From Idiomarina loihiensis L2TR (GTDB lineage: Bacteria > Pseudomonadota > Gammaproteobacteria > Enterobacterales > Alteromonadaceae): 32,000 bases of DNA. The stretch lies in NCBI RefSeq assembly GCF_000008465.1, contig NC_006512.1, positions 1,950,001-1,982,000 on the forward strand, written 5' to 3'. Below, in pieces: positions 1 to 32,000 of this stretch (position 1 is the stretch's first letter; each line of letters begins with the position of its first letter). The position numbers and the translations under genes are program-made. The notes beneath the pieces are model-generated. The model was not told the origin of the DNA. It did no database searches and worked only from the letters and a program-made list of their open reading frames with translations.

Positions 1-87
1 AGTAAATTTGGCTTGTATGTCCGCGCAAGCGTTTGATTCATCTATTTCTGACATTGCGCGCCTCTATTCGTGAAGTCAGTGCTTAGC

Positions 88-309
88 TCAGTTGTTCATT
101 GGCGAGTTCATCGTCCAATTCTTTCGTAAAAGCCCAGTGGTCACCGGTATCAAATGCGACGACCCAGGCTCCCTGTGCGGCGCTATCTTGTAGAGAGCTG
201 TTACGAGTACCAAAACAACAATTACGGTTATAAAGGCTGTCATAATTTCCATATTCAGTTTGTTCCTTTGTCCGGCCTTATCTGTTCCGCTGTTTTGGTT
301 TGTCAGCAT
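88..309 (-). CDS. hypothetical small protein with one predicted transmembrane helix (start uncertain; alternative ATG at 252)
   Basis: 73-codon ORF beginning 5 nt after the hydrolase stop. It has a hydrophobic stretch AFITVIVVLVLVTALY. An AAGGAA-like SD precedes only the internal ATG at 252. No family recognised. Confidence 0.3.
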   Translation of the reverse strand: MLTNQNSGTDKAGQRNKLNMEIMTAFITVIVVLVLVTALYKIAPHREPGSSHLIPVTTGLLRKNWTMNSPMNN

Positions 310-314
310 TTAAA

Positions 315-1736
315 TTAACGATATCTTGTGATGAGCTCATTAATTTTTCTTCTGACAGGCGCTACAGTGTTAGATTGATTAGCTAAAATAACCACGATAA
401 ATCCTTTATCTAAATATATGTCTAAACGCGCATCCACGCCTAAGTATGCGCCACCATGACCAACAATTCGATTATTCGGCTCGCCGCTAACAGAGAAACC
501 ATAACCATACCAAAACGCGGAGTTGTAGTCGGTTTTTTCACTGTATGCTTCTTCAGTAAGCTCCTTGCTAAGTAGCTTATACTCAGTCAATGCTATAGCG
601 AATTTATGTAAGTCCCCCACGGTAGAAAAACCACCGCCCGCTGGGCTGCCCTTAATTGCTCTGGTGTAAATGCTGTTAACCCAGTCATCACTGTAGCTTC
701 GTTTCAAGTAGCCAGTAGCTAAGTTTTGATTTGATGAATCCAACTCGAAGCTACCTGTATTTATCATCCCAGCTTTGTTGTAAATGTTTTCTTGTACGTA
801 GTCATAATAGGACGTACCCGTTACGCTTTCGATAACAAGCCCAAGCATTAGCATTCCTGAGTTACTATATCTATTCTGTGTACCCGGCGAAAATAGCAAT
901 GGAGAGCTGGATACAAGTGGTTTATAGGCAGTTAGATCCCGGTAAGCTTCCTTGTTGCTTTTATTAAATTCGTCGTTAAAAAAGTTTCCAAAGCCTGAAG
1001 TATGCGTTAAGAGGTGACGAACCGTTATTGCTTCGACTTCTCCTTGTGGCAACCAACTGGTGTCTACGAAATCTATCAGTTTGTCTTCAAATTTAAGCTT
1101 GCCTTGTTCAATAAGTTGTAACGCCGCAACTGCTGTAAACATCTTGTTCATTGAACCCAAAGAAAATTTTGTCTCTACTTCATTTTTCACGCGCCACGGT
1201 CTATTCGCATAGCCAACAGCTTCCTGAAATAAGACATCTTTTCCTTCGGCAACTAAAACAACACCTGAAAAAGCTTCGTTTCGGGCTAACTTATCAATAA
1301 AGTTAGTGAGTTTCTGTTTTAGTTCTTGTGCAGTAATGGTTGTTAACTTTTGAGAATCAGATGTAACGTCTTCAAAGGTGAAATAATTGATCTTAAACGG
1401 AGATTTTCTTTCTCTATTTATCATTAAATTGTATTCAAGGTCATTGTTGCTTGAAATTACACGAACGCGCTCATTACCATTTTCCGCGGAAAGGTGCTTC
1501 TGCACCTCAAGTTGCCCAAAGGTATTTTGCTGATTTAGTAAAACGCCAACATGTGCATCAATCCCATACCTTTCAATCTGACTATTTGACATGTTTTTCT
1601 GTAAGTATTTAATAACCTCTGTTCGTGAGCCTTCGTTAAAAACTCCCACAAAGGATTTAGCAAACTTTTCATCGGCAAATGCTAATTTGGAAAAATAGAC
1701 AGGTATTAATAATAGAAGTATGTATTTAGTTCGCAT
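315..1736 (-). CDS. secreted serine hydrolase, beta-lactamase/penicillin-binding-protein fold (class C-like / EstB-like family)
   Basis: 473-aa ORF with an ATG start and AGGA SD. It has an N-terminal signal peptide (MRTKYILLLLIPVYFSKLAFA). The motifs S-x-x-K (SMNK), Y-x-N (YSN) and H-G-G (VGHGGAYLG) appear in canonical order. About 150 aa at the N-terminus have no recognisable family. Confidence 0.8.
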   Translation of the reverse strand: MRTKYILLLLIPVYFSKLAFADEKFAKSFVGVFNEGSRTEVIKYLQKNMSNSQIERYGIDAHVGVLLNQQNTFGQLEVQKHLSAENGNERVRVISSNNDLEYNLMINRERKSPFKINYFTFEDVTSDSQKLTTITAQELKQKLTNFIDKLARNEAFSGVVLVAEGKDVLFQEAVGYANRPWRVKNEVETKFSLGSMNKMFTAVAALQLIEQGKLKFEDKLIDFVDTSWLPQGEVEAITVRHLLTHTSGFGNFFNDEFNKSNKEAYRDLTAYKPLVSSSPLLFSPGTQNRYSNSGMLMLGLVIESVTGTSYYDYVQENIYNKAGMINTGSFELDSSNQNLATGYLKRSYSDDWVNSIYTRAIKGSPAGGGFSTVGDLHKFAIALTEYKLLSKELTEEAYSEKTDYNSAFWYGYGFSVSGEPNNRIVGHGGAYLGVDARLDIYLDKGFIVVILANQSNTVAPVRRKINELITRYR

Positions 1737-1857
1737 TTATTTGTCCTAACGTATTAGAATGTTGGACTTAATTTGTTCAGAAAACTCGCTTAAGTCGATG
1801 AAGAAATTGATATTTTTTTGCGATTTTTTTGTGATTGACGAAAACTAAGGACTGTAA

Positions 1858-3855
1858 ATGTCAGATTTTTCAATAGAAAGCTTAGGTAAGACACCTTTCT
1901 TTCTTGACGAGTTTTTAGTCGACGCTCAGCGCAATACCCTATCGGTTAACGACTCAGTACAAACCGTTGAACCAAAAGTTATGCAGGTGTTGTTAGTTCT
2001 CGCTGCGAATAATGGCAATGTGGTTAGTCAGGAAGCCTTGTATGCTGAAGTCTGGCCAAACTCAGTTTTTAGTCCGGGCTCAATCAGAAGAGTCATTACG
2101 ATTCTGCGTAAAGTATTGAGTAAAGACAACCAGGAATTAATAAAGACCTTTCCTAAAAAGGGCTATAGCCTCAATGCAAAAATTAGATTAGAAAACCATA
2201 CCAAAACAAGCTTCAAGAAAAGAGCTTGTTGGGCGTTATCAATTATTCCTATCATCGTTTTGTTGTTTGCTTTTACCGTCACCACCGAGACAGACTCAAC
2301 TTTTACTGTCCACGAGGCAACTCCTATTACCTCGACCGAGGCACTTGAGTTCAATGCCAAGATCTCACCTGATGGCGCAATGGTAGCTTTTTTACGAATA
2401 GCTGAAACTGGAGAGGGAAACAGAGCTCTCTGGGTAAAAGACATAGCAACAGACGAAGAACAACTCATAGTTGATGGCAATGTATTGGAGTTTGACTGGT
2501 CGACAGAAGCTGATGCCCTGGCGTTTACAATCTTTTCCAATAAAAGTGAGCAAATTCAGACTGTCAATTTGAATACTTTAAATATCTACAATTCAATCGC
2601 CTCTTTTGTGAATGAAAAGAGAATTAGTTCTATGCATTGGGGCCGCGACAACAATATTTACACTTTAACCAAAGAGAATGGTCTGGTCAGCTTGATGGCC
2701 ATTAACCTTAACTCTGGCAAGAAATCAAAGATAAAAGATTTTGATGAGACATTCGTGCCGTATGAGATTAATTTTCACAAAGTACAAAACAAGCTTGCGC
2801 TCGCCGGTTTTGACCAGGATGGCGTAAGTAAGATTTTTTCATTGTCGTTAAGTAGCGACGTAGAAGCATTGTCAGAAATTATTGCCTTAAATAAAAATAG
2901 ATACTTTTTAGCCTGGCACCCAAATGGGGAGGCAATGGTAATAAGTGATGGTCGTTTACTTAGTAAGGTTTGGATGGATGGTAGCTCGTCCAGAATTAAC
3001 TACGACAGCTATGACTTCGTTCAGCATCCACAGTTTACGCCAAGTGGCGACCAGATACTTTTTAGTCTGGCTAAGATTGATACTGACATTGAACAAATGT
3101 CATTAACTAGTAACGACCAAGTCACGAAGTTAGTTAATTCAAATACTGTCGACAGGGAGCCCTCGCTGTCGCCTGATAAGTCGAAATTGGCCTTTATTTC
3201 CCAGCGAAAAGGCTTTCCTCAAGTATATGTTTTAGATTTAAACACCCAGGAAATTCAGCTAGTTTATGAGAATAAAGAACGCTTACTGGGTGTCTCCAGA
3301 CCCGTCTGGAATGCCAATAACAACCGTTTAGGTTTTTCAAACTATGACTTCCCTATTATTATTTCTGCCGAAAACGATAAGTACTCAGTGAAACAACTAA
3401 CAGCTCCCCATGGAGTCTTAGTCGATTTCTATCCGAACAACGAAAAAGTCTTAACCTTAGCTCGTAAATCGAATCAGTTGTCGACCATAGACTTAGCTAC
3501 TGAAAAAACGCTAAATCAACGTACGCTTAATGCAAGTAACGCTATAGTCGACGCCGATGGCCAAGTCTGTTTTGTTCAAGCCAATAAATTACAATGTTTT
3601 CAAAATGACACTGAATTCGAGGTGTTAGATCTTCAAGGACACGTTTTAAGTTGGGTTAAAATTGGCACCGAGCTACTGTTCACGCTTCAAGCTGACGAAG
3701 GAAACTCTCTCGTGGTTGTAGATTTAAAGTCTAAGTCTATTAAGGCGGAGTACGGAATACCGGGATTTGTCACTAAAGTGACAGCGATAAAAGACGGTAA
3801 AATTATTTATGAATCTCAAAACAAACAAAAAGATATTGTACTGCTAAAAAGCTGA
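1858..3855 (+). CDS. membrane-anchored ToxR/CadC-like transcriptional regulator: N-terminal OmpR/PhoB-type winged helix, one TM helix, periplasmic TolB-like (PD40) beta-propeller
   Basis: 665-aa ORF with an ATG start and AAGGA SD. It has a wHTH signature (EPKVMQVLLVLAANNGNVVSQEALYAEVWP ... IRRVITILRKVL ... KKGYSL) and a TM segment (ACWALSIIPIIVLLFAFTV). PD40-type repeats are repeated along the rest (ISPDGAMVAFL, FTPSGDQILFS, LSPDKSKLAFISQRKGFPQVYVLDL). Confidence 0.75.
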   Translation: MSDFSIESLGKTPFFLDEFLVDAQRNTLSVNDSVQTVEPKVMQVLLVLAANNGNVVSQEALYAEVWPNSVFSPGSIRRVITILRKVLSKDNQELIKTFPKKGYSLNAKIRLENHTKTSFKKRACWALSIIPIIVLLFAFTVTTETDSTFTVHEATPITSTEALEFNAKISPDGAMVAFLRIAETGEGNRALWVKDIATDEEQLIVDGNVLEFDWSTEADALAFTIFSNKSEQIQTVNLNTLNIYNSIASFVNEKRISSMHWGRDNNIYTLTKENGLVSLMAINLNSGKKSKIKDFDETFVPYEINFHKVQNKLALAGFDQDGVSKIFSLSLSSDVEALSEIIALNKNRYFLAWHPNGEAMVISDGRLLSKVWMDGSSSRINYDSYDFVQHPQFTPSGDQILFSLAKIDTDIEQMSLTSNDQVTKLVNSNTVDREPSLSPDKSKLAFISQRKGFPQVYVLDLNTQEIQLVYENKERLLGVSRPVWNANNNRLGFSNYDFPIIISAENDKYSVKQLTAPHGVLVDFYPNNEKVLTLARKSNQLSTIDLATEKTLNQRTLNASNAIVDADGQVCFVQANKLQCFQNDTEFEVLDLQGHVLSWVKIGTELLFTLQADEGNSLVVVDLKSKSIKAEYGIPGFVTKVTAIKDGKIIYESQNKQKDIVLLKS

Positions 3856-4249
3856 TGGTCGGGAACGTGAAAGCTAGCAAAACTAGGCCGTGAACTTGGC
3901 AATATCTTATGTAGATTAACAAAACAACAATACCCATCTTCACTTACAACCCTAAAGGCCTGTTCAATTGTGTTTACCTGACTTTCCCGCTCGTAGCTAT
4001 GCTAATTTGAATCACTCGACATTATCTTGGAGATCAACCCTGACAGACTCAGTAACGTGACTCGGATCGAACTTGACCGTAGATATTGAAGAATAGATTT
4101 TGCTCGATCTCACTACTCTCTCCTCCTCGAAGCGATCGCCACATTGCTCTTCCCGCTTAACGCCTTAATAACCGGCACGCGTTTTTTTGTGAATCAGGTG
4201 CCGATAGGCAAGTAGTTAATTGACTTGTTACATTCTATTTTCAAAATAT

Positions 4250-5077
4250 TCACTCTTTGACCGGATAGCTTACTATGCACTGTTGATCGGCAAGCAAGTA
4301 AAAGCTGTTCCCAGTTAACTCGATAAATGGAAAGTCAACAAATTTTGCATTATGCATAGATAAGCTTAAATGCATTTTTCTATCTGTTAACTTCAATCTT
4401 CTCGCGTGGGCGGGATAAGTACCTTTGCCTTTTTGTGTTACTAAGAAAGCGACAGGAAAAAAAGATAGCAAGCTTAGAATAGTCATGTTCCCCTCATTGT
4501 GAAAACCAACCATTTTTGCACTTAAGTGTTTTTTGTGAGGATAAAACCAATAGTATATGTCGTGAGTATTTTCTATAGCATCATTTTCGCCTAAGACAAA
4601 CTCTTGTAAGGGCTTAAAATATGGTGCGTCCACAGGTTCTGTCCGGCACTCACTTACAGATGTTGCAGCTAAAATATGACCGATCATAGCTCTAGCATAT
4701 CTTATGGCATCAATATCTAAACTTAGCATTGTAGGAGTCACGAGAGGGCCTTCAAAATGAGCCCTTATTAACACTGTTAACTCCTTATGCACGCGTGATA
4801 TTTCAGAATCGTTTTTACCAAGTATTTCATTGTTGCATGCGCTACATATAGTTTTAAAAATGCTACCATTTTTAGCCTTTACACCCTTTAAGCTGTTTGA
4901 TTCATCCCCCATTAACTCGGTAATGTGTTTTTGCTCAACTTTTGTGATTTGAATCGATCCTTGAGGCGGAACGTGATCTTTAGAAAGTGCTCCAAACTTC
5001 CCACAAATCAAGCAATATCCTTCCTTGATACGAGTATGTTGGATTCTCTTAGAAATCTCTCTTGAATATTGTCCCAT
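4250..5077 (-). CDS. orphan HNH/EndoVII-like (beta-beta-alpha-Me zinc finger) nuclease-domain protein with an uncharacterised ~185-aa C-terminal domain
   Basis: 275-aa ORF with an ATG start. The N-terminal motif is CLIC-x9-DHVPPQ-x38-CSACNNEILG: two CxxC pairs bracket a DH general-base dipeptide, and the CxxCN resembles T4 endonuclease VII and McrA-type HNH. No motif was recognised in the C-terminal part. The gene is AT-rich. The ORF itself is convincing; the nuclease assignment is motif-level only. Confidence 0.55.
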   Translation of the reverse strand: MGQYSREISKRIQHTRIKEGYCLICGKFGALSKDHVPPQGSIQITKVEQKHITELMGDESNSLKGVKAKNGSIFKTICSACNNEILGKNDSEISRVHKELTVLIRAHFEGPLVTPTMLSLDIDAIRYARAMIGHILAATSVSECRTEPVDAPYFKPLQEFVLGENDAIENTHDIYYWFYPHKKHLSAKMVGFHNEGNMTILSLLSFFPVAFLVTQKGKGTYPAHARRLKLTDRKMHLSLSMHNAKFVDFPFIELTGNSFYLLADQQCIVSYPVKE

Positions 5078-5326
5078 TAAATTGCTCGATGTTTAATTTG
5101 AAATGTAACGTTTGTGCACTGCACATGCACACTTTCTAACCCATTAAAAAAATCAAAAGTACCTCTTTCCTTTTTAATAAGGCGTTCGTTTCTATCAAAA
5201 TTATTCCACTATAAGCTAAAATAAAATGTGCATGCTCATTTAGCCATTTTAAAGTGCGCAATATCAGTCTTTACAATTTACGTATGTAATTGACACTAAA
5301 CGGGTTAAAAATGAAAAGCAAGCAAC

Positions 5327-5364
5327 AAAAAAGCCTGACAACTCAAAAAGAGTTATCAGGCTTT
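5327..5364 (-). terminator. rho-independent terminator downstream of fadR (structure is bidirectional)
   Basis: AAAAAAGCCTGAcAACTCaaaaaGAGTTaTCAGGCTTT forms a ~12-bp interrupted stem. On the minus strand the stem is followed by TTTTTTGTTG, and the hairpin lies ~55 nt after the fadR stop. Confidence 0.75.
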
Positions 5365-5417
5365 ATAATCAAAAAACTAAATTTAATTCTATCGAGAAAA
5401 GCGGGAAACTAGCTTAA

Positions 5418-6128
5418 TTAACCCACCAAATCATCCGGCATATCGCCACGCAGGCTATGCCAAATTTCGGCGGACTCGTAACCGTAACGACGAACCAGGT
5501 TAACGGACTCGTTGTAGTCGCCTTCGCGGGTTACGGCTATTAGGTTTTCATAGTAGTCGCGGGCCAGTTGGCGGGCTTCTGACGACGAAAAGTAATACTG
5601 CCCAATACGCGAGTACAGGCCTTTAAAGCCGTTCAGTACCAGCACATAAATGGGGTTGCCGGAGGCCATGGCTAAGTCGTGGTTCAACTGGTAGTCGAAC
5701 TCGGCAAAGGTTTTTTTGTTGTCTTCCAGCTCGCTGGTGGGTTCCAGTAGCTCCAGAACTCGCTTTGGGTTATGGCGAATGGCGGCACGAATATAAATGG
5801 CGCTAATATTGGTGCGTGCAGACAATAGCTGGTCGACTAGCTCCGGCATGCCGTCTTCGTCCAGGCGCGCCAGGGTTTCTAGAATATTAAGACCAGAGGT
5901 TTCCCAAAAGTTGTTCACTTTGGTGGGTTTGCCGTGCTGAATGGTCAGCCAGCCGTCGCGCGCCAGACGCTGCAGCACTTCGCGAAGGGTGGTTCGCGTT
6001 ACCCCAATGAGTTCAGACAGTTCTCGTTCAGCGGGTAGAATAGTGCCCGGTGCAAAATGCCCGTTCCAGATAGATTTTACGATGTACTCCTCGGCAAAAC
6101 CCGCCGGACTTTTAGCTTTTATTATCAT
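5418..6128 (-). CDS. fadR: fatty acid metabolism transcriptional regulator FadR (GntR family)
   Basis: 236 aa, near-collinear with E. coli FadR as I recall it ([16 protein letters not shown]..., [59 protein letters not shown]). Confidence 0.95.
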
Positions 6129-6271
6129 ATTCCCGCCTGTGAACTAACTAATAAAAGGATTCTAGCAGCCTTGTGTGAGGTCGGACAAGATAACTTCCGG
6201 CTTTATATCGACAACACCACGCTATTTGGGTATGGTTTCTACGTTTTTACAGTTTCTTAAGGAAAATCATC

Positions 6272-6817
6272 ATGCTGTCTGTGGGTCAGTGGCCTAACAA
6301 ACCTTTTGCCTGGTTACTGTTATTTCTAGGGTGTTCAGGCCTGTTGGGCGCCGCGCTTTACTTCCAGATGGTTCTTAACTTAGAGCCCTGCGTAAAGTGT
6401 GTTTATCAACGTATGGCGGTTATCGGTATTGGCTTGTCTGCTATTGTCGGCCTGTTTGGTTCCGGGCTTTGGTTAACGCGCTGGGCGGCTTTAATTGGCT
6501 GGCTTTACAGCAGTTATCAAGGTTTATTAATTGCCTACGATCACTGGGATCTTCAAACCTCGAAAAACGCGTTCTTTGCGGTGTGTGAAAGTGCGCCTAA
6601 TTTCCCTGACTGGGCACCAATGCACGAATGGATGCCGGGGCTTTTTGCGGCACCGGGGTTATGCGGTGACATTGACTGGCAATGGCTGGGGTTAGGTATG
6701 CCGGGCTGGATGACGGTGATTTTTGCGGGCTTATTGCTCATTGGTATTATTGTGACTATTTGCCATATTATTTCGTCGTTCACGAAAAAAGACGGGTTGG
6801 TGCTTTACCACAAATAA
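6272..6817 (+). CDS. dsbB: disulfide bond formation protein B
   Basis: 181 aa with four hydrophobic segments. It has the CxxC pair (CVKCVYQR) in the first periplasmic loop and a second Cys pair (CESAP...CGD). SD is AAGGAA. It sits beside fadR, as in enterics. Confidence 0.9.
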   Translation: MLSVGQWPNKPFAWLLLFLGCSGLLGAALYFQMVLNLEPCVKCVYQRMAVIGIGLSAIVGLFGSGLWLTRWAALIGWLYSSYQGLLIAYDHWDLQTSKNAFFAVCESAPNFPDWAPMHEWMPGLFAAPGLCGDIDWQWLGLGMPGWMTVIFAGLLLIGIIVTICHIISSFTKKDGLVLYHK

Positions 6818-6835
6818 TCCGTTTTAATGCCAGGG

Positions 6836-7267
6836 CTAAGACAAGGGCCAGGTCACTATACGGTCTTCCAGGTCGCCCTTGAACTTCGCCTCACTTACGC
6901 AATGGCCGGCTACATGATAGCCGGCTTTTTTCATTGGCTCTTTACTGCCCTCATGCCTTAACGGATGCCATTGCGGCAAAGGCTGTCCTTCTGCCCGCAA
7001 CCGATAAGCGCAGCTAGCGGGCATAAAGTAAACCTCGTCGAGGTTGTCAGGGGTTAAGGTTACACAAGCGGGTACACGCTCACTGCGGTGAGCGTAGTCG
7101 CTGCAGCTGGCCGTCTTGGTATCTAACAACCGGCAGGCAACGTCGGTAGAATACAGGTTATCTTCTTCGTCCAGTAGCTGGTTTAAACAGCACTGCCCAC
7201 AGCCATCGCACAAGGCTTCCCATTGTGCGTGACTCAGTGTGTGCAGCGGCTGTTCATACCATTTCAT
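6836..7267 (-). CDS. ycgN: YcgN-family cysteine-cluster protein (UPF0260)
   Basis: The ORF was trimmed to the ATG at 7267 (MKWYEQPL...). It has the hallmark EALCDGCGQCCL cluster and the CAYR motif, and aligns with E. coli YcgN from that Met. The tracked 190-aa ORF upstream of that Met overlaps mltB and has no homology. Confidence 0.85.
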   Translation of the reverse strand: MKWYEQPLHTLSHAQWEALCDGCGQCCLNQLLDEEDNLYSTDVACRLLDTKTASCSDYAHRSERVPACVTLTPDNLDEVYFMPASCAYRLRAEGQPLPQWHPLRHEGSKEPMKKAGYHVAGHCVSEAKFKGDLEDRIVTWPLS

Positions 7268-7283
7268 CAGTACCGACAAGGCA

Positions 7284-8321
7284 TTACCTTGGAAAACGAA
7301 TGCGGTCGGACAAATAGCCCACGGCGGCCACAAAATAGTGCGAACGGTTCCAGCGCATGAGCGCGTCGTAGTTAGCGTAAGCCAGGTAAACGCGGCCTTC
7401 TTTGTCATCCGGAATCACTATTGATGCATCGATATCGCCGCGCGATGGCAACTCAGAGCCGTCAAAGCGTGTAACGCCTAAGTCAGCCCACTCGCCCAGC
7501 TTTTTCTTAGTGTCCAGCCCGGCTAATGACTCATCAAAACCTTCAGGCAGTTGTACCTGACGTCCCCAGGTTACGTCGTCTTTCCAGCCAACCGAGCTCA
7601 GGTAGTTAGCGGCTGACGCAAATACGTCCGGGTAGCTGCCCCAAATGTCTTTTTTACCGTCACCGTCGTAGTCCACGGCGTAACTCATGAAAGAGCTTGG
7701 CATAAACTGAGTTTGCCCCATAGCGCCTGCCCATGAACCCTTCATTTGCTCCGGTTCAATGTGGCCGTCTTCAATAATGGTTAAGGCTTCCCAAAGCTGC
7801 TTTTTGAAAAACTCTTCGCGACGTCCGTCAAAAGCCAGCGTAGTTAGTGCCGATACCACATCAAAGCCACCAGTGAACGAACCAAAGTTGGTTTCAATGC
7901 CCCACAGCGCGACAATAAAGCGCGGCTGCACGCCGTACTCTTTGCCCACTTTTTCCAGCAGCTCTTTATGTTCGTTGTATTTTTCTAACGCTTTTTCGGC
8001 TTTCCAATCCGGTACTGCGCGTGGCAGGTAGGTATCCAGAGTTAATTTAAATTCCGGCTGGTTTTTATCCAGCTCTACCGCCCGTTCGTAATACTTTACT
8101 TTGGCGAAGGCTTTATCCAGAGTGTCTTGCTTATAGCCGCTTTCAATGGCTTCGGCTTTCAGAGCTTCAACGTAGGTGGCAAACTGTTGGTTCACATCTT
8201 CGCTGGACTCTTTTTTAGCCTTGTCGTCAGTTTCCTGAAACGCAGAAGCCGGCGCGCTAAGCGCAAATGAAGAAGCCAGACAAAGAGCCAGCCCTGCCAC
8301 TTTTATTTTATTTGTTAACAT
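7284..8321 (-). CDS. mltB: lytic murein transglycosylase (MltB/Slt35-like), secreted
   Basis: Start chosen at the ATG at 8321 (MLTNKIKVAGLALCLASSFALSAPASA signal peptide). It carries family-typical segments ALWGIETNFG, GAMGQTQFMPSSF, DYDGDGKKDIW and NYLAYANYDALMRWNRS. The last residue before Cys is Leu, so a lipobox is doubtful. Confidence 0.85.
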   Translation of the reverse strand: MLTNKIKVAGLALCLASSFALSAPASAFQETDDKAKKESSEDVNQQFATYVEALKAEAIESGYKQDTLDKAFAKVKYYERAVELDKNQPEFKLTLDTYLPRAVPDWKAEKALEKYNEHKELLEKVGKEYGVQPRFIVALWGIETNFGSFTGGFDVVSALTTLAFDGRREEFFKKQLWEALTIIEDGHIEPEQMKGSWAGAMGQTQFMPSSFMSYAVDYDGDGKKDIWGSYPDVFASAANYLSSVGWKDDVTWGRQVQLPEGFDESLAGLDTKKKLGEWADLGVTRFDGSELPSRGDIDASIVIPDDKEGRVYLAYANYDALMRWNRSHYFVAAVGYLSDRIRFPR

Positions 8322-8568
8322 TGACTTGAAGTTCCTCTCGTTTCGGTGGTAACTGCAAATAGAAACCATCGTTATGCAAATGCTGTTGTAACTTTTCGAC
8401 CGTTAAACGCGCCAACTGTTCACGGTTGGCCAGGTTAATTGTCAGCACTTTTTCGGCGCGACCAAACTGGCCCAACAAAACATCGGGCACGTCGGTAAAT
8501 TCGTTACCATGAGGCAGGTAAAGATAGGTATCGGCTTTTTTCGAGCTGCGATAAACATCACACAGCAT
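8308..8568 (-). CDS. ycgL: YcgL domain-containing protein (UPF0745)
   Basis: 86 aa with a strong AGGAG SD. The segments CDVYRSSKKADTYLYL ... GFYLQLPP match E. coli YcgL as I recall it. Confidence 0.85.
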   Translation of the reverse strand: MLCDVYRSSKKADTYLYLPHGNEFTDVPDVLLGQFGRAEKVLTINLANREQLARLTVEKLQQHLHNDGFYLQLPPKREELQVNVNK

Positions 8569-8588
8569 GGCAGTTCTCCTGAATGGGG

Positions 8589-9761
8589 CTACTTGCTAAT
8601 TATAGCCTGTAATTCTGCCCCAATTGCGTGCTGACGCCAACCCACCATTAAGTCAGGTTGCGGCAAACGCTGCTGTTGTTGCGTTGAGTATTGCCAATGA
8701 AAGTTAATAAAATCATTAATTTGCTTGCGTGACGCCACCAGTGACGCCGGTATGTGTAAAGATTCAGCCAGTTCCGTAACGGCCTTTTTAATGGCCTTAA
8801 AAGTTGGCTTGTAGCCTTCCATATCGTCCAGACGTTCCAACGTTTGCGGAAATTCAGACTCGGGCACTTGTTCGGCTTGCTGAATACAGCGAATAATATC
8901 GCGCCCCGAATACTTGCGTGACATGGGGGCTAAATCTGGAATGCGGCTTAGCTCGTCGTCATTTTTTGGCATTCTTCGGGCTAGCTCAAGCAAGACCCCG
9001 TCCTTGGCAATAAAGCCCAGCGGAATGTCGCGCTCGCGCGCTTTGTGTAAACGCCAGGGCGTCAGAATTTTAAGTGCAGCCAGTTGCCGCGGGTTCAGCT
9101 GCCAGGCATTGCCTACGCCCAAATAGAGCAGATCATCCGGCCAGCTTTGTGTGCGTTTACGCACCTGAATTTGCGACTCTTCGTACACAATATCCAGCAC
9201 ACCTTTTTCTTCACACAAAGCTTTAAGATACGGGTACATTATCGCCAGATAACTGGCATCGGCGGCAGCATAGTCTAACTGTTCATCGCTTAACGGACGC
9301 TTAAGCCAGTTGGTACGTGACAAGCTTTTGTCCAGCTCAACGCCGTCAAATAAGGCATCGACTAAACGTGCGTAGCCCATTGAGTCACCCAGGCCACAAA
9401 AACCGGCGGCTATCTGGCTATCAAAAATTTGTTTGGGTTGGCGGCCGCTGCTTTGCTGAAAAAACAGTTCAATATCTTCGCCACCGGCATGCAATACGGT
9501 TTCGACTTCATCGCCGGAAATCAGCTGCCATAAAGGCTCTAAATCAATATCCGCCAACGGGTCAATAACAGCCGTTGTGCCGTTAGCGTGAATTTGTAAT
9601 AAGCCTAACTGAGCGTAATAAGTGCGTTCACGCACAAACTCAGAGTCAATAGCGAACCAACCGCATTTTACGGCCTGCTGGCAGAGATCTTGTAAATCAT
9701 CAGTGGTGGTAACGAGCCGGTATTGTTGTACCGACTCGGGTAATTCTAACGGCAGAGTCAA
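8589..9761 (-). CDS. rnd: ribonuclease D
   Basis: 390 aa with the DEDD exonuclease domain ([41 protein letters not shown]) and an HRDC region. The only in-frame start is the TTG at 9761, with a GAGGA SD 6 nt upstream. It lies downstream of fadD, as in E. coli. Confidence 0.9.
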
Positions 9762-11428
9762 GCTTCATCCTCTTCATCGCGTAATTCACGGCGAATTATT
9801 TTGCCGACGTTGGATTTAGGCAATTCATCACGAAACTCAACCAGTTTAGGTACTTTGTAACCGGTCAGGTTTTCGCGCGAAAAGTCGATAACTTCACGTT
9901 CGGTCAGTGATTTATCTTTTGCCACAATGAAGACTTTTACCGCTTCACCAGACGATTCGTGCGGCACGCCTATGGCTGCCGACTCAAGAATTTTAGGATG
10001 GTCAGCTAGTACGTCTTCAATTTCGTTCGGATAAACATTAAAACCCGACACCAAAATCATGTCCTTTTTACGATCCACAATTTTGAAGTAACCACGCTCA
10101 TCAACAGTGGCCATGTCACCCGTTGCAAACCAACCGTCTTTAATTGATTCTGCTGTCGCATCAGGACGGTTAAGGTAACCCACCATAACTTGCGGGCCTT
10201 TCACTTCCAGCTCGCCCGGTTCACCTAAAGCCACTTCTTCGCGCGTTTCAGGGTCAACAATACGCATGTCGGTACTTGGTACCGGCAAACCAATGCTGCC
10301 CGTGTAATGTTCAATATCGTAAGGGTTAACGGTAACCACCGGAGAACACTCGGTTAAACCATAACCTTCCAGCAAACGAGACTTGGTTACCCGCTCCCAC
10401 TCGTCGGCCACTGCACGCTGGACCGCCATGCCGCCGCCCAGAGCAATTTTTAAATTCGAGAAATTGACGTCTTTAAAGCCCTTGGTATTCAACAGGCCAT
10501 TAAACAGCGTGTTAACCCCTGAAATCATTGAGAAAGGATACTTATTCAGCTCTTTCACAAAGTTCGGCATGTCGCGCGGGTTGGTAATTAAGACGTTCTT
10601 GCCACCGTGCTTTATAAAGGTAAGGCAGTTCGCGGTTAACGCAAAGATATGATAAAGCGGCAGCGCGGTAATAATGGTTTCTTCGCCATCATTCATTATG
10701 GGCGTAATAACCGAGGAAACTTGTTCAAGGTTAGCAACCATATTACGGTGCGACAGCATAGCGCCTTTTGCCACCCCCGTTGTTCCGCCGGTGTACTGTA
10801 AAAAGGCAATATCATCACCGGTCACTTCAGGACGTTTATAGTCGGCCATGGTTCCTTTGGCCAGCGCTTGATTAAAACTCACCGTGCCTTTTAAATTATG
10901 CGAAGGCACCATACGTTTTATATACTTAACCACAAAGTTAACCAAAGAGCGCTTAAGTAAAGGCAACTGGTCACCTATTTGCGTGGTAACAACTAAATCG
11001 AGCGGAGCTTCTGCTTTGATTTTTTCATAGGTTTGAGCAAAGTTTTCCAGAATAACCAGAGCTTTTGCCTGAGAATCTACCAGCTGATGCTTTAACTCGC
11101 GCGGCGTGTAAAGTGGGTTGACGTTCACTACAGTCATGCCTGCTCGCAGAATACCGAATAACGCCACAGGATATTGCAGCAAGTTTGGCATCATAACCGC
11201 AACGGCATCGCCTTTTTTAAGGCCGGTACTGTGCAGGTAAGCGGCAAAGTCGCGAGTTTTCAGACCCAGTTCTTTGAAACTCATTTCTGAGTCCATATTT
11301 ACGAAAGCCGTTTTCTCGCCGTACTTTTCAATGGACTGCTCAAGTATATCAACCAACGACGCAAAGTGATCCGGGTCAATTGTTTCCGGTACTCCCGCTG
11401 GGTAGTTTTCCAACCAAATTTTATCCAT
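9758..11428 (-). CDS. fadD: long-chain-fatty-acid--CoA ligase
   Basis: 556 aa with the AMP-binding signature ([18 protein letters not shown]), plus GYGLTE and TGDMA...[13 protein letters not shown] is GGAG. Confidence 0.95.
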
Positions 11429-11478
11429 AAAAGGCTCCGCCTCTCACTATTTATAGTTATTTTCAGTGGCGCAATCAT

Positions 11479-11495
11479 CGCATATCCGACCAGTT
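11479..11495 (-). promoter_or_regulatory. candidate FadR operator in the fadD promoter region
   Basis: The minus strand reads AACTGGTCGGATATGCG, about 50 nt upstream of the fadD ATG. It agrees with the FadR box as I recall it (ANCTGGTCNGAYNTGTT) at all but the last two positions. Confidence 0.55.
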
Positions 11496-11516
11496 AATCC
11501 TAGTCGTTACCAGCCG

Positions 11517-12386
11517 CTAAACGTACGATTTAAGCAGTTCAGCTATTTTCTCAGGTTGTTCCATATGTACGTGATGTCCACCTTCCAATGTCTTACAACT
11601 TAAGCCTGAAACTTTATCCTGCCATCGCTTAAATGCGCTATCTAACTGATCATAACCGCGGCTCCCGCGCACAACGGTCACTGGCATGATTAACTTTTCA
11701 AACAAGTCATCCACTGCCGAACTCGGTAACCTGTAGGCCGACGTTGTCTTTACCCTGGCATCGGCCCGCCAGTGCCAGCGGCCATCTTCACCATGCTCGC
11801 AACCACGTTCAACAATTAACCGGACTAAATTGGCTGAAAAATCAGCCTGAGCGGCTCTGGCCTCTACGGCGGAGTCGAAATCCGCGTAGCTTCGCCAGCG
11901 AGGTGTCTGTAGTTTTTTGCGACTTAAAAAGCCCTGTTTCAGCTGCTCCTGCGCATTCGTTCCGTCAGACACCAGTAACCCAAAGGCTTCAACTAATAGC
12001 AGTTGCTGAATACGCTCAGGGCTTAATGCTGCAACCACATTGCTGACAAAGCCCCCCATAGAGTGACCGAGCAAGGTTAAATTCTGCCAGTCCTGCTGTT
12101 GAATCAGCTGCCATAAGTCATAAGCATAGTCGATAAAATGATAATAGTTGCCCACCGGACGGTGATCACTGTGCCCGTGACCGGGCCAGTCAAGCGCTAA
12201 AAAACCACCTTTTTCAGGTGACCAGTACCGGGCTATAGGTAAAAAGCTATGACTGTTGTCTAACCAACCATGAGTTGCAACAACTCTTATGTCGTTAGGA
12301 TCGCCCCAGCACAGCCCCCGAACGGAACCCCAGTCCAGCTGATAACTGACTGGGGTAGCCTGCTCTGCTGTTTCTCTATAATCCAT
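11517..12386 (-). CDS. alpha/beta fold hydrolase
   Basis: 289 aa with the nucleophile elbow GHSMGG, a HG oxyanion region (THGWLDNSHSF) and a C-terminal GGHHVHMEQP catalytic His region. Confidence 0.75.
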   Translation of the reverse strand: MDYRETAEQATPVSYQLDWGSVRGLCWGDPNDIRVVATHGWLDNSHSFLPIARYWSPEKGGFLALDWPGHGHSDHRPVGNYYHFIDYAYDLWQLIQQQDWQNLTLLGHSMGGFVSNVVAALSPERIQQLLLVEAFGLLVSDGTNAQEQLKQGFLSRKKLQTPRWRSYADFDSAVEARAAQADFSANLVRLIVERGCEHGEDGRWHWRADARVKTTSAYRLPSSAVDDLFEKLIMPVTVVRGSRGYDQLDSAFKRWQDKVSGLSCKTLEGGHHVHMEQPEKIAELLKSYV

Positions 12387-12397
12387 TAAAGAACGAA

Positions 12398-12976
12398 TTA
12401 GTTGCGGTTTTTAGCCGGAGTACCCGAGTTGTCCTGCACACGAACACGTACCGGAACCGGATAACGGTAAGGATAATAAGGCGAATAGAAGTTATGACGG
12501 AACCACAATGGCGAATAGTCAATTTCTACCTGGTTGTTTTGTTTTTCAATCTTCCACAGGTGATAACCCGTTGCTTCAATAACCGGGTAGGTATAAACAT
12601 ATTCGTCAATTTTGCCCTGCTGAGTTTGGCCTATCGTACCAACAAAACTGATTGACCGGCCTTGCTGATACACGTCGGGATCAACAAAGTCATTAACTAC
12701 CGCTAAAAAACGCCCATCGCTGTTATCACTAACCTCAGGACGTCCCCAGCGCTTCAACGGGAAGCTGACGACTTCCAGCACGGTATGATCTTCGGCGTTG
12801 CGAACATCGGCAATGACACCGCCCCAACGGGCTGGCTCACCGGCTACTTCATCGCCCTGATGCTTGGCAACCTTGTAACTCACCAAAGCCTCTTCATTAT
12901 CAGTGGCAAGCTCATCCGGAACCGAAGTGCAACCAGCAAGCACCATTGCGCTTAATACTGCAAATATCATTTTCAT
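12398..12976 (-). CDS. Slp-family outer membrane lipoprotein (YeaY-like)
   Basis: Start set at the ATG at 12976, with GAGG 6 nt upstream; the tracked GTG at 12988 is less likely. It has a lipobox (MVLAGC) and the Slp-like core ARWGGVIADVRN. Its position next to fadD and tsaB matches E. coli yeaY. Confidence 0.8.
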   Translation of the reverse strand: MKMIFAVLSAMVLAGCTSVPDELATDNEEALVSYKVAKHQGDEVAGEPARWGGVIADVRNAEDHTVLEVVSFPLKRWGRPEVSDNSDGRFLAVVNDFVDPDVYQQGRSISFVGTIGQTQQGKIDEYVYTYPVIEATGYHLWKIEKQNNQVEIDYSPLWFRHNFYSPYYPYRYPVPVRVRVQDNSGTPAKNRN

Positions 12977-12988
12977 AACAGACCTCAC

Positions 12989-13288
12989 TCAGGCGTAAAC
13001 ATCAACACCAAACATTGACGTAATTTGCTCTCTTTTCTCGCTTAACGCTATGTTTTGATAAGCATTAAGTGCTTTTTGAGAACGTTGTGGTGGCTCATCG
13101 TAAAACGTATTAAGTGACTCCCACCGTTCTGCGCGCCGCTGACTTTGCCGGGCATCGGGCACTACCCGCCGGGTATCAGCGACTTTCGCCGGGTTCTGTT
13201 CCTGGCGTTGCTGATCTTCCGGCGCAGACCTTTGAGGCCCTTGCTGTTGGCTGTTTAGCGGCTGAACCGCTTGCGGATTAATTCGCAC
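12989..13288 (-). CDS. hypothetical Gln/Arg-rich small protein (GTG start, uncertain)
   Basis: 99-codon ORF whose stop lies 12 nt before the slp ATG, suggesting co-transcription. It has no ATG start and only a weak SD. Composition is low-complexity and no family was recognised. Confidence 0.4.
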   Translation of the reverse strand: MRINPQAVQPLNSQQQGPQRSAPEDQQRQEQNPAKVADTRRVVPDARQSQRRAERWESLNTFYDEPPQRSQKALNAYQNIALSEKREQITSMFGVDVYA

Positions 13289-13354
13289 GTCAACGATGAC
13301 TCATCTGTTAGTAAGACTGATTTTATTATGGCGAGTTCAGTGCCATTCTACAAG

Positions 13355-14038
13355 TTATCGACCTGGCAATTTTTTCCAGGTCACTTCATTACGAACATAC
13401 AAAGGTTCTAAGTTCTCTGCATCGACCGAAGTAACGCAACCTTTAGTTGCTATTGTCAGCATGTCTTCCGCCAGCGGTAACCGGCAATCCATGCTGTGCT
13501 TTAATTCCTGCTTAGGGTCTAGGGTACCGGCGTAGTTGTCCCAGCCAGTTCCCGCAGTATGAAAGCCCTGGACATTATGCTCTGCGAATAAACTAGCAGA
13601 GGGTTCAGCAACGGCGGGCTCCGTTATTTGTTCAGCAAGACCATTATTATTACGGTACAAGGCGTAATAAATTTCACCCATGCGCGCATCAATACAGGCC
13701 ACAACCGCTTCTGCATTGTGTTTACGAATGGCTTGCTGCGCTAACGCCTGCAGGCTACTGACCGGATATACTGGTAACTCGGCACTAAAAGCAAGACCCT
13801 GCGCCATGGATACCCCGATGCGTACACCGGTAAAACTGCCGGGCCCTACGCCAACGACCAGCCCGTCCAGCTGACTTAATTCGGTTTCTGCCTGCTGCAG
13901 CATTTGTTCAACAAAAGGCAGTAAACGCTGCGAATGTTCCCGCGGGCTTTCTATTGCTTCGCTAAAGAAATTGTCCTGCCAGCGAATAGCCACTGAGCAA
14001 TTTTCGGTCGACGTATCAACTGCTAATAAGTTCGTCAT
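13355..14038 (-). CDS. tsaB: tRNA threonylcarbamoyladenosine biosynthesis protein TsaB
   Basis: Start set at the ATG at 14038 (MTNLLAVDTSTENCSVAI, the typical TsaB N-terminus). It carries GVGPGSFTGVRIG. It lies adjacent to yoaA, as in E. coli (yeaZ-yoaA). Confidence 0.9.
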   Translation of the reverse strand: MTNLLAVDTSTENCSVAIRWQDNFFSEAIESPREHSQRLLPFVEQMLQQAETELSQLDGLVVGVGPGSFTGVRIGVSMAQGLAFSAELPVYPVSSLQALAQQAIRKHNAEAVVACIDARMGEIYYALYRNNNGLAEQITEPAVAEPSASLFAEHNVQGFHTAGTGWDNYAGTLDPKQELKHSMDCRLPLAEDMLTIATKGCVTSVDAENLEPLYVRNEVTWKKLPGR

Positions 14039-15968
14039 TATTGGTTTCATCTTTCTCTGCAACCTGCGCTAAAAAACTCAGCGCTTCATTTAAATCCCGG
14101 GTTCTCGACATAGCTGGCAAGCTGGATAAAAACTGCTTACCGTATTGGCGCGTTACTAAACGACTGTCGCAAACAATTAACACACCGGAGTCGTCTTTAT
14201 CACGAATTAACCGTCCTGCGCCCTGCTTCAACGCAATTATCGCCTGCGGCAATTGTATCGTGCTGAAGGCGTCGACACCACGCAAACGGGCATCTTCAAC
14301 ACGCGCATTCAGCAAAGGGTCATCCGGCGAGGCAAACGGCAGTTTGTCGATAATAACGCAACGCAAGGCTTCACCCCGCACATCGACCCCTTCCCAAAAG
14401 GACGAAGTACCCAACAGCACGGCATTACCTTTTTTGGTGAAGGTTTCCAGTAACTCTGTTTTACCGGACTCGCCCTGCACCAGAATGTCGCGATCCAGCC
14501 TGTCACGTAATATTGAGGCCATTTGCTGCAACATACGGTGGCTGGTAAACAGTAGAAAAGTGCCCCCCCGGTTCACCTTAACGCACTGCTCCGCAATTTC
14601 AGTCAACATTTGATGCCGATTCGGGTCGTTGGCCTCGGGCAAATAACGCGGTAAACACAGCTTGGCCTGCTTCGCAAAGTCAAAGGGGCTTTCCAGCAAC
14701 AAGGTGTCGGCGTCATCTATGCCTAAACGCTTGGTAAAGTAATCGAACTTGCCGTTAACCGCCAAAGTAGCAGAGGTAAATACCCAGCTCATTTTGTTGC
14801 GCTTGATATAGCCCCCGAAGGTCTTGGCAACGCTTAGCGGGGTTTGATGCAAACTGACGTGTCGGGGTGTAGTTTCAAACCAAAAGCTGTAGCCGGTGCG
14901 GTCGACGTCCATTAGCTGACGCCAAATATAGAGGTGCTGTTCAGCGCGTTCATGTAAATTATCAAAGTCTTTATTACGGCCGATAGCGGTTTTCATGACG
15001 TCGGTCAGCAGGGTTAAACGCTCCTGCACTCGCTCAGCCACCTCGGCAACGTCCGGTTTTTTGCGCCAGTCTCGCCAGTTGCCGCGCATAGGGTCCCGCG
15101 GAAACAACAACCGCCAGTCTTTCAGAGTCTGTAATAACGTACGTGCCATAGCGCTGGCCTGCGACAAGTCCTTCAGCTCAGTCATACATAAACGCTGCAG
15201 TTCTTCGCACATTTCTGTCAGTTGCCGACTGGAAACCGTTTCGCCAAAGTACTGGCTGGCAATGTCCGGAATTTGATGAGCTTCGTCAAAGACCACCGTA
15301 TCCACGCTGGGAATCAACTCACCAAAGCCGGTATCTTTTAGCGCCATATCGGCAAAGAAAAGATGATGGTTGACCACCACAATATCGGCTTCCATGGCTT
15401 CTTTGCGGGCTTTGACTAAGTGGCAGTCTTCGTACACCGGACAGTCCCGCCCCAGGCAGTTGTCCTGAGTGCTGGTTACCTGCGGTAATACCGAGGCGTC
15501 TTCCGCTAAGGCGTTCAGCTCGCCCACGTCACCACTGCGAGTGGATGTCGCCCAGCGCTTTACCGTAATAAGCTGATTTTGAATGTCTTTGCTGAACTGT
15601 CCGGCCTGTTGGGTTGCCTGCTCCATGCGGTGCAGACACAAATAATTTGAACGGCCTTTTAATAAAGCGACAACTTTTTCCGGCGCCAGCACTTTTCTTA
15701 ACATGGGTAAGTCGCGGTGGAACAGCTGTTCCTGAAGGTTTTTAGTACCGGTAGAAACAATCGCTTTGCCTTTGCCCAGTAGCACAGGAGCCAAATACGC
15801 AAAAGTTTTGCCGGTGCCGGTCTCGGCTTCAACGACCAGCTCACCTTTTTTCTTAACAGTAGCGGCTATGGCTTCTGCCATTTGCTGCTGAGCGGCACGT
15901 GGCTGAAAGTTTGTAATTGCTTGTGCGAGCTCGCCTGTTGGCTTAAATACTGATAAAACCGTCGCCAT
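14016..15968 (-). CDS. yoaA: ATP-dependent DNA helicase YoaA (DinG/XPD family, Fe-S cluster)
   Basis: 650 aa with Walker A (EAETGTGKTFAYL), a DEAH box (VFDEAHQIPD) and an Fe-S Cys cluster (CL..., CLGRDCPVYEDC). It is collinear with E. coli YoaA as I recall it. Confidence 0.9.
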   Translation of the reverse strand: MATVLSVFKPTGELAQAITNFQPRAAQQQMAEAIAATVKKKGELVVEAETGTGKTFAYLAPVLLGKGKAIVSTGTKNLQEQLFHRDLPMLRKVLAPEKVVALLKGRSNYLCLHRMEQATQQAGQFSKDIQNQLITVKRWATSTRSGDVGELNALAEDASVLPQVTSTQDNCLGRDCPVYEDCHLVKARKEAMEADIVVVNHHLFFADMALKDTGFGELIPSVDTVVFDEAHQIPDIASQYFGETVSSRQLTEMCEELQRLCMTELKDLSQASAMARTLLQTLKDWRLLFPRDPMRGNWRDWRKKPDVAEVAERVQERLTLLTDVMKTAIGRNKDFDNLHERAEQHLYIWRQLMDVDRTGYSFWFETTPRHVSLHQTPLSVAKTFGGYIKRNKMSWVFTSATLAVNGKFDYFTKRLGIDDADTLLLESPFDFAKQAKLCLPRYLPEANDPNRHQMLTEIAEQCVKVNRGGTFLLFTSHRMLQQMASILRDRLDRDILVQGESGKTELLETFTKKGNAVLLGTSSFWEGVDVRGEALRCVIIDKLPFASPDDPLLNARVEDARLRGVDAFSTIQLPQAIIALKQGAGRLIRDKDDSGVLIVCDSRLVTRQYGKQFLSSLPAMSRTRDLNEALSFLAQVAEKDETNNDELISS

Positions 15969-16017
15969 AACCTATACCGCCGAAGAAATAGGCACGTATT
16001 ATGACATAGATGTTTGC

Positions 16018-16290
16018 CTAGGCGTAGGTGTCTATATGTCCTGAAGATAAGGTTTCATCGTTATCAGCAACCTCTTCAACGTCCGTTTGAGCCGACGATT
16101 GTTGATGCTGATGCTGTTGGCTACTTTCTCTTTTTTGATCATCTTCGATGGTAGCCCCTTCGTCTTCATCTACAGCGTTGAGTTCGCGTATCTTCTCAAT
16201 CTGGTTTATTTTCATCTGCTCACGGGCGAAGTCCACAGGCACGCGAGTGTCTTTGGGGATCAACGGAACCATTGCATCAAAGTTAGCCAT
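16018..16290 (-). CDS. hypothetical acidic small protein
   Basis: 90-codon ORF with an ATG start, divergent from the his promoter. It is highly acidic and Gln/His-rich. No family was recognised. Confidence 0.45.
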   Translation of the reverse strand: MANFDAMVPLIPKDTRVPVDFAREQMKINQIEKIRELNAVDEDEGATIEDDQKRESSQQHQHQQSSAQTDVEEVADNDETLSSGHIDTYA

Positions 16291-16330
16291 TGTTGTTGTC
16301 TTTCGCCTCGCAGAGAATGAATTCTGTTAT

Positions 16331-16344
16331 TTGACTATACAACC
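16331..16344 (+). repeat. copy 1 of exact 14-nt direct repeat TTGACTATACAACC
   Basis: Identical to 16568-16581. A 9-nt core, CTATACAAC, also occurs at 16424-16432. Confidence 0.9.
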
Positions 16345-16394
16345 ACTGGTTAAATAATAAGCTTATATCGACTAAATAACCAATAAGTTTACTC

Positions 16395-16422
16395 TTGCAT
16401 TACATTTCTCAGCTGTTATAGT
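16395..16422 (+). promoter_or_regulatory. candidate sigma-70 promoter of the his operon
   Basis: TTGCAT (16395-16400), a 16-nt spacer, then TATAGT (16417-16422). This lies ~45 nt upstream of the hisL ATG. Confidence 0.45.
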
Positions 16423-16469
16423 GCTATACAACTTTACGAAGTAAAACTATTTTTATTGGAGTGTTAATT

Positions 16470-16520
16470 ATGCGTTTTGTTCACAGCCACCACCATCATC
16501 ATTGGAACTGTATGGCCTAG
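16470..16520 (+). CDS. hisL: his operon leader peptide
   Basis: ATG CGT TTT GTT CAC AGC CAC CAC CAT CAT CAT TGG AAC TGT ATG GCC TAG encodes MRFVHSHHHHHWNCMA. Six of seven consecutive codons are His. GGAG SD lies 8 nt upstream, and the peptide sits immediately upstream of the attenuator and hisG. Confidence 0.85.
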   Translation: MRFVHSHHHHHWNCMA

Positions 16521-16567
16521 CCGTGAACTTAATGTTTGGGCTAGCCGTATAAACGCTAGCCTTTCGA

Positions 16568-16581
16568 TTGACTATACAACC
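16568..16581 (+). repeat. copy 2 of exact 14-nt direct repeat TTGACTATACAACC
   Basis: Identical to 16331-16344. It lies in the loop of the proposed antiterminator hairpin. Confidence 0.9.
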
Positions 16582-16612
16582 CCCGAAAGGCATATACCTT
16601 CGGGGGTTTTTC
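16580..16612 (+). terminator. his attenuator rho-independent terminator
   Basis: CCCCCGAAAGG-catata-CCTTCGGGGG followed by TTTTTCATTTT. It lies 16 nt before the hisG ATG. Confidence 0.85.
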
Positions 16613-16627
16613 ATTTTAGGAGCTGTT

Positions 16628-17521
16628 ATGACTGACCGTTTAACCATTGCGATACAGAAATCAGGACGACTGAGTAAAGAATCTATGGCATTGCTGAATG
16701 CCTGCGGTGTGAAATTTAGTGTTAACGAAGCACGCTTAATTGCGCACAGCACCAGTCACCCTATCGATTTGCTGCGCGTACGTGATGACGACATTCCGGG
16801 TCTGGTTATGGACGGCGTGGTTGATTTAGGTCTGGTTGGCGAAAACGTGCTGGAAGAAGCCCGGTTAGAGCGCATTGCAACGGATTCTGTCGCGGCCTAT
16901 CAGCCATTACGTGGACTTGAGTTTGGTCAGTGCCGCTTGTCGCTGGCGGTGCCAAGAGAAAGCCAGTATCAGTCGTTGAAAGATCTAGACGGTTTACGCG
17001 TTGCTACTACCTACCCTCAACTATTAAAGCGTTACCTGAAAGACAACGGCGTGAATGCGCGTACGGTTATGCTGACCGGTTCTGTGGAAGTAGCTCCCCG
17101 TGCCGGCCTTGCCGAAGCGATATGTGACTTAGTTTCCACCGGTGCTACGCTGGAAGCAAACGGGTTAGTCGAAAAAGACGTGATATTCCGTTCTCAGGCG
17201 CAGCTAATACAACGCGCTGACAGCCTGTCGGAAGAAAAACAGGCGATGATAGACCAGTTGCTGCCACGCATAGACGGCGTGCAAATGGCACGGGAAAGCA
17301 AATACATTATGCTGCACGCGCCAAAGAACAAATTAGAGCAAGTAGTCGAGTTGTTACCCGGCGCAGAAACACCAACCATTTTGCCGCTTAGCCACACCGA
17401 CGAGCAGGTTGCCGTGCACATGGTCAGCACCGAGAAGCTATTCTGGGAAACCATGGAAGATCTTAAATCTATGGGCTGCAGTTCGATACTTGTACTACCT
17501 ATTGAAAAAATGATGGGGTGA
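16628..17521 (+). CDS. hisG: ATP phosphoribosyltransferase (long form)
   Basis: Start at the ATG at 16628 with an AGGAG SD ([15 protein letters not shown]). Length is ~297 aa. The tracked TTG start at 16568 would run through the attenuator terminator. Confidence 0.95.
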
Positions 17522-17523
17522 TC

Positions 17524-18852
17524 ATGAGTGAATTACGGATACCCATTGAGCAATGGCAAAGCCTGTCGTCAGCGGAGCAAACTCAACGCTTAGCGCGCCC
17601 CGGACGGGCTCAGGCAGAATCACTGCGAGAGAAGGTTGCAGTTATTCTGAGTGACGTTCGTGATAACGGTGAGCGCGCGGTACTGAACTATACCCGCCAG
17701 TTCGATAACCCGGATGCGACCTCATTGCGAATGAGCGATGAACAGGTGGAAGCAGCCGTTGCTAGTTTAGATGACAAAGTAAAACGCGCCATAGACACTG
17801 CGTACCAAACCATTTATCGCTTTCACGAAGCGCAACGTCCGCAGGACTTAAGCATTGAAACCGCGCCAGGCGTGCAATGTGAACTGCGTTATGCGCCGTT
17901 AGACGCCGTCGGTTTATACATTCCCGGGGGCAGCGCAACCTTGCCCTCTACCGCATTAATGCTGGGTGTACCCGCGCAAATTGCCGGGTGCCAGCGTGTG
18001 GTTATGGTCAGCCCGCCTAATAAACAGGGCGAATTACCAGCCGCCCTGCTCTACGCTGCTAAGCGTTGCGGCGTAACCGATATTCTCCTGTGTGGCGGCG
18101 CTCAGGCTATTGGTGCGCTGGCGTACGGTATAGAGTCATCGCCTGCTGTAGGTAAAGTCTTTGGCCCGGGTAACAGCTTTGTTACCGAAGCCAAGCAACA
18201 GGTTAGCCAGAATGACAGCGGTTGTGCCATGGATTTACCGGCAGGCCCCTCAGAGCTGTTGGTGATTGCTGATGACAGTGCAAACCCGGCCTATGTGGCG
18301 GCGGATTTACTGTCACAAGCCGAGCACGGACCGGATTCTCAGGTTATTTTGCTTACGCCCTCAATGACGGTCGCCGAAAATGTACGGCAGGAACTGATGG
18401 CACAATGCGCTCAGCTAAGTCGCGCCGATATTGCCGAGCAGGCCTTACAGGCCAGTCGTCTGCTGGTAGTTGCCGATATGAATGAAGCCATAGCCATTAG
18501 CGAAACCTATGCGCCCGAACACCTTTCTATTCAGACGGATAACGCGCGTGATCTACTGCCACAGTTGACCCGTGCAGGCTCTGTCTTTGTCGGACACTAC
18601 ACACCAGAGTCCGGCGGTGATTATGCCACCGGTACCAACCACGTGCTGCCAACCTATGGCTATGCCCGCAATTACAGCAGCCTTGGGCTGGTCGACTTCT
18701 ACCGTCGTTATACGGTCCAGGAAGCCAGTCACGACGGACTACGCCAGTTAGCAGAAGCCATTACTACTTTGGCTGACGTTGAAGGTTTAGATGCGCACAA
18801 ACGTGCCGTGACTATTCGTACGGAGACTAAAAGTACGGAGAGCAAACTATGA
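17524..18852 (+). CDS. hisD: histidinol dehydrogenase
   Basis: ~442 aa from the ATG at 17524; the tracked GTG at 17518 overlaps the hisG stop. It has the motifs SQAEHGPDSQ and GDYATGTNHVLPT. Confidence 0.95.
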   Translation: MSELRIPIEQWQSLSSAEQTQRLARPGRAQAESLREKVAVILSDVRDNGERAVLNYTRQFDNPDATSLRMSDEQVEAAVASLDDKVKRAIDTAYQTIYRFHEAQRPQDLSIETAPGVQCELRYAPLDAVGLYIPGGSATLPSTALMLGVPAQIAGCQRVVMVSPPNKQGELPAALLYAAKRCGVTDILLCGGAQAIGALAYGIESSPAVGKVFGPGNSFVTEAKQQVSQNDSGCAMDLPAGPSELLVIADDSANPAYVAADLLSQAEHGPDSQVILLTPSMTVAENVRQELMAQCAQLSRADIAEQALQASRLLVVADMNEAIAISETYAPEHLSIQTDNARDLLPQLTRAGSVFVGHYTPESGGDYATGTNHVLPTYGYARNYSSLGLVDFYRRYTVQEASHDGLRQLAEAITTLADVEGLDAHKRAVTIRTETKSTESKL

Positions 18853-19922
18853 GCATTGTTGAGCAGTTACAGCGCCAGCACCTGAAACAGCTAACGCCAT
18901 ACGCCTCTGCACGACGTAGCATGAGTGGCGGCAATATCTGGCTGAACGCTAACGAGTCTCCGTACAGTAACTCGTACACTGTTGATGACAGCAAACTTAA
19001 CCGTTACCCGGAGTTTCAGTCTAAGCCGCTGAACCAGGCCTACGCTGAGTACGCCGGAATTAACGCCTCGAAGGTATTAAGCAGCCGCGGTTCAGACGAA
19101 GGTATCGAGTTACTGATACGAGCTTTTTGTGAACCCGGTCAGGACAAAGTACTGATTTGCCCACCGACTTACGGTATGTACGCTATTTCGGCTAAAACCT
19201 TTGCGGTTGGTGTTACTGAGGTTCCCTTACTAAATAGCGGAGAGGTGAACAACTGGCAGTTGGATACGGAGTCGATTATAGAAGCTGCTGCTGAGTGCAA
19301 AGTCATCTTTCTCTGCTCGCCTTCAAACCCGCTGGGCAATGCACTAAATACCGATGATATTGAACAAGTGCTGCAACACTCGCCACGTTCTATTGTGGTA
19401 GTTGATGAAGCCTATATTGAGTTCAGCTCTGGTGACAGCGTTGTCAGTTGGCTGGAACGTTATCCGAACTTGGTGGTGTTACGTACCTTATCGAAGGCCT
19501 TTGCTCTGGCCGGCATTCGCTGCGGTTTTTTGCTGGCGAATGACGACATTATTGAGTTACTGCAGAAAGTTCTGGCACCTTACCCTTTGCCAGACCCGAC
19601 AGTGCAAATTGCGGTTCAGGCTTTGCAGACAAGCTCGCTTGAACGGCTGCAGCAACAGGTAGCAACCTTATTAGCCGAGCGCGACCGTGTGCAAACAGCC
19701 TTAGAGCAAACACCACTGACCCTGGTATCGGAAAGTGACACGAACTTTTTACTCTATCAGTGTGAAGATGCCGCTGGTTTAGTGAAATCACTTACCGATA
19801 ACGACCTATTAATACGTAATCAGTCGGCGCAGCGGGGGCTGGAAAACGTTGTTCGCATAACCATTGGCAGCGCCGCCGAAAATGACGAACTGATTCAACA
19901 GTTGAAGGACTATTTTTCATGA
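18849..19922 (+). CDS. hisC: histidinol-phosphate aminotransferase
   Basis: 357 aa with the PLP-lysine region ([16 protein letters not shown]). Its start overlaps the hisD stop in ATGA. Confidence 0.95.
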
Positions 19923-20995
19923 GCCAGAAGCCTATTTTATTTATTGACCGTGACGGGACTCTGGTTGAAGAGCCAGTCACTGACAAGCAGTTGGACAGCC
20001 TTGAAAAGCTGGTGTTTGAACCGAACGTCGTGCCGGCTTTGCTGAAACTGCAACAGGCGGGTTATCAGCTGGTGATGGTGTCCAACCAGGACGGCCTGGG
20101 TACGGATAGCTTTCCTCAGGCCGATTTTGATGCCCCCCACAACTTAATGATGGCGGTGTTTGAGTCGCAAGGCATTCGGTTTGAAGACGTTTTGATTTGC
20201 CCTCACTTTGACAGTGATAACTGCAGCTGCCGTAAGCCTGCGCTTGGGCTGGTAAAGTCGTATCTGAAAGAAGGCCGTGTGGACTTTACCAACTCCTACG
20301 TTATTGGCGACCGTGAAACCGACCTGCAACTGGCTGAAAACATGGGCATTGAAGGCCTGCGTTACAGTCGTAGCGAACTCAACTGGGATGCCATTGTTCA
20401 CCAACTACTGGACAACCCACGCACCGCTTCGGTTACCCGCACCACACGGGAAACGGATATTAACATTAAGGTTGATTTAGACAGTCAGACACCGCGCGAA
20501 TTTAATACCGGCATTGGCTTCTTTGACCACATGCTTGAGCAGATAGCCACACACGCCGGTTTCTCGCTTTCGGTTAAGGTTAAGGGTGATTTGCACATTG
20601 ACGATCACCACACCATTGAAGACACCGCTCTGGCGCTGGGTCAGGCATTGCGCTCAGCGCTTGGCGACAAGCGCGGCATTGGTCGCTTTGGTTTTGCTCT
20701 GCCTATGGATGAATGCCGGGCGGAATGTCTGATCGATTTATCCGGACGCCCCTATTTGAAATGGGAAGCAGATTTCACCCGCGACAAAGTCGGCGAGTTA
20801 TCCACCGAAATGGTCGAGCACTTCTTCCGCTCGTTAACCGACGCCATGGCAATGAGCTTGCACTTATCGACCACCGAGGGTAATACCCACCACCAGGTCG
20901 AAAGCCTGTTTAAGGTATTTGGCCGGGCACTGCGTCAGGCCATTACCAAAACCGGAGACCAACAGTTGCCTTCAAGTAAGGGGATGCTGGCATGA
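19919..20995 (+). CDS. hisB: bifunctional histidinol-phosphatase / imidazoleglycerol-phosphate dehydratase
   Basis: 358 aa with the HAD motif FIDRDGTL at the N-terminus and IGPD motifs (DDHHTIED, GxNxHH) in the C-terminal half. Start overlaps the hisC stop in ATGA. Confidence 0.95.
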
Positions 20996-21582
20996 ATGTG
21001 GTGATTGTCGATACCGAGTGTGCCAACCTGACATCTGTCCGCTTTGCGGTTGAACGTTTGGGCTACTCAGTGCTTATTACCGATGATGCAGAACAAATAC
21101 GCGCCGCTGACCGTGTCATTTTGCCTGGCGTAGGTACCGCTGCCGCAGCTATGCGTAACTTACAGCGCAAGCAACTCGTGGAGCCGCTACGGGAGTTAAC
21201 CCAGCCGGTGCTGGGTATTTGCCTGGGCATGCAGTTACTGACCTCACACTCAGAAGAAGGTGACGTTGACTGCCTGAATTTAATTCCGGCAAAAACCAAA
21301 CGCCTGCGCGATTCTGGTCTGCCTTTGCCGCATATGGGCTGGAATACCCTGCAGCCGACCGCAGATAACCCGTTAGTCGACACGAGCGACAGCTACTGCT
21401 ATTTCGTGCACAGTTTTGCTGTAGCAGTTGATGAGTACACTATAGCCAGCAGCGAGTATGGTGAGCGTTTTGCCTCAATGATACGTCACAACAACTATTT
21501 TGGTGCGCAGTTTCACCCTGAGCGTTCAGGTAAGACTGGCGAAGCTCTGCTGAAACGTTTTCTGGAGTTAACATTATGCTGA
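20992..21582 (+). CDS. hisH: imidazole glycerol phosphate synthase, glutamine amidotransferase subunit
   Basis: 196 aa with the class I GATase catalytic triad context (GICLGMQ, FHPE). Confidence 0.95.
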
Positions 21583-22313
21583 TACCTGCCCTGGATTTAA
21601 TTGACGGCAAAGTGGTACGCCTATATCAGGGCGACTTCGCGCAAAAAACCGAGTTTGATTTAACCCCGCTGGGTCAGGCCCAACTCTATGCTCAGGCCGG
21701 TGCCGAATGGCTGCATTTGGTTGATTTAGACGGCGCTAAAGACCCGGACAAGCGCCAGCAGAAACTGCTGGCTAAACTAGCCTCAGATTCAGGTATGAAG
21801 TGTCAGGCTGGCGGCGGAATTCGTACAACCGAGGATTTGGAAGCCTTGTTTGACGCCGGTATTGAACGTGCCGTAATTGGTTCCACCGCGGTTAACCAGC
21901 CAGATACCGTAAAACAATGGTTCCAGGCCTATGGCGGCGAAAAAATTGTACTGGCGCTGGATGTGAATATTGATCAGAGTGGCAATGCCATGGTCGCTAC
22001 CCACGGCTGGCAACAGGCCAGCACGCATACACTGGATGACATTCTCAACCGCTACCTGGATTTAGGCTGCCGTCATGTACTCTGCACCGATATCAGTAAA
22101 GACGGCACCATGACAGGCACCAATGTTGAGCTTTATAAACGCTATAAGCAGCTTTATCCGCAGGTCGTCTGGCAAGCGTCCGGCGGCGTCAGTTGCTTAG
22201 ACGATCTTAAAGATTTGAAAGCCGTAAACTGTGACTCGGTTATATTGGGTAAGTCGTTACTTACCGGCGCTTTCACTATGCAGGAGGCATTAGCATGTTG
22301 GCAAAACGCGTAA
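21576..22313 (+). CDS. hisA: ProFAR isomerase (1-(5-phosphoribosyl)-5-[(5-phosphoribosylamino)methylideneamino]imidazole-4-carboxamide isomerase)
   Basis: 245 aa. It starts [16 protein letters not shown] and has GGGIR and ASGGV motifs. Confidence 0.95.
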
Positions 22314-23092
22314 TCCCATGCCTGGACGTTCGCGACGGACAGGTAGTTAAAGGGGTGAAGTTCCGTAACCATGAAATTATTGGTGATATTTTGCCGCTGG
22401 CAAAGCGTTACGCAGAAAGCGGCGCTGACGAGTTGGTATTTTACGATATTACCGCATCTGCAGACGGCCGTACGGTAGATAAGTCCTGGGTTGAGCGGGT
22501 TGCTCGTGAAATCAACATTCCCTTTACCGTTGCTGGCGGTATTCGTTCGGTTGAGCACGCACAAACCATGCTATCTATGGGCGCGGACAAAATCTCCATT
22601 AACTCGCCTGCCCTGCTTAACCCAAATTTAATTAATACCCTGGTTGAGGAATTTGGTCAGCAGTGCATTGTTATTGGCATAGACAGCTTTTATAACGAAC
22701 AGTCCGGTGAATACGAAGTGCACCAGTTTACCGGTGACGAAAGCAAGTCGCACAAATCGGCATGGCAGACCAAAGACTGGCTGCAGGAAGTCATTTCCCG
22801 TGGCGCCGGTGAAATTGTGTTGAACTGCATGAATCAGGACGGCGTGCGTCAAGGTTACGATATTGCACAGCTGTCGGCATTGCGCGGGCATTGCTCGGTG
22901 CCTTTAATTGCCTCAGGCGGAGCCGGCGAGATTCAGCACTTTGTTGATGCCTTTCAAAAGGCGCAGGTAGATGGTGCACTTGCGGCTTCGGTGTTTCACA
23001 AGAACCTATTCAGTATCAGCGAAGTGAAAGCCGCAATGGCAGCCAATAATATTGCGGTTCGCCCCATTGAAGCGCTTCAGGAGACGACATGA
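22295..23092 (+). CDS. hisF: imidazole glycerol phosphate synthase, cyclase subunit
   Basis: 265 aa. It starts [20 protein letters not shown] and has AGGIRS and ASGGAG motifs. Confidence 0.95.
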
Positions 23093-23697
23093 AAATTGAT
23101 TTGAATAACATCGACGAGTTGGCCTGGGAGAAAATGTCAGGTTTACTGCCCTGCACAGTACAACACTCTCTAACCGGTGAAGTGTTAATGCAGGCCTATA
23201 TGAGTACAGAAGCCATTAAGGAAAGCTTAGCAAGCGGTAAAACCACTTTTTACAGCCGCAGTAAAGAACGTTTATGGACTAAAGGCGAAAGCTCAAACAA
23301 CTACCTCCGGCTTGAGGGCATCTATTCGGACTGTGATTATGACGCATTACTGGTTCAGGCTATACCCGATGGCCCTACCTGCCATTTAGGTAACCGCAGT
23401 TGTTTTGCCGAGGCACCTAAACCCTTGCTGCATGAGCTTGACTCGCTCATTGCCAGCCGTAAAGGCGCAGATACCAACGAAAGTTACACTGCCAGCCTAT
23501 TTTCTAAGGGATTAAAACGTGTGGCTCAAAAAGTTGGGGAAGAAGGCGTGGAAGTCGCTCTGGCAGCGGCAACTGCCGATAAAGACGAGCTGGCTAATGA
23601 AAGCGCCGACTTACTCTACCACTTGCTGGTTGCGCTACGGGCCAATGAGCTTAGTTTGGACGATGTGCTGGAGGTATTAGCGAAGCGCCGCGGTTAA
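23089..23697 (+). CDS. hisI: bifunctional phosphoribosyl-AMP cyclohydrolase / phosphoribosyl-ATP pyrophosphatase
   Basis: 202 aa. The cyclohydrolase Cys cluster (DCDYDALL...GPTCH...SCF) is followed by a PRA-PH helical region ([10 protein letters not shown]...[11 protein letters not shown]). Confidence 0.95.
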
Positions 23698-25082
23698 GCG
23701 GCGCTGTTTAACTGCTCACGAAAATGCTTACGCTCGTATCGGCGGGATACGCGGCGTAGGCGCAATGACAAGAGTACCGCTGCGACACTTAGGCCACTAA
23801 TAAAGCCAATCCAGAAGCCTGCCGCGCCCATGGCTGGCACAACCCAGTCGGTCAGCCCCAGAATATAACCAACGGTTAAGCCAAACGGCCAGTACGAAAT
23901 AAAGGCCAATATCATTGGGTATTTAGTGTCTTTGTAGCCACGCAGAGTGCCAATGGAAATGGCCTGGAAGGTGTCCGACACAGTGAAAATAGCCGCCAGC
24001 CCCATCAGCGTTGCTGCCAGATTAATAATATCCTTATCAGGAGTGTAAAGGCTGGCTAACCAACCACCACCCAGATACATAATTAAACCGTTAACGCCCG
24101 CAAACACGCCACCAAACAGCATCGCGAGTTTAAAGCTCAACATGGCGTTTTTCGGATTACCCGCACCCAGCGCAAAGCCAACCCGTAAAGTCACCGCCAT
24201 AGAGATACTCAGCGGCACCATATACACTAACGAACTTATGTTCAGTGCAATTTGATGAGCAGAAACCACAGTCGGCCCCAGCGGCGCAATTAATAACGCC
24301 ACAGCAGCAAACAGACTGACCTCGAAAAAGAGCGACATGGAAATAGGGAAACCGATACGGATAACGTAGGTAACGTCGTCCCAGTTAGGTCGATACCAGC
24401 GCCGGAGCAGACGTAACCGCTTGTAACGTTTGGCGGTAAAGGTATAAACAACCATTGAAAGCGCCATACCCCACAAAACAATGGCTGTCGCCAGCCCACA
24501 GCCAGCGCCACCCAGTTCCGGCATACCAAACTTGCCGTAAACAAAAATGTAGTTTGCCGGAATATTTATCAATAGCCCGATAAAACCAATGATCAGCGAC
24601 GGCATGGTGTTCGACAAGCCCTCACAAAAGTTTCTCAGTACCGCGTAAATAACAAAGCCCGGTATGCCCCAGGAGATGTAAAACAAATAGTCCAGCGTAA
24701 TGGCGCGAAAGTCGTCTTCAACTTCCATGATGTCCAGCAACCAGGGCGCCGAGGACATTCCAATTAGAGTAATCACCCCGACAATGGCGCAGGCGTATAA
24801 GCCCTGTTGCAGTATATTGGCGATACGTCGGTGCGAATTTGAACCGTCCAGATGAGAGATAATGGGCGCTAATGCCAGCGCCAGACCAAACACCAATAAA
24901 GTTGCTGGTACAAAAATACTGCCGCCGACCGACACAGCGGCTAGGTCAAGTGCCCCTTTGCGCCCAGCCATAACCGTATCCACGACACTCATTAACATTT
25001 GAGTTAACTGAGCCACAAGAATAGGACCGGTCAGTTTAGCCAGCTTATTAAATTCGCCTTTATTATTCGTCCACCAGTTCAC
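23694..25082 (-). CDS. norM: MATE family multidrug efflux transporter (NorM/MdtK-like)
   Basis: 462 aa with about 12 hydrophobic segments. Collinear matches to E. coli MdtK as I recall it include VDTVMAG, FGMPELGGAGCGLATA and RGYKDT. Confidence 0.85.
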   Translation of the reverse strand: MNWWTNNKGEFNKLAKLTGPILVAQLTQMLMSVVDTVMAGRKGALDLAAVSVGGSIFVPATLLVFGLALALAPIISHLDGSNSHRRIANILQQGLYACAIVGVITLIGMSSAPWLLDIMEVEDDFRAITLDYLFYISWGIPGFVIYAVLRNFCEGLSNTMPSLIIGFIGLLINIPANYIFVYGKFGMPELGGAGCGLATAIVLWGMALSMVVYTFTAKRYKRLRLLRRWYRPNWDDVTYVIRIGFPISMSLFFEVSLFAAVALLIAPLGPTVVSAHQIALNISSLVYMVPLSISMAVTLRVGFALGAGNPKNAMLSFKLAMLFGGVFAGVNGLIMYLGGGWLASLYTPDKDIINLAATLMGLAAIFTVSDTFQAISIGTLRGYKDTKYPMILAFISYWPFGLTVGYILGLTDWVVPAMGAAGFWIGFISGLSVAAVLLSLRLRRVSRRYERKHFREQLNSAA

Positions 25083-25098
25083 GCGCGTTTTCTCTGGG

Positions 25099-25887
25099 TT
25101 AGGATTGCTTACGCAAAAATTGCAGGATACGCTGATTCACATCAGCCGGATGAGTCAAAGGCCCCATATGCCCTGCTCCAACGGAGTCTCGTTGAACATC
25201 AGGAAGTATCGTCGATAAAGCCTCTGCGACAGCTTTTGCACTGCGACGAGTGTGTTCGCCCTGCAGCAGCAGAACGCTTTGCCCTACCCCGCGGTAGTCT
25301 TCCAGGCGTCGGGGTTCGTTAAGCAAGGCATCGAAGTCCAGAGCCACTTTAGCAGCCTGGCTGACCATAATTTGCTGAATGCGTTCAGGCAAAGCATCAA
25401 AATATCCGGCGTCATTCCAGTAATCGACAAAGGTGCGTGTGCATTCTATTGCGTCTTTACCGTGCATAGCGTGACTGATCTCCTGTATTTCAAGCATTCC
25501 CGGAGAATCATCCGGTAATACGTGAAAGGCAACAGGTTCGTAGACAACCACATCGGAAATTTTAAATGGCTTTTCCAGCGCCAGTTTTAATGCAACAGCG
25601 CCGCCGTAGGAGTGACCAACCAGTTGCACAGGCCTGGATAACGCAAGTTGCTCAACCGCGCTAATAATACGGGGCAGTTCCTGCTCCAGTCGAAAGTTTG
25701 CCGTAAACTCAACGTTAGGCGCCTGCCCATACCCCAGCAAATCAACCGCAATAACAAAGTGAGTGCTGGTTAACTCTTTTATTAACGCCCGCCACTGGCT
25801 ACTGGCGCTCTGCGAGCTGTGCAACAAAACAACCGGTGGGTTTTGTTGTTCGCCGTACAGATGAATACCTGATTCTAATTCAGACAT
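25099..25887 (-). CDS. alpha/beta fold hydrolase
   Basis: 262 aa with the nucleophile elbow GHSYGG, VVLLHSS oxyanion region and C-terminal GAGHMGPLTHP. Confidence 0.75.
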   Translation of the reverse strand: MSELESGIHLYGEQQNPPVVLLHSSQSASSQWRALIKELTSTHFVIAVDLLGYGQAPNVEFTANFRLEQELPRIISAVEQLALSRPVQLVGHSYGGAVALKLALEKPFKISDVVVYEPVAFHVLPDDSPGMLEIQEISHAMHGKDAIECTRTFVDYWNDAGYFDALPERIQQIMVSQAAKVALDFDALLNEPRRLEDYRGVGQSVLLLQGEHTRRSAKAVAEALSTILPDVQRDSVGAGHMGPLTHPADVNQRILQFLRKQS

Positions 25888-25896
25888 AGCTTCACT

Positions 25897-26304
25897 TTAT
25901 AATAAACTGACACCAACAAACTGACCGATACCAAAGCCAGCAGCTAACAATAAAACGGCAAAAGTCGTTAATACCCCAATGGTGCGGGGCAAACTCACGC
26001 CGACACTGCGGGTTAACCCTATAGCGTGACATAAGCGAGCAACGACTAACGCAATACCCAACCCATGGAGCAGAGCAATCGGAGCGTGTTGTACTTCCAT
26101 CATAGCAAACAGAATAAGCGCCAGAGGCACATACTCAATAAAGTTACCGTGGATACGCACTGCAACATTGAGCTCTTCCGCTTCACCGGTGCCCAAACCT
26201 ACCCGGTGTTTCCAGCGCAAACGGATAATGTTCACAGCCAAAACAAGATAAATAAGCGTTAAAATGCCCGCATAAAAGCCGGTTATTGTTAGTTGAGATG
26301 TCAT
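25897..26304 (-). CDS. MAPEG family inner membrane protein (YecN-like)
   Basis: 135 aa with 3-4 TM segments. IRLRWKHRVGLG...AVRIHGNFIEYVPLALILFAMMEV parallels E. coli YecN as I recall it. Confidence 0.75.
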   Translation of the reverse strand: MTSQLTITGFYAGILTLIYLVLAVNIIRLRWKHRVGLGTGEAEELNVAVRIHGNFIEYVPLALILFAMMEVQHAPIALLHGLGIALVVARLCHAIGLTRSVGVSLPRTIGVLTTFAVLLLAAGFGIGQFVGVSLL

Positions 26305-26343
26305 TGGAATGCCTCTTGTTATTCGTTGGGGCCTGGCTTCATT

Positions 26344-26370
26344 AAAAAAGGCTCACCATGTGAGCCTTTT
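26344..26370 (-). terminator. rho-independent terminator downstream of adk (bidirectional architecture)
   Basis: AAAAAA-GGCTCAC-cat-GTGAGCC-TTTT gives a 7-bp GC-rich stem. On the minus strand the stem is followed by six T. It starts ~10 nt after the adk stop. Confidence 0.8.
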
Positions 26371-26379
26371 AGTAAAAAA

Positions 26380-27084
<705 letters not shown>

Positions 27085-27144
27085 CTATTACAAGCGCAGA
27101 AAGCCGCTGCAGGCAATGACTTACCCACAGCGGTTGATACGAAA

Positions 27145-29058
27145 TTAAGCGTTAAGCATTAATTTGTTAAGGCGGGTAACGAAGGAGGCTGGATCTTTCA
27201 GGTTGCCCCGCTCCGCTAAAGTGGCCTGATCTAATAACACTTCAGCCCATTCTTTGAAGGTATCATCCTCTTTGGTCAGCATGCGTTGAACCAACGGATG
27301 TTCTGGATTTACTTCAAAGATGTACTTAGTTTCAGGAACCGCCTGACCGGCGGCTTCCATCAACTTAGCCATTTGCGTACTCATATCATTGTCATCGGTA
27401 ATGATACAGGCCGGCGAGTTGGTTAAGCGGTTAGTCACACGAACCTTCTTAACTTTATCACCTAAGGCTTTTTCAAAGCGTTCCAGGTTTTCTTTAAAGG
27501 CTTCTTCGGCTTTTTCCTGCTCGGCCTTGTCTTCTTCGTCGTCCAGTTCGCCTAAATCAAGGTCACCTCGAGTCACTGACTGCAACTGTTTCTCTTTAAA
27601 TTCAGTCAGGTGGCTCATCAACCATTCATCAATGCGCTCTGAAAGCAGCAACACTTCAATGCCTTTCTTGTTGAAGATTTCCAGTGCAGGGTTATTTCTG
27701 GCGGCTTCGTAGCTGTCAGCAACAATGTAGAAGATTTTATCCTGACCTTCTTTCATACGCTCAATGTAGTCGTCCAGGCTGACTGACTGCACTGCACCGT
27801 CGTTATGCGTTGAAGCAAAACGTAGCAGTTCGGCAATACGCTCACGGTTAGTGTGATCTTCCGCCGGACCTTCTTTCAGCACATTCCCGAAGGTATCCCA
27901 GAACTGTTGATACTGTTCTTTGTCGTCTTTTGCCAGCTTCTTCAGCATTTGCAGTACTTTTTTGGTACTGCCATTACGCATTGCACGGGTAATTTTATTA
28001 TCCTGCAAAATTTCACGCGAAACGTTCAGCGGTAAGTCATTTGAGTCAACCAAACCACGCACAAAACGCAGGTAAGTCGGCATTAACTGCTCAGCGTCGT
28101 CCATAATGAAAACACGCTTAACATAAAGCTTAACGCCGTGCTGTTGTTCGCGGTTCCATAAGTCCCACGGAGCGCGTTTTGGAATGTACAGCAAATTAGT
28201 GTATTCGGTTGTGCCTTCAACTTTGTTGTGGCTCCACAGCAGTGGTTCATCAAAGTCGTGCGCTACGGTCTTATAGAACTCTTTGTATTCTTCGTCCGTA
28301 ATGTCTGACTTTTCACGAGTCCAGAGTGCCTGACCTGAGTTTACAGTCTCCCATTCACCGGGCTGCCCTTCCACTTTGTTGCCTTCGTCGTCTTCTGACT
28401 CAGGTACCGGTTCTTTCCACATTTGAACCGGGATACTCAGGTGTTCTGAATACTTATTGATAATGCCGCGCAGACGATTTTCATCTAAGAATTCATCGGC
28501 ATCGTCTTTCAGGTGCAAAATAATGTCCGTGCCGCGACGGGCTTTATCAATGTCAGCAATTTCGAAATCGCCTTCACCTTGCGAGCGCCATTCGACTCCG
28601 CGAGCGTCTTTATCTAATGCTGAACGGGTTCTTACGGTAACTTCATCAGCAACAATAAAGGCTGAATAGAAGCCAACACCAAACTGACCGATAAGCTTAC
28701 TGTCTTTTGCTTCGTCGCCGGACAGCTGACCAAAGAACTCCGCAGTGCCTGACTTGGCAATGGTTCCCAGATTATTCATCACGTCGTCGCGCGTCATACC
28801 AACGCCATTGTCGCTGATGGTAATAGTGCGGCTGTCTTTATCAACAGAAACACGAACGTGCAGGTCACTGTCGTCACCGTACAGAGAGTTGTCGCTTAAG
28901 GCTTTAAAGCGCAATTTATCTGCTGCGTCGGACGCATTAGAGACCAATTCGCGTAAGAAAATTTCTTTATTGGAATACAAGGAATGGATCATCAGGTGAA
29001 GCAATTGTTTTACTTCTGTCTGAAATCCATGTTTTTCCATTTGACCGGCTTCCGCCAT
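27145..29058 (-). CDS. htpG: molecular chaperone HtpG (Hsp90)
   Basis: 637 aa with the GHKL ATPase N-terminus ([30 protein letters not shown]). SD is AGGAG. Confidence 0.95.
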
Positions 29059-29097
29059 AGTATATTTCTCCTGCTGTTATTACCTATGGCAATAACA

Positions 29098-29123
29098 ATG
29101 GGGGCGCAGGAGACATTTTCAAG
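29098..29123 (-). promoter_or_regulatory. candidate sigma-32 (heat-shock) promoter of htpG
   Basis: The minus strand reads CTTGAAA (29123-29117), a 13-nt spacer, then CCCCATTGT (from 29103). This matches the sigma-32 consensus CTTGAAA-N13/14-CCCCATNT. It begins directly after the recR stop codon. Confidence 0.7.
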
Positions 29124-29729
29124 TCATCGGGAAAATTGTTTTCGGCCACTGAAGGCGTGACCCAGTGTGGTTTGATCGACATAACCCAGCTCACCGCCTA
29201 CTGGCACCCCGTGAGCAATTCGGGTGGTGTTGATATTCAATTGCGCGGCAATGTCGGCAATATAGTGCGCGGTAGCATCCCCTTCCACAGTCGGGTTAGT
29301 CGCCAGCACAATTTCTTCCACCGGCTCGCTCTGCAGTTGCCGCTCCAGCTCATCCAGACCAATGTCCGCCGGCCCAATACCATCCAGCGGAGACAAATGC
29401 CCCATCAGCACAAAATAACGCCCCTGAAATTGAGAGGTCTGTTCAATGGCTAATACGTCGGCGGGTGTTTCAACAATACAAAGCACACCATTTTCGCGCC
29501 GCATAGGATTGCTGCAAATGCGACACAAGGGTTCTTCGGTTAAGGTCCGGCAACACTCGCAGTGGCCGACTTTTTCCACCGCCGACTGCAAAGACTCGGC
29601 AAGCCTTGAGGCTCCACCGCGATCGCGCTCAAGCAAATGGAACGCCATACGCTGTGCTGACTTTTGGCCAACACCCGGTAGACGTTTTAAATTCTCGACC
29701 AGTTGATCGATTGCCGGACTAATACTCAT
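29124..29729 (-). CDS. recR: recombination protein RecR
   Basis: 201 aa with a helix-hairpin-helix ([17 protein letters not shown]), a C4 zinc finger (CECC...CRIC) and a Toprim domain ([11 protein letters not shown]). Confidence 0.95.
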
Positions 29730-29745
29730 TAACTGACCTTACTAC

Positions 29746-30072
29746 TTAGAAAGGCATTTTAAAGCCCGGAGGTAAACCCATACCGCCGGTTATTTCAGAC
29801 ATGCGCTCTTTGCTGGTTTCTTCAACGCGACGCACAGCATCGTTGGTCGCTGCAGCAATTAAGTCTTCCAGCATTTCCTGATCGTCTTCCATTAGGCTTG
29901 GGTCAATGCTTACGCGCTTTACGTTGTGGTTACCCAGCATGGTAATTTTAACCAGGCCTGCACCGGCTTCACCGGTCACTTCCATATTGGCGACTTCTTC
30001 CTGGGCTTGTTGCATGCGCTCCTGCATTTGTTGCGCCTGCTTCATCATGTTACCCATTCCACCTTTAAACAT
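29746..30072 (-). CDS. ybaB: nucleoid-associated protein YbaB/EbfC
   Basis: 108 aa. It starts [15 protein letters not shown], ends [10 protein letters not shown], and lies between dnaX and recR as in E. coli. Confidence 0.9.
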
Positions 30073-30103
30073 AATTTTATTCCTCGTTTAAGCTTTTAAA
30101 AAA

Positions 30104-32000
30104 TTAACGCGCCTGAATTGATGACTCATCAATTTGCGCTTGAAACCTTTGTTGTAAGTCTTGTACGCCGGCGTCTCCGTGTAATATTTCACACGCGCGC
30201 TGGTGACGGTATTCATTGATATGCTGTTGCACCATTAAAGGTGTTGGCTGGCTCGGCACGCCAACTTTAAAGTCTACCCTTGCAGTCGCCCCTAATAACC
30301 CGGCCAAAGACTCTCTGACGGCCTGGCTGGTCGATTCGTTCAATAAACTTTTTTGTTCTTCAGCCACCAGAATCAGCCAGTCGTCATCGCCCAGCTTTTG
30401 CAGTTCGGAGTTTAACAACACCTGACGAGCCAGCCCGGAAATGTCCATGCCTGCTATCATGGCACTCCATTTATCAACTTCGGCGGCTTCGCGGATATCG
30501 TCATTTAATTCTGGCAGTTCTTCGTTTAATTCGTCTTTTGATTCCGGCTGATGCTCGGGTTGAGCTTCTGGTTCGGCTTCTGCCGGAACAGTTAACGCCA
30601 CCGGCGAGCTGTTTTCTGTCTGGCTGTTTAATGTTTTGTTGCTATTGTCGGGATTTTTTTTTTCAGCCAGTTGCTCTCGCACGCGTAAAAGATCGGCTAC
30701 GCCAGAACTGCTCTGCGCCGCTGGCTCAGGCGTTGGCTCTGCTGTTTGATCTGCTGTTGGCTCAGGTACTGGCTCCGACTTAGCGGCCTCTTCCATATGA
30801 TACGGAGGCGCATCATTATGATAGAAGCCCGCATCATCATCCGGTTCAGAGTAATTAAATTCAGGAGGCTCTTCATGCTCACTATAAGACGGTTGCATAG
30901 GCTCCGATAATTCCGCTTCAGGCTGCGGCTCTGGTCCTGCCTGCGGTGTTACTTCTGCTACAGACCCGGCTTCAGTCTCAGTCACTTCCTGAGCAGGAGC
31001 CGTTAGCTTCGACTCAGGCATATCAACAGCAGACGAGTCTGGTTCAGTAATGTTGTAATCGCCCTTTTCTGCCGGGCGGAAACACAGCAGCCGCAATAAA
31101 GTCATTTCGAGTCCGCTACGTGCGTCTATAGCGTAAGCCTGCTCGCGGCGACCTTCCAGAACCGTGCGATAAAAAACCTGAATAAGTTCAGCCGGCATGC
31201 GTCGCAATAATGGTTTCAGGACATCACTGTTTTCGAACACATTAGCGGCACTGGGTACTTGCTGAACCAACGCCAGCTGATGCAATAAGCTTTGTAGCTC
31301 GACCAGCACCGAACTCAAGTCCGGTACCATGGATACCATACTGTCCACACGTTGCATTACAGCTTCTGCATCCCCTTCGAGAACAGATTCCAGTAATGCG
31401 GCAATATCGGCCACGGGCACGTTGCCGAGCATACGTCTGACACTGTCGATACTAACCGAACCGCCACCCTGGGCAATAGCCTGGTCGGTTAAGCTAAGCG
31501 CATCGCGCATACTGCCACGGGCAGAACGAGCCAACAGTGGCAGCGCTTCGGAATCAGCCTGAACCTGTTCCTGCGATAAAACATAGCTAAGCTGCTGCGT
31601 AATATCGTCGTTCGACAAGGCTTTTAAATTAAACTGCAGACAACGCGATAAAATGGTAACCGGTAGCTTCTGCGGATCGGTGGTCGCCAGCAGGAACTTT
31701 ACGTGCTCCGGTGGTTCTTCCAGTGTTTTCAGCAGAGCATTAAAACTGTGCCGTGACAGCATGTGCACTTCATCAATTAAGTACACTTTATAGCGGCCGC
31801 GGGTGGGCCGATACTGGACGTTATCAAGTAACTCGCGGGTGTCTTCAACTTTGGTTCTTGATGCTGCATCAATTTCCAGCAAGTCAACAAACCGTCCCTG
31901 CTCTATTTCAAGACAGGCACTGCATTTGCCACACGGCGTTGCCGTAATACCTTCTTCGCAATTCAGTGCTTTAGCCAGGATTCGTGCAATGGTGGTTTTA
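30104..32000 (-). CDS. dnaX: DNA polymerase III subunit tau/gamma (5' end beyond the window)
   Basis: The frame stays open to the window edge: the translation upstream of the tracked Met reads KTTIARILAKALNCEEGITATPCGKCSACLEIEQGRFVDLLEIDAAS. It carries AAA+ clamp-loader motifs (YLIDEVHMLS, SRC). Confidence 0.95.
   Translation of the reverse strand, partial: KTTIARILAKALNCEEGITATPCGKCSACLEIEQGRFVDLLEIDAASRTKVEDTRELLDNVQYRPTRGRYKVYLIDEVHMLSRHSFNALLKTLEEPPEHVKFLLATTDPQKLPVTILSRCLQFNLKALSNDDITQQLSYVLSQEQVQADSEALPLLARSARGSMRDALSLTDQAIAQGGGSVSIDSVRRMLGNVPVADIAALLESVLEGDAEAVMQRVDSMVSMVPDLSSVLVELQSLLHQLALVQQVPSAANVFENSDVLKPLLRRMPAELIQVFYRTVLEGRREQAYAIDARSGLEMTLLRLLCFRPAEKGDYNITEPDSSAVDMPESKLTAPAQEVTETEAGSVAEVTPQAGPEPQPEAELSEPMQPSYSEHEEPPEFNYSEPDDDAGFYHNDAPPYHMEEAAKSEPVPEPTADQTAEPTPEPAAQSSSGVADLLRVREQLAEKKNPDNSNKTLNSQTENSSPVALTVPAEAEPEAQPEHQPESKDELNEELPELNDDIREAAEVDKWSAMIAGMDISGLARQVLLNSELQKLGDDDWLILVAEEQKSLLNESTSQAVRESLAGLLGATARVDFKVGVPSQPTPLMVQQHINEYRHQRACEILHGDAGVQDLQQRFQAQIDESSIQAR
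30654..30663 (-). promoter_or_regulatory. A10 homopolymer: candidate programmed -1 frameshift / slippage site in dnaX
   Basis: The coding strand reads GCT GAA AAA AAA AAT CCC, which contains the heptamer A AAA AAA in the X XXY YYZ phase. The -1 frame then reads AAA TCC CGA CAA TAG (stop at 30642-30644). It aligns with the E. coli ...AKKSE frameshift position. Confidence 0.6.

Follow-up and report, generated by a model that had tools for sequence, protein, structure and literature searches.

The open reading frame at positions 4250-5077 of the window (the whole stretch of 32,000 nucleotides from Idiomarina loihiensis L2TR that was analysed) is a real, functional gene under purifying selection. 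Its product is assigned to the HNH (His-Me finger) nucleases, an assignment that conserved motifs and a predicted structure support, though indirectly. The gene is foreign and accessory, is horizontally mobile, and travels as a single gene without a partner, for which there is strong support. We consider it probable (about 60%) that the family to which it belongs represents a self-contained nuclease for anti-phage defence or exclusion. The mobile, moron, cassette, hotspot and defence-neighbour contexts in which the gene is found are circumstantial support for this role.

The gene and its locus

The frame is intact and complete, starts with ATG, lies on the minus strand and encodes 275 amino acids. 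The motifs CLIC, DHVPPQ and CSACNNEILG, which had been read from it in a preliminary description, are present in the raw sequence. We regard the gene as functional because dN/dS is 0.07-0.13, calculated against strain variants and an 88%-identical relative. In the NCBI annotation the product is named 'metal-binding protein'. The locus contains the following features (window coordinates):

110..5278, unstranded: low-GC, strain-variable block at the hotspot downstream of fadR (from GC content and strain comparison)
315-1736, minus strand: beta-lactamase-family hydrolase, in the low-GC block
1858-3855, plus strand: CadC-like/TolB-propeller regulator, in the low-GC block
4250..5077, minus strand: HNH-type nuclease gene, member of phrog_21495 (from the ORF and the PHROGs match)
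5078..5278, minus strand: non-coding DNA upstream of the HNH gene, in the variable block (from strain comparison)
5330..5364, minus strand: fadR intrinsic terminator, a 15-bp stem followed by a T-run (inverted repeat I3)

The low-GC block measures about 5.1 kb and extends from about 110 to 5219-5278. It occupies a site downstream of fadR that is empty or holds other cargo in I. loihiensis strains whose FadR is identical, and homology to strains that do not carry the HNH gene restarts at 5219 (locus L080) or at 5278 (locus L079). The gene had been described as sitting in AT-rich DNA. Its GC content of 0.379, compared with 0.486 in the flanks, agrees with that description, but the low-GC DNA is not particular to this gene, since the same block holds two further ones.

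The window neighbours of the HNH gene are fadR and the CadC-like regulator, and the non-coding stretches on its two sides are as long as had been noted, 340 bp (5078-5417) and 394 bp (3856-4249). Neither a methyltransferase, nor an ATPase, nor an antitoxin-sized gene adjoins it according to the ORFs of the window and profile searches, which confirms the earlier observation. The terminator that was said to insulate the gene from fadR is real, running from 5364 to 5330. Towards the core genome it forms the conserved boundary, and it belongs to the context, outside the variable element. The gene's own promoter is presumed to lie in 5078..5278, where a promoter scan returned no strong sigma-70 consensus. 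A search of the flanks with Rfam gave only a chance-level match to L20_leader, located over the fadR terminator.

An imperfect inverted repeat closely surrounds the ORF (4227-4247 and 5089-5109, 71% complementary), and the window copy was considered as a possible remnant of an integron cassette. This idea was rejected: the DNA downstream of the gene has no attC-like hairpin fold (z = -0.42), and for that reason the repeat is taken to be a chance occurrence.

HNH core and beta-rich body

Within the protein, the following parts can be distinguished:

4784..5038, minus strand: putative zinc-finger HNH (His-Me finger) core, residues 14-98 (from Pfam alignments and predicted secondary structure)
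5003..5014, minus strand: first zinc knuckle, C22-L-I-C25 (from its conservation among relatives)
4973..4978, minus strand: D34-H35, which closes strand 1 and is predicted to supply a metal ligand and the general base (GTGATC in the raw sequence)
4832..4846, minus strand: second zinc knuckle, C78-S-A-C81, with the predicted metal-binding N82 (from the raw sequence)
4250..4741, minus strand: mostly beta-strand body, residues 113-275, and the stop codon (from AlphaFold and the alignment of relatives)

The predicted HNH core is laid out as a CxxC knuckle, a strand (residues 28-33) with D34-H35, a 40-residue insert, a second strand (75-78) and a helix (79-109). Conservation of the motifs was scored on 130 diverse relatives, whose identity to the window protein ranges from 22 to 49%. 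All 130 have H35, C78, C81 and N82; C22 and C25 are each found in 129, and D34 in 126. The D34-H35 pair opens the motif D34-H35-V-P-P-Q, and the second knuckle continues as N-E-I-L-G87. Judged on the aligned sequences, this CxxC...DH...CxxCN arrangement is far beyond chance.

Two Pfam profiles align to the window protein below their cut-offs: HNH_5 (PF14279) over residues 75-95 (E 0.043, 14.2 bits with a cut-off of 27.5), and Endonuclease_7 (PF02945) over residues 14-98 (E 0.19, 12.1 bits with a cut-off of 23.6). Among the relatives, 52 of the 130 match HNH_5 at E <= 0.01, the best with an E-value of 1.9e-6. Profile support for an HNH domain in the window protein is transitive only, passing through these relatives, and the HNH/endonuclease VII-like assignment made earlier is thus supported indirectly. 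A model for Septu PtuB is matched by three of the 130 relatives (best E 5.4e-5).

The AlphaFold model of the window protein (pTM 0.88, pLDDT 87) has the form of one compact body. In two AlphaFold models the D34-H35 pair comes immediately after strand 28-33. N82 sits beyond strand 75-78, in the opening turn of helix 79-109. A structural check that had been proposed for the nuclease fold was divided in its outcome: the strand-DH and strand-CxxCN-helix elements are present in the model, but Foldseek gave no significant match to support them. With the full model as query, nothing significant was found in the PDB (best E 0.11), and the sole match in BFVD is an uncharacterised myovirus protein (E 2.4e-4). 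With the N-domain, searched against 350,000 PDB chains, again nothing significant was found; T4 endonuclease VII (1e7l_A) took rank 2 (E 1.3, TMq 0.29) and Gme HNH (4h9d_B) rank 26, below significance. When the PDB was searched by sequence, neither the protein nor the profiles of the family and the superfamily gave a meaningful match.

A catalytically inactive zinc-binding protein, such as a DNA-binding regulator built on an HNH-like scaffold, would fit the label 'metal-binding protein' among otherwise non-committal database names, and would also fit the structure searches, in which no active nuclease was matched significantly. However, conservation is not confined to the zinc cysteines, but includes D34, H35 and N82, which are invariant or nearly invariant down to 22% identity. 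Because catalytic-type residues are retained in this way, a degenerate scaffold is not expected, and we consider this explanation highly improbable.

The part of the protein that follows the core had been described as a separate C-terminal domain of ~185 amino acids. This separation is not reflected in the AlphaFold model, in which the beta-rich body packs against the HNH core as part of the same compact unit, and the body carries the invariant residues G133-H134, W177 and P208, of which H134, W177 and P208 are invariant across the superfamily. D90 is a further superfamily-invariant residue. The fold of the body was not recognised by Foldseek. Conservation is lowest in the final ~60 residues, and with distant relatives the alignment stops at about residue 216. 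Outside the HNH core, Pfam, NCBIfam and PADLOC returned nothing and fold searches gave no match, so that no known modified-base reader (SRA, EVE, YTH, McrA-N, DUF262 and similar) was recognised.

A single mobile gene in many contexts

The preliminary description had called the gene an orphan that could not be placed in any family, and neither statement can be maintained. Residues 7-273 align with positions 3-267 of the 269-position profile of phrog_21495 (E 1.6e-84), making the window protein a full-length member of this PHROGs v4 family, to which no function is assigned, and the superfamily comprises about 860 clusters at 50% identity. Its architecture is fixed at ~270 amino acids, with a constant insert of 33-60 residues in the HNH core, and its members span dozens of genera in several phyla. 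They are annotated as 'chaperonin', 'metal-binding protein' or 'hypothetical', names that are uninformative or wrong. Of 5,426 complete E. coli genomes, 141 have the gene, and one E. coli variant occurs on at least 1,000 contigs; an E. coli homologue has the accession WP_000161640.1. Family members are carried by plasmids and prophages of clinical E. coli, Shigella and Klebsiella, and by integrons of marine Vibrio. I. loihiensis accounts for none of the 63 loci found in species-representative genomes.

At all 54 loci compared, the GC content of the gene is lower than that of its flanks. Around 48 loci, 214 of the 264 flanking ORFs are singletons, and no neighbour gene of any size is conserved, small flanking ORFs included. 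The gene thus stands alone, as had been supposed. The idea of a partner gene, be it a Septu-like ATPase, a methylase or an antitoxin, was rejected on the same observation in the 48 loci.

A stand-alone nuclease without a methylase is potentially toxic, and toxin-antitoxin modules are abundant in integron arrays and plasmids. The protein might be the toxic half of a toxin-antitoxin or competition system that has escaped recognition, its antitoxin or immunity factor having been overlooked or being encoded at another site. The absence of a conserved neighbour of any size argues against this explanation, as does the persistence of the gene alone in very different hosts. Furthermore, the flanks contain no Rfam RNA, and longer relatives have neither an additional fused Pfam domain nor a secretion or delivery domain. 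A toxin of this kind therefore appears very unlikely.

The contexts in which the gene is found are varied. In P2-like prophages it lies inverted between the genes for tail sheath FI and fibre assembly G, an interval which in P2 is the slot of the phage-exclusion gene Z/Fun (PMC3091744; PMC13586616). Among the species-representative loci, P2 tail genes are found nearby in Providencia only. In lambdoid prophages (14 of 49 viral contigs) the gene forms an inverted moron, with the replication module on one side and the hokD/nin region on the other. Family members also occur on IncF plasmids and in IS26/integrase blocks. In V. mimicus (L018), the gene is a single-gene cassette, with attC repeats up to ~594 and over 1447-1575 on the two sides of the ORF at 608-1450, and in Plesiomonas (L003) it is a cassette with repeats at 9866-9993 and 10818-10945 around the ORF at 10001-10813. 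The Plesiomonas integron array also carries AbiU2 and Shedu genes. The recurring positions, the P2 Z-region and the lambdoid junction, are general cargo slots.

Mobility of this extent could serve the nuclease alone. As a homing-endonuclease-like or addiction gene, it would spread itself or retain its carrier with no anti-phage benefit; HNH enzymes are a classic class of homing endonucleases, phages carry the gene, its composition is always foreign, and each locus is different. A self-spreading enzyme is nevertheless hard to reconcile with the lack of a conserved insertion target or flanking gene in the 48 loci, with the passive movement by attC cassettes, IS26/integrase blocks and inverted prophage moron slots, and with strong purifying selection on a fixed architecture over dozens of genera in several phyla. 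We judge a selfish nuclease to be unlikely.

The lambdoid location, near the nin recombination region, raises the possibility of a recombination or repair nuclease that acts for the mobile element, either as an endonuclease VII-like junction resolvase or as a DNA-processing enzyme in replication, recombination or packaging. The weak Endonuclease_7 profile match is in line with such a role, as is the placing of T4 endonuclease VII above all other nucleases when folds were searched with the N-domain. However, these lambdoid prophages have a RusA of their own, the family gene runs opposite to the phage genes around it, and only a minority of such phages has it (141 of 5,426 E. coli genomes). It is also found in chromosomal hotspots and integron cassettes without phage or plasmid replication genes. 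In addition, the spacing between DH and the second CxxC is 33-60 residues in the family, compared with 17 in endonuclease VII, and an hhalign comparison with an approximate sequence of T4 endonuclease VII covered 16 columns at a probability of 1.8%, limited to the first CxxC knuckle. A resolvase or processing function is in our view quite improbable.

Several known defence genes are found within three genes of family members in other genomes: Septu, Gabija, CBASS, bSEFIR, PDC-M18, AbiD, DrmC and a DRT-type protein. Inspection of homologue neighbourhoods, which had been suggested as a check, gave a mixed picture, with Septu, Gabija and CBASS near some loci but ordinary metabolic neighbours at many. 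As a raw count, a strong known defence gene stands within three genes at no more than about 8-10 loci out of 48.

Proposed function and comparison with known systems

The defence role put forward in the preliminary description retains its circumstantial basis in these contexts, but the protein matches no known defence family. A PADLOC search had also been suggested; no defence model of PADLOC 2.0 matches the window protein, and the family is not included in that release. In the literature searched, neither the accession nor the PHROG identifier was found, nor a paper on the family, and the gene did not turn up in the DefensePredictor supplements. The DefensePredictor candidate 'HNH1' (WP_252151320.1, 301 amino acids) differs from the window protein in accession and name. 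Against the defence reading, moron and cassette positions also fit other accessory functions, and the Pfam HNH scores of the window protein are sub-threshold and its Foldseek results not significant.

We hypothesize that the protein is a zinc-stabilised HNH (His-Me finger) DNA endonuclease, self-contained and carried as cargo of mobile elements, which would protect its carrier (prophage, plasmid or host) from incoming phages or other foreign DNA. The nuclease would cleave DNA and would be expressed from its own promoter, in keeping with its inverted orientation relative to phage operons and its insulation from fadR by the terminator in the window. Because no methylase or antitoxin accompanies the gene, self-DNA would have to be protected by some feature of the protein itself.

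Tentatively, we favour a direct, restriction-like attack on the DNA of the invader. The non-HNH body would then be an integrated DNA-recognition module, with the invariant H134 and W177 beside the core, and would read a feature absent from the host, either a phage-type base modification (Type IV-like) or a structure of injected or replicating DNA. The lack of a cognate methyltransferase is a trait of Type IV systems, and here no neighbour is conserved over the 48 loci and no methyltransferase adjoins the gene in the window. For the Type IV idea itself there is neither positive support nor evidence to the contrary, and no modified-base reader fold was recognised. Another form of defence, somewhat less probable, would be an autoinhibited nuclease that is released by a phage trigger and degrades DNA indiscriminately (abortive infection).

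We speculate that the family may be an unnamed, broad-host-range, single-protein immune nuclease in which the HNH core and the beta-rich body form a new built-in discriminator of self and non-self, although we regard this as somewhat doubtful. Such a protein would need no methylase, ATPase or antitoxin, would be small enough for an integron cassette and a prophage moron, and could circulate from Vibrio to Pseudomonas to E. coli. If confirmed, it would add a compact (~270 amino acids), partner-free nuclease to the defence repertoire, with effects on phage-therapy host range and plasmid traffic, and the mechanistic question would be how a lone HNH enzyme spares host DNA. Its small size and autonomy would make it easy to test and a potential tool.

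With HNH_5 and Endonuclease_7 domains the family shares two CxxC knuckles on either side of a DH that closes a strand, and a CxxCN where a strand passes into a helix. In contrast to these domains, it always has the insert of 33-60 residues between the DH and the second knuckle, and an extra body of ~165 amino acids with its own invariant residues. The first knuckle of the window protein, 'GYCLIC', resembles 'GKCLIC' in endonuclease VII. The sub-cut-off profile score, the hhalign result and the wide spacing place the protein outside the T4 endonuclease VII family (PF02945), and whereas endonuclease VII is a phage-essential junction resolvase, the family gene is accessory cargo.

Septu PtuB is likewise an HNH effector in phage defence, but the window protein has no PADLOC match and the family no conserved ATPase partner. 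PtuA adjoins the family gene in one of the 48 loci (L036), where a separate 241-residue ORF directly follows PtuA and could be a PtuB of its own. E. coli McrA, a Type IV enzyme borne by prophage e14, is a stand-alone HNH enzyme of ~277 amino acids without a methyltransferase, with the HNH domain C-terminal and the 5mC-binding domain N-terminal. The order of domains is reversed in the family, and no sequence or fold similarity between McrA and the window protein was detected; McrA serves as a functional analogy for the Type IV idea. The adjacent small antitoxin gene of type II toxin-antitoxin systems is absent, and the recurrent insertion between conserved genes that marks homing endonucleases is replaced by 48 different contexts. 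A single ORF bounded by attC sites, as in integron cassettes, is seen in V. mimicus and Plesiomonas, and not in the window copy.

The P2 genes Z/Fun, Old and Tin have in common with the family the position in the FI-G 'Z-region' and the lifestyle of a single inverted moron; the likeness is one of position and lifestyle only, and these genes carry no HNH annotation in the sources. Sirona and Nemetona are single-gene, HNH-like defence systems in integron cassettes of V. cholerae N16961, described as NinG-like and type II restriction enzyme domain-like, not as HNH_5, and Sirona is found in 34 genera of Pseudomonadota (bioRxiv 10.1101/2024.07.02.601686). Both are from the integron of this pandemic strain. 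In V. cholerae, family members are found on only tens of contigs. Because the family is absent from the pandemic lineage, we consider it not close to either system, and an identity with one of them was rejected. The family resembles Sirona and Nemetona in that all are single genes, occur in integron cassettes, and are distantly His-Me/HNH-like.

The HNH gene and its low-GC block

The HNH gene occupies 4250..5077 (minus strand, ATG start) and encodes a protein of 275 aa, as given in the preliminary description, and the motifs quoted there (C22-LI-C25, D34-H35-VPPQ and C78-SA-C81-N82-NEILG) are all present. The product is identical to an I. loihiensis protein record named 'metal-binding protein' by NCBI, and the I. 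loihiensis sequence CP005964.1 shows 100% identity to the window over 1-9000. The reported surroundings were also recovered: the gene is AT-rich (GC 0.379 vs 0.486 in the flanks), has long non-coding flanks (394 and 340 bp), and is closed off on the fadR side by a strong intrinsic terminator (5364-5330, minus strand). Its neighbours are fadR and a CadC-like regulator with a TolB propeller, with no methylase, ATPase or antitoxin nearby. Judged by its dN/dS (~0.07-0.13 in comparisons with strain variants and a relative of 88% identity), the gene is under purifying selection and functional.

An imperfect 21-nt inverted repeat (4227-4247 and 5089-5109, 71% complementary) flanks the ORF at distances of 2 and 11 bp, and its sequence, GTTACAT...ATGTAAC in gene orientation, recalls cassette core sites. 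The downstream DNA folds unlike attC (z = -0.42), so the repeat is probably due to chance rather than a cassette remnant. An Rfam search of the flanks of the gene yielded no RNA family; a weak match to L20_leader at 5321-5421 (minus strand; E 0.39, 21 bits vs a gathering score of 58.7) falls on the fadR terminator and was judged a chance hit on its hairpin.

Strains with the exact FadR protein of the window were compared downstream of fadR.

Genes following the fadR terminator in the window and in compared genomic loci (L-numbers)
L079: no cargo
L080: 441-aa protein and Peptidase_C14 (caspase-like) protein
L081: 355-aa protein and Bro-N protein, group II intron, IS elements
Window and L082-L086: HNH gene, CadC-like regulator and beta-lactamase-family hydrolase

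In the strains without the gene, homology to the window picks up at 5219-5278 at one end and near 1-110 at the other. The divergent cargo and the homology resuming at the block edges therefore place the HNH gene in a ~5.1 kb low-GC swap-in block at a strain-variable hotspot.

The same block contains a divergent gene pair, comprising a secreted beta-lactamase-family serine hydrolase (315-1736, minus strand) and a 665-aa membrane-anchored CadC/ToxR-like regulator with a TolB/PD40 beta-propeller (1858-3855, plus strand), the gene of which is interrupted by an IS element in other strains (L008, L009). Elsewhere in the window, GC dips locally once more, at 16001-16500 (0.406 vs ~0.50). The cargo of L080 (9037-12590), in which the 441-aa protein belongs to no known family and the caspase-like protein (582 aa) is accompanied by a 100-aa ORF, looks like another candidate defence system. 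That of L081 also includes RelB, and its group II intron encodes a reverse transcriptase.

Conserved motifs and predicted structure

The protein had been regarded as an orphan, a label that proved wrong: phrog_21495, of unknown function, covers it end to end (E 1.6e-84), and it has hundreds of relatives. A word-indexed search returned 205 of them, and when 1.84 billion cluster representatives were searched exhaustively with a profile, 858 members came up at E <= 1e-3 (524 at E <= 1e-10), nearly all 255-300 aa long. The window protein itself has no Pfam match above the curated cut-off and none in NCBIfam or PADLOC 2.0. Its sub-threshold Pfam matches are HNH_5 (E 0.043, residues 75-95) and Endonuclease_7 (E 0.19, residues 14-98). 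When 130 relatives were scanned one by one, HNH_5 was matched at E <= 0.01 in 52 (best 1.9e-6), Endonuclease_7 in three and Septu PtuB in three.

The nuclease-type active site is invariant. Across 130 diverse relatives with 22-49% identity to the window protein, H35, C78, C81, N82, D90, H134, W177 and P208 are found in every sequence, and C22, C25, D34, P37, P38, G71 and G133 each in at least 126. In the AlphaFold model, which is confident (pLDDT 87, pTM 0.88), D34-H35 ends strand 28-33 and C78xxC81-N82 lies where strand 75-78 meets a long helix (79-109), the arrangement of a beta-beta-alpha-metal site stabilised by zinc. The distinctive feature of the family is a stretch of 33-60 residues (median 42) inserted between the DH and the second knuckle in every member. 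Foldseek searches against the PDB gave a best E of 0.11 for the whole chain; with the N-domain, T4 endonuclease VII ranked 2 of ~350,000 chains (E 1.3) and an HNH nicking enzyme ranked 26. Neither search confirmed an HNH fold statistically. Because the motifs and predicted topology fit and Foldseek gave no significance, we consider membership of the HNH superfamily well supported, yet unproven in three dimensions; the assignment made in the preliminary description stands on the invariant motifs, the HNH_5 matches among relatives and the predicted strand/helix layout. An inactive zinc scaffold is highly improbable, in that the catalytic residues are invariant, and not the cysteines alone.

Residues 113-275 form a mostly beta-strand body, which, as the pTM of 0.88 indicates, makes up a single globule with the long helix. 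This body has no recognisable fold, and the only significant structural match for the window protein is an uncharacterised myovirus protein (BFVD). Three of the eight invariant residues (H134, W177 and P208) are located in the body. Conservation is lowest over the last ~60 residues, and alignments with distant relatives stop at ~residue 216. Longer relatives contain no added Pfam domains. We infer that the body is an integrated elaboration of the nuclease and not a separable sensor domain; it probably recognises DNA or a target.

Distribution and genomic contexts of the family

Close relatives occur in many Gammaproteobacterial genera, including Vibrio, Aeromonas, Pseudoalteromonas, Pseudomonas, Rheinheimera, Marinomonas, Gilliamella, Providencia, Serratia, Erwinia, Photorhabdus, Escherichia, Klebsiella and Proteus, and distant members in Cyanobacteria, Planctomycetota, Bacteroidota, Chloroflexota, Actinomycetota and Thermoanaerobaculia. 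The homologue is accessory in E. coli (141/5,426 complete genomes), where one variant is present on at least 1,000 contigs, often wrongly labelled 'chaperonin'. This name, carried by WP_000161640.1 and its variants in many E. coli, Shigella and Klebsiella records (for example CP042872.1, CP123602.1 and NZ_CP025913.1), is unsupported by the sequence and seems to have spread from UniProt A0A0L7ACS6. Neither the accession WP_000161640 nor the identifier phrog_21495 appears in the literature searched, and the HNH gene was not found in the DefensePredictor supplements examined.

The architecture is fixed and partner-free. In 48 species-representative loci, sampled with three ORFs per side, most flanking products (214 of 264) are singletons. 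Even the largest cluster counts just four members, whose positions are inconsistent, and no small ORF (20-120 aa) is conserved beyond near-identical enterobacterial copies, which upholds the stand-alone status proposed earlier. A toxin with a hidden antitoxin is very unlikely, as no partner of any kind was found. The GC content of the homologue is below that of its surroundings in 54/54 loci (mean difference -10 points), the deficit reaching -25 points in Aeromonas, Billgrantia and Kushneria. None of the 63 loci returned from species-representative genomes is from I. loihiensis. On the metagenome contig with the closest non-Idiomarina relative (L087, 88% identity), a 284-aa PF01844 HNH protein without a PADLOC match is encoded directly upstream (346-1200) in the same orientation, with a 92-bp gap; this tandem of two different HNH genes was seen once only.

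The gene is mobile and recurs at cargo or defence sites, including the slot of a known exclusion gene. In the P2-like phage pro147, and likewise in a prophage on the E. coli EC9 chromosome, a solitary homologue in inverted orientation separates tail sheath FI from fibre assembly G, a placement found in at least 5 of 49 viral contigs. This is the place of the P2 Z/Fun phage-exclusion gene, and the 'Z-region' is known for horizontally acquired genes (PMC3091744; PMC13586616). One P2-like viral contig (L117) has ~3.8 kb of extra DNA (6795-10608) between the homologue and G, a Z-region with further cargo. In lambdoid prophages (14/49 viral contigs) the homologue is a moron in inverted orientation, with the replication module on one side and the hokD/nin genes on the other. 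A resolvase serving the mobile element is distinctly unlikely: RusA is already encoded by these prophages, few such phages have the gene, its orientation is inverted, and it is found outside phages too.

Integrons of V. mimicus and Plesiomonas shigelloides carry the homologue as a single-gene cassette with attC repeats on either side, the Plesiomonas array also containing HEPN_AbiU2, Fic and Shedu (SduA_C) genes. The 60 plasmid records (44 conjugative) are mostly from E. coli, Shigella and Klebsiella, and the plasmid copies often adjoin IS26 and an integrase. Among other chromosomal copies, that of V. cyclitrophicus adjoins a DUF2726 protein and an integrated filamentous phage, and that of P. 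eucalypticola lies in a nuclease/helicase islet. At the V. cyclitrophicus locus (CP065206.1; 1930-10822 of L005), the homologue ends an Inovirus-like prophage with Phage_GPA, coat protein, Zot and secretin, in the order DUF2726 protein, homologue and 362-aa unknown protein, which suggests that inoviruses also carry HNH-family cargo. A selfish homing-type nuclease is unlikely, because no conserved target is seen and attC sites, IS26 and prophages move the gene as a passenger.

Several known defence genes lie no more than three genes away from homologues, among them Septu PtuA (1.9e-115), Gabija GajA/GajB (1.5e-187 and 4.9e-154), an OLD/GajA-like ATPase, a CBASS cyclase with 2TM effector, bSEFIR, PDC-M18A/B, AbiD, DrmC and a DRT-type protein. 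They are joined there by five resolvases, four phage integrases and several transposases.

Proposed role and relation to known systems

The phage, plasmid and integron contexts, together with the nearby Septu, Gabija, CBASS and other systems, lend good circumstantial support to the single-gene defence role suggested in the preliminary description. We hypothesize that the protein cleaves DNA, that the gene is expressed autonomously, and that incoming phages or plasmids are its target. Sparing of self-DNA would have to be built into the protein, because no methylase or antitoxin accompanies the gene. We tentatively favour a direct, restriction-like attack on foreign DNA (probability about 0.35), in which the integrated body would read a feature of that DNA; this could be a modification of phage type (Type IV-like) or the structure of injected or replicating DNA. 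Also within defence, an autoinhibited, trigger-activated abortive nuclease is conceivable but doubtful. A specificity element and a trigger-binding element would both be compatible with the variable C-terminal tail, and the observations do not separate the two mechanisms.

By sequence logic, zinc-finger HNH nucleases of the HNH_5 and EndoVII types stand nearest. Among the closest functional analogues is McrA, a Type IV HNH enzyme that stands alone and is carried by a prophage. Septu PtuB, which needs PtuA, is another, as are Sirona and Nemetona, single-gene HNH-like integron-cassette systems from V. cholerae N16961 (bioRxiv 10.1101/2024.07.02.601686). Sirona and Nemetona are not close relatives, because they come from N16961, whereas members of the present family are found on only tens of V. 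cholerae contigs. The result would not surprise a specialist, but the family has no name, occurs widely and in clinical settings, and would be easy to test. Single-protein nuclease defence is already known; new is an uncharacterised, elaborated HNH architecture without a detectable link to named systems.
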